44,710 bases of DNA from a virus. Positions within the stretch are counted from its first letter, which is position 1. Every line of letters starts with the position of its first letter. The stretch lies in the UHGV virus genome UHGV-0061377. The stretch is one strand, 5' to 3'. Below, one piece after another: positions 1 to 44,710 of the stretch. A model generated the notes under the pieces. The model was given only the letters and a program-made list of their open reading frames with translations. It did no database searches and was not told the DNA's origin. Both the position numbers and the translations under genes were made by a program.

Positions 1-3
1 ATC

Positions 4-39
4 TTCCCCAAAACTTTCCCCAAAACCCTTCCCAAAAAC
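4..39. repeat. Three tandem direct repeats (TTCCCCAAAAC-like, period ~12 bp) just past the integrase 3' end; candidate arm-type Int-binding sites of the attL P' arm
   Basis: Seen in sequence: ttccccaaaac / tttccccaaaac / cttcccaaaaac at about 4-14, 15-26, 28-39. Position next to int matches the lambda P' arm layout. The core att site is not identifiable and is probably left of the window. Confidence 0.3.
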
Positions 40-49
40 TGGCTATTTT

Positions 50-1192
50 CTATGCTGTTTTGATATCTACGATAATCCAGTCTTTACCACGATCATCATT
101 GTATCGGTCGGTCATTTTTCTGGATTTATGACCTAACAACTTTTGCGTATCCAGACCCTGTTCCCGATATAACCGTTCTGACAGAGATCGCTGCTCATGA
201 AATGTGGGCGCAGTTCCTTGCTCCCATTTTATGCCACATTTTTCCCTGGCCTTTTTAAAAGCCGTTGTCAGAGTATTTGCAGAAACCTGGTCTCCTCTGT
301 TTGCTTGAGAGGTAGTGTGATGGTAATGGACCAGATATTTACTAACAACAGCATCCCTGCACTGAGATATAACTTCACGAAGGGTAATATTCAGAGCATC
401 GCATTTCAGGTTAAGCGGAATAGCAAGTTTTGAACCGGTTTTTTCCTGAGTAATGTGCAACATGTCGTCCCAGATATCAGAGAATTTCAAATTGCAGATA
501 TCGCCTAAACGTTGTCCAGTGACAAGAGCAAGTAGCATCCCGCATTTTAAATAGGGCTGCCGTCTGCTTACGCTGTCAAATATTGCCTGCCATTCGGGCA
601 GTGATAATCTTTGGCGGTTTACTCGATTTCGCGGTTGTTTTGTTGCCTGCGCTGGGTTAAATCCTGGCGGAACATGTCCTGCGTGTTGTGCTTCTTTGAA
701 GACGTCGATCAACACCATTCTCACGACTTGCGCCATCCTGTTATGACCTTCAGCCTTTACAGCATCAATTATTTCGGCAATATCAAGTGCGGTAATATCC
801 TTGAGGTGTTGCATTCCACAATGCTCACGGAAAAGACGAATGGGTTTGCCTTTTTGCCGATAGGAGTTGGGTCTTAGTTCATTATGTTGCAGCCTGTCCT
901 CCTGGATAGAAATATATTTATCAAGCCATTCTGTCACCGTAATGTCTGAGCGCCTGCCTTTCATTCTTTCCAGACGCTCATTGACGCTTAATATTTGTCG
1001 AGTACGTTGTTCAGCAATAATGGTATTTGCTTCAGTAGCAACTTGTTTTGCTTCATTCTCATCAGTTCCTAAGCTATGAAAACGACCGGATAGTGGATGT
1101 TTGTATTGCCAATATACCTTTCCGGTTCGCTTATCTAATTTGCAATATAAATTGGGTATAGAGATTTTGTGAGATCGGGGTCTAGCAGCCAT
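50..1192 (-). CDS. int: Tyrosine-type site-specific integrase (lambda Int family)
   Basis: 380-aa ORF with C-terminal catalytic-domain motifs (HEQRSLSERLY, LLGHKSRKMTDRY). Lies at the prophage left end and overlaps xis, as in lambdoid phages. Not identical to lambda Int. Confidence 0.9.
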   Translation of the reverse strand: MAARPRSHKISIPNLYCKLDKRTGKVYWQYKHPLSGRFHSLGTDENEAKQVATEANTIIAEQRTRQILSVNERLERMKGRRSDITVTEWLDKYISIQEDRLQHNELRPNSYRQKGKPIRLFREHCGMQHLKDITALDIAEIIDAVKAEGHNRMAQVVRMVLIDVFKEAQHAGHVPPGFNPAQATKQPRNRVNRQRLSLPEWQAIFDSVSRRQPYLKCGMLLALVTGQRLGDICNLKFSDIWDDMLHITQEKTGSKLAIPLNLKCDALNITLREVISQCRDAVVSKYLVHYHHTTSQANRGDQVSANTLTTAFKKAREKCGIKWEQGTAPTFHEQRSLSERLYREQGLDTQKLLGHKSRKMTDRYNDDRGKDWIIVDIKTA

Positions 1193-1418
1193 CAGCGATT
1201 ATCCTTTGGAGTTTTGGGTTTGCGTTTATTGGGAGTTGCGGTTCTGCAAGCGTTCCTACAAAACGGGAATTTCGGTCAATCATCCAGTAGCGACCAACTT
1301 TTATAGCGGGTGGGGCCATCATTTTCCCTTGCGCGTATTTTTTCAGAACTCGCTCACTTGGTGCTAAGTCCCCAAATTCTTCTTTAGCCCAGTCCTGTAA
1401 AGTGATTAGTCGAGACAT
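1182..1418 (-). CDS. xis: Excisionase-like small DNA-binding protein
   Basis: 78-aa ORF immediately upstream of int and overlapping it, on the same strand. Position and size fit Xis. Homology not verified. Confidence 0.6.
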   Translation of the reverse strand: MSRLITLQDWAKEEFGDLAPSERVLKKYAQGKMMAPPAIKVGRYWMIDRNSRFVGTLAEPQLPINANPKLQRIIADGC

Positions 1419-1557
1419 TTGTCCTCCTCTTAGCTGCTGAGGGAGTTTGTGACCGATATATCTGACATGATATTAAGCTCATGGCAGGTACATCTCTTGA
1501 CTGGTCATAGAGATAAATTTAATGCTGAGAAATGCAGTATTGAATTTATCAATTTTT

Positions 1558-1797
1558 CTATTTCCTGCGCATGTCACGTAACTTCTTAATGTGTTCTGCC
1601 GTTTCGATCTCTTCTGCTATCCGATCTGCATCAGCTTTATTCACAGGTTCAAAGTCATGATTAAAGCGGAACATGCTGGCGATACATGTTCTGCCTTTTC
1701 GGATGTAGTGAACTTTGTTGTGGGTAGAACGCAGGATTTTGCAGGGAGTGCCGTGGTGGTCGACGTACCAGGTGTTAGGGTCAATCACTCTGAACAT
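1558..1797 (-). CDS. Hypothetical early-left-operon protein
   Basis: 79-aa ORF co-oriented with neighbours and overlapping the next ORF by a few codons. No family recognised. Confidence 0.4.
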   Translation of the reverse strand: MFRVIDPNTWYVDHHGTPCKILRSTHNKVHYIRKGRTCIASMFRFNHDFEPVNKADADRIAEEIETAEHIKKLRDMRRK

Positions 1798-2110
1798 TCT
1801 TGACCTTGTGTTGTGCGGATTGATATTCAGTGCTGATATTCACCTTTATAGCGAACACCTTTACCGGTTTATCGCCAAAGTGCGGATGTGTGATTGTCTT
1901 CACTTCATATCCGTCATACGGAACATCAATTCTGCGACTGGAATCGTCGCGCTTCGGATATCCCTTTGTGATAATCAGGCGGTCATATTCCCGGAACATA
2001 ATTCGCTTATTCCAGTAGTCATTACACAAGCGATACTCTTCCGTTTTCTCTCCGCGAATCATGGAATCGAAGTATTCACTTTTAACAGCAAGTTGCAGGT
2101 TAGCCATCAC
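1781..2110 (-). CDS. Hypothetical early-left-operon protein
   Basis: 109-aa ORF, translationally coupled to the TraR-like gene upstream (overlap at 2107-2110). Confidence 0.45.
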   Translation of the reverse strand: MMANLQLAVKSEYFDSMIRGEKTEEYRLCNDYWNKRIMFREYDRLIITKGYPKRDDSSRRIDVPYDGYEVKTITHPHFGDKPVKVFAIKVNISTEYQSAQHKVKNVQSD

Positions 2111-2328
2111 TTAATCCCCCTTTGTTTGCGGATAAGCTCCAGATCTTGCTGGCAACTGGCGCAAGTCCGACAACCCTGAACGGCCAGTCGTCTTCGTTCA
2201 TCTATCGGATCGCCACACTCACAACAATGAGTGGCAGATACAGCCAGGTGGTTCAGGCGGCGCATTTTTATTGCTGTGTTGCGCTGTAATTCTTCTATTT
2301 CTGATGCTGAATCAATGATGTCTGCCAT
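2107..2328 (-). CDS. TraR/DksA-family C4 zinc-finger protein
   Basis: 73 aa with CxxC-(17)-CxxC (CCECGDPID...CRTCASCQ), the pattern of phage TraR-like proteins. Confidence 0.7.
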   Translation of the reverse strand: MADIIDSASEIEELQRNTAIKMRRLNHLAVSATHCCECGDPIDERRRLAVQGCRTCASCQQDLELIRKQRGIK

Positions 2329-2383
2329 CTTCCATTAATCCCTGAATTGTTGGTTAATACGCTTGAGGGTGAATGCGAACAAT

Positions 2384-2404
2384 AAAAAAGGAGCCTGTAG
2401 CTCC
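2384..2404 (-). terminator. Candidate intrinsic terminator (minus strand)
   Basis: Inverted repeat ggagc-ctgta-gctcc followed on the minus strand by a T-run (plus-strand aaaaaa at 2384-2389). The stem is only 5 bp. Confidence 0.35.
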
Positions 2405-2426
2405 CTGAGGATTTTGCTTTTCATGT

Positions 2427-2642
2427 TCACCGTTCCTTAAAGGCGCCGTTTAACATACCGATTGCCAGACTTAAATGAGTCGGTGTGAATCCCATCAGCG
2501 TTACCGTTTCGCGGTGCTTCTTCAGTACGCTACGGCAAATGTCATCGACGTTTTTATCCGGAAACTGCTGTCTGGCTTTTTTGATTTCAGAATTAGCCTG
2601 ACGGGCAATACTGCGAAGGGCGTTTTCTTGCTGAGGTGTCAT
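2427..2642 (-). CDS. Hypothetical protein
   Basis: ORF trimmed to the internal ATG (MTPQQENALRS...); the longer 104-aa reading would overlap the methyltransferase gene. Confidence 0.4.
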   Translation of the reverse strand: MTPQQENALRSIARQANSEIKKARQQFPDKNVDDICRSVLKKHRETVTLMGFTPTHLSLAIGMLNGAFKER

Positions 2643-2718
2643 TGAACAAGTCCCATGTCGGCAAGCATAAGCACACAGAATATGAAGCCCGCTGCCAGAA
2701 AAATGCATTCCGTGGTTG

Positions 2719-3276
2719 TCATGCAGCCTCCCGACGGGCAAGAATCCTTGAGCCGAACGCCATCAACTCGCCACGATCAACGGTCGTAAAGTGGCAGTGT
2801 GTACGGGGGTATGGGTGCCAGATAATGAGCATCGAGCCTTTATTATTTCCACTCACGGGTTTCTCGGTGAGTGGGTTAATAAATGCCAGTCGTCCTGCTG
2901 TGATGAATCTGACCTCACTGGCGGTTTGTATCGCTTCATGAAACCATCCGACAGACGTGTCAGCAGGCAATAACATTACACATCCCACACTACTGAATTT
3001 GTTTTCGGTGGCTGCCTTTTTCACAAAAGGGGAAATATTGCTGTATGGTGGATTCAGCCAGACATAACCAGAGGCATATCCCATTGCTTCAGGCCATGAA
3101 GTGGTTAATGTGTTCTGCTCCTGTGAGATAAAAAGCCGACATAGCCGGTTTTTTTCGTTGGCTGCAGCATCAAGTTGAAAAACGAACTCTGCATTCAGCG
3201 CAGCAAAAATCTCTGGTGGTGTGCGCCAGCTGTCGCGATGTTCGGCAGGAGTATTGCTTCCGGTGAAATCAGTCAT
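2719..3276 (-). CDS. Phage DNA N6-adenine methyltransferase (Dam-like)
   Basis: 185 aa with the catalytic NPPY motif (WLNPPYS) and an N-terminal region typical of small phage Dam-family methyltransferases. Confidence 0.75.
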   Translation of the reverse strand: MTDFTGSNTPAEHRDSWRTPPEIFAALNAEFVFQLDAAANEKNRLCRLFISQEQNTLTTSWPEAMGYASGYVWLNPPYSNISPFVKKAATENKFSSVGCVMLLPADTSVGWFHEAIQTASEVRFITAGRLAFINPLTEKPVSGNNKGSMLIIWHPYPRTHCHFTTVDRGELMAFGSRILARREAA

Positions 3277-3427
3277 ACAGCCCCCCGTTTATTATTTATC
3301 TCCTCAGCCAGCCGCTGCGCTTTCAGTGGATTTCTGATAACAGAAAGGCCGGGAAATACCCAGCCTCGCTTCGTAACGGAGTGGACGAAAGGGATCACGC
3401 CTACCCGGATATTATCGTGAGGATGCT

Positions 3428-4108
3428 TCATCGCCATTGCTCCCCAAATACAAAACCAATTTCAGCCAGTGCCTCGTCCATTTTTTCGATGAACTCCGGC
3501 ACCATCTCGTCAAAACTCGCTATGTACTTTTCATCCCGCTCAACCACGACATAATGCAGGCCTTCACGCTTCATACGCGGGTCATAGTTGGAAAAGTACC
3601 AGGCATCTTTTCGTGTCACCCACATGCTGTACTGCACCTGGGCCATGTAAGCCGACTTTATGGCCTCGAAACCACCGAGCCGAAACTTCATGAAATCCCG
3701 GGAGGTAAACGGGCATTTCAGCTCAAGGCCATTGCCGTCACTGCATAAACCATCGGGAGAGCAGGCGGTGCGCATACTTTCGTCGCGATAGATGATCGGG
3801 GATTCAGTAACATTCACGCCGGAAGTGAATTCAAACAGGGTTCTGGCGTCGTTCTCGTACTGTTTTCCCCAGGCCAGCGCCTTAGCATTAACTTCCGGAG
3901 CCACACCGGTGCAAACCTCAGCCAGCAGGGTGTGGAAGTAGGACATTTTCATGTCAGGCCACTTCTTTCCGGAGCGGGGTTTTGCTATCACGTTGTGAAC
4001 TTCTGAAGCGGTGATGACGCCGAGCCGTAATTTGTGCCACGCATCATCCCCCTGTTCGACAGCTCTCACATCGATCCCGGTACGCTGCAGGATAATGTCC
4101 GGTGTCAT
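3428..4108 (-). CDS. exo: Lambda exonuclease (Red-alpha)
   Basis: 226-aa product is near-identical over its full length to lambda Exo as I recall it ([40 protein letters not shown]...). Confidence 0.95.
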
Positions 4109-4890
4109 GCTGCCACCTTCTGCTCTGCGGCTTTCTGTTTCAGGAATCCAAGAGCTTTTACTGCTTCGGCCTGTGTCAGTTCTGACGATGCACGAATGTC
4201 GCGGCGAAATATCTGGGAACAGAGTGGCAATAAGTCGTCATCCCATGTTTTATCCAGGGCGATCAGCAGAGTGTTAATCTCCTGCATGGTTTCATCGTTA
4301 ACCGGAGTGATGTCGCGTTCCGGCTGGCGTTCTGCAGTGTATGCAGTATTTTCGACAATGCGCTCGGCTTCATCCTTGTCATAGATACCAGCAAATCCGA
4401 AGGCCAGACGGGCACACTGAATCATGGCTTTATGCCGTAACATTCGTTTGGGATGCGACTGCCACGGCCCCGTGATTTCTCTGCCTTCGCGAGTTTTGAA
4501 TGGTTCGCGGCGGCATTCATCCATCCATTCGGTAACGCAGATCGGATGATTACGGTCCTTGCGGTAAATCCGGCATGTACAGGATTCATTGTCCTGTTCA
4601 AAGTCCATGCCGTCAAACTGCTGGTTTTCGTTGATGATGCGGGACCAGCCATCAACGCCCACCACCGGAACGATGCCGTTCTGCTTATCAGGGAAGGCGT
4701 AAATTTCTTTCGTCCACGGATTAAGGCCGTATTGGTTGGCGACGATCAGCAATGCGATGAACTGCGCATCGCTGGCATCGCCTTTAAATGCTGTCTGGCG
4801 AAGAGTGGTGATCAGTTCCTGTGGGTCGACAGAATCCATGCCGACACGTTCAGCCAGCTTCCCTGCCAGCGTTGCGAGTGCTGTACTCAT
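4105..4890 (-). CDS. bet: Recombination protein Bet (Red-beta, single-strand annealing)
   Basis: 261 aa, near-identical to lambda Bet; overlaps exo by 4 nt as in lambda. Confidence 0.95.
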
Positions 4891-4895
4891 CCGTT

Positions 4896-5192
4896 TTATA
4901 CCTCTGAATCAATATCAACCTGATGGTGAGCAATGGTTTCAACCATGTACCGGATGTGTTCTGCCATGCGCTCCTGAAACTCAACATCGTCATCAAACGC
5001 ACGGGTAATGGCTTTTTTGCTGGCCCCGTGGCGTTGCAAATGATCGATGCATAGCGATTCAAACAGGTGCTGGGGCAGGCCTTTTTCCATGTCGTCTGCC
5101 AGTTCTGCCTCTTTCTCTTCACGGGCGATCTGCTGGTAGTGACGCGCCCAGCTTTGAGCCTCAAGACGATCCTGAATGTAATAAGCGTTCAT
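4896..5192 (-). CDS. gam: Gam, RecBCD inhibitor
   Basis: 98 aa ([60 protein letters not shown]...), matching the short form of lambda Gam. Confidence 0.92.
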
Positions 5193-5267
5193 GGCTGAAC
5201 TCCTGAAAATGGCTGTGAAAATATCGCCCGCTAAATGCCAGGCTGATTAGGAAAACAGGAAAGGGGA

Positions 5268-5558
5268 TTAGTGATTCAGGCCGTTACCGCGTCCGTCGAG
5301 AAAAACTTCCACGAGCAAATCACGGGTATAAGTGCGCTCGATGCCGCGATGCAGATAAAGCCGTCCGCGTAAATTAGCTGATGCAGTCCAGGTACCATCT
5401 TTGTGTTTGACCAGCATTCCTGGCATGACCGCACCTCGATTAACGGTCTGCGTTCCGTAATGTTGATGAACCATAAAAACTCCTGCCCGTAAGCTGGGCT
5501 GCTGAACATATAGAGACTTCTGCGCGTATTCAGGCGGTGGATGGCCGCCGGTTGTCAT
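5268..5558 (-). CDS. Hypothetical protein in the kil/cIII position downstream of pL
   Basis: 96-aa reading from an internal ATG with a GAGG about 11 nt upstream. The longer 136-aa reading starts at TTG. No lambda Kil or CIII similarity recognised. Confidence 0.4.
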   Translation of the reverse strand: MTTGGHPPPEYAQKSLYVQQPSLRAGVFMVHQHYGTQTVNRGAVMPGMLVKHKDGTWTASANLRGRLYLHRGIERTYTRDLLVEVFLDGRGNGLNH

Positions 5559-5751
5559 AACTAAGCCGCCTCGTTGAAGCGACTGAGGTATGAGGTGTTG
5601 AGTTGATTTCAGCTGGTCACACCGACGTTCACACGTCCGTTTCACCCCTCGCACTCCCCGGAGCCTGCTGAAATTCAAGCTGCGGATCTAAGCGGTCATC
5701 GCAACGGTGAATCAGGTGGTTGCCGTATCGTTGTGTTGTTGCGATGAACTC

Positions 5752-5806
5752 ATTTAAAACTATGGTTGTTTTACCGTCAACAACAAAAGTTGTTTCATTG
5801 GTTGTT
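5752..5806 (-). promoter_or_regulatory. OL-like operator with candidate pL promoter
   Basis: Near-palindrome ATGGTTGTT-N8-AACAACAAA at 5762-5787, paralogous to the OR palindrome, plus an extra GGTTGTT half-site at 5800-5806. On the minus strand, TTGACG (5780-5775), 17-bp spacer, TTAAAT (5757-5752). Confidence 0.5.
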
Positions 5807-5920
5807 TTAGATATAACTGGTTGTATTTAGGATGGATTTATTTTGTGACTTGCATCGCATAGCGATAACTGAAGCGGGGGGTATGGTGGTTTTTTGAACG
5901 GTGTGTGATGAGGGGAGGCA

Positions 5921-5946
5921 AAAGAAAACCCGGCACGACGGCCGGG
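5921..5946 (-). terminator. Intrinsic terminator ending the cI-side operon
   Basis: GC-rich hairpin cccggc-acgacg-gccggg at 5929-5946, followed on the minus strand by TTTTCTTT. Lies directly after the stop of the membrane-protein gene. Confidence 0.6.
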
Positions 5947-5954
5947 GAGGGGGG

Positions 5955-6461
5955 TCATTTTAATCTATCAAGGAGTGACTCTCTTTCCTTCTTCTCTGAT
6001 TCTCTTCGGTTTAATAACGCTTTAAACTCTTGAAGCTCAACCATTATTTTATGAACGAATACACTGGTATAGAGAGAAATAAAGAGTAATCCACCTGAAA
6101 TTTTTAAGACCCTGAAGAGTAGGGCTTGATCATTTGTGCTTGCTATTAACCCCAAGATTACAAACAAAGTTGAAAATACATAGAAAGCTAATAATAAAAC
6201 CAATTTCAGTCTCTTGGATTTGACTATTGGCACTAATCGCCTAACCTCACTAGGGGTTAAAGACGAGTGGTCATTGGCCTCATTTGCCTTAAAAATGGCT
6301 TGTATACAATATGATAATGGCAATTGCATGAGTCCAACCACAGCCCACGGAGCAGTTAGGACAACACCCGGTGTAATATAGCCCAATGCTGACTTGAACA
6401 AAAAGTAACCAGCAAAATAGAAGACCAACATACCAATAAGGTGGATGATGTTCGATTTCAT
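5955..6461 (-). CDS. Small integral membrane protein (4 predicted TM helices, charged coiled-coil-like C-terminal tail); distal gene of the repressor-linked module
   Basis: 168 aa. Hydrophobic segments at roughly residues 5-22, 29-57, 85-108 and 119-136, then a tail rich in E/K/R (NRRESEKKERESLLDRLK). AT-rich codon usage. No family recognised. Confidence 0.65.
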   Translation of the reverse strand: MKSNIIHLIGMLVFYFAGYFLFKSALGYITPGVVLTAPWAVVGLMQLPLSYCIQAIFKANEANDHSSLTPSEVRRLVPIVKSKRLKLVLLLAFYVFSTLFVILGLIASTNDQALLFRVLKISGGLLFISLYTSVFVHKIMVELQEFKALLNRRESEKKERESLLDRLK

Positions 6462-6482
6462 TATCGCCCTCCTTTTGGTAGG

Positions 6483-7109
6483 TTATTTTGCAACCAATTC
6501 TCCGGCATCAAGTTTTGAGAACAGCCACTTATGCATTTTTAAGAATAAATCATTTTCATCAATAATGCCATTGTTATATTCAACGCTAATTTTTCCGGAT
6601 AATTTTATCTCTTTTCCCGTTATTTCCCCACCGCCTTGAAGTTTGATGCTAATATCATCCTCATCTAGATGTCGTAGTGAGGTAGCAATACTGTCTATAA
6701 CAGCTTGACCGCTATCATTTGTTTTTCTGAAGTATGTAATCTCGAGGCTTACTTGTAAATTGGCCTCATCTAATGAATCTTTAATGTTTATATCATTTGC
6801 CCAGTTATCGCCAAAAAATGCTTTTAGTAGCGCACCTCCTTTCCCTATTGGGCGGTATTTTATTGTCTTCACCGAACCATTTGAAAAGGAGGGTGTTTGG
6901 TTCTCTGAATTTTTAACTTCTGAAGTAATGGGTAATCCACCAATTTTTATGCTCTTGGCTGGTGCTTTCTCCATTTTTTTCATCGTTTCTTCGGATGGCT
7001 TATCTTGAAGCATTAACACAGATTCTTTTTCATCTGTGAATGTATTAATTAGCCAATTCAAATGCGCCTCAAGCTCCCTTGCTCGAAGCGATGTGGATTG
7101 AACGATCAT
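6483..7109 (-). CDS. Hypothetical soluble protein; middle gene of the repressor-linked module
   Basis: 208-aa ORF, AT-rich, rich in K/N/I/E/D. No obvious Shine-Dalgarno. The reading frame stays open upstream to the poly-A tract of the preceding ORF. Confidence 0.55.
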   Translation of the reverse strand: MIVQSTSLRARELEAHLNWLINTFTDEKESVLMLQDKPSEETMKKMEKAPAKSIKIGGLPITSEVKNSENQTPSFSNGSVKTIKYRPIGKGGALLKAFFGDNWANDINIKDSLDEANLQVSLEITYFRKTNDSGQAVIDSIATSLRHLDEDDISIKLQGGGEITGKEIKLSGKISVEYNNGIIDENDLFLKMHKWLFSKLDAGELVAK

Positions 7110-7147
7110 GACATGGTTGTTTAGTACACCAAAATATAAAATTGAAT

Positions 7148-7504
7148 CTACAAACTCTCTTTTTTGTCACTACGTTTATCTCCATCAATAATTATATCAT
7201 TAGACGTGATGGAGTTAATGTCATAAAATTTAACATTATCACTAAGCTCTAATAGAGACTGGCTTTTGTCTTTTTCAAATAAAACCAGTTGCCCAAAAAG
7301 TATAGTTTTGTATGTGTCGCTTTTATTTAAGAAACGATACCCCGAATTTTCATCTGAAGGTGTTATTTTTTCTTGTCTACTAAGTACTTTTTCTGCAACG
7401 CCGCCCTCACCTATAATACTAAGTAGTATGTTTTGTAATGATGATTTGCTGTGTGGGATTACTGCTTTTTTATAATGAACGACTTTTTGTCTGTTATCTT
7501 TCAT
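7148..7504 (-). CDS. Hypothetical protein; first gene downstream of cI in the module (possibly the N-terminal part of a frameshifted longer gene)
   Basis: 118-aa ORF, AT-rich. Ends 6 codons after an A6 tract (plus-strand T6 at 7160-7165). Confidence 0.5.
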   Translation of the reverse strand: MKDNRQKVVHYKKAVIPHSKSSLQNILLSIIGEGGVAEKVLSRQEKITPSDENSGYRFLNKSDTYKTILFGQLVLFEKDKSQSLLELSDNVKFYDINSITSNDIIIDGDKRSDKKESL

Positions 7505-7561
7505 TGCTATAGTCCAACTAGTATTGAATAAATAAACACAGTAAAGACATAAAAATTTCTT

Positions 7562-7591
7562 ATAGCTACCGATAACGTAATCGGTAGCTAT
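7562..7591. promoter_or_regulatory. Perfect 12-bp-stem hairpin between cI and the downstream module
   Basis: atagctaccgat-aacgta-atcggtagctat. On the minus-strand transcript it is followed by AAGAAAUUUUU. Candidate terminator, attenuator or protein-binding site. Confidence 0.5.
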
Positions 7592-7626
7592 TACAAATCA
7601 ACCAAAGGTAATTCTTTACATACTAC

Positions 7627-8316
7627 CTACCCATGCTTCCTGTAGGTCTGCGGCATGCTCCCAATAACTTTCCCGAAGATAAACACCCGGTTCATCTCGT
7701 CTTTCTCAATTGGGTCCCACGGCGAGTAGCTCTTGTTATCAGAGATAACCAGTAGCTTATCCTTCATCATTTGCAGGCGCTTTACATGGGCTGTGTCGTC
7801 GTACAGAAACGCATAGATACCATCACCGTCGAAAGATTTAACTGTGATATCAACGAACAGCAGATCACCTGGTTCGATCGTTCCTGACATGCTGTCACCA
7901 CGCACGTTAATGATGCGGATATTTTCCGCCTTCCTACCATCGAACATGTGACGAGCATCGTCAAACGAGTACTCAACCGAGCGTAGAACTTCTACAAACT
8001 CACGGTTGATGACTCCCGGCCCAGCACTGACTTCTATATCAAGAACGTCAATCTTAAAGTATTTGGAATGGCTGACAGTTGATAGTATTGGTTGCACTGT
8101 ACTGTCTGACATATTTCCAACGCCAGAAGATAACCATTCTGCGCGCACACCCAAAGCGTTCGCGATCTCCACGATTTTAGTTGTTTGGTTAGCTTTCCCT
8201 GTTTCGATTTTCTGAATAGCAGCTTGGCTAACCCCGACCAAATCCCCAAGCGCCTTTTGTGTAAGGCCTCGCGCTAATCTGGCTTCTTTAAGTCTTTCTG
8301 AGAGTGTTGTTTTCAT
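7627..8316 (-). CDS. cI: CI-type prophage repressor (N-terminal HTH_XRE, C-terminal S24 LexA-like autopeptidase)
   Basis: Trimmed to the internal ATG (MKTTLSERLKEARLARGLTQKALG...). HTH at the N-terminus; S24 Ser/Lys dyad context (VRGDSMSGTIEPGDLL ... HVKRL). Divergent from the cro-like gene across the operator. Confidence 0.9.
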   Translation of the reverse strand: MKTTLSERLKEARLARGLTQKALGDLVGVSQAAIQKIETGKANQTTKIVEIANALGVRAEWLSSGVGNMSDSTVQPILSTVSHSKYFKIDVLDIEVSAGPGVINREFVEVLRSVEYSFDDARHMFDGRKAENIRIINVRGDSMSGTIEPGDLLFVDITVKSFDGDGIYAFLYDDTAHVKRLQMMKDKLLVISDNKSYSPWDPIEKDEMNRVFIFGKVIGSMPQTYRKHG

Positions 8317-8357
8317 AGTCCAAATGTACAACCAAGGTTTTATTCCATCAAACGAAA

Positions 8358-17110: not shown

Positions 17111-17469
17111 ATACTTACTGCATCACACTACCCTGGCCGCCGAGCAATAATCGCTATTACCGCCATAATCGCGGACGCACGCATATCAGCGCAGAGGGGC
17201 AGGCATACCGCGATAATGTCGCCCGAATCATTAAAAACGCAATGCTGGATATCGGCCTGGCTATTCCTGTGAAAATCAGCATTGAGTGCCACATGCCGGA
17301 TCGCCGTCGCCGTGACCTTGATAATCTGCAAAAGGCCGCTTTTGACGCACTCACCAAAGCAGGTTTCTGGCTGGATGATGCTCAGGTCGTTGATTACCGC
17401 GTTGTGAAGATGCCCGTTACCAAAGGTGGGAAGCTGGAGCTGACTATCACTGAACTGGGAGATGAATGA
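17107..17469 (+). CDS. rusA: Holliday junction resolvase RusA
   Basis: 120 aa, near-identical to E. coli prophage RusA ([50 protein letters not shown]...). Confidence 0.92.
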
Positions 17470-17606
17470 TGTTTGAGTCTTATATGGCAGAACGTCTTCG
17501 CCGCCGCTGGGTGCGCCTGCGCTTATATCGTTTTCCTAGTTCTGTTTTGACCGATTACCGGATACTGAAGAATTACGCCAAAACACTGAAAGGAGCTGCC
17601 GCATGA
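17466..17606 (+). CDS. ylcG: YlcG-like small protein
   Basis: 46-aa ORF ([46 protein letters not shown]) between rusA and Q, overlapping both. Confidence 0.5.
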
Positions 17607-18292
17607 ATACCCAATATTTACAGTATGTCCGCGAGCAACTCATTGTGGCTACCGCTGATTTGAGCGGAGCAACGAAAGGACAGCTTGAAGCCTGGCTGGA
17701 GCATGCACAATTTGATACTGGTACATACAAACGAAAGAAGCCGCGCATTCTGGATGAGGTAACTGGCAGGATGATTACGCTGGATAATCCGCCGATTTCC
17801 GGTAAGCAGTTGTACGCAAAAGGTTCATCCATTGCACTGGTCAGCCAGGTTGAGTTCTCAACCTCGTCATGGCGCCGCGCGGTTCTGTCTCTCGAAGAAC
17901 ATCAGAAAGCGTGGTTGCTGTGGAGTTACAGCGAAAGTGTTCGCTGGGAACATCAGGTCACCATAACGCAGTGGGCATGGAGCGAGTTTAAGACTCTGTT
18001 GGGTACCAGGAAAATTGCAGGTAAAACACTGGAACGTTTGAAGAAGTTGATCTGGCTGGCGGCACAGGATGTGAAGAACGAGCTGGCAGGGCGTAAGACC
18101 TATGAATACCAGGAGCTGGCATCACTGGTGGGAGTGACATCAAAAAACTGGTCTGAGACATTTACTGAACGCTGGGTTGCAATGAAGCACATTTTTCTAC
18201 AGCTTGATAGCCAAGCTTTATTGCTTTTAACGAAAACACGTTCAAAACAAAAGACCATATTTTCACAGCAAGATATTGCAAAACTGGATTAA
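17603..18292 (+). CDS. Late-gene antiterminator Q-like protein (not lambda Q type)
   Basis: 229 aa. Assigned by position: after rusA/ylcG and directly upstream of a promoter/terminator region and the lysis cassette. Sequence is unlike lambda Q. Confidence 0.45.
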   Translation: MNTQYLQYVREQLIVATADLSGATKGQLEAWLEHAQFDTGTYKRKKPRILDEVTGRMITLDNPPISGKQLYAKGSSIALVSQVEFSTSSWRRAVLSLEEHQKAWLLWSYSESVRWEHQVTITQWAWSEFKTLLGTRKIAGKTLERLKKLIWLAAQDVKNELAGRKTYEYQELASLVGVTSKNWSETFTERWVAMKHIFLQLDSQALLLLTKTRSKQKTIFSQQDIAKLD

Positions 18293-18359
18293 AAATCATA
18301 TATTTTATGTAAATCTGATATTTTGCCAATGTTGTACGCACTGGCAGTAATCCAAATTC
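18293..18359 (+). promoter_or_regulatory. Candidate late promoter pR' / qut region
   Basis: AT-rich noncoding stretch between the Q-like gene and the first terminator. Exact -35/-10 not assigned. Confidence 0.3.
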
Positions 18360-18392
18360 AAGCCCGAGGTTTAAAGCCTTGGGCTTTTCTGT
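18360..18392 (+). terminator. Intrinsic terminator (tR'-like; would end a 6S-like short transcript)
   Basis: agcccgagg-tttaaag-ccttgggct hairpin followed by tttctgtttct. Confidence 0.65.
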
Positions 18393-18473
18393 TTCTGAAC
18401 GGTTAGTAGCCTTCCAACCTACCCCAGCCAGGGTGTCTTCAGCTGTTGAGTTGATATTGCTTAACCCTCTGTT

Positions 18474-18496
18474 GCCAGCTACATGCTGGCTTTTTT
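18474..18496 (+). terminator. Second intrinsic terminator upstream of the lysis genes
   Basis: gccagc-tacat-gctggc hairpin followed by tttttt. Confidence 0.6.
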
Positions 18497-18601
18497 ATTC
18501 CAGGCTTGCGGGGAGCATCAACTCCGTGCTTTGTCGTTAAATTACCCCGTGAGCCTGATTTCTGACATTTAACGTCCCGGCCTTTTGTCGGCGGCGAAAC
18601 A

Positions 18602-18919
18602 TTGGCTATTCATATGCACGAAAAAGAGAGCCTTGCCGGAGCGTTCTGGCTCGTTTTGCTGATCATCGCAGGTTGGGGCGGTCTGGTCCGCTACCTGATA
18701 GATGTGAAGCAGAGTAAAGCAACGTGGAGTTGGATAAATGCTCTGGCTCAAATAGTGGTATCAGGATTCACCGGTGTTATTGGTGGCCTGATCAGCATCG
18801 AAAGTGGATTCAGTATTTACATGATTCTCGCGACAGCGGGGATTAGTGGTGCGATGGGTTCGGTTGCACTGACGTACTTCTGGGAACGACTGACAGGGGT
18901 GAAAAATGCAAAATCTTAA
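18602..18919 (+). CDS. S: Holin (three predicted TM segments; possible dual-start holin/antiholin)
   Basis: 105 aa, first gene of the lysis cassette, overlapping R. N-terminus MAIHMHEK has two Met codons separated by a His. Not lambda S type. Confidence 0.65.
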   Translation: MAIHMHEKESLAGAFWLVLLIIAGWGGLVRYLIDVKQSKATWSWINALAQIVVSGFTGVIGGLISIESGFSIYMILATAGISGAMGSVALTYFWERLTGVKNAKS

Positions 18920-19382
18920 TCCTCAGCGTAAAGCCTTCCTCGATATGTTGGCGTGGTCAGAAGGAACGGATAACGGGCGACAACCGACACGTAACCACGG
19001 TTATGATGTTATTGTTGGCGGCGAACTGTTTACTGATTACTCCGATCACCCTCGCAAACTTGTCACGCTACACCCCAAACTCAAATCAACAGCCGCCGGA
19101 CGTTATCAGCTTCTTTCACGCTGGTGGGATGCTTACCGTAAACAGCTTGGTTTGAAAGACTTCTCCCCCAAAAGCCAGGACGCAGTGGCATTACAGCAGA
19201 TTAAAGAGCGTGGTGCTTTACCGATGATTGATCGCGGTGATATCCGTCAGGCAATCGACCGTTGCAGCAATATCTGGGCTTCACTGCCGGGCGCTGGTTA
19301 TGGTCAGTTCGAGCATAAGGCTGACAGCCTGATTGCAAAATTCAAAGAAGCTGGCGGAACGCTCAGAGAGAGTGAGGTATGA
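18906..19382 (+). CDS. R: Endolysin R (lytic transglycosylase)
   Basis: 158 aa, near-identical to lambda R (..[49 protein letters not shown]...). Confidence 0.95.
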
Positions 19383-19840
19383 GCAGAATAACCGCGATTA
19401 TCTCCGCTCTGGTTATCTGCGTCATCGTCTGCCTTTCATGGGCGGTTAATCATTACCGCGATAACGCGATTACCTACAAAGCCCAGCGCGACAAAAATGC
19501 CAGAGAACTGACGCTGGCGAACGCGGCAATTACTGACATACAGATGCGTCAGCGTGATGTTGCTGCGCTCGATGCAAAATACACGAAGGAGTTAGCTGAT
19601 GCGAAAGCTGAAAATGATGCTCTGCGTGATGATGTTGCCGCTGGTCGTCGTCGGTTGCACATCAAAGCAGTCTGTCAGTCAGTGCGTGAAGCCACCACCG
19701 CCTCCGGCGTGGATAATGCAGCCTCCCCCCGACTGGCAGACACCGCTGAACGGGATTATTTCACCCTCAGAGAGAGGCTGATCACTATGCAAAAACAACT
19801 GGAAGGAACCCAGAAGTATATTAATGAGCAGTGCAGATAG
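19379..19840 (+). CDS. Rz: Inner-membrane spanin Rz
   Basis: 153 aa, near-identical to lambda Rz. Confidence 0.95.
19599..19781 (+). CDS. Rz1: Outer-membrane lipoprotein spanin Rz1 (embedded in Rz, +1 frame)
   Basis: 60 aa with lipobox and proline-rich segment ([24 protein letters not shown]...PPPPPAW), as in lambda Rz1. Confidence 0.9.
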
Positions 19841-19871
19841 AGCTGCCCATATCGATGGGCAACTCATGCAA

Positions 19872-20165
19872 TTATTGTGAGCAATACACACGCGCTTCCA
19901 GCGGAGTATAAATGCCTAAAGTAATAAAACCGAGCAATCCATTTACGAATGTTTGCTGGGTTTCTGTTTTAACAACATTTTCTGCACCACCACAAATTTT
20001 TGCTGCATCGACAGTTTTCTTCTGCCCAATTCCCGAAACGAAGAAATGATGGGTGATGGTTTCCTTTGGTGTTACTGCTGTAGGTTTGTTTCCAACAGTA
20101 AACGTCTGTTGAGCACATCCTGTAATAAGCATTGCCAGAGCGGCAGAAAACAACATTTTTTTCAT
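19872..20165 (-). CDS. bor: Bor lipoprotein (serum-resistance-associated)
   Basis: 97 aa from the internal ATG (MKKMLFSAALAMLITGCAQQTFTV...), near-identical to lambda Bor. Confidence 0.92.
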   Translation of the reverse strand: MKKMLFSAALAMLITGCAQQTFTVGNKPTAVTPKETITHHFFVSGIGQKKTVDAAKICGGAENVVKTETQQTFVNGLLGFITLGIYTPLEARVYCSQ

Positions 20166-20645
20166 CTTATTATCCTGCATTGTTAAAAACGGCAGAATCC
20201 TATGTGACAACAATTAAACGATAGTTAAATGGATTGATGAAAATTAAAACTACACAGGTGGGCTCAGACTATTGGAGGAAGTTGGGGACACTCAGAATCC
20301 TGTGGAATGAAATAAACCGGTCTATCCGTCCATTACCCTTTTAGCTGCGCTGTATCGTCGCCGTATTCCCGCATTAACCATGACCGTAGCCCGACGGGGA
20401 ATTCCTTCTGCGTGAGTGTGCGGGAATAATTAAAAACGATGCACACCGGGTTTTTACCGCGTTAATGATTCGCGGGTTTATCCCGGTGCGATGGTGGAAG
20501 AAACAGGAAGCTGTATTACAGAAAGTGCTACTACTGTATCCCGATGCGATGTATGTAATGTGAGTCAGATAATGGCACAGGATGTGGTGATGTGGCAGTC
20601 TGGAACACAGGATATATTGTCAGAATAAGACCCGTAGGAATAAAA

Positions 20646-20972
20646 ATGAAAAGACGCCTTTTACTACTTTTTCTGTTATCTGTCCTGGCAGTGGGATGCT
20701 CGCAGCAAAAAGCTGATGAGCCCCGGCAATTAGTAACGGTGTATCCACGATATCCGGAATATGCTGCAGCAAATTATATCAAGGGGCTGGTTGAGGTTAA
20801 GTTCGATATTGGTGCTGATGGGACTGTGACACGGATCGTTTTTCTCCGCTCAGAGCCTCATAATTTGTTTCGTGATGAAGTGGTGAAGGCCATGGCGAAA
20901 TGGCGATTTGAAAAGAATCGCCCCTGTCAGGGAGTGAAGAGACAATTTATCTTTACGCCGTCACGTCCTTGA
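20646..20972 (+). CDS. Small lipoprotein, possibly with a TonB-C-terminal-like fold
   Basis: 108 aa from the internal ATG, with signal peptide and lipobox (LLSVLAVGC). Sits where lambda has an uncharacterised envelope-protein ORF. Confidence 0.5.
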   Translation: MKRRLLLLFLLSVLAVGCSQQKADEPRQLVTVYPRYPEYAAANYIKGLVEVKFDIGADGTVTRIVFLRSEPHNLFRDEVVKAMAKWRFEKNRPCQGVKRQFIFTPSRP

Positions 20973-21094
20973 TGCTTCCAGGTAGAGAGGGGCTGGAAGC
21001 AGGAGAAAAATGAAAGAGCCAGCGGTTATATTTTTGTCATGGCTGACGAGGAATGATGGAAGAAGGCGTTGTATGCCACACAACGCCTCACTGT

Positions 21095-21274
21095 TCATTT
21101 CTTCTTTTTCTCTGGTGGAACCCGATGAATAAGAGTTGTACTGGTTTCCGATGAGATGGCGATATACTCGGGCAAAGTATGCTGGCAGTTTTCCAACTGG
21201 TCAAAAATACCTGCTCTCGTCTGTTGCAATGCCTGCAGCATGCGGCGGCAATGCGCCTTGCTTTTACTAACCAT
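21095..21274 (-). CDS. Hypothetical small protein
   Basis: 59-aa reading from an internal ATG (MVSKSKAHCRRMLQALQQ...). The longer reading would overlap the next ORF. Confidence 0.25.
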   Translation of the reverse strand: MVSKSKAHCRRMLQALQQTRAGIFDQLENCQHTLPEYIAISSETSTTLIHRVPPEKKKK

Positions 21275-21335
21275 CTTTCCTTCCTCTATCAGTCGCTGCG
21301 TGAACTCATCATGGAATACCAGGTAAATGCGGATG

Positions 21336-21587
21336 TTATCGGTTTTGGCTACGCAGCATAGTACAAAACGGACAGGTGCATCCCGGGACGGGGGAGGCGT
21401 CACATGTCCCTGTGATGGTTGTTCCGGGTAATGTACTGTGTGGGGCATAAAAATGTCCGATAATTTTACTTTCTACCGCAGTTAGTTGATTCGTTGGTCC
21501 TGGTAGCACATTGGGCGAGGATTTAAATGCCAGGCAACTGAAGGATGATGTCGCAAGGGAGATAGCGAGAATATTTCTGATTTTCAT
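21336..21587 (-). CDS. Hypothetical small secreted protein
   Basis: 83-aa reading from an internal ATG (MKIRNILAISLATSSFSCLA...) with signal-peptide-like N-terminus and Cys-rich C-terminus. Confidence 0.3.
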   Translation of the reverse strand: MKIRNILAISLATSSFSCLAFKSSPNVLPGPTNQLTAVESKIIGHFYAPHSTLPGTTITGTCDASPVPGCTCPFCTMLRSQNR

Positions 21588-21735
21588 TTGATGATGCCTC
21601 TGTGTGAAATGACGGTAAACGACGCACTTGTGCCGGCACATAATAGCAAGCACCATAATAGATCAGATTCGATTCTTGCTGTAAGTGATAATTATTCTCG
21701 TTTTCGGGTCCTTTCCGTCGATCCAACAGGTTACG

Positions 21736-21747
21736 GGGCGGCGACCT
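21736..21747 (+). other. cos: cosN cohesive-end site (12-nt GGGCGGCGACCT), followed by a cosB-like region
   Basis: ttacg-GGGCGGCGACCT-cgcgggttttcgctatttatgaaaattttccgg is identical to the lambda right-end/left-end junction as I recall it. Inverted repeats (ggtccgacatgaaaa / ttcatgtcggacc) lie at about 21840-21900, before nu1. Confidence 0.85.
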
Positions 21748-21922
21748 CGCGGGTTTTCGCTATTTATGAAAATTTTCCGGGGAAAATCATGTCGGTACTT
21801 CTCGAACATAACTATTTGTTTTTTCTAATATCGAATCCGTAAAGGTCCGACATGAAAACGCCTAAAAAAGTCATTTTCGGGCACTTTCATGTCGGACCCT
21901 GTATTTATTGCGAGACTGTTTC

Positions 21923-22442
21923 ATGAAGGTTAATAAAAAGAAACTTGCCGAAATTTTCAACGTGGATCCGCGAACGATTGAACGCTGGCAGTCTCAGGGA
22001 CTCCCTTGCGTCTCCGGAGGTGGTAAGGGCGTTGAATCTGTATTTGATACCGCCATGGCAATTCAGTGGTATGCGCAGAGGGAAGCTGATATCGAAAATG
22101 AAAAACTCCGTAAAGAGGTTGAGGATTACAGGGCTGCCAGCGAGGCAGATCTCCAGCCTGGGACTATTGAGTACGAACGCCATCGACTTACGCGTGCGCA
22201 GGCTGACGCCCAGGAGCTGAAGAATGCCAGAGACTCCGCAGAAGTGGTGGAAACCGCATTCTGTACTTTCGTGCTGTCACGGATCGCAGGTGAAATTGCC
22301 AGTATTCTTGACGGGATCCCTCTCTCGGTACAGCGGCGTTTTCCGGAACTGGAAAACCGACATGTTGATTTCCTGAAACGGGATATCATCAAAGCCATGA
22401 ACAAAGCAGCCGCGCTGGATGAACTGATACCGGGGTTGCTGA

Positions 22443-22468
<26 letters not shown>
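21923..22468 (+). CDS. nu1: Terminase small subunit Nu1
   Basis: 181 aa from MKVNKKKL..., lambda-like throughout and near-identical in the C-terminal two-thirds. Confidence 0.93.
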
Positions 22469-26149
<3,681 letters not shown>

Positions 26150-26169
<20 letters not shown>

Positions 26170-27469
26170 TCTCCCGCATATTGCCAGTATGGCCTTTAAT
26201 GAGCCGCTGATGCTTGAACCCGCCTATGCGCGGGTTTTCTTTTGTGCGCTTGCAGGCCAGCTTGGGATCAGCCGCCTGACGGATGCGGTATCCGGCGACA
26301 GCCTGACTGCCGGAGAGGCACCCGCGGCGCTGGCGTTATCCGTTGATGATGACGGACCACGACAGGCCCGCAGTTATCAGGTCATGAACGGCATCGCCGT
26401 GCTGCCGGTGTCCGGCACGCTGGTCAGTCGGACGCGAGCGCTGCAGCCGTATTCGGGGATGACCGGTTACAACGGCATTATCGCCCGTCTGCAACAGGCT
26501 GCCAGCGACCCGATGGTGGACGGCATTCTGCTCGATATGGATACGCCAGGCGGGATGGTGGCAGGGGCATTTGACTGCGCTGACATCATCGCCCGTGTGC
26601 GTGACATAAAGCCGGTATGGGCGCTGGCCAACGACATGAACTGCAGTGCAGGTCAGTTACTTGCCAGCGCCGCCTCCCGACGTCTGGTCACGCAGACCGC
26701 CCGGACAGGCTCCATCGGCGTCATGATGGCTCACAGTAATTACGGTGCTGCGCTGGAGAAACAGGGCGTGGAAATCACGCTGATTTACAGCGGCAGCCAT
26801 AAGGTGGATGGCAACCCCTACAGCCATCTACCGGATGATGTCCGGGAAACACTGCAGTCCCGGATGGATGCAACCCGCCGGATGTTTGCACAGAAGGTGT
26901 CGGCATATACCGGCCTGTCCGTGCAGGCTGTGCTGGATACCGAGGCTGCAGTGTACAGCGGTCAGGAGGCCATTGATGCCGGACTGGCTGATGAACTTGT
27001 TAACAGTACCGATGCGATCACCGTCATGCGTGATGCACTGGATGCACGTAAATCCCGTCTCTCAGGAGGGCGAATGACCAAAGAGACTCAATCAACAACT
27101 GTTTCAGCCACTGCTTCGCAGGCTGACGTTACTGGCGTAGTGCAAGCGACGGATGGCGAGAACGCCAGCGCTGCGCAGCCGGACGTGAACGCGCAGATCA
27201 CCGCAGCGGTTGCGGCAGAAAACAGTCGCATTATGGGGATCCTCAACTGTGAGGAGGCTCACGGACGCGAAGAACAGGCACGCGTGCTAGCCGAAACCCC
27301 CGGTATGACCGTGGAAACGGCCCGCCGCATTCTGGCAGCTGCACCACAGAGTGCACAGGCGCGCAGTGACACTGCGCTGGATCGTCTGATGCAGGGGGCA
27401 CCGGCACCGCTGGCTGCAGGTAACCCGGCATCTGATGCCGTTAACGATTTGCTGAACACACCAGTGTAA
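26150..27469 (+). CDS. C: Head maturation protease C (with nested in-frame scaffold Nu3 in its 3' part)
   Basis: 439 aa from the GTG start (VTAELRNLPHIASMAFNEPL...), as in lambda gpC. The ORF-track reading from an upstream ATG overlaps B and is not used. Confidence 0.92.
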
Positions 27470-27478
27470 GGGATGTTT

Positions 27479-27811
27479 ATGACGAGCAAAGAAACCTTTA
27501 CCCATTACCAGCCGCTGGGCAACAGTGACCCGGCACATACGGCAACCGCGCCCGGCGGATTGAGTGCGAAAGCGCCTGCAATGACCCCGCTGATGCTGGA
27601 TACCTCCACCCGTAAGCTGGTTGCGTGGGATGGCACCACCGACGGTGCTGCCGTTGGCATTCTGGCGGTTGATGCTGACCAGACCAGCACCACGCTGACG
27701 TTCTACAAGTCCGGCACGTTCCGTTATGAGGATGTGCTCTGGCCGGAGGCTGCCAGCGACGAGACGAAAAAACGGACCGCGTTTGCCGGAACGGCAATCA
27801 GCATCGTTTAA
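27479..27811 (+). CDS. D: Head decoration protein D
   Basis: 110 aa from [12 protein letters not shown]..., lambda gpD-like. Confidence 0.95.
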
Positions 27812-27866
27812 CTTTACCCTTCATCACTAAAGGCCGCCTGTGCGGCTTTTTTTACGGGATTTTTTT

Positions 27867-28892
27867 ATGTCGATGTACACAACCGCCCAGCTGCTGGCGG
27901 CAAATGAGCAGAAATTTAAGTTTGATCCGCTGTTTCTGCGTCTCTTTTTCCGTGAGAGCTATCCCTTCACTACGGAGAAAGTCTATCTCTCACAAATTCC
28001 GGGACTGGTAAACATGGCGCTGTACGTTTCGCCGATTGTTTCCGGTGAGGTTATCCGTTCCCGTGGCGGCTCCACCTCTGAATTTACGCCGGGATATGTC
28101 AAACCCAAGCATGAAGTGAATCCGCAGATGACCCTGCGTCGCCTGCCGGATGAAGATCCGCAGAATCTGGCGGACCCGGCTTACCGCCGCCGTCGCATCA
28201 TCCTGCAGAACATGCGTGACGAAGAGCTGGCCATTGCTCAGGTCGAAGAGATGCAGGCAGTTTCTGCCGTGCTCAAGGGCAAATACACCATGACCGGTGA
28301 AGCCTTCGATCCGGTTGAGGTGGATATGGGCCGCAGTGCGGCGAACAACATCACGCAGTCCGGCGGCACGGAGTGGAGCAAGCGTGACAAGTCCACGTAT
28401 GACCCGACCGACGATATCGAAGCCTACGCGCTGAACGCCAGCGGCGTGGTGAATATCATCGTGTTTGATCCGAAAGGCTGGGCGCTGTTCCGTTCCTTCA
28501 AAGCCGTCAAGGAGAAGCTGGATACCCGTCGCGGCTCTCATTCCGAGCTGGAGACAGCGGTGAAAGACCTGGGTAAAGCGGTGTCCTATAAGGGGATGTA
28601 TGGCGATGTGGCCATCGTCGTGTATTCCGGACAGTACGTGGAAAACGGCGTCAAAAAGAACTTCCTGCCGGACAACACGATGGTACTGGGGAACACTCAG
28701 GCACGCGGTCTGCGCACCTATGGCTGCATTCAGGATGCGGACGCACAGCGCGAAGGCATTAACGCCTCTGCCCGTTACCCGAAAAACTGGGTGACCACCG
28801 GCGATCCGGCGCGTGAGTTCACCATGATTCAGTCAGCACCGCTGATGCTGCTGGCTGACCCTGATGAGTTCGTGTCCGTACAACTGGCGTAA
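27867..28892 (+). CDS. E: Major capsid protein E
   Basis: 341 aa from MSMYTTAQLLAANEQ..., lambda gpE-like. Confidence 0.97.
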   Translation: MSMYTTAQLLAANEQKFKFDPLFLRLFFRESYPFTTEKVYLSQIPGLVNMALYVSPIVSGEVIRSRGGSTSEFTPGYVKPKHEVNPQMTLRRLPDEDPQNLADPAYRRRRIILQNMRDEELAIAQVEEMQAVSAVLKGKYTMTGEAFDPVEVDMGRSAANNITQSGGTEWSKRDKSTYDPTDDIEAYALNASGVVNIIVFDPKGWALFRSFKAVKEKLDTRRGSHSELETAVKDLGKAVSYKGMYGDVAIVVYSGQYVENGVKKNFLPDNTMVLGNTQARGLRTYGCIQDADAQREGINASARYPKNWVTTGDPAREFTMIQSAPLMLLADPDEFVSVQLA

Positions 28893-28933
28893 TCGTGGCC
28901 CTTCGGGGCCATTTTCTCTCTGTGGAGGAGTCC

Positions 28934-29329
28934 ATGACGAAAGATGAACTGATTGTCCGTCTCCGGTCGCTGGGTGAGCAACTGAACCGTGATGTCAGCC
29001 TGACGGGGACGAAAGAAGAACTGGCGCTCCGTGTGGCAGAGCTGGAAGAGGAGCTTGATGACACGGATGACGCTGCCGGTCAGGATACCCCTCTCAGACC
29101 GGAAAATGCGCTGACCGGACATGAAAATGAGGTGGTATCAGCACAGACGGATACCGTGACTGATACGGCTGCTCTGGTCACGGTTGTGGCACTGGTGACG
29201 CTGCATACCGATGCACTTCACGCCACGCGGGATGAACCTGTGGCATTTGTGCTGTCGGGAACGGCGTTTCGTGTCTCTGCCGGTGTGGCAGCCGAAATGA
29301 CAGAACGTGGCCTGGCCAGAATGCAATAA
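28934..29329 (+). CDS. FI: DNA-packaging protein FI
   Basis: 131 aa from MTKDELIVRLRSLGEQ..., lambda gpFI-like. GGAGGAG RBS. Confidence 0.92.
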   Translation: MTKDELIVRLRSLGEQLNRDVSLTGTKEELALRVAELEEELDDTDDAAGQDTPLRPENALTGHENEVVSAQTDTVTDTAALVTVVALVTLHTDALHATRDEPVAFVLSGTAFRVSAGVAAEMTERGLARMQ

Positions 29330-29340
29330 CGGGAGGCGCT

Positions 29341-29694
29341 GTGGCTGATTTCGATAACCTGTTCGATGCTGCCATTGCCCGCGCCGATGAAACGATACGC
29401 GGGTACATGGGAACGTCAGCCACCATGACATCCGGTGAGCAGTCCGGCGCAGTAATACGTGGTGTTTTTGATGACCCTGAAAATATCAGCTATGCCGGAC
29501 AGGGCGTACGCGTTGAAGGCTCCAGCCCGTCCCTGTTTGTCCGGACTGATGATGTGCGGCAGCTGCGGCGCGGCGACACGCTGACCATCGGTGAGGAAAA
29601 CTTCTGGATAGACCGGATTTCGCCGGATGATGGCGGAAGCTGTCATCTCTGGCTTGGGCGGGGCGTACCGCCTGCCGTTAACCGTCGCCGCTGA
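29341..29694 (+). CDS. FII: Head-tail connector protein FII
   Basis: 117 aa, lambda gpFII-like. Confidence 0.95.
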   Translation: MADFDNLFDAAIARADETIRGYMGTSATMTSGEQSGAVIRGVFDDPENISYAGQGVRVEGSSPSLFVRTDDVRQLRRGDTLTIGEENFWIDRISPDDGGSCHLWLGRGVPPAVNRRR

Positions 29695-29705
29695 AAGGGG
29701 GATGT

Positions 29706-30284
29706 ATGGCCATAAAAGGTCTTGAGCAGGCCGTTGAAAACCTCAGCCGTATCAGCAGAACGGCGGTGCCCGGTGCCGCCGCAATGGCCATTAACCGCGT
29801 TGCTTCATCCGCGATATCGCAGTCGGCGTCACAGGTTGCCCGTGAGACAAAGGTACGCCGGAAACTGGTAAAGGAAAGGGCCAGGCTGAAAAGGGCCACG
29901 GTCAAAAATCCGCAGGCCAGAATCAAGGTTAACCGGGGGGATTTGCCCGTAATAAAGCTGGGTAACGCGCGGATTGTCCTGTCCCGACGCAGGCGTCGTA
30001 AAAAGGGGCAGCGTTCAGCCCTGAAAGGTGGCGGCAGCGTGCTTGTGGTGGGAAACCGTCGTATTCCCTGCGCGTTTATTCAGCAACTGAAAAATGGCCG
30101 CTGGCATGTCATGCAGCGTGTGGCCGGGAAAAACCGTTACCCCATTGATGTGGTGAAAATCCCGATGGCGGTGCCGCTGACCACGGCGTTTAAACAGAAT
30201 ATTGAGAGGATACGGCGTGAGCGTCTTCCGAAAGAGCTGGGCTATGCGCTGCATCATCAACTGAGGATGGTAATAAAACGATGA
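29706..30284 (+). CDS. Z: Tail completion protein Z
   Basis: 192 aa, lambda gpZ-like. Confidence 0.93.
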   Translation: MAIKGLEQAVENLSRISRTAVPGAAAMAINRVASSAISQSASQVARETKVRRKLVKERARLKRATVKNPQARIKVNRGDLPVIKLGNARIVLSRRRRRKKGQRSALKGGGSVLVVGNRRIPCAFIQQLKNGRWHVMQRVAGKNRYPIDVVKIPMAVPLTTAFKQNIERIRRERLPKELGYALHHQLRMVIKR

Positions 30285-30676
30285 AACATACTGAACTCCG
30301 TGCAGCCGTACTGGATGCACTGGAGAAGCATGACACCGGGGCGACGTTTTTTGATGGTCGCCCCGCTGTTTTTGATGAGGAAGATTTTCCGGCAGTTGCC
30401 GTTTATCTCACCGGCGCTGAATACACGGGCGAAGAGCTGGACAGCGATACCTGGCAGGCGGAGCTGCATATCGAAGTTTTCCTGCCTGCTCAGGTGCCGG
30501 ATTCAGAGCTGGATTCGTGGATGGAGTCCCGGATTTATCCGGTGATGAGCGATATCCCGGCACTGTCAGATTTGATCACCAGTATGGTGGCCAGTGGCTA
30601 TGACTACCGGCGCGACGATGATGCGGGCCTGTGGAGTTCTGCCGATCTGACTTATGTCATTACCTATGAAATGTGA
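30281..30676 (+). CDS. U: Tail terminator protein U
   Basis: 131 aa, lambda gpU-like. Confidence 0.95.
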
Positions 30677-30683
30677 GGACGAT

Positions 30684-31424
30684 ATGCCTGTACCAAATCC
30701 AGCAATACCGGTGAAAGGTGCCGGAACCACCCTGTGGGTTTATAACGGGAGCGGCGACCCTTATGCGAACCCGCTTTCAGACGTTGACTGGTCGCGTCTG
30801 GCAAAAGTTAAAGACCTGACGCCCGGCGAACTGACCGCTGAGTCCTATGACGACAGTTATCTCGATGATGAAGATGCGGACTGGACCGCGACCGGGCAGG
30901 GGCAGAAATCCGCCGGAGATACCAGCTTCACGCTGGCGTGGATGCCCGGAGAGCAGGGGCAGCAGGCGCTGCTGGCGTGGTTTAATGAAGGTGATACCCG
31001 TGCCTATAAAATCCGCTTCCCGAACGGCACGGTCGATGTGTTCCGTGGCTGGGTCAGCAGTATCGGTAAGGCGGTGACGGCGAAGGAAGTGATCACCCGT
31101 ACGGTGAAGGTCACCAATGTGGGCCGTCCGTCAATGGCAGAAGATCGCAGTACGGTGACGGCGGCAACCGGTATGACCGTGACGCCTGCCAGCTCCTCGG
31201 TGGTGAAAGGGCAGGGCACCACGCTGACCGTGGCATTCCAGCCGGAGGGCGCAACTGACAAGAGTTTCCGTGCGGTGTCAGCGGATAAAACAAAAGCCAC
31301 AGTGTCGGTCAGTGGTATGACCATCACCGTGAAAGGCGTTGCTGCAGGTAAGGTCAACATTCCGGTTGTATCCGGTAATGGTGAACTTGCTGCGGTTGCA
31401 GAAATCACTGTCACCGACAGTTAA
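30684..31424 (+). CDS. V: Major tail tube protein V (with C-terminal Ig-like domain)
   Basis: 246 aa from [20 protein letters not shown]..., lambda gpV-like. Confidence 0.95.
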
Positions 31425-31439
31425 TCCGGAGAGTCAGCG

Positions 31440-31862
31440 ATGTTCCTGAAAACCGAATCATTTGAACATAACGGCGTGACCGTCACGCTTTCTGAACTGT
31501 CAGCCCTGCAGCGTATTGAGCATCTCGCCCTGATGAAACGGCAGGCAGAACAGGCGGAGTCAGACAGCAACCGGAAGTTTACTGTGGAAGACGCCATCAG
31601 AACCGGTGCTTTTGTGGTAGCGATGTCCCTGTGGCATAACCATCCGCAGAAGACAAAGCTGCCTTCCATGAATGAAGCCGTTAAACAGATTGAGCAGGAA
31701 GTGCTTACCACCTGGCCTACAGAGGCAATTTCTCATGCTGAAAACGTGGTGTACCGGCTGTCCGGTATGTATGAGTTTGTGGTGAATGATGCCCCTGAAC
31801 AGGCAGAGGACGCCGGGTCTGCAGAGCCTGTTTCTGCGGGAAAGTGTTCGACGGTGAGCTGA
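31440..31862 (+). CDS. G: Tail assembly chaperone G
   Basis: 140 aa, lambda gpG-like. Confidence 0.95.
   Translation: MFLKTESFEHNGVTVTLSELSALQRIEHLALMKRQAEQAESDSNRKFTVEDAIRTGAFVVAMSLWHNHPQKTKLPSMNEAVKQIEQEVLTTWPTEAISHAENVVYRLSGMYEFVVNDAPEQAEDAGSAEPVSAGKCSTVS
31838..31844 (+). other. Programmed -1 ribosomal frameshift slippery site (GGGAAAG) producing the G-T fusion
   Basis: GGGAAAG sits near the 3' end of G; the downstream T-frame ORF is in the -1 frame relative to G, as in lambda. Confidence 0.85.
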
Positions 31863-32278
31863 GTTTTGCCCTGAAACTGGCGCGTGAGATGGGGCGACCT
31901 GACTGGCGCGCCATGCTTGCCGGGATGTCATCCACGGAGTATGCCGACTGGCACCGCTTTTACAGTACCCATTATTTTCATGATGTTCTGCTGGATATGC
32001 ACTTTTCCGGGCTGACGTACACCGTGCTCAGCCTGTTTTTCAGCGATCCGGATATGCATCCGCTGGATTTCAGTCTGCTGAACCGGCGCGAGGCTGACGA
32101 AGAGCCTGAAGATGATGTGCTGATGCAGAAAGCGGCAGGGCTTGCCGGAGGTGTCCGCTTTGGCCCGGACGGGAATGAAGTTATCCCTACTTCCCCGGAT
32201 GTGGCGGACATGACGGAGGATGACGTAATGCTGATGACAGTATCAGAAGGAATCGCAGGAGGAGTCCGGTATGGCTGA
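31844..32278 (+). CDS. T: T-frame portion of the G-T tail assembly chaperone (expressed only via the -1 frameshift)
   Basis: 144-codon open frame with lambda gpT-like sequence and no independent start context. Confidence 0.85.
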   Translation: MFDGELSFALKLAREMGRPDWRAMLAGMSSTEYADWHRFYSTHYFHDVLLDMHFSGLTYTVLSLFFSDPDMHPLDFSLLNRREADEEPEDDVLMQKAAGLAGGVRFGPDGNEVIPTSPDVADMTEDDVMLMTVSEGIAGGVRYG

Positions 32279-34832
32279 ACCGGTAGGCGATCTGGTCGTT
32301 GATTTGAGTCTGGATGCGGCCAGATTTGACGAGCAGATGGCCAGAGTCAGGCGTCATTTTTCCGGTACGGAAAGTGATGCGAAAAAAACAGCGGCAGTCG
32401 TTGAACAGTCGCTGAGCCGACAGGCGCTGGCTGCACAGAAAGCGGGGATTTCCGTCGGGCAGTATAAAGCCGCCATGCGTATGCTGCCTGCACAGTTCAC
32501 CGACGTGGCCACGCAGCTTGTAGGCGGGCAAAGTCCGTGGCTGATCCTGCTGCAACAGGGTGGTCAGGTTAAGGACTCCTTCGGCGGGATGATCCCCATG
32601 TTCAGGGGGCTTGCCGGTGCGATCACCCTGCCGATGGTGGGGGCCACCTCGCTGGCGGTGGCGACCGGTGCGCTGGCGTATGCCTGGTATCAGGGCAACT
32701 CAACCCTGTCCGATTTCAACAAAACGCTGGTCCTTTCCGGCAATCAGGCGGGACTGACGGCAGATCGTATGCTGGTCCTGTCCAGAGCCGGGCAGGCGGC
32801 AGGGCTGACGTTTAACCAGACCAGCGAGTCACTCAGCGCACTGGTTAAGGCGGGGGTAAGCGGTGAGGCTCAGATTGCGTCCATCAGCCAGAGTGTGGCG
32901 CGTTTCTCCTCTGCATCCGGCGTGGAGGTGGACAAGGTCGCTGAAGCCTTCGGGAAGCTGACCACAGACCCGACGTCGGGGCTGACGGCGATGGCACGCC
33001 AGTTCCATAACGTGACGGCGGAGCAGATTGCGTATGTTGCTCAGTTGCAGCGTTCCGGCGATGAAGCCGGGGCATTGCAGGCGGCGAACGAGGCCGCAAC
33101 GAAAGGGTTTGATGACCAGACCCGCCGCCTGAAAGAGAACATGGGCACGCTGGAGACCTGGGCAGACAGGACAGCGCGGGCATTCAAATCCATGTGGGAT
33201 GCGGTGCTGGATATTGGTCGTCCTGATACCGCGCAGGAGATGCTGATTAAGGCAGAGGCTGCGTTTAAGAAAGCAGACGACATCTGGAATCTGCGCAAGG
33301 ATGATTATTTTGTTAACGATGAAGCGCGGGCGCGTTACTGGGATGATCGTGAAAAGGCCCGTCTTGCGCTTGAAGCCGCCCGAAAGAAGACTGAGCAGCA
33401 GAGTCAACAGGACAAAAATGCGCAGCAGCAGAGCGATACCGAAGCGTCACGGCTGAAATACACCGAAGAGGCGCAGAAGGCTTACGAACGCCTGCAGACG
33501 CCGCTGGAGAAATATACCGCCCGTCAGGAAGAACTGAATAAGGCACTGAAAGACGGGAAAATCCTGCAGGCAGATTACAACACGCTGATGGCGGCGGCGA
33601 AAAAGGGCTATGAAGCGACGCTGAAAAAACCGAAACAGTCCGGCGTGAAGGTGTCTGCGGGCGATCGTCAGGAAGACAGTGCTCATGCTGCCCTGCTGAC
33701 GCTTCAGGCTGAACTCCGGACGCTGGAGAAGCATGCCGGAGCAAATGAGAAAATCAGCCAGCAGCGCCGGGATTTGTGGAAGGCGGAGAGTCAGTTCGCG
33801 GTACTGGAGGAGGCGGCGCAACGTCGCCAGCTGTCTGCACAGGAGAAATCCCTGCTGGCGCATAAAGATGAGACGCTGGAGTATAAACGCCAGTTGGCTG
33901 CACTTGGCGACAAGGTTACGTATCAGGAGCGCCTGAACGCGCTGGCGCAGCAGGCGGATAAATTCGCACAGCAGCAACGGGCAAAACGGGCCGCTATTGA
34001 TGCGAAAAGCCGGGGGCTGACTGACCGGCAGGCAGAACGGGAAGCCACGGAACAGCGCCTGAAGGAACAGTATGGCGATAATCCTCTGGCGCTGAATAAC
34101 GTCATGTCAGAGCAGAAAAAGACCTGGGCGGCTGAAGACCTGCTTCGCGGGAGCTGGATGGCAGGCCTCAGGTCCGGCTGGAGCGAGTGGAAAGAGAGTG
34201 CCACGGACAGTATGTCGCAGGTTAAAAGTGCTGCCACGCAGACCTTTGATGGTATTGCGCAGAATATGGCGGCGATGCTGACCGGCAGTGAACAGAACTG
34301 GCGCAGCTTCACCCGCTCCGTGCTGTCCATGATGACAGAAATTCTGCTTAAGCAGGCAATGGTGGGGATTGTCGGGAGTATCGGCAGCGCCATTGGCGGG
34401 GCTGTTGGTGGCGGCGCATCCGCGTCAGGCGGTACAGCCATTCAGGCAGCTGCGGCGAAATTCCATTTTGCGACCGGAGGGTTTACGGGAACCGGCGGCA
34501 AATATGAGCCAGCGGGGATTGTTCACCGTGGTGAATTTGTCTTCACTAAGGAGGCAACCAGCCGGATTGGCGTGGGGAATCTCTACCGGCTGATGCGCGG
34601 CTATGCCACCGGCGGTTATGTCGGTACACCGGGCAGCATGGCGGACAGCCGCTCGCAGGCGTCCGGGAAGTTTGAGCAGAATAACCATGTGGTGATTAAC
34701 AACGACGGCACGAACGGTCAGATAGGGCCACAGGCGCTGAAGGCGGTTTATGACGTAGCCCATAAGGCGGCAATGGATGTTGTGACCGGGCAGATGCGCG
34801 ATGGTGGTCTGTTCTCCGGAGGTGGACGATGA
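32271..34832 (+). CDS. H: Tail tape-measure protein H
   Basis: 853 aa, same length as lambda gpH and lambda-like. Confidence 0.95.
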   Translation: MAEPVGDLVVDLSLDAARFDEQMARVRRHFSGTESDAKKTAAVVEQSLSRQALAAQKAGISVGQYKAAMRMLPAQFTDVATQLVGGQSPWLILLQQGGQVKDSFGGMIPMFRGLAGAITLPMVGATSLAVATGALAYAWYQGNSTLSDFNKTLVLSGNQAGLTADRMLVLSRAGQAAGLTFNQTSESLSALVKAGVSGEAQIASISQSVARFSSASGVEVDKVAEAFGKLTTDPTSGLTAMARQFHNVTAEQIAYVAQLQRSGDEAGALQAANEAATKGFDDQTRRLKENMGTLETWADRTARAFKSMWDAVLDIGRPDTAQEMLIKAEAAFKKADDIWNLRKDDYFVNDEARARYWDDREKARLALEAARKKTEQQSQQDKNAQQQSDTEASRLKYTEEAQKAYERLQTPLEKYTARQEELNKALKDGKILQADYNTLMAAAKKGYEATLKKPKQSGVKVSAGDRQEDSAHAALLTLQAELRTLEKHAGANEKISQQRRDLWKAESQFAVLEEAAQRRQLSAQEKSLLAHKDETLEYKRQLAALGDKVTYQERLNALAQQADKFAQQQRAKRAAIDAKSRGLTDRQAEREATEQRLKEQYGDNPLALNNVMSEQKKTWAAEDLLRGSWMAGLRSGWSEWKESATDSMSQVKSAATQTFDGIAQNMAAMLTGSEQNWRSFTRSVLSMMTEILLKQAMVGIVGSIGSAIGGAVGGGASASGGTAIQAAAAKFHFATGGFTGTGGKYEPAGIVHRGEFVFTKEATSRIGVGNLYRLMRGYATGGYVGTPGSMADSRSQASGKFEQNNHVVINNDGTNGQIGPQALKAVYDVAHKAAMDVVTGQMRDGGLFSGGGR

Positions 34833-35158
34833 AAACCTTCCGCTGGAAAGTGAAACCCGGTATGGATGTGGCTTCGGCCCCTTCCGTCAGGAAAGTGCGC
34901 TTTGGTGATGGCTATTCCCAGCGAGCGCCTGCCGGGCTGAATGCCGACCTGAAAACGTACAGCGTGACGCTTTCTGTTCCCCGTTGGGAGGCCACGGCGC
35001 TGGAGTCGTTTCTGGCTGAGCACGGGGGCTGGAAATCCTTTCTGTGGACGCCGCCTTATGAGTGGCGGCAGATAAAGGTGACCTGCGCAAAATGGTCGTC
35101 GCGGGTCAGTATGCTGCGTGTTGAGTTCAGCGCAGAGTTTGAACAGGTGGTGAACTGA
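34829..35158 (+). CDS. M: Tail tip protein M
   Basis: 109 aa, lambda gpM-like. Confidence 0.95.
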   Translation: MKTFRWKVKPGMDVASAPSVRKVRFGDGYSQRAPAGLNADLKTYSVTLSVPRWEATALESFLAEHGGWKSFLWTPPYEWRQIKVTCAKWSSRVSMLRVEFSAEFEQVVN

Positions 35159-35856
35159 TGCAGGATATCCGGCAGGAAACACTGAATGAATGCACCCGTG
35201 CGGAGCAGTCGGCCAGCGTGGTGCTCTGGGAAATCGATCTGACAGAGGTCGGTGGAGAACGTTATTTTTTCTGTAATGAGCAGAACGAAAAAGGTGAGCC
35301 GGTTACCTGGCAGGGGCGGCAGTATCAGGCATACCCCATTCAGGGGACGGGATTTGAACTGAACGGCAAGGGCAGTGCTGCCCGTCCGACACTGACGGTT
35401 TCTAACCTGCACGGCATGGTCACCGGGATGGCGGAAGACCTGCAGAGTCTGGTCGGCGGAACGGTGGTCAGGCGTAAGGTTTACGCCCGTTTTCTGGATG
35501 CGGTGAACTTCGTCAACGGAAACAGTGACGCCGATCCGGAGCAGGAGGTGATCAGCCGCTGGCGCATCGAGCAGTGCAGCGAACTGAGCGCGGTGAGTGC
35601 CTCCTTTGTACTGTCCACGCCGACGGAAACGGATGGCGCTGTTTTTCCGGGACGTATCATGCTGGCCAACACCTGCACCTGGACCTATCGCGGTGACGAG
35701 TGCGGTTATAGCGGTCCGGCTGTCGCGGATGAATATGACCAGCCAACGTCCGATATCACGAAGGATAAATGCAGCAAATGCCTGAGCGGTTGTAAGTTCC
35801 GCAATAACGTCGGCAACTTTGGCGGCTTCCTTTCCATTAACAAACTTTCGCAGTAA
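35158..35856 (+). CDS. L: Tail tip protein L
   Basis: 232 aa, lambda gpL-like, including the C-terminal Cys cluster. Confidence 0.95.
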   Translation: MQDIRQETLNECTRAEQSASVVLWEIDLTEVGGERYFFCNEQNEKGEPVTWQGRQYQAYPIQGTGFELNGKGSAARPTLTVSNLHGMVTGMAEDLQSLVGGTVVRRKVYARFLDAVNFVNGNSDADPEQEVISRWRIEQCSELSAVSASFVLSTPTETDGAVFPGRIMLANTCTWTYRGDECGYSGPAVADEYDQPTSDITKDKCSKCLSGCKFRNNVGNFGGFLSINKLSQ

Positions 35857-35861
35857 ATCCC

Positions 35862-36605
35862 ATGACACAGACAGAATCAGCGATTCTGGCGCACGCCCGG
35901 CGATGTGCGCCAGCGGAGTCGTGCGGCTTCGTGGTAAGCACGCCGGAGGGGGAACGATATTTTCCCTGCGTGAATATTTCCGGTGAGCCGGAGGATTATT
36001 TCCGGATGGCTCCGGAGGACTGGCTGCAGGCAGAGATGCAGGGTGAGATTGTGGCACTGGTCCACAGTCATCCCTGTGGTCTGCCCTGGCTGAGTGAGGC
36101 TGACCGGCGGCTGCAGGTGCAGAGTGATTTGCCGTGGTGGCTGGTCTGCCGGGGGGCGATTCACAAGTTCCGCTGTGTGCCGCATCTCACCGGGCGGCGC
36201 TTTGAGCACGGGGTGACGGACTGTTACACGCTGTTCCGGGATGCTTATCATCTGGCGGGGATTGAGATGCCGGATTTTCATCGCGGGGATGACTGGTGGC
36301 GTCACGGTCAGAATCTCTATCTGGATAATCTGGAGGCCACAGGGCTGTATCAGGTGCCGTTGTCATCAGCACAACCGGGCGATGTGCTGCTGTGCTGTTT
36401 TGGTTCATCGGTGCCGAATCATGCCGCCATTTACTGTGGTGACGGCGAGCTGCTGCACCATATTCCTGAACAACTGAGCAAACGAGAGAGGTATACCGAC
36501 AAATGGCAGCGACGCACACACTCCCTCTGGCGTCACCGGGCATGGCGCGCATCTGCCTTTACGGGGATTTACAACGATTTGGCCGCCGCATCGACCTTCG
36601 TGTGA
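35862..36605 (+). CDS. K: Tail tip assembly protein K (JAB/MPN and NlpC/P60-like motifs)
   Basis: Lambda gpK-like, with the JAMM motif HSHPCGLPWLSEAD. The ORF as read is 247 aa and overlaps I by ~100 nt; the true stop may be earlier. Confidence 0.85.
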   Translation: MTQTESAILAHARRCAPAESCGFVVSTPEGERYFPCVNISGEPEDYFRMAPEDWLQAEMQGEIVALVHSHPCGLPWLSEADRRLQVQSDLPWWLVCRGAIHKFRCVPHLTGRRFEHGVTDCYTLFRDAYHLAGIEMPDFHRGDDWWRHGQNLYLDNLEATGLYQVPLSSAQPGDVLLCCFGSSVPNHAAIYCGDGELLHHIPEQLSKRERYTDKWQRRTHSLWRHRAWRASAFTGIYNDLAAASTFV

Positions 36606-37174
36606 AAACGGGGGCTGAAGCCATTCGGGCGCTGGCCACACAGCTCCCGGCGTTTCGTCAGAAACTGAGCGACGGCTGGTATCAGGTACGGATTTCCGGG
36701 CGGGACGTCAGCACGTCCGGATTGACGGCGCAGTTACATGAGGTTCTGCCTGACGGCGCTGTGATTCATATTGTTCCCAGAGTCGCCGGGGCCAAGTCAG
36801 GGGGCGTATTCCAGATTGTTCTGGGGGCTGCCGCCATTGCCGGATCATTCTTTACTGCCGGAGCCACCCTTGCAGCATGGGGGGCAGCCATTGGGGCCGG
36901 TGGTATGACCGGTATCCTGTTTTCTCTCGGTGCCAGTATGGTACTTGGTGGTGTGGCGCAGATGCTGGCACCGAAAGCCAGAACTCCCCGTACACAGACA
37001 ACGGATAACGGTAAGCAGAACACGTATTTCTCGTCACTGGATAACATGGTTGCCCAGGGCAATGTTCTGCCTGTTCTGTACGGTGAAATGCGCGTGGGGT
37101 CACGCGTGGTTTCTCAGGAGATCAGCACGGCAGACGAAGGGGATGGTGGTCAGGTTGTGGTGATTGGTCGCTGA
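36503..37174 (+). CDS. I: Tail tip assembly protein I
   Basis: 223 aa, lambda gpI-like. Confidence 0.93.
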   Translation: MAATHTLPLASPGMARICLYGDLQRFGRRIDLRVKTGAEAIRALATQLPAFRQKLSDGWYQVRISGRDVSTSGLTAQLHEVLPDGAVIHIVPRVAGAKSGGVFQIVLGAAAIAGSFFTAGATLAAWGAAIGAGGMTGILFSLGASMVLGGVAQMLAPKARTPRTQTTDNGKQNTYFSSLDNMVAQGNVLPVLYGEMRVGSRVVSQEISTADEGDGGQVVVIGR

Positions 37175-37231
37175 TGCAAAATGTTTTATGTGAAACCGCC
37201 TGCGGGCGGTTTTGTCGTTTATGGAGCGTGA

Positions 37232-40633
<3,402 letters not shown>

Positions 40634-40651
40634 ATTTTATAACCCAGAACG

Positions 40652-40677
40652 GGCGTCAGAAATGACGCCTTTTTTAT
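40652..40677 (+). terminator. Intrinsic terminator after J
   Basis: ggcgtca-gaaa-tgacgcc hairpin followed by ttttttt. Confidence 0.8.
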
Positions 40678-40699
40678 TGCAGAAAAGCGAGAGGTAATT

Positions 40700-41299
40700 A
40701 TGCGTAAACTTTATGCCGCCATTTTGTCCGCAGCCATCTGTCTGGCCGTATCCGGTGCGCCTGCATGGGCGTCTGAACATCAGTCCACGCTGAGCGCGGG
40801 CTATCTTCATGCCTCGACGAACGTTCCCGGCAGCGATGATCTTAACGGGATTAACGTGAAATACCGTTATGAGTTTACGGACACACTGGGGCTGGTGACG
40901 TCATTCAGCTATGCAGGAGACAATAATCGCCAGCTGACCCGTTACAGCGATACCCGCTGGCATGAAGATTCCGTGCGTAACCGCTGGTTCAGCGTGATGG
41001 CGGGGCCGTCTGTACGCGTGAATGAATGGTTCAGCGCGTATGTGATGGCGGGTGTGGCTTACAGCCGTGTGTCGACTTTCTCCGGGGATTATCTCCGCGT
41101 AACTGACAACAAGGGGAAAACGCACGAAGTTCTGACCGGAAGTGATGACGGTCGCCGCAGCAACACGTCTCTGGCGTGGGGGGCTGGCGTGCAGTTTAAC
41201 CCGACCGAATCCGTGGCCATTGATATTGCTTATGAAGGCTCCGGCAGTGGCGACTGGCGCACTGACGGTTTCATCGTGGGTGTCGGTTATAAGTTCTGA
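40700..41299 (+). CDS. lom: Outer-membrane beta-barrel protein Lom (Ail/Lom family)
   Basis: 199 aa with signal peptide and C-terminal aromatic residue (..GVGYKF), lambda Lom-like. Confidence 0.92.
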   Translation: MRKLYAAILSAAICLAVSGAPAWASEHQSTLSAGYLHASTNVPGSDDLNGINVKYRYEFTDTLGLVTSFSYAGDNNRQLTRYSDTRWHEDSVRNRWFSVMAGPSVRVNEWFSAYVMAGVAYSRVSTFSGDYLRVTDNKGKTHEVLTGSDDGRRSNTSLAWGAGVQFNPTESVAIDIAYEGSGSGDWRTDGFIVGVGYKF

Positions 41300-41325
41300 T
41301 TAGCCAGGTAACACAGTGTTATGAC

Positions 41326-41352
41326 AGCCCGCCGGTTCTGGCGGGCTTTTTT
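41326..41352 (+). terminator. Intrinsic terminator after lom
   Basis: gcccgcc-ggttct-ggcgggc hairpin followed by tttttt. Confidence 0.8.
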
Positions 41353-41363
41353 GTGGGGGGAAT

Positions 41364-44300
41364 ATGGCAGTAAAGATTTCAGGTGTACTGAAAGACGGTG
41401 CAGGTAAACCGGTACAGAACTGCACAATCCAGCTGAAAGCAAAACGTAACAGCACCACGGTGGTGGTGAACACGGTGGCATCTGAAAATCCGGATGAAGC
41501 CGGGCGTTACAGCATGGACGTTGAGTACGGTCAGTACAGCGTTATTCTGTTGGTGGAAGGATTCCCGCCGTCACATGCCGGGACCATCACCGTGTATGAA
41601 GATTCCCGACCCGGTACGCTGAATGATTTTCTCGGTGCCATGACGGAGGATGATGCCCGTCCGGAGGCACTGCGCCGCTTTGAACTGATGGTGGAAGAGG
41701 TGGCGCGTAACGCGTCCGCAGTGGCACAGAACACGGCAGCCGCAAAGAAGTCAGCCAGCGATGCCAGCACATCGGCCAGTGAGGCGGCAACCTATGCGAC
41801 TGATGCTGCAGACTCAGCACGCGCAGCCAGCACGTCAGCCGGACAGGCCGCGTCGTCGGCTCAGTCAGCGTCTTCCAGCGCAGGAACGGCATCAACAAAG
41901 GCTACTGAAGCATCAAAAAGTGCTGCCGCTGCAGAGTCCTCAAAAAGCGCGGAGGCTACCAGTGCCGGTGCGGCGAAAACGTCAGAAACGAATGCTGCAG
42001 CGTCACAAAAATCTGCAGCCACTTCTGCATCCACCGCGACCACGAAAGCGTCAGAAGCTGCCACCTCAGCCCGGGATGCGGCGGCCTCAAAAGAGGCAGC
42101 GAAATCATCAGAAACGAGCGCAGCCTCGAGCGCCAGTAGTGCAGCCTCTTCGGCAACGGCGGCAGGAAATTCCGCGAAGGCCGCAAAAACGTCTGAGACG
42201 AATGCGGATAACAGCGCACAGGCGGCAGCAGACTCACAAACTGCATCAGCAAACTCCGCGACAGCAGTCAAAAAATCAGAAACCAACGCGAAAAATAGCG
42301 AGGCAGCAGCAAAGAGCAGCGAAACCAACGCTAAAGCCAGCGAAACTAATGCTAAATCCAGTGAAACAAACGCGGCGAAATCTGCGGCGGACGCACTTAA
42401 TTATCGCAACCAGGCCCAGGGTATTGTTGGTACTAACATCGGTTTGGGATCATCACCGCGTGATTGCTCTGACATCTCAGGAAATCCATCAGGTTATATT
42501 GGCTTTATGCGCATCATGGAAAATGCCACGGGTTTTCCTTCGATTGCATCGGGTGAGGGTAATTTAACTGGCTTTATAAGTCAGGTTGACGGATCGCCAG
42601 CTTATACAGGTATTTTCCAGGGGTGGAACACCAGATCCATTTACACCTATCGCTGGTTAACTAGTATAGGCCCGCAATGGACACGCCACGCTCGCAAAGA
42701 TGAAGTCAGTCGATTATTTCAAAACGAATCGACGACTCGTATATATGGCCCAACTAACGATCGTTTCTTTGAAATCCATACTAACGGGAGTTGGGGGGTT
42801 TATGATTCTTCTTCTGGACAATGGTCTCCGTTAGGTTTAGCCCAGGGCGGTACTGGTGGAAGAACTATCGAGCAAGCACGTGCGAACTTGCGGGTAATGT
42901 ATGAGCAAAAAGCTGGTCTTGCTAATACTGACCTAAACACCCTTACCGGTGAATATTCTGGTTTCTATCAACAACCAGCGAGCGCTTACGCAACAGAAGA
43001 ATTAAATTACCCAATCGGTCTGGCGGGCGCTTTAATAGTGCTCCAAACGAGAGCCAACACTGCTTCTTCCTGCGTTCAGGTGTACTACCCTTATAATAAT
43101 CCGGGAATTACTTATAGACGAATATATGAAGGAGGTAGCGGTACCTGGTCTGAATGGAAGAGAGATGTATCAACAGAAAGGGTTGAAGAGGGAAAAGAAA
43201 CAACTTACGTATATTCTACGTATTCTTCAGGCGCACCACGCTTACAGGTTTCCAAATCTGGTTTGTGGGGTTGTCATAATGGCACTGGCTGGTTGCCATT
43301 AGCTGTTGGGCAAGGAGGTACAGGTGCGACAACAGTAGAAGATGCGCGAAACAACTTAAGTCTTGGCGAAAGTAGCGCAGTTAAATTTAAAAACCTTACT
43401 TTAACCGAAGCGCTCGACACGACATTAGGACTGCTTACAAAAACAGGACGAGACTGGAACACGCAGCATACTGATAACATTAATAAATTTATACCAATTG
43501 CAGGCAGTACAAACGGCCCGGCAGGTTCTATGGTTCTTGGCGGCATTCATGTTCAATTTAGTAAAAATTATGCTGTGCAGTTCGGAGGCCGCAATTCCGG
43601 TTTTTGGGGAAGAACAGTTGAAAACGGAACGACGCAGGAATGGAAGAAATTACTAACAGTAGACGATCTAAATTCATCCACCGATCTTGCTGTCAGGTCA
43701 TTAACCACATCTAACCCGTTAAAATCTGGCGGAGGGCGGATTGATGTCCTTGGAAGCACGTCAGACTATAGCAAAATGGATTGCTTTGTACGTGGGTTTG
43801 ATAGCACCGGTAATTCTCTCGCGTGGGCGTTGGGTTCATCAGTCGGCGTAAGTAAGATGCTGTCGCTAAAAAATTTCTTTAGCGGAGCTGAGATACTGCT
43901 AAATGGTAATGACGGCGCGGTTCAACTCAAAACAGGTGCTGTTAACGGGGCTAAAGCGCAGGCGCTCACTATCAACAAGGATGAGGTTAACTCAACTGTT
44001 GATTTAGCTCTTACAAAACAAACAGGGACTGGCAATCGTTTTGTTTTACAGAACTTAGGTAATACAGAACTATCATTTGCTGTCAAGGTGTGGGGTTCAG
44101 GTGATCGACAAAACGTTTTTGAGGTTGGAACGTCTGCCGCGTATCTGTTTTATGCTCAAAAAACATCGTCAGGTCAGCTGTTTGATGTAAACGGTGCTAT
44201 TAACTGTACAACACTGAATCAGTTATCAGACCGCGAGCTGAAAGACAATATTCAGATTATCAGTGACGCAACCGAAGCTATCCGTAAAATGAACGGGTAC

Positions 44301-44660
44301 ACCTACACACTTAAGGAAAACGGACTACCTTACGCTGGTGTTATTGCACAGGAAGCAATGGAGGCAATACCGGAAGCGGTAGGCTCATTCACTCATTACG
44401 GTAAAGAGTTGCAGGGACCAACGGTTGACGGCAATGAATTACGTGAAGAAACACGTTATCTGAATGTTGACTACGCCGCCGTGACTGGCTTACTTATTCA
44501 GGTCGCCCGTGAAACAGATGATCGCGTTACCGCGCTGGAAGAGGAAAATACAACGTTACGTGAAAATCTGGCAACAGCAGGCACCCGGATCACCACTCTG
44601 GAAAATCAGGTAAGCGAACTGGTTGCACTTGTCCGGCAGTTAACAGAAAGCGAACATTGA
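41364..44660 (+). CDS. stf: Side tail fiber protein with lambda Stf-like N-terminus, Ala/Ser-rich low-complexity repeats, and a C-terminal intramolecular-chaperone (peptidase S74-like) domain
   Basis: 1098 aa. N-terminus MAVKISGVLKDGAGKPVQNCTIQLKA... is lambda Stf-like. Central SETNA-type repeats. C-terminal ~130 aa resembles the self-cleaving chaperone domain of endosialidase and T5-type fibers, ending in a coiled coil. Confidence 0.85.
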   Translation: MAVKISGVLKDGAGKPVQNCTIQLKAKRNSTTVVVNTVASENPDEAGRYSMDVEYGQYSVILLVEGFPPSHAGTITVYEDSRPGTLNDFLGAMTEDDARPEALRRFELMVEEVARNASAVAQNTAAAKKSASDASTSASEAATYATDAADSARAASTSAGQAASSAQSASSSAGTASTKATEASKSAAAAESSKSAEATSAGAAKTSETNAAASQKSAATSASTATTKASEAATSARDAAASKEAAKSSETSAASSASSAASSATAAGNSAKAAKTSETNADNSAQAAADSQTASANSATAVKKSETNAKNSEAAAKSSETNAKASETNAKSSETNAAKSAADALNYRNQAQGIVGTNIGLGSSPRDCSDISGNPSGYIGFMRIMENATGFPSIASGEGNLTGFISQVDGSPAYTGIFQGWNTRSIYTYRWLTSIGPQWTRHARKDEVSRLFQNESTTRIYGPTNDRFFEIHTNGSWGVYDSSSGQWSPLGLAQGGTGGRTIEQARANLRVMYEQKAGLANTDLNTLTGEYSGFYQQPASAYATEELNYPIGLAGALIVLQTRANTASSCVQVYYPYNNPGITYRRIYEGGSGTWSEWKRDVSTERVEEGKETTYVYSTYSSGAPRLQVSKSGLWGCHNGTGWLPLAVGQGGTGATTVEDARNNLSLGESSAVKFKNLTLTEALDTTLGLLTKTGRDWNTQHTDNINKFIPIAGSTNGPAGSMVLGGIHVQFSKNYAVQFGGRNSGFWGRTVENGTTQEWKKLLTVDDLNSSTDLAVRSLTTSNPLKSGGGRIDVLGSTSDYSKMDCFVRGFDSTGNSLAWALGSSVGVSKMLSLKNFFSGAEILLNGNDGAVQLKTGAVNGAKAQALTINKDEVNSTVDLALTKQTGTGNRFVLQNLGNTELSFAVKVWGSGDRQNVFEVGTSAAYLFYAQKTSSGQLFDVNGAINCTTLNQLSDRELKDNIQIISDATEAIRKMNGYTYTLKENGLPYAGVIAQEAMEAIPEAVGSFTHYGKELQGPTVDGNELREETRYLNVDYAAVTGLLIQVARETDDRVTALEEENTTLRENLATAGTRITTLENQVSELVALVRQLTESEH

Positions 44661-44710
44661 TATCCTTCAAGCCCTGAAGGAGGCTGTTCCTGGTACGTTC
44701 AGACTGTTGT

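Follow-up and report, generated by a model that had tools for sequence, protein, structure and literature searches.

A two-gene cassette, probably of the RexAB type, in the rexAB slot of a Perceval-like lambdoid prophage

The 44,710-nucleotide virus genome UHGV-0061377 (hereafter, the window) carries a cI-type repressor gene (HTH_3 and Peptidase_S24; 7627–8382, minus strand; start of the RefSeq homologue at ~8316) that is followed immediately on the same strand by open reading frames at 7148–7504 (118 aa), 6483–7109 (208 aa) and 5955–6461 (168 aa). The original prediction had described these as a three-ORF module; the frames are present at those positions, but the genes number two, one of them frameshifted. 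A three-gene reading is ruled out by the coverage of phrog_3482 (344 positions), to which the 118-aa piece aligns at positions 3–117 and the 208-aa piece at 138–343, and by the single 1023-nt coding sequence annotated in E. coli prophages of 99.9% identity and in phage Perceval. The layout in order of transcription is cI, gene A (6483–7504, minus strand; rexA-like and cytoplasmic, 340 aa if intact), gene B (5955–6461, minus strand; 168 aa, four transmembrane segments) and a terminator, all on one strand. A and B are genuine genes rather than chance reading frames; clustering of the A family at 90% identity gives 130 clusters, and at 50% identity it has 796 representatives.

Matches from other lambdoid phages end at position 5946 and restart at 7627, and the AT-rich cargo cassette (intergenic sequence plus genes A and B) is therefore placed at 5947–7626. 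Composition changes over the same region, with a G+C content of 0.32–0.39 over 5800–7600 against 0.508 for the window, and a GC3 of 0.26–0.39 in the module against 0.50–0.57 in cI, bet and gam. The predicted AT-richness was thus confirmed, and horizontal acquisition, linkage to the repressor and position in the rexAB slot were likewise upheld. The OL/pL-like region (5762–5807, minus strand) contains two operator-like half-sites (AAACAACCAT, AAACAACCAA; positions 5762–5771 and 5798–5807), and the half-site is also present as an OR-like operator palindrome, ATGGTTGTT-N7-AACAACCAT, at 8358–8382 between cI and a cro-like gene; from these operator-like sequences it follows that the module sits between cI and the OL/pL-like region, as proposed. 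The leftward cI-A-B unit is closed by the anticipated intrinsic terminator (5929–5946, minus strand), a hairpin of CCCGGC-CGTCGT-GCCGGG followed by a T-run.

Two further signals were observed in the spacers of this unit. The 122-nt spacer between cI and A (MFE of −29.5 kcal/mol, z = −3.0) contains a perfect 12-bp hairpin, ATAGCTACCGAT-TACGTT-ATCGGTAGCTAT, followed by an A/T-rich run (7562–7591, minus strand), which is possibly an attenuator between the two genes. We rejected the hairpin as a cassette-borne element, as it is not kept upstream of A in 25 other loci. The 21-nt spacer between A and B (6462–6482, minus strand) carries a strong Shine-Dalgarno sequence, AAGGAGG, 6 nt before the start codon of B. 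A consensus scan for an internal promoter of B returned 10 sites against 7.8 ± 3.0 expected, and we therefore make no claim for one. Expression in lysogens, which had been predicted, is borne out by published RNA-seq of an LF82 lysogen, i.e., from LF82 and its prophage Perceval with nucleotide-identical A and B rather than from the window's own host: values were 78 for cI, 27 for A and 578 for B against a prophage background of 5, placing B ~20-fold over A while neighbouring lytic genes were silent.

Over 5700–7700 only two differences separate the window from E. coli 317, a substitution at 5764, outside genes, and one missing base that shortens a run of seven T to six at 7160–7165 (A7 to A6 on the coding strand), just upstream of an invariant R-E-F motif in A. 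The run has seven in all relatives; it is intact in 42 of 42 complete E. coli genomes with the module and in phage Perceval too. Since the single other difference is extragenic, the lesion in A either arose very recently or is an error of sequencing in the homopolymer. If real, the −1 frameshift would cut the putative sensor A at residue 115, and A-dependent exclusion would then probably be off in the window copy. PHROGs holds distinct families for each of the two A halves, and split copies of A therefore occur in other phage genomes. A and B of E. coli 317 are nucleotide-identical to those of Perceval, and dN/dS for this pair therefore carried no signal. The frameshift bears on the reading of the window module as the remnant of a pseudogene that is in decay and no longer functions, which we consider somewhat unlikely yet the likeliest of the alternatives. 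The frameshift is unique among the 43 copies compared, split A copies in other phages fit such decay, and in SfIV the B homologue is truncated by IS1; against this, B and all signals are intact in the window copy, and the sole other difference from E. coli 317 over the region falls outside genes.

The AF2 model of A (pLDDT 70.9) has low confidence over about one third of its length (residues 100–111 and 190–252). With this model, a Foldseek search of the PDB returned lambda RexA (8twq_B) at rank 1 (E 1.3e-3, prob 0.96), with a global TM-score between A and RexA of ~0.3. The model shows A in a predicted two-domain fold of the RexA/RdgC type; RdgC, IML3 and CHL4 are reported to be fold relatives of RexA (PMC11077077). 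A Pfam scan for RexA, DUF4747 and RdgC in 91 close and 138 distant homologues of A gave no match.

B is predicted to be an inner-membrane protein with both termini in the cytoplasm (N-in/C-in), and its model (pLDDT 85.3) consists of four long helices; the four hydrophobic helices and charged C-terminal tail (9 K/R, 7 D/E) noted earlier are present. The C-terminal helix is charged and 32 residues long, and the central cytoplasmic loop is basic, with E72 invariant in the family and R74, R75 and K83 conserved in at least 85%. Searching BFVD with the model of B placed a 165-aa protein of phage Sbash at rank 1 (prob 0.98, TM 0.48, weak E of 0.1), a match to be read in light of the readiness with which small helical membrane bundles match each other; lambda RexB was absent from the top 50. 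A 165-aa coding sequence occurs only once in the Sbash genome and is gp31, a RexB-like effector that loses its defence activity through the substitutions R70A and D73A in its central cytoplasmic loop (PMC6426596). The most conserved residues of B (E72, R74, R75 and K83) fall in the loop equivalent to that of R70 and D73, and the predicted topology together with the conserved charged loop fits the RexB/gp31 pattern. Other four-helix systems were considered and set aside. The CBASS S-4TM effector (PF18159) matched 2 of 13 B homologues at E 0.036 and no cyclase lies nearby, while the PADLOC '4TM effector' model gave 0.0014 for one Acinetobacter B homologue. Kiwa (4-TM KwaA plus KwaB with DUF4868) has the membrane gene first, whereas the soluble gene comes first here, and neither Pfam nor PADLOC produced a Kiwa match.

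Sequence comparison does not connect A and B to the known Rex proteins. Neither BLASTP, phmmer against the PDB, Pfam nor PADLOC gave a link to lambda RexA or RexB, and neither A, B nor their relatives matched Pfam PF15969/PF15968 or PADLOC PDLC02339/02340 at E ≤ 1, for which the lambda proteins as positive controls score 1e-97 and 8.5e-92. By hhalign, the B family (13, then 40 sequences) against a 14-sequence RexB alignment gave a probability below 1%, as did a 256-sequence A alignment against lambda RexA plus a few diverged RexA fragments, the RexA-side profile (Neff < 2) being too thin for a decisive profile comparison. A scan of IMG/VR for a deeper RexA/RexB set yielded near-identical lambda copies only, and the RexB neighbourhoods included one orphan RexB, one split RexA and one partial RexA. 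A profile comparison of A and B with Sbash gp30/gp31 was negative as well. The proteins are labelled 'hypothetical' by Pfam, PADLOC 2023 and RefSeq naming.

In gammaproteobacterial genomes a B homologue follows A directly in 38 of 39 loci, two adjacent, co-oriented genes encoding a cytoplasmic protein and then a four-helix membrane protein of ~140–190 aa, as in the RexAB layout. The two genes are nearly always found together and move between prophage and satellite cargo slots. A cI/S24-type repressor lies upstream in ~13 of the 39 loci, including those of Methylobacter, Pseudomonas, Morganella and an Acinetobacter phage, and in an Enterobacter locus the cassette follows an HTH-only repressor. 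Elsewhere it occupies the Q-lysis slot (Serratia, SfIV, Stx2a phages and K. aerogenes, in the last adjoining HicAB), a P4-like satellite and an integrative island. The contents of the post-repressor slot vary among phages: it is empty in Turner, holds a 353-aa protein paired with an ASCH protein in 4A7, and holds rexAB in lambda. A role in defence or exclusion is consistent with this distribution across cargo hotspots of prophages and satellites.

Lambda RexA/RexB (PF15969/PF15968; 8TWQ) occupies the same slot with the same order, i.e., cI, cytoplasmic protein, 4-TM protein, terminator and OL/pL, co-oriented with cI. Like A and B it is expressed in lysogens with the membrane partner in excess; in lambda, RexB exceeds RexA via the pLIT promoter. 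Similarity at the sequence or profile level is nonetheless undetectable, and the Pfam and PADLOC Rex models miss A and B. The proteins also differ in size: RexA has 279 aa against 340 in A, which carries a low-confidence insertion (~residues 190–252), and RexB has 144 aa and a shorter central loop than the basic loop of B, which at 168 aa adds the charged C-terminal helix. Closer in size are the validated Rex-like systems gp30/gp31 of mycobacteriophage Sbash (372/165 aa) and gp44/gp43 of Gordonia phage CarolAnn (A-type protein of 370 aa), compared with 340–372/161–187 aa for the A/B family. Critical charged residues of gp31 lie in the central cytoplasmic loop, where B has its invariant ones, and gp30 and gp31, like A and B, do not match the Pfam RexA/RexB models. 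However, these systems belong to Actinobacteria and share no sequence similarity with A or B, and the Sbash genes are inverted relative to the repressor and stand apart from it, unlike A and B.

The original prediction presented the module as uncharacterised, a claim of novelty that does not stand, as Rex-like systems recognizable by structure alone have already been described, namely RexABpp of P. putida (PMC12894663) and Sucellos of V. cholerae (bioRxiv 10.1101/2024.07.02.601686). RexABpp (PP_5643/PP_5644, prophage P1) resembles A/B in lying downstream of a cI-like repressor in a gammaproteobacterial prophage and in the four transmembrane segments of RexBpp; RexApp is ~37 kDa. PP_5643 is reported to reach an HHpred probability above 95% to 8TWQ/PF15969, and in P. 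putida the toxicity of the overexpressed A-type protein depends on its membrane partner. It differs in that RexBpp exceeds 181 aa and thus the length of B, and in having two extra genes between the pair and the repressor. Seven residues mutated in RexBpp (W25, F35, L55, T103, S145, G153 and Y181) were matched in 0 of 36 B partners, a comparison that is uninformative on family, RexABpp and A/B being compared by description and residues. Sucellos (SclA/SclB), found on superintegron cassette 68 of V. cholerae N16961 and now a DefenseFinder system, requires both genes, produces an abortive phenotype and has an SclB multimer modelled as a transmembrane pore; like A/B it occurs mainly in prophages of Enterobacteria and also in a P4-like satellite. 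The A/B cassette possibly belongs to this described family, A/B and SclA/SclB being compared by description. A phrog_3482 member in Acinetobacter phage PQ859669 carries the label 'DefenseFinder protein'; neither Vibrio nor Salmonella was seen among the named A/B homologues, and a tblastn search of plasmids found no Vibrio or integron copies.

Taken together, the locus is probably best explained as a two-gene abortive-infection or superinfection-exclusion cassette of the RexAB type, which entered a Perceval-like lambdoid prophage by horizontal transfer and lies there as cargo between cI and OL/pL; its anti-phage role and mechanism are extrapolated from lambda RexAB, Sbash gp30/31, P. putida RexABpp and Sucellos. 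In such a system, B would form a latent oligomeric channel or pore in the inner membrane, and A would act as a cytoplasmic, probably dimeric, DNA-binding sensor. Replication or recombination intermediates of a superinfecting phage, or a phage protein, could trigger A, which may then contact the basic cytoplasmic loop and/or the C-terminal helix of B and open it. The resulting depolarization and loss of ATP would arrest the cell and abort the infection.

A second possibility, quite unlikely in our judgement, is that A is a DNA-binding modulator that biases the bistable cI/Cro switch toward lytic growth, with B as an accessory and exclusion as a by-product. The RexA fold of A, its position adjoining cI and the repressor found directly upstream in about a third of the surveyed loci are consistent with this role, as are the finding that RexA tunes the switch independently of RexB and the suggestion that homologues may do so too (Adams et al., PMC11077077). 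Most loci, though, lie away from a repressor, in Q-lysis slots on the opposite strand, P4-like satellites and islands, and A without B is almost never seen. Slightly less probable is a reversed logic as in gp30/gp31 of mycobacteriophage Butters, in which A would be the toxic effector that B sequesters or neutralizes until infection. The Butters-type arrangement is a precedent among Rex-like systems (PMC12894663), the ~20-fold excess of B over A in LF82 would be expected of a neutralizer, and A is the gene inactivated here, as rexA is split in another locus. Yet the effector is the membrane protein in four of the five Rex-like systems described, Sucellos has also been proposed to have a membrane effector (with SclB as pore and both genes needed), and an excess of RexB over RexA is normal in lambda too. 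Least probable of all is a non-defence lysogenic-conversion membrane function (transport, envelope or stress) or a plain toxin-antitoxin pair with the RexA-like fold as a generic DNA-binding scaffold, for which weak Pfam matches to UbiA (best E 7.5e-6) and S_4TM (0.036) in two B homologues each and the frequency of host-adaptive morons in Perceval speak, whereas the matches are confined to 2 of 13 members and typical of TM composition, and both the strict pairing with a RexA-fold protein and the recurrence in defence hotspots (post-repressor, Q-lysis slot, P4 satellite end and next to HicAB) indicate defence.

Within the favoured RexAB-type reading, a more elaborate and distinctly doubtful version would combine the observations into one: A/B (~800 clusters at 50% identity) as a large unnamed RexAB-type branch with an internal promoter for B and a slippage switch. 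The branch would stand apart from lambda Rex and the actinophage systems as well as from RexABpp and Sucellos, and the conserved A6–A7 Lys-Lys tract before the invariant REF motif would toggle the sensor off and on. Such a switch, if true, would explain the split copies of A in the window and in PHROGs.

The rexAB slot of this Perceval-type E. coli prophage is thus filled by a structurally Rex-like pair missed by sequence-based tools, and the window copy represents a known kind of system with an apparently broken sensor gene. To our knowledge, the trigger and gating mechanism of Rex are unsolved after 70 years, and the A/B family provides a second deep and diverse alignment for sensor-channel contact residues (E72, R74, R75, K83, R153 and K158 in B). 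Functional annotation would aid prediction of host range in phage therapy and, as the family is widespread, would propagate to many genomes. Its hosts include E. coli (AIEC LF82 and probiotic strains), Stx2a phages, where it lies next to stx, Shigella SfIV, Klebsiella, Enterobacter, Serratia, Acinetobacter, Pseudomonas and methanotrophs.

Three minus-strand ORFs are present downstream of cI, at 7148–7504, 6483–7109 and 5955–6461, in agreement with the original prediction, but its reading of them as three genes does not hold: the 118-aa and 208-aa ORFs are one gene, here termed A (6483–7504), split by a 1-nt deletion. The two ORFs correspond to positions 3–117 and 138–343, respectively, of a single 344-position profile (phrog_3482), and E. 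coli prophages that are 99.9% identical over 5700–7700, as well as phage Perceval of strain LF82, have a single annotated CDS of 1023 nt (340 aa) there, with one of 507 nt after it. Compared with the prophage of E. coli 317, the window differs over 5700–7700 by a single substitution, located outside the genes, and one missing homopolymer base (A6 at 7160–7165 vs. A7 in relatives). The true order is cI, A (340 aa, without TM segments), a 21-nt spacer containing AAGGAGG, B (5955–6461, 168 aa) and a terminator, which was found as predicted at 5929–5946 with an all-GC stem of 6 bp followed by a T-run.

The repressor upstream (7627–8382, minus strand) contains HTH_3 and Peptidase_S24 domains. The module is AT-rich, as had been claimed, with a G+C content of 0.32–0.39 over 5800–7600 vs. 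0.508 window-wide, and a GC3 of 0.26–0.39 vs. 0.50–0.57 in cI, bet and gam. Matches of other lambdoid phages to the window end at 5946 and restart at 7627, delimiting a 1.68-kb cargo cassette (5947–7626). Past the terminator, two copies of the operator half-site AAACAACCAT occur at 5762–5771 and 5798–5807, and a palindrome built from this half-site, ATGGTTGTT-N7-AACAACCAT, lies at 8358–8382 between cI and the cro-like gene. These sites place the module between cI and the OL/pL-like region, where rexAB is likewise located in lambda. Another exact copy of the half-site lies inside gene A (7113–7122, minus strand), between both ORF pieces; with a chance expectation of ~3.8 matches in the window at ≤1 mismatch, it may be meaningless. 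The first gene past OL/pL (5268–5678, minus strand) has a Perceval counterpart, PERCE_41, annotated as phi80-type Kil; its product has no Pfam match, and the interval from pL to kil lacks any annotated N-like antiterminator gene.

At 90% identity the A family falls into 130 clusters, drawn from Enterobacterales, Methylococcales, Aeromonas, Pseudomonas, Halomonas and others, with every member named 'hypothetical' and none of the clusters containing a Pfam domain; a profile search retrieved 796 representatives (50% identity) at E ≤ 1e-3 and 584 at E ≤ 1e-10. Neither A nor B could be connected to Rex families by sequence using BLASTP, Pfam, PADLOC (lambda RexA and RexB as positive controls), phmmer against PDB or hhalign family profiles, the profile used for RexA being thin. 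Structure models are more informative. The AF2 model of A (pLDDT 70.9; well defined over roughly 1–90, 120–180 and 280–340) found lambda RexA (8TWQ) as its best Foldseek match among 350,542 PDB chains (E 1.3e-3, prob 0.96), whose reported fold relatives are RdgC, IML3 and CHL4 (PMC11077077). The AF2 model of B (pLDDT 85.3) best matched a 165-aa protein of mycobacteriophage Sbash in a viral structure library (prob 0.98, TM 0.48, weak E of 0.1). Only one CDS of that length exists in Sbash, gp31, which acts as RexB-like effector in the validated gp30/gp31 system (PMC6426596). Sbash gp30 and gp31 do not match the Pfam RexA and RexB models either, and thus 'Rex-like' is already a structural and functional class without being a sequence family.

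B has the four hydrophobic helices and charged C-terminal tail expected from the original prediction, and its charge distribution predicts an N-in/C-in topology: the central loop (residues 58–85) contains 6 K/R, the two short loops zero, and the 32-residue C-terminal helix 9 K/R and 7 D/E. Conservation peaks at G18, P48, E72, R74, R75, K83, F146, R153, K158 and L164 (40 homologues, down to 16–20% identity), the majority in the central cytoplasmic loop and C-terminal helix. In gp31, the central-loop substitutions R70A and D73A abolish defence (PMC6426596). The best explanation for the cassette is a RexAB-type abortive-infection or exclusion system, in which B would form a latent channel in the inner membrane and A, as a putative DNA-binding sensor with the RexA/RdgC fold, would gate B via the conserved basic loop or the C-terminal helix of B. 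The analysis itself demonstrates anatomy, folds, linkage, context and transcription only; for sensing, gating and exclusion the model draws by analogy on lambda, Sbash, CarolAnn, the P. putida pair RexABpp and Sucellos.

Rival readings are that A acts as a switch modulator, that A and B have reversed roles in a Butters-like manner, or that the module is a non-defence moron. A B-type gene lies directly 3′ of A in 38 of 39 surveyed loci, A being paired with an unrelated 4-TM protein in the remaining one. Approximately 13 of the 39 are repressor-linked, and the positions taken by the pair are classic sites of cargo: immediately 3′ of cI/S24-type repressors (Methylobacter, Pseudomonas, Morganella, an Acinetobacter phage) or of an HTH-only repressor (Enterobacter Rac-like prophages); in the interval from Q to the lysis genes, on the other strand, in Serratia, Shigella phage SfIV (IS1 truncates B), Stx2a phages (adjoining the stx region) and K. 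aerogenes (beside HicAB); terminally on a P4-like satellite in Aeromonas; and on the margin of an Oceanospirillum integrative island. Two MAGs labelled Actinomycetes and Ureibacillus (loci L033 and L041) carry pairs 46–51% identical to the E. coli proteins on short contigs (3.5–4.8 kb), more likely binning contaminants than true Gram-positive hosts.

Simple decay of the window's copy is a further rival. In 42/42 complete E. coli genomes that carry this module, the homopolymer run is intact; the lesion arose very recently or reflects a homopolymer sequencing error. It falls in a Lys-Lys A-run that immediately precedes the invariant R-E-F motif of A, and an A6–A7 tract recurs at this position in Escherichia, Enterobacter, Serratia, Klebsiella, Morganella, SfIV and Methylobacter copies (L001, L004, L007, L035, L072, L078, L082), which may mark a hotspot of slippage or of sequencing error. 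The A halves also form separate PHROGs families, phrog_29708 (119 positions) and phrog_33638 (221 positions), indicating split copies in other phage genomes. Elsewhere, a genuine lambda-type rexA beside an intact rexB is broken into 68-aa and 152-aa pieces (L069:1632–2476), and one Sodalis contig has rexB without rexA; such cases may reflect a recurrent pattern in which the sensor is lost and the membrane gene kept.

Expression in the lysogen, also proposed originally, is borne out in LF82 grown in LB, where Perceval cI, A and B reach 78, 27 and 578, compared with about 5–6 for Kil, gam and the cro-like gene (supplementary table, PMC9928086); B and cI stand 81- and 11-fold above prophage background (PMC9928086). 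The excess of B over A points to an extra promoter, processing or attenuation, and a promoter scan, with a site count within chance expectation, could not place such a promoter. Lambda has a separate rexB transcript, of which this excess is reminiscent. The cI–A spacer contains a hairpin (7562–7591, minus strand; perfect 12-bp stem, 6-nt loop, A/T-rich tail; spacer folding z = −3.0 vs. shuffles), which may be a partial terminator attenuating read-through into A and would account for A < cI in LF82; no conserved counterpart precedes A in 25 other loci.

The proposal of a novel system does not stand, as the Rex-like class already includes five described systems by the count of the P. putida paper (PMC12894663), and Sucellos. 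The latter (SclA/SclB, V. cholerae superintegron) is described as structurally RexAB-like and Pfam-negative, needs both genes, has an abortive phenotype, occurs mainly in enterobacterial prophages and is now a DefenseFinder system (bioRxiv 10.1101/2024.07.02.601686); A/B is possibly a member of this family. An A homologue in Acinetobacter phage phi1_092021 (PQ859669, L071:2983–3984), likewise a member of phrog_3482, is labelled 'DefenseFinder protein' and had no match in PADLOC 2023. Either way, Sucellos member or not, the cassette is an already known kind of system, of moderate value for annotation and comparative work on Rex gating.

The cI–OL slot varies among phages, being empty in Turner and filled by rexAB in lambda. 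E. coli 317 and Perceval share 100% nucleotide-identical A and B (region overall, 97.6%) next to cI genes of 690 and 693 nt, respectively, so that cassette and immunity allele reassort. The replication side of the window, unlike that of E. coli 317, is without the YdaT-like gene between cro and O, and these differences together indicate mosaic exchange around a fixed A/B cassette. In Bievrevirus 4A7 (Escherichia phage, NC_049946; L086:2004–3420), whose cI 3′ end is 94% identical to the window's over 72 nt, the slot holds a 353-aa hypothetical and a 125-aa ASCH-domain protein, another candidate lysogen-expressed module, as yet uncharacterised. Directly after the O/P replication genes of the window, in a region starting at a G+C of 0.35, a 1302-aa inverse autotransporter of the intimin/invasin type (10766–14674, plus strand; IAT_beta and Big_1/Invasin_D3 repeats) is convergent with a BD-FAE/alpha-beta hydrolase gene (14711–15754, minus strand), and these genes resemble a second island of cargo within the nin region.

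What the first reader, a model, noticed from the sequence alone, without database searches (positions are those of the whole stretch)
7105..7170. Homopolymer A6 tract at the junction of the 118-aa and 208-aa ORFs: a single-base insertion would fuse them into one ~338-aa protein
Seen in sequence: the 118-aa ORF ends 6 codons after an A6 run (plus-strand T6 at 7160-7165). The 208-aa ORF has no recognisable Shine-Dalgarno, and its frame is stop-free from the A-tract to its ATG at 7109; I translated this by hand as ..DKKRRRFVDSILYFGVLNNHVMIVQS.. after adding one A. Inference: the two ORFs may be a single gene that is frameshifted here, through a pseudogenising mutation, a sequencing or assembly error at the homopolymer, slipped-strand phase variation, or programmed frameshifting. 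Alternatively they are two real genes and the open upstream frame is chance, since the stop-free stretch is only 12 codons.
Basis: partly seen in the sequence, partly recalled or inferred. Interest (0 to 1): 0.5.

Follow-up and report, generated by a model that had tools for sequence, protein, structure and literature searches.

The report
Frameshifted RexA-like prophage gene
The two small ORFs are the halves of one 340-aa prophage gene, a structural look-alike of phage lambda's RexA exclusion protein, broken by loss of one A from an A7 run; this is an ordinary, recurrent inactivating mutation, not a programmed or switchable frameshift.

Summary
The minus strand has an A6 run at window 7160-7165, the 118-aa ORF stops three sense codons later, and the 208-aa ORF's frame is open from the run to its ATG (19 codons, not 12). 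In phage Perceval and 41 complete E. coli genomes the run is A7 and the locus is one 1023-nt gene (340 aa). Full-length single-ORF homologs form a family of about 790 clusters. The 17 residues that neither window ORF encodes include six family-invariant positions in a confidently modelled beta-hairpin.

The A6 allele is real and recurrent. It occurs in at least 10 assemblies, several short-read, on three cassette haplotypes and in three prophage backgrounds. No A8 or A5 allele is on record. The same gene is also broken at other homopolymer runs and by IS3 insertions, roughly 7% of alleles in all. The run is not conserved in more distant orthologs, and no frameshift-stimulating signals are present. 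Slippage-driven pseudogenisation is therefore the best explanation.

The parts
6483..7504 (-). Whole RexA-like gene, here a pseudogene 1022 nt long; the intact allele is 1023 nt and encodes 340 aa.
   Evidence: Orthologs are annotated as one CDS: PERCE_43, WP_000654526 and WP_000654525. The only difference in alignment A1 is A7 versus A6. PHROG 3482 matches full length.
7148..7504 (-). 5' fragment: codons 1-115 of the gene, then three out-of-frame codons (E-S-L) and TAG. This is the 118-aa ORF.
   Evidence: The exact product is on 22-24 contigs elsewhere.
7160..7165 (-). A6 homopolymer (T6 on the plus strand), the site of the one-base deletion; intact alleles have A7.
   Evidence: All ten loci fetched through the 118-aa product have A6; the four fetched intact loci have A7.
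7110..7166 (-). 19 codons (QKREFVDSILYFGVLNNHV) in the downstream frame, between the in-frame TGA at 7169-7167 and ATG 7109. They are coding in the intact gene and untranslated in the window.
   Evidence: One search gives the frame boundaries. One search shows E117, F118, S121, L123, F125 and H131 are invariant in 43 homologs. One search places beta-strands at 115-128 and 131-135, with pLDDT about 90 from residue 121.
6483..7109 (-). 3' fragment: residues 133-340 of the gene. This is the 208-aa ORF, which starts at an internal Met.
   Evidence: There is no SD before its ATG. Gene callers also produce this ORF for alleles frameshifted elsewhere upstream, such as P0010 and P0013.
5955..6461 (-). 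Intact partner gene: a 168-aa four-helix membrane protein (RexB-like role) with a strong SD (AAGGAGG) 6 nt upstream.
   Evidence: Model of four long helices, pLDDT 81. The partner is conserved in distant loci and present in 26 of 26 species-representative loci. SD. Transcribed 81-fold above the prophage background in LF82 (PMC9928086).
7627..8382 (-). cI-like repressor (HTH plus S24 peptidase) immediately upstream on the same strand. This is the maximal ORF; orthologs are annotated at 229-230 aa.
   Evidence: Pfam PF01381 and PF00717. Annotated as CI repressor in Perceval.
7562..7591 (-). Perfect 12-bp hairpin followed by a U-rich run, between cI and the RexA-like gene. It is terminator-like or attenuator-like.
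   Evidence: intergenic fold of -33.2 kcal/mol, z = -3.4, with 0 of 200 shuffles folding as well.
5929..5946 (-). Intrinsic-terminator-like hairpin plus T-run that closes the cassette.

Best explanation
Window 6483-7504 (minus strand) is a single gene for a 340-aa cytoplasmic protein with a lambda-RexA-like fold. It is the first gene of a two-gene, RexAB-type cassette that lies directly downstream of the cI repressor of a lambdoid (Perceval-like) E. coli prophage. In this window the gene is inactivated by loss of one A from an A7 run (A7 to A6), most likely by replication slippage. Translation stops three codons after the run. The 118-aa and 208-aa ORFs are the two fragments, and residues 116-132, a conserved beta-hairpin, are encoded by neither. 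The mutation is a real, heritable allele that has arisen more than once, and it is one of several recurrent ways this gene is lost. By analogy with lambda RexAB, Sbash gp30/31 and P. putida RexABpp, where both partners are required, the exclusion function is probably lost. The membrane partner remains intact and probably still expressed.

Shown here: the single-gene status, the position and nature of the lesion, its recurrence, the fold similarity and the conserved partner. Inferred: the slippage mechanism, the Rex-type function and the loss of function.
For: (1) The window has A6 and the orthologs A7, with everything else in the aligned stretch identical. Phage Perceval and 41 complete E. coli genomes span one extra base and carry two, not three, annotated proteins under the match. 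The loci I fetched each have one 1023-nt CDS.
(2) There are 130 homologs at 98-100% coverage and 790 clusters at 50% identity, nearly all of those listed being 315-370 aa. Of 28 species-representative loci, 26 cover essentially the whole query; L052 (residues 3-266) runs off the end of its contig and L055 matches only residues 300-340.
(3) The lost segment holds six invariant residues and forms strands 115-128 and 131-135 of the model.
(4) The A6 allele is in ten fetched loci, including SPAdes and Logan short-read assemblies. It lies on three cassette haplotypes, two of which have A7 counterparts, and in prophages beside icd, beside the pectinesterase gene and with a third integrase. Window 1-17504 is 100% identical to L008, and four further assemblies carry the same prophage at 99.9% or more, all with A6.
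(5) Other lesions occur in the same gene: G4 to G3, A3 to A2, A5 to A4, the A6 run at nt 134 changed by +1 or -1 (17 and 4 contigs), one contig each at the second A7 and at the T6 run, and IS3 insertions at codons 138 and 190.
(7) Context: the gene lies directly after cI and is followed by a four-helix membrane protein. The pair is conserved in Aeromonas, Pseudomonas and Klebsiella mobile elements and in 26 of 26 loci. The partner's invariant E72-x-R74-R75 loop parallels the essential R70 and D73 loop residues of Sbash gp31 (PMC6426596).
(8) In LF82 cI, the 340-aa gene and the membrane gene are all transcribed, with the membrane gene in large excess (PMC9928086).
Against: No reads were available, so the A6 call in this particular window rests on agreement between assemblies, and L008 may be the same source as the window. 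There is no sequence-level similarity to RexA or RexB: Pfam PF15969 and PF15968 do not hit, and hhalign probability is about 1% or less even with a 98-sequence alignment. The model is only moderate (pLDDT 70.8; residues 190-252 are poor), and the global TM-score to RexA is about 0.3. PADLOC has no model that hits. No experiment shows that this cassette excludes phages. Contig counts reflect clonal spread and sampling, so they are not counts of mutational events.
Confidence: 0.85

Rival explanations
1. Sequencing or assembly error: the strain really has A7, and one A was dropped at the homopolymer.
For: Homopolymer deletions are a classic artefact of nanopore, 454 and Ion Torrent data (established knowledge). 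One A6 locus, L007, is a 5.1-Mb contig and so probably a long-read assembly. I had no reads.
Against: The same A6 allele is present in short-read assemblies (a SPAdes NODE contig and Logan contigs of SRR/ERR runs). It is also present in five assemblies of the same prophage lineage that differ by a few SNPs. Window 1-17504 has no other indel against L008. An artefact would not be inherited along a lineage.
Confidence: 0.05
2. Slipped-strand phase variation: the A run is a contingency tract that switches the RexA-like gene on and off reversibly.
For: The A7 to A6 change has arisen on at least two or three haplotypes. The tract is also kept in the 81%-identical Klebsiella ortholog. Losing a potentially self-toxic sensor could be advantageous under some conditions.
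Against: A run of 7 is short for a contingency locus (established knowledge: these usually have 8-9 or more repeats). No A8 or A5 products are on record against 22-24 contigs for A6. The allele is stable across five isolates of one lineage. The tract is broken in orthologs at 73% identity and below. The gene is hit just as readily at other runs and by IS3, which fits general decay better than a dedicated switch.
Confidence: 0.06
3. Programmed -1 ribosomal frameshifting or transcriptional slippage at the A run makes the full-length protein from the A6 allele.
For: The string AAAAAAG resembles the dnaX slippery heptamer, and E. coli tRNA-Lys slips on A runs (established knowledge). A -1 shift is the direction needed. 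A GGAG lies 14 nt upstream.
Against: The common allele, which is also the one matching every homolog, is in frame. The heptamer is out of phase: the zero-frame codons are AAA AAA preceded by C, not A AAA AAG. The only strong hairpin starts about 69 nt downstream, rather than the usual 5-9 nt. The split arrangement is not conserved in any ortholog. Only trace, unprogrammed slippage is plausible.
Confidence: 0.03
4. Two genuine separate genes of 118 and 208 aa, with the open upstream frame arising by chance.
For: PHROGs holds separate families for the two halves, phrog_29708 and phrog_33638, and gene callers annotate both ORFs.
Against: Those PHROG families are explained by frameshifted alleles in the source genomes. 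The full-length family phrog_3482 exists. Nearly all homologs listed are single full-length proteins. The 17 residues between the fragments are among the most conserved in the family and form the core of a beta-sheet.
Confidence: 0.01

Closest known systems
Phage lambda RexA/RexB exclusion system (Pfam PF15969 and PF15968; RexA structure PDB 8TWQ, PMC11077077)
   Different: There is no detectable sequence or profile similarity. The proteins are larger: 340 versus 279 aa and 168 versus 144 aa. A terminator-like hairpin separates cI from the gene. In LF82 the gene's expression does not track cI across conditions, which suggests separate regulation. Function is untested.
Actinobacteriophage Rex-like systems: Sbash gp30/gp31 and CarolAnn gp44/gp43 (PMC6426596, PMC6426606)
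   Same: These are a larger RexA-like protein (Sbash gp30 is 372 aa) plus a four-TM partner. The partner's central cytoplasmic loop carries essential charged residues (gp31 R70 and D73), and the family here has invariant E72, R74 and R75 in the equivalent loop. The best hit for the partner model in the viral structure library is a 165-aa Sbash protein, probability 0.99, TM about 0.49.
   Different: That structural hit is weak (E 0.066), and I could not verify that the 165-aa protein is gp31. The hosts are Actinobacteria. According to the paper, Sbash gp30 carries the DUF4747 motif it shares with lambda RexA; the protein here hits no Pfam family.
Pseudomonas putida prophage P1 RexABpp, PP_5643/PP_5644 (PMC12894663)
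   Different: Whether PP_5643 and PP_5644 belong to this sequence family could not be determined, because KT2440 was not among the loci recovered. PP_5643 reaches HHpred probability 98% to RexA, whereas this family does not. It may therefore be a different, RexA-closer lineage.
Homopolymer frameshift pseudogenes in prophage accessory genes
   Same: The lesion is a single-base deletion in a short A/T run of an AT-rich (36% GC) accessory gene. Its frequency across runs roughly follows run length, and it is accompanied by IS insertions in other alleles.
   Different: Nothing unusual, except that this particular A7 run accounts for the largest single share of disrupted alleles on record.

Membership tests
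Lambda RexA (PF15969) | Significant sequence or profile match to the RexA family | tested here: not met
   Pfam gives no hit at E <= 1 for the fragments or for ten divergent family members, while lambda RexA itself scores 1e-97. hhalign of the family against a 23-sequence RexA alignment gives probability 0.06%, and about 1% with a 98-sequence alignment.
Lambda RexA (PF15969) | RexA fold (split globular domain plus inserted dimerisation domain, RdgC-like) | tested here: met
RexAB-type two-gene system | Cytoplasmic component immediately followed by a small polytopic membrane partner | tested here: met
   The window's 168-aa partner starts 21 nt after the stop and models as four long helices. Homologous partners occur in Aeromonas, Pseudomonas and Klebsiella and in 26 of 26 species-representative loci.
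RexAB-type two-gene system | Location in the immunity region next to the CI-like repressor | tested here: met
   This holds in the window and its E. coli orthologs, in the Klebsiella ortholog and in a Pseudomonas prophage. It is not universal: a K. aerogenes prophage carries the pair between the lysis genes and Q, and Aeromonas carries it in a P4-like island.
RexAB-type two-gene system | Exclusion of superinfecting phage that needs both genes, and toxicity of the A component through the B component | not testable with these tools
   This needs plaque assays and over-expression tests, as done for lambda, Sbash and P. putida (PMC6426596, PMC12894663).
Lambda RexB (PF15968) | Sequence match to RexB | tested here: not met
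   Pfam gives no hit, and hhalign against lambda RexB gives probability 0.2%.
Lambda RexB (PF15968) | Four transmembrane helices with a conserved cytoplasmic loop | tested here: inconclusive
   The model has four helices, but a simple hydropathy scan clearly supports only three of the segments. The conserved E-x-R-R loop is present in 22 of 26 partners. The best viral structural neighbour is a Sbash 165-aa protein at E 0.066. No dedicated topology predictor was available.
Phase-variable contingency locus | Tract seen in both expanded and contracted lengths in populations, and conserved among orthologs | tested here: not met
   Only A6 and A7 are on record; the A8 and A5 products are absent. 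The tract is broken in orthologs at 73% identity and below. The A6 allele is stable within one prophage lineage.
Programmed -1 ribosomal frameshift (dnaX or IS type) | In-phase X XXY YYZ heptamer, a stimulatory structure 5-9 nt downstream, and the split arrangement conserved in orthologs | tested here: not met
   The zero frame reads C AAA AAA G, so the heptamer is out of phase. The nearest strong hairpin starts about 69 nt downstream. Orthologs are in frame.
P. putida RexABpp (PP_5643/PP_5644) | Sequence homology to PP_5643 and PP_5644 | not tested

The most novel reading that the evidence does not exclude
The lesions may not be neutral decay. The RexA-like sensor gene is knocked out repeatedly and independently (A7 to A6 on several haplotypes, other homopolymer frameshifts, IS3 at two sites, and outright deletion in pOHT76-1_1). 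Meanwhile the downstream membrane gene stays intact, has a strong ribosome-binding site and is among the most highly transcribed prophage genes. This could mean that the sensor is counter-selected, for example through self-toxicity or triggering by resident prophages. It could also mean that the RexB-like protein has a sensor-independent role that keeps it under selection. On that reading the A7 run would act as the main evolutionary off-switch of a widespread, uncatalogued Rex-type defence family.
Probability: 0.15. Interest if true: 0.5.

Novelty: new member of a known kind. Interest (0 to 1): 0.3.

Why it matters
For annotation, the 118-aa and 208-aa hypothetical proteins, and the separate PHROG families built on such fragments, should be merged and flagged as one frameshifted gene.

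Biologically, the useful by-product is the identity of the intact gene. It belongs to a RexA-fold protein plus four-helix membrane partner cassette that sits at the lambda rexAB position. The cassette is present in about a thousand E. coli contigs and in about 790 diverged clusters across Gammaproteobacteria and beyond. It has no Pfam or NCBIfam family, no PADLOC model, and only function-unknown PHROG families. If it is a working Rex-type exclusion system, it is a common prophage defence that current defence finders miss. The natural A6 and IS3 alleles would then be ready-made loss-of-function controls. The frameshift itself is ordinary.

Tried and rejected
- **Pfam, NCBIfam and PADLOC.** Scans of the fragments, the intact protein and the partner gave nothing meaningful. 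Ten divergent family members also gave no Pfam bridge to RexA.
- **PDB sequence searches.** Searches with the single protein and with a 98-sequence profile gave nothing.
- **hhalign against lambda RexA and RexB.** I tried single sequences and a 23-sequence RexA alignment, using both narrow and wide family alignments. The best result was about 1% probability over a collinear 54-column stretch, which is not significant.
- **Literature search by protein accession.** No papers.
- **Placing P. putida PP_5643 in the family.** Cluster names of ten roughly 325-aa members were uninformative. The genome scan recovered 28 loci but not KT2440.
- **afdb50 fold search for the partner.** The library was unavailable. 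The viral library gave only a weak top hit.
- **Promoter scan.** It found 10 sites in the cassette against 6.9 +/- 2.9 expected, which is not informative in 36% GC DNA. I therefore make no claim about an internal promoter beyond the LF82 expression data.
- **Hydropathy segment counter.** My counter for partners in 26 loci over-fragmented the segments. I use only the presence, size and loop-motif results from that call.

Full report
**1. The observation**

On the minus strand the window reads ...AGT GAC AAA AAA GAG AGT TTG TAG..., with the A6 run at 7165-7160 (T6 on the plus strand). The 118-aa ORF (7148-7504) therefore ends three sense codons after the run. The 208-aa ORF (6483-7109) starts at an ATG with no Shine-Dalgarno match. 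Its frame is open for 19 codons upstream, back to a TGA at 7169-7167 that abuts the run. So the downstream frame opens exactly where the upstream frame would need to shift. Inserting one A gives a 340-aa protein reading ...SDKKREFVDSILYFGVLNNHVMIVQS....

**2. One gene, not two**

A megablast of the cassette against 5,426 complete E. coli genomes found 41 full-length matches. All span one base more than the query (four span two more, because of a separate intergenic indel), and all have two rather than three annotated proteins under the match. Phage Perceval shows the same.

In Perceval, E. coli 3-72, 88-3493 and VG35A2 the locus is annotated as one 1023-nt CDS followed by a 507-nt gene for a membrane protein. 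Aligned to the window, the only difference around the junction is A7 versus A6.

A protein search with the intact sequence returned 130 homologs that cover 98-100% of the query as single proteins of 340-398 aa. They range from Klebsiella, Photorhabdus, Serratia and Morganella to Aeromonas, Pseudomonas, Halomonas and Methylobacter. A profile search found 790 clusters at 50% identity, and nearly all of the 150 listed are 315-370 aa. Of 28 species-representative genome loci, 26 cover essentially the whole query; one match (L052) runs off the end of its contig and one (L055) is a short fragment.

In a 43-sequence alignment the junction lies in the best-conserved block of the family. E117, F118, S121, L123, F125 and H131 are invariant, and they all fall in residues 116-132, which neither window ORF encodes. 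In the AlphaFold model these residues form a long beta-hairpin (strands 115-128 and 131-135, pLDDT about 90 from residue 121). The idea of two real genes is refuted. A split protein lacking this hairpin is unlikely to fold.

**3. Error, mutation, switch or recoding?**

*The split products are on record elsewhere.* The exact 118-aa product is on 22-24 contigs and the exact 208-aa product on 25. The intact protein is on more than 1,000 contigs (889 + 111 + 20 + ...).

*The allele recurs in independent assemblies.* Ten loci fetched through the 118-aa product all have A6. They include a SPAdes short-read assembly and several Logan assemblies of short-read runs. They also include prophages integrated beside icd, beside the pectinesterase gene, and with a third integrase.

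*The allele sits on several haplotypes.* At the DNA level the A6 allele lies on three cassette haplotypes. Two of these have A7 counterparts among the intact loci. So the deletion has arisen at least twice, and probably three or more times.

*The allele is inherited.* Window 1-17504 is 100% identical to one of these assemblies (L008). Four other assemblies carry the same prophage at 99.9% identity or more, all with A6. The allele is therefore inherited along a lineage, which argues strongly against an assembly artefact. Without reads I cannot exclude an artefact for the window itself.

*Against a reversible switch.*
- The predicted A8 and A5 products are absent from the 15-billion-protein collection.
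- The run is kept only in the E. coli gene and the 81%-identical Klebsiella ortholog. More distant orthologs break it (AAA AAG AAA, AAA ATT AAA, CAC AGA AGA).
- The gene is also broken elsewhere: a +1 or -1 change in the A6 run at nt 134 (17 and 4 contigs), -1 in the second A7 run at nt 526 (1 contig), -1 in the T6 run at nt 688 (1 contig), G4 to G3, A3 to A2 and A5 to A4 deletions, and IS3 insertions at codons 138 and 190.

By contig count, roughly 7% of alleles are disrupted. Contig counts are not event counts.

*Against programmed recoding.*
- The common allele, which is also the one matching every homolog, is in frame.
- The AAAAAAG string is out of phase with the zero frame (C AAA AAA G).
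- The only strong hairpin begins about 69 nt downstream of the run.

The best reading is an ordinary slippage deletion at the longest kind of homopolymer in an AT-rich gene (36% GC against 51% for the window). It is one of many independent inactivations.

**4. What the gene is**

The neighbourhood is a lambdoid immunity region. A cI-like repressor (HTH plus S24 peptidase) lies immediately upstream on the same strand. A divergent cro-like gene and O/P replication genes follow beyond it, and kil, gam, bet and exo lie downstream. The cassette thus occupies the position of lambda rexA-rexB.

The downstream 168-aa protein models as four long helices (pLDDT 81). Homologous partners follow the gene in an Aeromonas P4-like island, a Pseudomonas prophage (again after an S24 repressor) and a Klebsiella prophage. 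They are also present in 26 of 26 species-representative loci, and 22 of those carry an E-x-R-R motif in the loop between helices 2 and 3. In Sbash gp31, the RexB-like partner of a validated Rex-like system, R70 and D73 in the equivalent loop are essential (PMC6426596). The best viral structural neighbour of the partner model is a 165-aa Sbash protein (probability 0.99, but E 0.066). I could not verify that it is gp31.

In LF82, which carries the intact Perceval prophage, all three genes are transcribed in the lysogen. In stationary LB the normalised values are cI about 78, the 340-aa gene about 27 and the membrane gene about 578, the last being 81-fold above the prophage background (PMC9928086). 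The membrane gene also has a strong AAGGAGG ribosome-binding site, while the 340-aa gene has none. An excess of the membrane partner over the cytoplasmic one is the arrangement I recall for lambda RexB and RexA.

**5. What it is not shown to be**

There is no sequence-level link to RexA or RexB. hhalign of the family against lambda RexA alone, against a 23-sequence RexA alignment, and with a widened 98-sequence family alignment gives at best about 1% probability. The partner against RexB gives 0.2%. I therefore describe the pair as a RexAB-type cassette by fold, architecture and position. It is not a member of PF15969 or PF15968.

**6. Likely consequence in this window**

This part is inference. 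The sensor or DNA-binding component is destroyed. In lambda, Sbash and P. putida both components are required, so exclusion is probably lost. The membrane gene is intact with its own strong translation signals, and in LF82 it has far higher transcript levels than the upstream genes, so it probably remains expressed.

The repeated loss of the first gene with retention of the second is suggestive of counter-selection or of an independent role for the membrane protein. One 43-kb record (pOHT76-1_1) lacks cI and the 340-aa gene but keeps the membrane gene. I rate this at about 15% and did not test it.

**7. Verdict**

The feature is a frameshifted pseudogene caused by a recurrent A7 to A6 slippage deletion. 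It is not a programmed or phase-variable frameshift, and it is unlikely to be an artefact.

The frameshift is ordinary. The modest interest lies in the gene it breaks: a widespread, uncatalogued RexA-fold plus membrane-partner cassette at the lambda rex position. I class it as a new member of a known kind.

Noticed in passing
window 5949-5957 (minus strand: stop codon of the 168-aa membrane gene and the run after it); L007, L009: The TGA stop is followed directly by a poly-C run whose length varies among loci (C6, C7 or C8). In L007 the A of TGA is deleted, and in L009 it is changed to C. Both remove the stop and extend the protein to 217 and 207 aa. A 207-aa form heads a cluster of 28 member sequences. 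Both loci also carry the A6 frameshift upstream.
   Followed up: partly
window 7562-7591 (minus strand), between the cI-like gene and the RexA-like gene: A perfect 12-bp hairpin is followed by a U-rich run, so it looks like a terminator or attenuator (intergenic fold z = -3.4, with 0 of 200 shuffles as stable). Lambda has no such element between cI and rexA as far as I recall. In LF82 the 340-aa gene's expression does not track cI across conditions, which hints at separate regulation.
   Followed up: partly
L003 (E. coli T309.Ta3) 2092-3254, corresponding to window about 7093; proteins P0004, P0006, P0003, P0011: IS3 is inserted in the same gene after codon 138, only about 15 nt downstream of ATG 7109. 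A second IS-type junction with the same 'LILPT' end lies after codon 190. Contig breaks at the same two positions in many draft assemblies suggest these IS alleles are fairly common.
   Followed up: partly
window about 7366-7371 (A6 run, gene nt 134-139) and about 6974-6980 (second A7 run, gene nt 526-532): Other homopolymers in the gene also yield frameshift alleles in public data. The A6 run with +1 gives a 51-aa product on 17 contigs, and with -1 a 46-aa product on 4 contigs. The second A7 run with -1 gives a 185-aa product on 1 contig. The two A7 runs differ greatly in count (22-24 versus 1), probably because of clonal spread.
   Followed up: partly
L006 (E. coli SZQ1 'plasmid' pOHT76-1_1, 43,337 bp, circular): This record is annotated as a plasmid but looks like a lambdoid phage genome (O, P, ren, kil, gam, bet, exo). 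It lacks the cI-like gene and the RexA-like gene and has only a truncated YdaT-family gene, yet it keeps the membrane partner gene intact.
   Followed up: no
window about 10,700-16,000; internal repeats at 12075-12423 and 12432-12780: Going by the identical locus L008, the prophage carries an invasin/intimin-like gene for a 1302-aa protein (IAT_beta, Big_1 and Invasin_D3 repeats, with 349-bp direct repeats 98% identical). An alpha/beta-hydrolase (esterase-like) gene lies next to it, between the P replication gene and the nin region. In L011 the invasin-like gene is split in two.
   Followed up: no
window 7065-7090 (minus strand), inside the gene just after ATG 7109: A 10-bp GC-rich hairpin (CGCTTCGAGC...GCTTGAGGCG) followed by a weak T-run was flagged as terminator-like. 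In the intact gene it is translated (residues SLRARELEAH). In the A6 allele it lies just downstream of the ribosome-free gap and could add to polarity. This is speculative.
   Followed up: no
PHROGs v4: phrog_29708 (119-position profile) and phrog_33638 (221 positions) versus phrog_3482 (344 positions): PHROGs holds separate families that correspond to the two fragments of this gene, alongside the full-length family. Frameshifted alleles have evidently seeded spurious protein families in a reference database.
   Followed up: no

Follow-up and report, generated by a model that had tools for sequence, protein, structure and literature searches.

A perfect 12-bp stem-loop behind cI in a lambda-type prophage immunity operon, with a probable origin by inverted duplication where mosaic segments meet

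Introduction

The immunity operon of phage lambda, in which PRM, cI, rexA, rexB and TIMM follow one another, is the closest described counterpart of the region reported here, having the same gene order and strand logic, a cI-rexA spacer of about 110–120 nt and an intrinsic terminator at its end. In lambda, rexA is reportedly transcribed from PRM only and rexB also from PLIT, a promoter inside rexA. The lambda spacer is without a 12-bp palindrome and harbours an unrelated 6-bp G-rich hairpin nearer to rexA, with a fold z of −1.8 that is not significant. Mosaicism of this site and the presence of accessory genes between the repressor gene and N have already been described (PMC7067206). Here, we report on a stem-loop in the corresponding spacer of a viral genome, UHGV-0061377, analysed as one stretch of 44,710 nucleotides that is referred to as the window; loci given an L number are those with which the window was compared.

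Three kinds of known element invite comparison. Stabiliser hairpins of the REP/BIME type, as between malE and malF, are intercistronic, have no U-tract and are expected to block 3′ exonucleases in favour of the upstream message; the present element resembles them in its stability, in its position between two cistrons and in having no U-tract, and differs in being single-copy per genome and rare, with no family consensus and no Rfam match. With Rho-independent terminators it shares a 12-bp stem, a 6-nt loop and a U-rich stretch that begins 6 nt downstream, but it has no adjoining U-tract and the base of its stem is A-U rich. Quasi-palindromes arise by template-switch (fold-back) mutation, and the likeness here consists of an ancestral arm with an adjacent inverted copy and a pre-existing self-complementary ACGT centre; unlike in such cases, the event is deduced from relatives of 81–82% protein identity.

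Results

The stem-loop and its folding

On the plus strand the core hairpin consists of the arm ATAGCTACCGAT, the loop AACGTA (7574–7579) and the arm ATCGGTAGCTAT (7580–7591), and its transcript form is AUAGCUACCGAU-UACGUU-AUCGGUAGCUAU, with five G-C pairs among the 12 (Table 1). The interval from the cI stop codon (7627–7629) to the stem is 35 nt (7592–7626), the minus-strand transcript continues directly after the stem with AAGAAAUUUUUAUG, and 57 nt are then left before the ATG at 7504. A sequence-only reading of the window had described a perfect stem of 12 bp, closed by a 6-nt loop, about 35 nt past the cI stop, together with the transcript sequence that follows it and the distance to a 118-aa open reading frame, and in all of these the coordinates and letters agree. 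Folding calculations confirmed a stable hairpin, at −17.7 kcal/mol for the core and −20.7 kcal/mol for an extended stem. The 122-nt spacer as a whole folded at −29.5 kcal/mol on the transcript strand (z = −3.0, none of 200 shuffles as good) and with z = −4.4 on the plus strand, and the core hairpin was present in both its minimum free energy and its centroid fold.

The extended form is a quasi-palindrome centred on ACGT, in which outer GAUUU/AAAUU pairs lie beyond two 1×1 mismatches, so that 18 of the 20 duplex positions are paired (a 12 + 1 + 5 bp arrangement). Viewed as DNA, the 30-bp palindrome is symmetric at 28 of its 30 positions and has a CG step at its centre. The core is the longest perfect hairpin of the window, and perfect stems of at least 12 bp (loop 3–10 nt) occurred in only 2 of 60 Markov-1 random sequences of 44.7 kb. 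A 12-bp stem is unusual for the whole window, and a chance origin within one 122-nt spacer is very unlikely.

Table 1. Features of the cI-distal part of the immunity region, with window coordinates.
Feature	Coordinates	Strand	Characteristics and basis
cI repressor gene	7627–8319	−	HTH and S24 peptidase (Pfam); annotations
Lineage-specific DNA	7574–7626	−	loop, cI-proximal arm (7580–7591) and 35-nt flank; alignments
Extended quasi-palindrome	7554–7599	−	46 nt; fold; inverted repeat with 22-nt arms, 86%
Core hairpin	7562–7591	−	perfect 12-bp stem, 6-nt loop; sequence, folds, repeat scan
ORF-proximal arm, ancestral	7562–7573	−	3′ arm in transcript, ATCGGTAGCTAT; alignments with relatives and lambda
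Leader of rexA-like gene	7505–7561	−	AU-rich; weak Shine-Dalgarno GGA; homologous to leaders of L017, L020 and L054
rexA-like gene	6483–7504	−	one 340-aa ORF in relatives, two of 118 and 208 aa in the window
Best promoter-like site downstream of cI	7191–7218	−	TTAACT-16-TG-TATAAT, 10/12; consensus match only
Weaker promoter-like sites in rexA-like gene	6857–6885, 6731–6759	−	consensus matches only
Membrane protein gene, rexB position	5955–6461	−	168 aa; hydrophobicity; kept in relatives
tImm-like intrinsic terminator	5929–5946	−	CCCGGCCGTCGTGCCGGG then TTTTCTTTTG; terminator scan

The surrounding immunity operon

The region was shown to be a lambda-type immunity operon, with PRM, cI, the spacer, a rexA-like gene, a membrane protein gene in the position of rexB and a tImm-like terminator in this order on the minus strand. 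The terminator starts 8 nt past the stop of the membrane gene; in the cargo-less phages Turner and PhiR34_1, which have the same cI, this same terminator follows about 130 nt after cI. A literature search on the PhiR phages brought up nothing of relevance. No N-like open reading frame was found between the immunity terminator and a kil-like gene (5268–5678), that is in 5679–5954 of the window, and the annotation of phage Perceval is likewise without one there.

The two halves of the rexA-like gene result from a 1-nt deletion in the T-run at 7160–7165 (T6 in the window versus T7), and the intact 340-aa coding sequence is found in E. coli strain 317 and in phage Perceval. The 118-aa open reading frame of the sequence-only reading is thus present in the window, not as a gene of its own but as the N-terminal fragment of the frameshifted 340-aa gene. 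The split could be a sequencing artefact or the outcome of homopolymer slippage. IMG/VR locus L023 apparently has the same allele, shorter by 1 nt, and since PHROGs holds the halves as separate families (phrog_29708 and phrog_33638) beside the full-length one (phrog_3482), split copies evidently recur.

The membrane protein has three hydrophobic segments above the cutoff, a fourth that was seen by eye at about residues 30–55 (a RexB-type partner would have four helices) and a charged C-terminal helix, and this partner is conserved in L017, L020, L049, L051 and L054. Homologues of the 340-aa protein at 39–82% identity occur in Enterobacterales, Aeromonas, Pseudomonas and Methylococcaceae. Neither protein of the module matched any Pfam model, the RexA and RexB families included; PADLOC, NCBIfam and the PDB searched by sequence gave no useful match, PHROGs gave families of unknown function only, and a fold search of BFVD returned uncharacterised proteins only. 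The rexA-like protein was found to have the RexA fold, a similarity to the lambda Rex proteins that is at fold level only (10% identity), and the membrane protein has no sequence similarity to lambda RexB. The two genes lie between cI and the immunity terminator and are expressed in a lysogen, E. coli LF82. The fold similarity and this setting suggest that the module is probably a divergent, unannotated Rex-like pair for which exclusion activity is predicted.

Ancestry of the spacer

In the relatives at 80–82% protein identity (L017 to L022 and L054) the homology of the leader to the window begins at the ORF-proximal arm of the hairpin, as seen when ATCGGTAGCTATAAGAAATT of the window is aligned with GTTGGTAGCTACAAAAATT of L017. 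The leader of the relatives is in turn homologous to the lambda cI-rexA spacer, CTGGTCGGCGCATAGCTGATAAC, and the ORF-proximal arm has its counterparts in TTGGTAGCTAC of L017 and CATAGCTGATAAC of lambda. Common descent of this spacer with that of lambda itself is well supported by the alignments.

Compared with L020, the window has about 31–32 extra nucleotides, which hold the cI-proximal arm and the loop. L020 retains a remnant of the same type of cI 3′ end, followed by ...GACGTTTGGGTAGCTAAAATAAAC, and already has the ACGT centre, ...GACGTTTGGGTAGCTA. Taken together with its outer extension, the cI-proximal arm repeats the ancestral arm and its tail in reverse-complement form, and by a hand count the symmetry about the central ACGT extends over 19 of 23 positions on each side, with the inner 12 perfect. 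The comparison gives good support to an insertion, about 31 nt long, in a single E. coli lineage of recent date; it would have set some 20 nt of the spacer, copied in inverted orientation, beside their template, with ACGT at the centre. The arrangement is most simply interpreted as an inverted duplication of the fold-back, template-switch type within the ancestral spacer, at what would be a mosaic joint. Complete E. coli genomes and metagenomes yielded no hairpin-less member of the lineage at 99% identity or above.

Distribution and polymorphism

Of 5426 complete E. coli genomes, 42 have the hairpin spacer, always as a single copy at the same locus, with this module and at least 99% identical. 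Another 12 IMG/VR contigs and four metagenome contigs, the latter with identical copies, carry the hairpin block, and a 30-mer pattern search of IMG/VR recovered only the same prophage block. No equivalent hairpin was present upstream of 41 homologues of 40–82% identity (22 genomic, 6 viral, 6 from assemblies and 7 metagenomic), and its absence from all relatives with a homologous spacer argues that it is not a conserved regulatory device. Diverged copies that would allow an analysis of covariation were sought in E. coli genomes, IMG/VR, GTDB, metagenomes and assemblies, in which all carriers were at least 99% identical; the next relatives, at 81–82% protein identity, are without the hairpin.

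Among 15 copies, the C-terminal domain of cI (7663–8100) has about 35 polymorphic sites, while from about 7662 to 5955 one common SNP and the T6/T7 indel were found. The boundary of polymorphism thus lies near 7662, and the last 35 nt or so of cI fall within the near-clonal spacer-module block. By these alignments the hairpin belongs to a recently spread, near-clonal block, which occurs on at least two cI alleles and in hosts from many animals. As the block is nearly monomorphic, conservation and covariation are uninformative with regard to selection.

Elsewhere the same cI precedes HipA/HipD, a lipoprotein gene, a 357-aa gene or nothing at all, the homology breaking exactly at the cI stop. 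None of these four alternatives begins with a comparable hairpin, and the element is accordingly not general to the hotspot.

The last 35 nt or so of this type of cI (..GCCGCAGACNTACAGGAAGCATGGGTAG; window 7627–7662) are also found, repeated in direct orientation, on either side of small membrane-peptide cassettes that follow repressor genes in L020 (2330–2600) and in L067 and L068 (1460–1730). In the window this repeat marks the boundary of the near-clonal cargo block, at about 7662, and it has the appearance of a handle at which cassettes are exchanged by recombination. In other prophages, unrelated cargo is preceded by what remains of a lambda-type cI 3′ end and spacer (GGCCTGA.GAG..G.TTGG.TGA.CGG.AAG...CTGGTCGGCGCATAG), the stretches concerned being 1780–1827 in lambda itself (L069), 2880–2925 in L020 and 1715–1790 in L067. 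The start of the lambda spacer is itself a partial repeat of the C-terminal codons of cI (GGCAAGGTG). In L051 (78% identical; region 2445–2500) the rexA-like gene begins 46 nt after a different S24 repressor gene, and a perfect 7-bp hairpin, TAATCAG-TGTC-CTGATTA, overlaps the repressor stop, making this a second tight junction with an inverted repeat; with a chance expectation of about 0.1, the L051 hairpin was given no weight.

Searches for terminators, promoters and known RNA elements

The core has the dimensions of a terminator stem (5–14 bp with a loop of 3–8 nt). The eight nucleotides after it are AAGAAAUU, with no U-tract (at least five U in eight nt, 0–2 nt past the stem), and the terminator scan did not call the hairpin. 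If the extended stem forms, the tail becomes UUUAUGUCUUU, with UUUAUGUC directly after the weak outer stem. Judged by its sequence, the hairpin is not a canonical intrinsic terminator. A search of Rfam 15 with 7505–7626 gave no match even at E ≤ 10, and a REP/BIME element was ruled out by the single copy per genome, the occurrence in 42 of 5426 genomes and the missing family consensus.

Promoters were sought in the spacer as −35 and −10 hexamers spaced by 16–18 nt with at least 9 of 12 matches. The sigma-70 scan of 7505–7626 found none, nor any with 8 or more matches in the AT-rich 57 nt, and in a relaxed scan of the minus strand from 7440 to 7800 the best match was 7/12. The proposal of the sequence-only reading that these AT-rich nucleotides could hold a promoter therefore finds no support in promoter prediction. 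A promoter conserved in position across the leaders of the relatives was also considered and rejected, the candidates picked by eye being inconsistent (TTGACG-17-AATATT in L020 to L022 only, TATAAT in L054 only). The best promoter-like site downstream of cI and two weaker ones all lie within the rexA-like gene (Table 1), and the two weaker sites are possible pLIT analogues by their match to the consensus.

A role as cI operator was set aside, as the arms are unrelated to the operator-like repeats AACAACC/GGTTGTT at 8329–8415 (OR region); the motif GGTAGCTA is confined within the window to the two hairpin arms. Between cI and cro a 25-bp palindrome, ATGGTTGTTGACTAAAAACAACCAT (8358–8382), was called terminator-like on both strands and is, from its sequence, more plausibly an operator overlapping a TTGACT −35 box; related half-sites, ACAACCA/GGTTGT, occur at 8329 and 8403–8415.

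Expression in an LF82 lysogen

Phage Perceval, the prophage of E. coli LF82, is 100% identical to the window over 7490–7640, with the spacer at 1,179,983–1,180,104 of CU651637.1, and published RNA-seq data for LF82 (GSE154648) comprise two replicates per condition (PMC9928086, S1 and S4 Tables; Table 2). These are gene-level counts, perhaps not strand-specific, in which no RNA end can be located at the hairpin. On this basis the ratio of rexA-like gene to cI was 0.17–0.45 (about 0.2–0.5) in LB overnight, about 0.5–0.8 in DMEM at 1 h and in macrophages at 1 h and 6 h, and about 5.5 in DMEM at 6 h, so that the values for LB overnight and DMEM 6 h differ by a factor of about 30. The membrane gene was the highest of the three in every condition, at 2–10 times cI throughout, 4–80 times the rexA-like gene and 81-fold over the prophage background, at which kil, gam and bet were found.

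Table 2. Expression of the operon genes in E. coli LF82 as log2(fpkm+5), both replicates (PMC9928086).
Gene	DMEM 1 h	DMEM 6 h	LB overnight	Macrophage 1 h	Macrophage 6 h
cI (LF82_154)	7.98/8.10	7.05/7.19	6.23/6.35	7.84/7.90	6.67/6.83
rexA-like (LF82_153)	7.42/7.75	9.59/9.57	5.19/4.15	6.95/6.93	6.48/6.39
membrane gene (LF82_152)	9.09/9.26	10.19/10.36	9.66/8.44	9.49/9.64	8.96/8.95

Downstream of cI, expression is uncoupled from that of cI both upwards and downwards, a drop being the usual case. Since no fixed ratio of downstream gene to cI is kept, promoters or stability determinants independent of PRM must exist, and the expectation of the sequence-only reading that the module would need a promoter of its own, like pLIT, is borne out to this extent. 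The analogy with pLIT is apt because the module consists of a RexA-like protein and a membrane partner. The excess of the membrane gene points either to a PLIT-like promoter inside the operon or to a 3′ segment of very high stability, and its standing far above the rexA-like gene is what a promoter like lambda PLIT predicts; in contrast to lambda, where rexA reportedly depends on PRM alone, the rexA-like gene here can exceed cI. Of the idea that the hairpin is a partial terminator or attenuator uncoupling cI from the module, the uncoupling is seen in the LF82 data, and the adjacent U-tract or scan call that a terminator should have is missing.

Discussion

The reading that we tentatively favour, while granting it somewhat less than an even chance, is that a stem-loop born at the junction acts as a leaky RNA barrier, mainly by protecting the 3′ end of cI, and lowers read-through into the rexA-like gene. 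In each PRM or PRE transcript that runs beyond cI, the stem-loop would form at a distance of 35 nt from the stop codon and so be out of reach of the terminating ribosome. Since no U-tract adjoins the stem, it would be at most a leaky and perhaps weak terminator or pause. More likely, 3′-to-5′ exonucleases would be halted at the stem after endonucleolytic cleavage in the AU-rich leader, and the cI segment would then outlast the rexA-like segment. By either route the read-through expression of the first Rex-like gene would stay below that of cI, and the Rex-like genes would additionally be under promoters of their own.

Such a barrier is consistent with the lower expression of the rexA-like gene than of cI in four of the five LF82 conditions, whereas cI and rexA of lambda reportedly share PRM only. 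Counts at gene level are as compatible with differential decay as with termination or with promoter effects, and the 5.5-fold excess over cI in DMEM at 6 h implies that other determinants dominate in at least one condition. The same operon occurs without the hairpin in L054, L017 and lambda, and the element is therefore dispensable for the operon as such.

Nearly as likely, and quite possibly correct, is that the hairpin is a neutral scar with no selected role, left by an inverted duplication (fold-back or template switch) where mosaic segments join, and that any effects at the RNA level are incidental. A recent neutral duplication would yield a perfect stem just as readily. The point at which homology to the spacers of the relatives stops coincides exactly with the hairpin, in a region after cI that is highly mosaic and recombination-prone, with varied cargo behind the same cI, small cassettes flanked by cI 3′-end repeats and mosaicism documented in the literature (PMC7067206); moreover, the relatives lack the hairpin and the carrier block is near-clonal. 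Against neutrality, all mismatches (3 of 22 in the register of the repeat tool) fall outside the inner 12 bp, a weak argument with a chance probability of about 0.08, a stem of −18 kcal/mol in a constitutively transcribed operon will act physically in some way, and the block has spread to two or more cI alleles and to hosts from many animals.

Less can be said for a DNA-level operator, to which a host or phage protein would bind as a dimer, serving as a roadblock or regulating a promoter and making expression of the Rex-like genes dependent on conditions. The symmetry does reach into the loop (ACGT), which an RNA hairpin would not need, the CG-centred palindrome presumably resembles operators of the LacI/GalR type, and the swing of about 30-fold in the ratio of rexA-like gene to cI from LB overnight to DMEM 6 h would suit a regulated site. 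The symmetric centre is, however, explained equally well by fold-back at ACGT, the palindrome is dissimilar to the operator-like repeats of the phage at 8329–8415, GGTAGCTA occurs nowhere else in the window, the sigma-70 scans of the spacer region found no promoter nearby and the binding protein is hypothetical, so that we consider an operator unlikely. Just as improbable is an RNase III processing site, where cleavage of the interrupted duplex of about 20 bp would yield cI and rex-like mRNA halves with different half-lives. The length of the duplex is within the range of E. coli RNase III substrates (T7 R1.1, the lambda N-leader, sib) and the ratio of cI to rexA-like gene varies both ways, but the outer helix is weak (3 kcal/mol).

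It is slightly harder still to credit a regulated gate, in which a dimeric DNA- or RNA-binding factor on the CG-centred 30-bp symmetry would set how much of the repressor transcription enters the Rex-like abortive-infection pair; if true, such a gate would explain the condition-dependent swing of the rexA-like:cI ratio in LF82. Least probable of all, an intrinsic terminator efficient enough to stop most PRM transcripts behind cI and leave the Rex-like genes wholly to their own promoters would suit the strong stem, the tail UUUAUGUCUUU of the extended form and the low rexA-like expression in LB overnight (0.17–0.45 times cI), but not the AAGAAAUU after the core and the silent terminator scan, the A-U-rich outer stem with its two mismatches, the ratio of 0.5–0.8 in three conditions or the true operon terminator at 5946–5929.

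Whether as a leaky, cI-protecting barrier or as a scar, the hairpin may be of an ordinary kind, namely another intercistronic stem-loop tuning a prophage immunity operon or a remnant of recombination. As a marker it offers a nucleotide-resolution view of a cargo joint, at which an ancestral lambda-type spacer meets an inverted duplication. If the stem does set the ratio of cI to Rex, it would bear on the means by which prophages hold an exclusion system, potentially a toxic one, at a lower level than their repressor. The more notable by-product of the analysis is the divergent, unannotated and probably Rex-like pair itself, which is distributed across Gammaproteobacteria and strongly expressed in a lysogen of E. 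coli associated with Crohn's disease.

Two further features of the window lie outside the immunity operon. Within the O-like replication gene (8721–9818) a cluster of inverted repeats of the type TTACC(T/C)GAATCAGGTAA at 9240–9329 resembles the iterons of the lambda ori. Directly after the replication genes comes a 1302-aa open reading frame (10766–14674) whose product has a signal-like N-terminus and long tandem repeats, partly identical, with a unit of about 115 aa; it resembles an adhesin of the invasin/intimin type that the phage would carry as a moron.

Follow-up and report, generated by a model that had tools for sequence, protein, structure and literature searches.

A mosaic lambda-type side tail fibre with a T5-type distal part and a predicted self-cleaving Peptidase_S74 chaperone next to a truncated tfa

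We analysed a 44,710-nt stretch of the virus genome UHGV-0061377 (hereafter the window) and found close to its end the gene stf, which encodes a side tail fibre precursor of 1098 aa (115.3 kDa) from an ATG start, at exactly the position and on the strand that an earlier note on this DNA had given. The gene order is J-lom-stf, as in lambda, and tail-fibre PHROG 6578 was matched along the full length of stf. The equivalent of the terminator-like site between lom and stf carries a rho-independent terminator annotation in phage mEp460; late transcription has to pass this hairpin. The genome of Escherichia coli A36 is near-identical to the stf region (one mismatch in 3347 nt) and provided the sequence past the window end; elsewhere A36 is not fully colinear with the window. 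All other morphogenesis genes of this near-identical prophage are annotated as intact in RefSeq, and stf encodes a mosaic side tail fibre of a lambdoid prophage that appears to be intact. The locus has the following features:

41326–41347, + strand: GC hairpin with T run, terminator-like, between lom and stf, 16 nt upstream of the stf ATG
41364–44660, + strand: stf, side tail fibre precursor
41364–41765, + strand: virion-attachment domain phage_tail_N (PF08400), aa 1–134
41700–42422, + strand: Ala/Ser/Thr-rich heptad-repeat shaft with SETNA units, aa 113–353
42186–42206, + strand: left mosaic breakpoint at KTSETNA, aa 275–281
42317–42373, + strand: tandem repeat of 21 nt (one heptad) in 2.7 copies
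42423–42896, + strand: first distal domain, aa 354–511, ending in GGTGGRTIEQARANL
42897–43382, + strand: exchangeable knob-like domain, aa 512–673, ending in GGTGATTVEDARNNL
43383–44225, + strand: distal tip of the mature fibre, presumed receptor-binding region, aa 674–954
44226–44657, + strand: Peptidase_S74 intramolecular chaperone (PF13884), aa 955–1098 (144 aa)
44226–44243, + strand: SDRELK, with predicted scissile and nucleophilic Ser955 and general-base Lys960
44472–44657, + strand: C-terminal long helix, presumed trimerising coiled coil, aa 1037–1098
44661–44710, + strand: 36-nt spacer (AAGGAGG at 44677–44683) and first 14 nt (from 44697) of a truncated tfa

The N-terminus is of lambda type, as had been proposed from the sequence: PF08400 was matched with an E-value of 4.5e-72, above the curated cutoff, aa 1–94 hardly differ from the lambda Stf fragment of known structure, 9e7m (aa 1–94, E 2.6e-51), and aa 1–284 share 86% identity with lambda Stf (orf-401). 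Low-complexity Ala/Ser/Thr repeats with recurring SETNA units, which the earlier note had also described, were recovered in the adjoining shaft. Ala, Ser and Thr make up 50–78% of residues in aa 101–350 vs 18–34% elsewhere in Stf, SETNA occurs six times (aa 207, 277, 305, 319, 326, and 333), and the tandem repeat found by TRF encodes SETNAKA, SETNAKS, and SETNAAK. Repetition is far above chance, because residue autocorrelation over aa 113–353 peaks at lags of 7, 14, 21, and 28 with z = 8–11 vs shuffles. A single-sequence AF2 model placed the shaft in two long helices (mean pLDDT 82), and we read aa 113–353 as an alpha-helical coiled coil that would be trimeric. The repeats are no peculiarity of this fibre, since lambda Stf has the same heptad shaft. 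A special low-complexity insertion was accordingly rejected as an explanation of the tract, which lambda Stf carries at 86% identity; it is the ancestral Stf shaft, common to lambda and T5-like fibres.

Lambda-type DNA identity (about 86%) stops at gene nt 842 (window position 42205), where sliding identity falls from 0.87 to 0.40, and is followed by sequence resembling T5-type L-shaped fibres. Thirteen of the 20 phage matches listed end at query nt 836–842, or 15 if NC_ duplicates and Turner/Kati/Chlobot (842) are counted. Past aa 284, Stf has no similarity to lambda Stf and lacks the C-terminal region of the latter (orf-314). Residues 204–1070 are instead collinear with the fibre YP_009202114.1 of the Tequintavirus slur09 at 49–62% identity, the gene of which lies directly after the L-shaped-fibre collar gene. 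The C-terminal 420 aa reach 62% identity to this L-shaped-fibre ortholog, which bears out at family level the likeness to T5 L-shaped fibres claimed earlier. The T5-type collar-attaching N-terminus is absent, the Stf N-terminus being lambda-type and the slur09 alignment not starting before query aa 204. We rejected a recent transfer out of a T5-like phage, as DNA identity to slur09 is only 66–72% and no word longer than 20 nt is shared. The earlier note had further proposed a swapped receptor-binding module; the swap stands, its restriction to the tip does not, for the non-lambda part comprises all sequence distal to aa 281. The swapped part is everything beyond this residue and not just a receptor-binding module.

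Two globular domains and the distal tip lie between shaft and chaperone. The first distal domain is common to mEp460 and the slur09 L-shaped fibre. The second matches the R-pyocin fibre knob 6cl5 over aa 525–670 (E 8.7e-6) and is swapped in mEp460 for a longer, unrelated insert of 265 aa with 25% identity. The tip shares 62% identity with slur09, and its last ~50 aa resemble a shaft module of T4 gp34 (4uxe, 5nxf; E about 1e-7). Pfam searches with the isolated middle and tip segments gave nothing significant, self-BLAST gave no significant sign that the two GGTG-motif domains are duplicates of each other, and an NCBIfam scan of the Stf protein returned no family at E ≤ 0.1. By analogy with T5 pb1 and DT57C, receptor binding is presumed to reside in aa 674–954. 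T5-like LtfA and LtfB carry pfam13884, and their host specificity maps immediately upstream of the chaperone. A receptor specificity differing from the lambda type is plausible, and T5-like lateral fibres suggest that a surface glycan (O-antigen or LPS) most likely serves as the receptor.

The C-terminal self-chaperone claimed in the earlier note was recovered with its S74 likeness and a coiled-coil-like tail, at a size of 144 aa and not the ~130 aa given there. PF13884 matched aa 955–1006 over profile positions 1–57 of 58 (E 2.2e-13; 50.7 bits vs a gathering cutoff of 22), above the Pfam curated threshold, and the C-terminal peptide quoted in the note lies within this match (aa 958–1006). The Ser955-x4-Lys960 dyad is in place and, like the SDR.LK motif, invariant in 27 homologs of 58–93% identity; SDRELK aligns to SDRRIK of S16 gp37, and the same Ser-x4-Lys spacing occurs in endoNF (S911/K916), MyRF (S587/K592), and T5 pb1 (S1264/K1269). 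Against the PDB, a profile of the homologs reached the S16 gp37 chaperone 6f45 (E 4e-9) and, weakly, MyRF (E 0.07). T5 pb1, endoNF, and GA-1 gp12 were not reached there by phmmer or by the homolog profile, and kinship to these three is therefore drawn from the Pfam match and the common motif. The domain evolves under purifying selection: dN/dS is 0.05–0.22 in six pairwise comparisons, within a gene in which every segment is well below 1, and the chaperone is 88–95% identical even beside replaced tips. An AF2 monomer model of aa 674–1098, built on a 27-sequence alignment, had a mean pLDDT of 41.7, too low to confirm the chaperone fold of a helical bundle with beta tentacles; it ends in a long helix (positions 364–421 of the modelled segment) with pLDDT 59–82 confined to the last ~40 residues, and the same region gave weak coiled-coil-type matches to APC_N_CC and Csm1_N (Pfam, aa 1055–1096) and to P22 gp26. 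Cleavage at Leu954|Ser955, predicted by analogy with the family, would yield a fragment of 16.0 kDa and a mature fibre of 99.4 kDa.

Inspection of the sequence beyond the window, which the earlier note had called for, revealed a pseudogene stub and no tfa gene in the near-identical A36; this outcome and the S74 match both favour the reading given in the note. The stub begins within the last 14 nt of the window, continues past its end, and equals lambda Tfa aa 147–191 of 194; it matches Caudo_TAP (PF02413) positions 87–131 of 131 and has neither a start codon nor the fibre-binding N-terminal domain. RefSeq labels it a pseudogene with missing N-terminus and, in the near-identical prophage, annotates neither another tfa nor, among the structural genes, a further pseudogene. 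A tblastn search of the window with lambda Tfa found nothing (best E 1.5), and there is no Tfa-like coding capacity elsewhere in the window. The stub alone is likewise present in E. coli A36, three other E. coli chromosomes, and phages mEp460, Ayreon, and PhiR70_1. On the right-hand side no donor junction was recognised, as the 3' flanks of slur09 and mEp044 have no DNA in common with the spacer after the stf stop. In 7 of 7 loci the stub is in the same reading frame as stf with a single TGA between them; in six of these it is open to the natural Tfa C-terminus, a perfect AAGGAGG lies upstream, and in strain 14EC029 it is frameshifted. Low-level readthrough of the TGA or separate initiation might supply a fibre or peptide with the conserved Tfa trimerisation helix as a second assembly element beside S74, in which case the stub would not be inert, an idea to which we give the faintest chance of all those considered here. 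More soberly, the locus may be regarded as a genomic fossil, in which chaperoning by Tfa in trans was replaced by S74 in cis at the same site.

Fibres combining PF08400 and PF13884 without an annotated tfa are encoded by mEp460, Ayreon, and PhiR70_1; the architecture is already known and this gene adds one more member. It was found in 90 of 5426 complete E. coli genomes, these being the records that cover at least 80% of the query among 5138 E. coli records that mostly match it partially. RefSeq names the relatives 'S74 family peptidase' or 'pyocin knob domain-containing S74 family peptidase'. Our search of the searchable literature found no experiments on this protein or any lambda-type S74 fibre and no published account of the combination of lambda Stf with S74; mentions of mEp460 were confined to prophage typing.

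Taken together, we consider it very probable that this fibre joins a lambda-type attachment domain and shaft to a T5-type distal part, carries a self-cleaving S74 chaperone in cis, and needs no Tfa. Residues 1–134 plug the fibre into the tail tip. At the other end, the C-terminal coiled coil of the chaperone would align three nascent chains, as family members suggest, and this alignment would nucleate folding of the intertwined tip, starting at its C-terminal end. Only in the properly folded trimer would Ser955 be placed beside Lys960; the Leu954|Ser955 bond would then be cut, the 16-kDa chaperone would depart, and the receptor-binding end of the 99-kDa fibre would be unmasked. Tfa would be unnecessary because folding help is built into the fibre, and the ancestral tfa has shrunk to a non-coding 3' stub, which still forms the cassette's right-hand end. 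The analysis shows the domain content, the conserved motif, purifying selection, the lack of tfa, and the mosaic boundaries; we infer that the fibre trimerises, is cleaved, and does without Tfa in vivo, and also the class of its receptor.

The fibre might still need a Tfa supplied in trans by another prophage, with the S74 domain accessory or vestigial. Such a Tfa would commonly be on hand, given that stf-related loci number 2 in the median E. coli genome and as many as 14, and the existence of the tfa-less phages mEp460 and Ayreon does not disprove the dependence: side fibres are dispensable for plaque formation in lambda-type phages, and the viability of these two is therefore no proof of Tfa-free assembly. 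However, Tfa uses its variable N-terminal domain to bind a specific fibre tip, while its C-terminal domain is conserved, and there is no reason why a Tfa of lambda type should fit the tip of a T5-type fibre. Purifying selection on the chaperone and its invariant catalytic motif also argue against this dependence, T5-like phages with a homologous fibre have no annotated Tfa beside the fibre gene, and the T5 pb1 polypeptide includes its own chaperone, which is removed auto-proteolytically upon expression and folding, before purification. We therefore rate dependence on Tfa as very unlikely. The least unlikely alternative, though improbable in itself, is that the S74 domain folds the fibre yet stays uncleaved as a distal cap. 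The oxyanion-hole Arg and Asp partners described for T5 pb1 could indeed not be assigned in the Stf sequence, but both dyad residues and the SDR.LK motif are invariant, and a retained chaperone would probably inactivate the fibre, because in T5 pb1 cleavage unmasks O-antigen binding and the uncleaved chaperone masks it.

Even less credible than dependence on Tfa in trans is that stf is decaying within a defective prophage and yields no functional fibre. That the adjacent tfa is a pseudogene, that many of its relatives in databases are fragmentary or fused (324–736 aa), and that even laboratory lambda has a frameshifted stf would agree with decay. This is countered by the intact reading frame of 1098 aa with dN/dS below 1 in each of its parts, by intact full-length copies in the 90 complete genomes and in isolated phages, and by the intact annotation of the other morphogenesis genes in the near-identical prophage.

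A self-chaperoned, T5-type fibre on a lambda-type base, the reading we prefer, is a tidy but unremarkable case of module exchange between tail fibres. Mosaic fibres and S74 chaperones are both well established, and current understanding is unchanged by this one. Side-fibre tips determine the strains to which a temperate phage or a lambda-based delivery particle adsorbs, and this stf allele represents a natural lambda-compatible fibre that should work without a helper gene. Chimeric lambda fibres have already been engineered, and the exchange points at aa 281, the two GGTG...AR.NL motifs, and the conserved chaperone could guide their design. The tfa stub records the evolutionary interchangeability of cis and trans fibre chaperones.

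Among known systems, mEp460 (AFM76057.1, JQ182728) is like our locus in its J-lom-stf order, PF08400 and PF13884 domains, identity of 87% over aa 1–511 and 85% over aa 674–1098, and identical post-stop spacer and tfa stub, but has its insert in place of the knob domain; Ayreon and PhiR70_1 differ in their tips, with 58% and about 22% identity to this fibre. Lambda Stf/Tfa (Ur-lambda) shares the locus, the N-terminal 284 aa including most of the Ala/Ser shaft, and the tfa-derived sequence downstream, whereas here Tfa is cut to its last ~45 codons, an S74 domain with a putative folding role is present in cis, and the orf-314-like distal region that the downstream cognate Tfa folds in lambda is missing. 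The slur09 L-shaped fibre is collinear in SETNA-type heptad shaft, two GGTG-motif domains, tip, and S74 chaperone; T5-like L-shaped fibres differ in carrying the T5 collar-binding N-terminus. T5 pb1, the family prototype, has the C-terminal chaperone, the coiled-coil core, and the Ser-x4-Lys autocleavage mechanism that our fibre presumably shares, but sequence comparison detects no similarity of its bullet-shaped tip or its chaperone to this fibre. A direct pairwise sequence match to endoNF was not found. EndoNF (K1F) and MyRF share with Stf the Pfam family, the Ser-x4-Lys at the domain start, and a C-terminal helical trimerisation element (presumed in Stf), and differ in the client, which is a tailspike beta-helix enzyme or a transcription factor there and a fibre tip here.

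The side tail fibre gene (stf) occupies exactly the interval placed by the earlier note, 41364–44660 on the + strand, and encodes a protein of 1098 aa that matches the tail-fibre PHROG 6578 over its whole length. The lambda Stf-like N-terminus proposed there is evident from a Pfam match to phage_tail_N at aa 1–134 (E = 4.5e-72) and from near-identity of aa 1–94 to the solved lambda Stf N-terminal fragment (9e7m), and the suggested search of the C-terminus for the intramolecular chaperone Peptidase_S74 gave a match at aa 955–1006 (E = 2.2e-13, 50.7 bits; gathering score 22). Residues ~900–950 resemble the repeated shaft module of the T4 proximal long tail fibre gp34, and this stretch (..VWGS..RQNVFEVGTSAAYLFYAQKTS.GQLFDVNGAI) lies directly upstream of the predicted cleavage site.

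Features of the fibre gene (residues of Stf, other positions of the window)
aa 1–134, + strand: lambda-type anchor, phage_tail_N (Pfam)
42317–42373, + strand: 21-nt tandem repeat (repeat detection)
aa 495–509 and 651–665 (42846–42890 and 43314–43358), + strand: copies of the motif GGTG..T...AR.NL, before two breakpoints
aa 525–670, + strand: R-pyocin-fibre knob-like domain (6cl5, E = 8.7e-6, PDB sequence search)
aa ~900–950 (about 44061–44213), + strand: T4 gp34-like shaft module (4uxe and 5nxf, E about 1e-7)
aa 204–575: 49% identity to the slur09 fibre
aa 442–674: 53% identity to the slur09 fibre
aa 652–1070: 62% identity to the slur09 fibre

Ala, Ser and Thr make up 50–78% of aa 101–350 compared with 18–34% elsewhere, and Stf holds six SETNA copies. 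The tract noticed earlier is thus present but not peculiar to this fibre, as lambda orf-401 (Stf) is 86% identical over aa 1–284, including the tract and two KTSETNA units. Mere low complexity was ruled out by autocorrelation at heptad lags, with peaks at 7, 14, 21 and 28 across aa 113–353 (z = 8–11 versus shuffles). Because of this periodicity and an AF2 single-sequence model of aa 100–360 with two long helices (mean pLDDT 82), we read the tract as about 34 heptads of a putative, presumably trimeric, coiled-coil shaft.

Lambda-type DNA identity (about 86%) has a sharp end at gene nt 842 (window 42205), in the final codon of the second KTSETNA unit; the majority of listed phage stf genes lose their match at this point, and E. 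coli matches are likewise mostly partial. Past this point, Stf is colinear with the 1272-aa fibre of the T5-like Tequintavirus slur09, whose gene lies directly 3' of that for a 'collar protein for L-shaped tail fibre attachment' and which is therefore, by position, the ortholog of T5 pb1. The module replacement suggested by the earlier note is borne out, but with this colinearity it extends past the receptor-binding tip to the entire distal three-quarters. DNA identity to slur09 is only 66–72%, which argues for shared module ancestry and rules out recent transfer from a T5-like phage. Altogether 201 phage records hold relatives of tip plus chaperone, among them Salmonella T5-like phages, rV5-like myoviruses and small siphoviruses.

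Comparison with six homologs showed that segments 350–511, 512–673 and 674–954 were exchanged independently, framed by conserved ends: at the left the lambda-type anchor with its shaft, at the right the chaperone and a tfa stub. The boundaries 511/512 and 673/674 come just behind two copies of a repeated motif, GGTGGRTIEQARANL and GGTGATTVEDARNNL respectively. The GGTG..T...AR.NL motif, also found in slur09 (three copies), mEp460, PhiR70_1 and mEp044, has the look of a conserved linker between domains at which recombination also takes place. In some database proteins (P0060/P0065, P0067/P0080/P0093 and P0009) the same tip and S74 module is fused to unrelated N-termini, the partners being a glucosyltransferase-like PHROG 842, a terminase GpA domain and Ail/Lom; these fusions are probably deletion-derived, from degraded prophages.

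The S74 match starts at Ser955, within LNQL|SDRELK. The family is marked by a Ser-x4-Lys dyad (endoNF S911/K916, MyRF S587/K592, T5 pb1 S1264/K1269), a cut immediately before the Ser and a C-terminal trimeric coiled coil. In 27 homologs (58–93% identity) S955, K960 and the entire SDR.LK motif are invariant, and SDRELK aligns with SDRRIK of the S16 gp37 chaperone (profile E = 4e-9). With a dN/dS of 0.05–0.22 (six comparisons) and 88–95% identity retained where adjoining tips are swapped, the domain is a selected, portable module. Sequence assigns the Stf C-terminus to the S74 family, fold membership being unconfirmed by the AF2 monomer model of tip and chaperone (pLDDT 41.7), and cleavage is predicted to yield a mature fibre of 99.4 kDa (aa 1–954) and a chaperone of 16.0 kDa.

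The earlier note had allowed for a gene of the separate lambda-type assembly chaperone, Tfa, beyond the window. Lambda Tfa gave no tblastn match in the window (best E 1.5), and sequence past 44710 was read from relatives in place of the source genome itself, above all the prophage of E. coli A36 (one mismatch in 3347 nt). There, from 48 nt after the stf stop, lies only a pseudogene, labelled in RefSeq 'tail fiber assembly protein, missing N-terminus', which corresponds to lambda Tfa aa 147–191 of 194 (78% identity) and Caudo_TAP profile positions 87–131 of 131. Tfa consists of a variable, fibre-binding N-terminal domain and a conserved helical C-terminal domain, and as judged from these alignments the stub retains only part of the latter. 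No other tfa is annotated in the A36 prophage, and its remaining morphogenesis genes are annotated as intact. The same spacer and stub stand after the S74-type fibres of the isolated phages mEp460, Ayreon and PhiR70_1, and recur in three further chromosomes (stub frameshifted in one) with different downstream contexts (sitD, a capsid fragment, pinQ); stf(S74) and the tfa stub therefore travel as one cassette. The pair of results that the earlier note named as refuting it, no S74 match together with tfa directly after stf, is contradicted in both its parts. The stub is in the stf frame with one TGA between in 7/7 loci (window 44658–44710, continuing at 9295–9504 of L001, numbered as window minus 35363), is open to the natural Tfa C-terminus in six of them, and is accompanied by a perfect AAGGAGG at window 44677–44683. 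Frame and AAGGAGG are probably coincidence plus a recombination arm; translation of the stub by TGA readthrough or re-initiation is a remote possibility.

The T5 pb1 chaperone is autoproteolytically removed on folding, O-antigen binding being exposed only once it is gone, and in LtfA/LtfB of T5-like phages host specificity lies just upstream of the pfam13884 (S74) domain. Because of this analogy, we propose that the chaperone coiled coil would put three chains in register, that tip folding would start at the C-terminal end, and that Ser955/Lys960 would cut Leu954|Ser955 once the trimer has folded, whereupon the chaperone would dissociate and the freed tip could bind a surface glycan, a receptor class we infer purely by analogy. 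Plaque formation proceeds without side fibres, and the viability of tfa-less phages is therefore suggestive, not proof.

Among related fibres, a switch between a chaperone within the fibre itself and a Tfa encoded on its own has been described. The combined architecture of the present fibre was already deposited with mEp460 in 2012, annotated pfam08400 (phage_tail_N); relatives appear in RefSeq as 'pyocin knob domain-containing S74 family peptidase', and a near-full-length copy is present in 90 of 5426 complete E. coli genomes. We found no characterisation of any lambda-type S74 fibre in the literature searched. The window fibre differs from that of mEp460 chiefly in the knob domain at its middle.

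Colinearity of the window with the A36 genome (NZ_CP028739.1) is imperfect, the integrase being offset by 459 bp, and at Stf residue 197 the window has E where A36 has A; its origin is therefore another strain or assembly, closely related to A36. Past the fibre cassette, the near-identical genome carries the iron/manganese uptake genes sitDCBA and after them a truncated icd-like fragment, and the prophage looks to be integrated at icd with sitABCD as cargo by its right end. An autotransporter and an alpha/beta hydrolase gene, apparent virulence-type cargo, are flanked by the replication genes on one side and the nin region on the other, and a small TonB-family gene is found about 0.5 kb from iss, on the terminase side.

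Apparent cargo and neighbouring loci of the prophage
10766–14674, + strand: inverse autotransporter, intimin/invasin-type, 1302 aa (A36 prophage annotation)
14711–15754, − strand: alpha/beta hydrolase (A36 prophage annotation)
~19872–20213, − strand: iss, increased serum survival lipoprotein, bor-like moron, adjoining the lysis cassette
L001 10302–13751 and 14663–14830, beyond the right window end: sitDCBA/icd-like region
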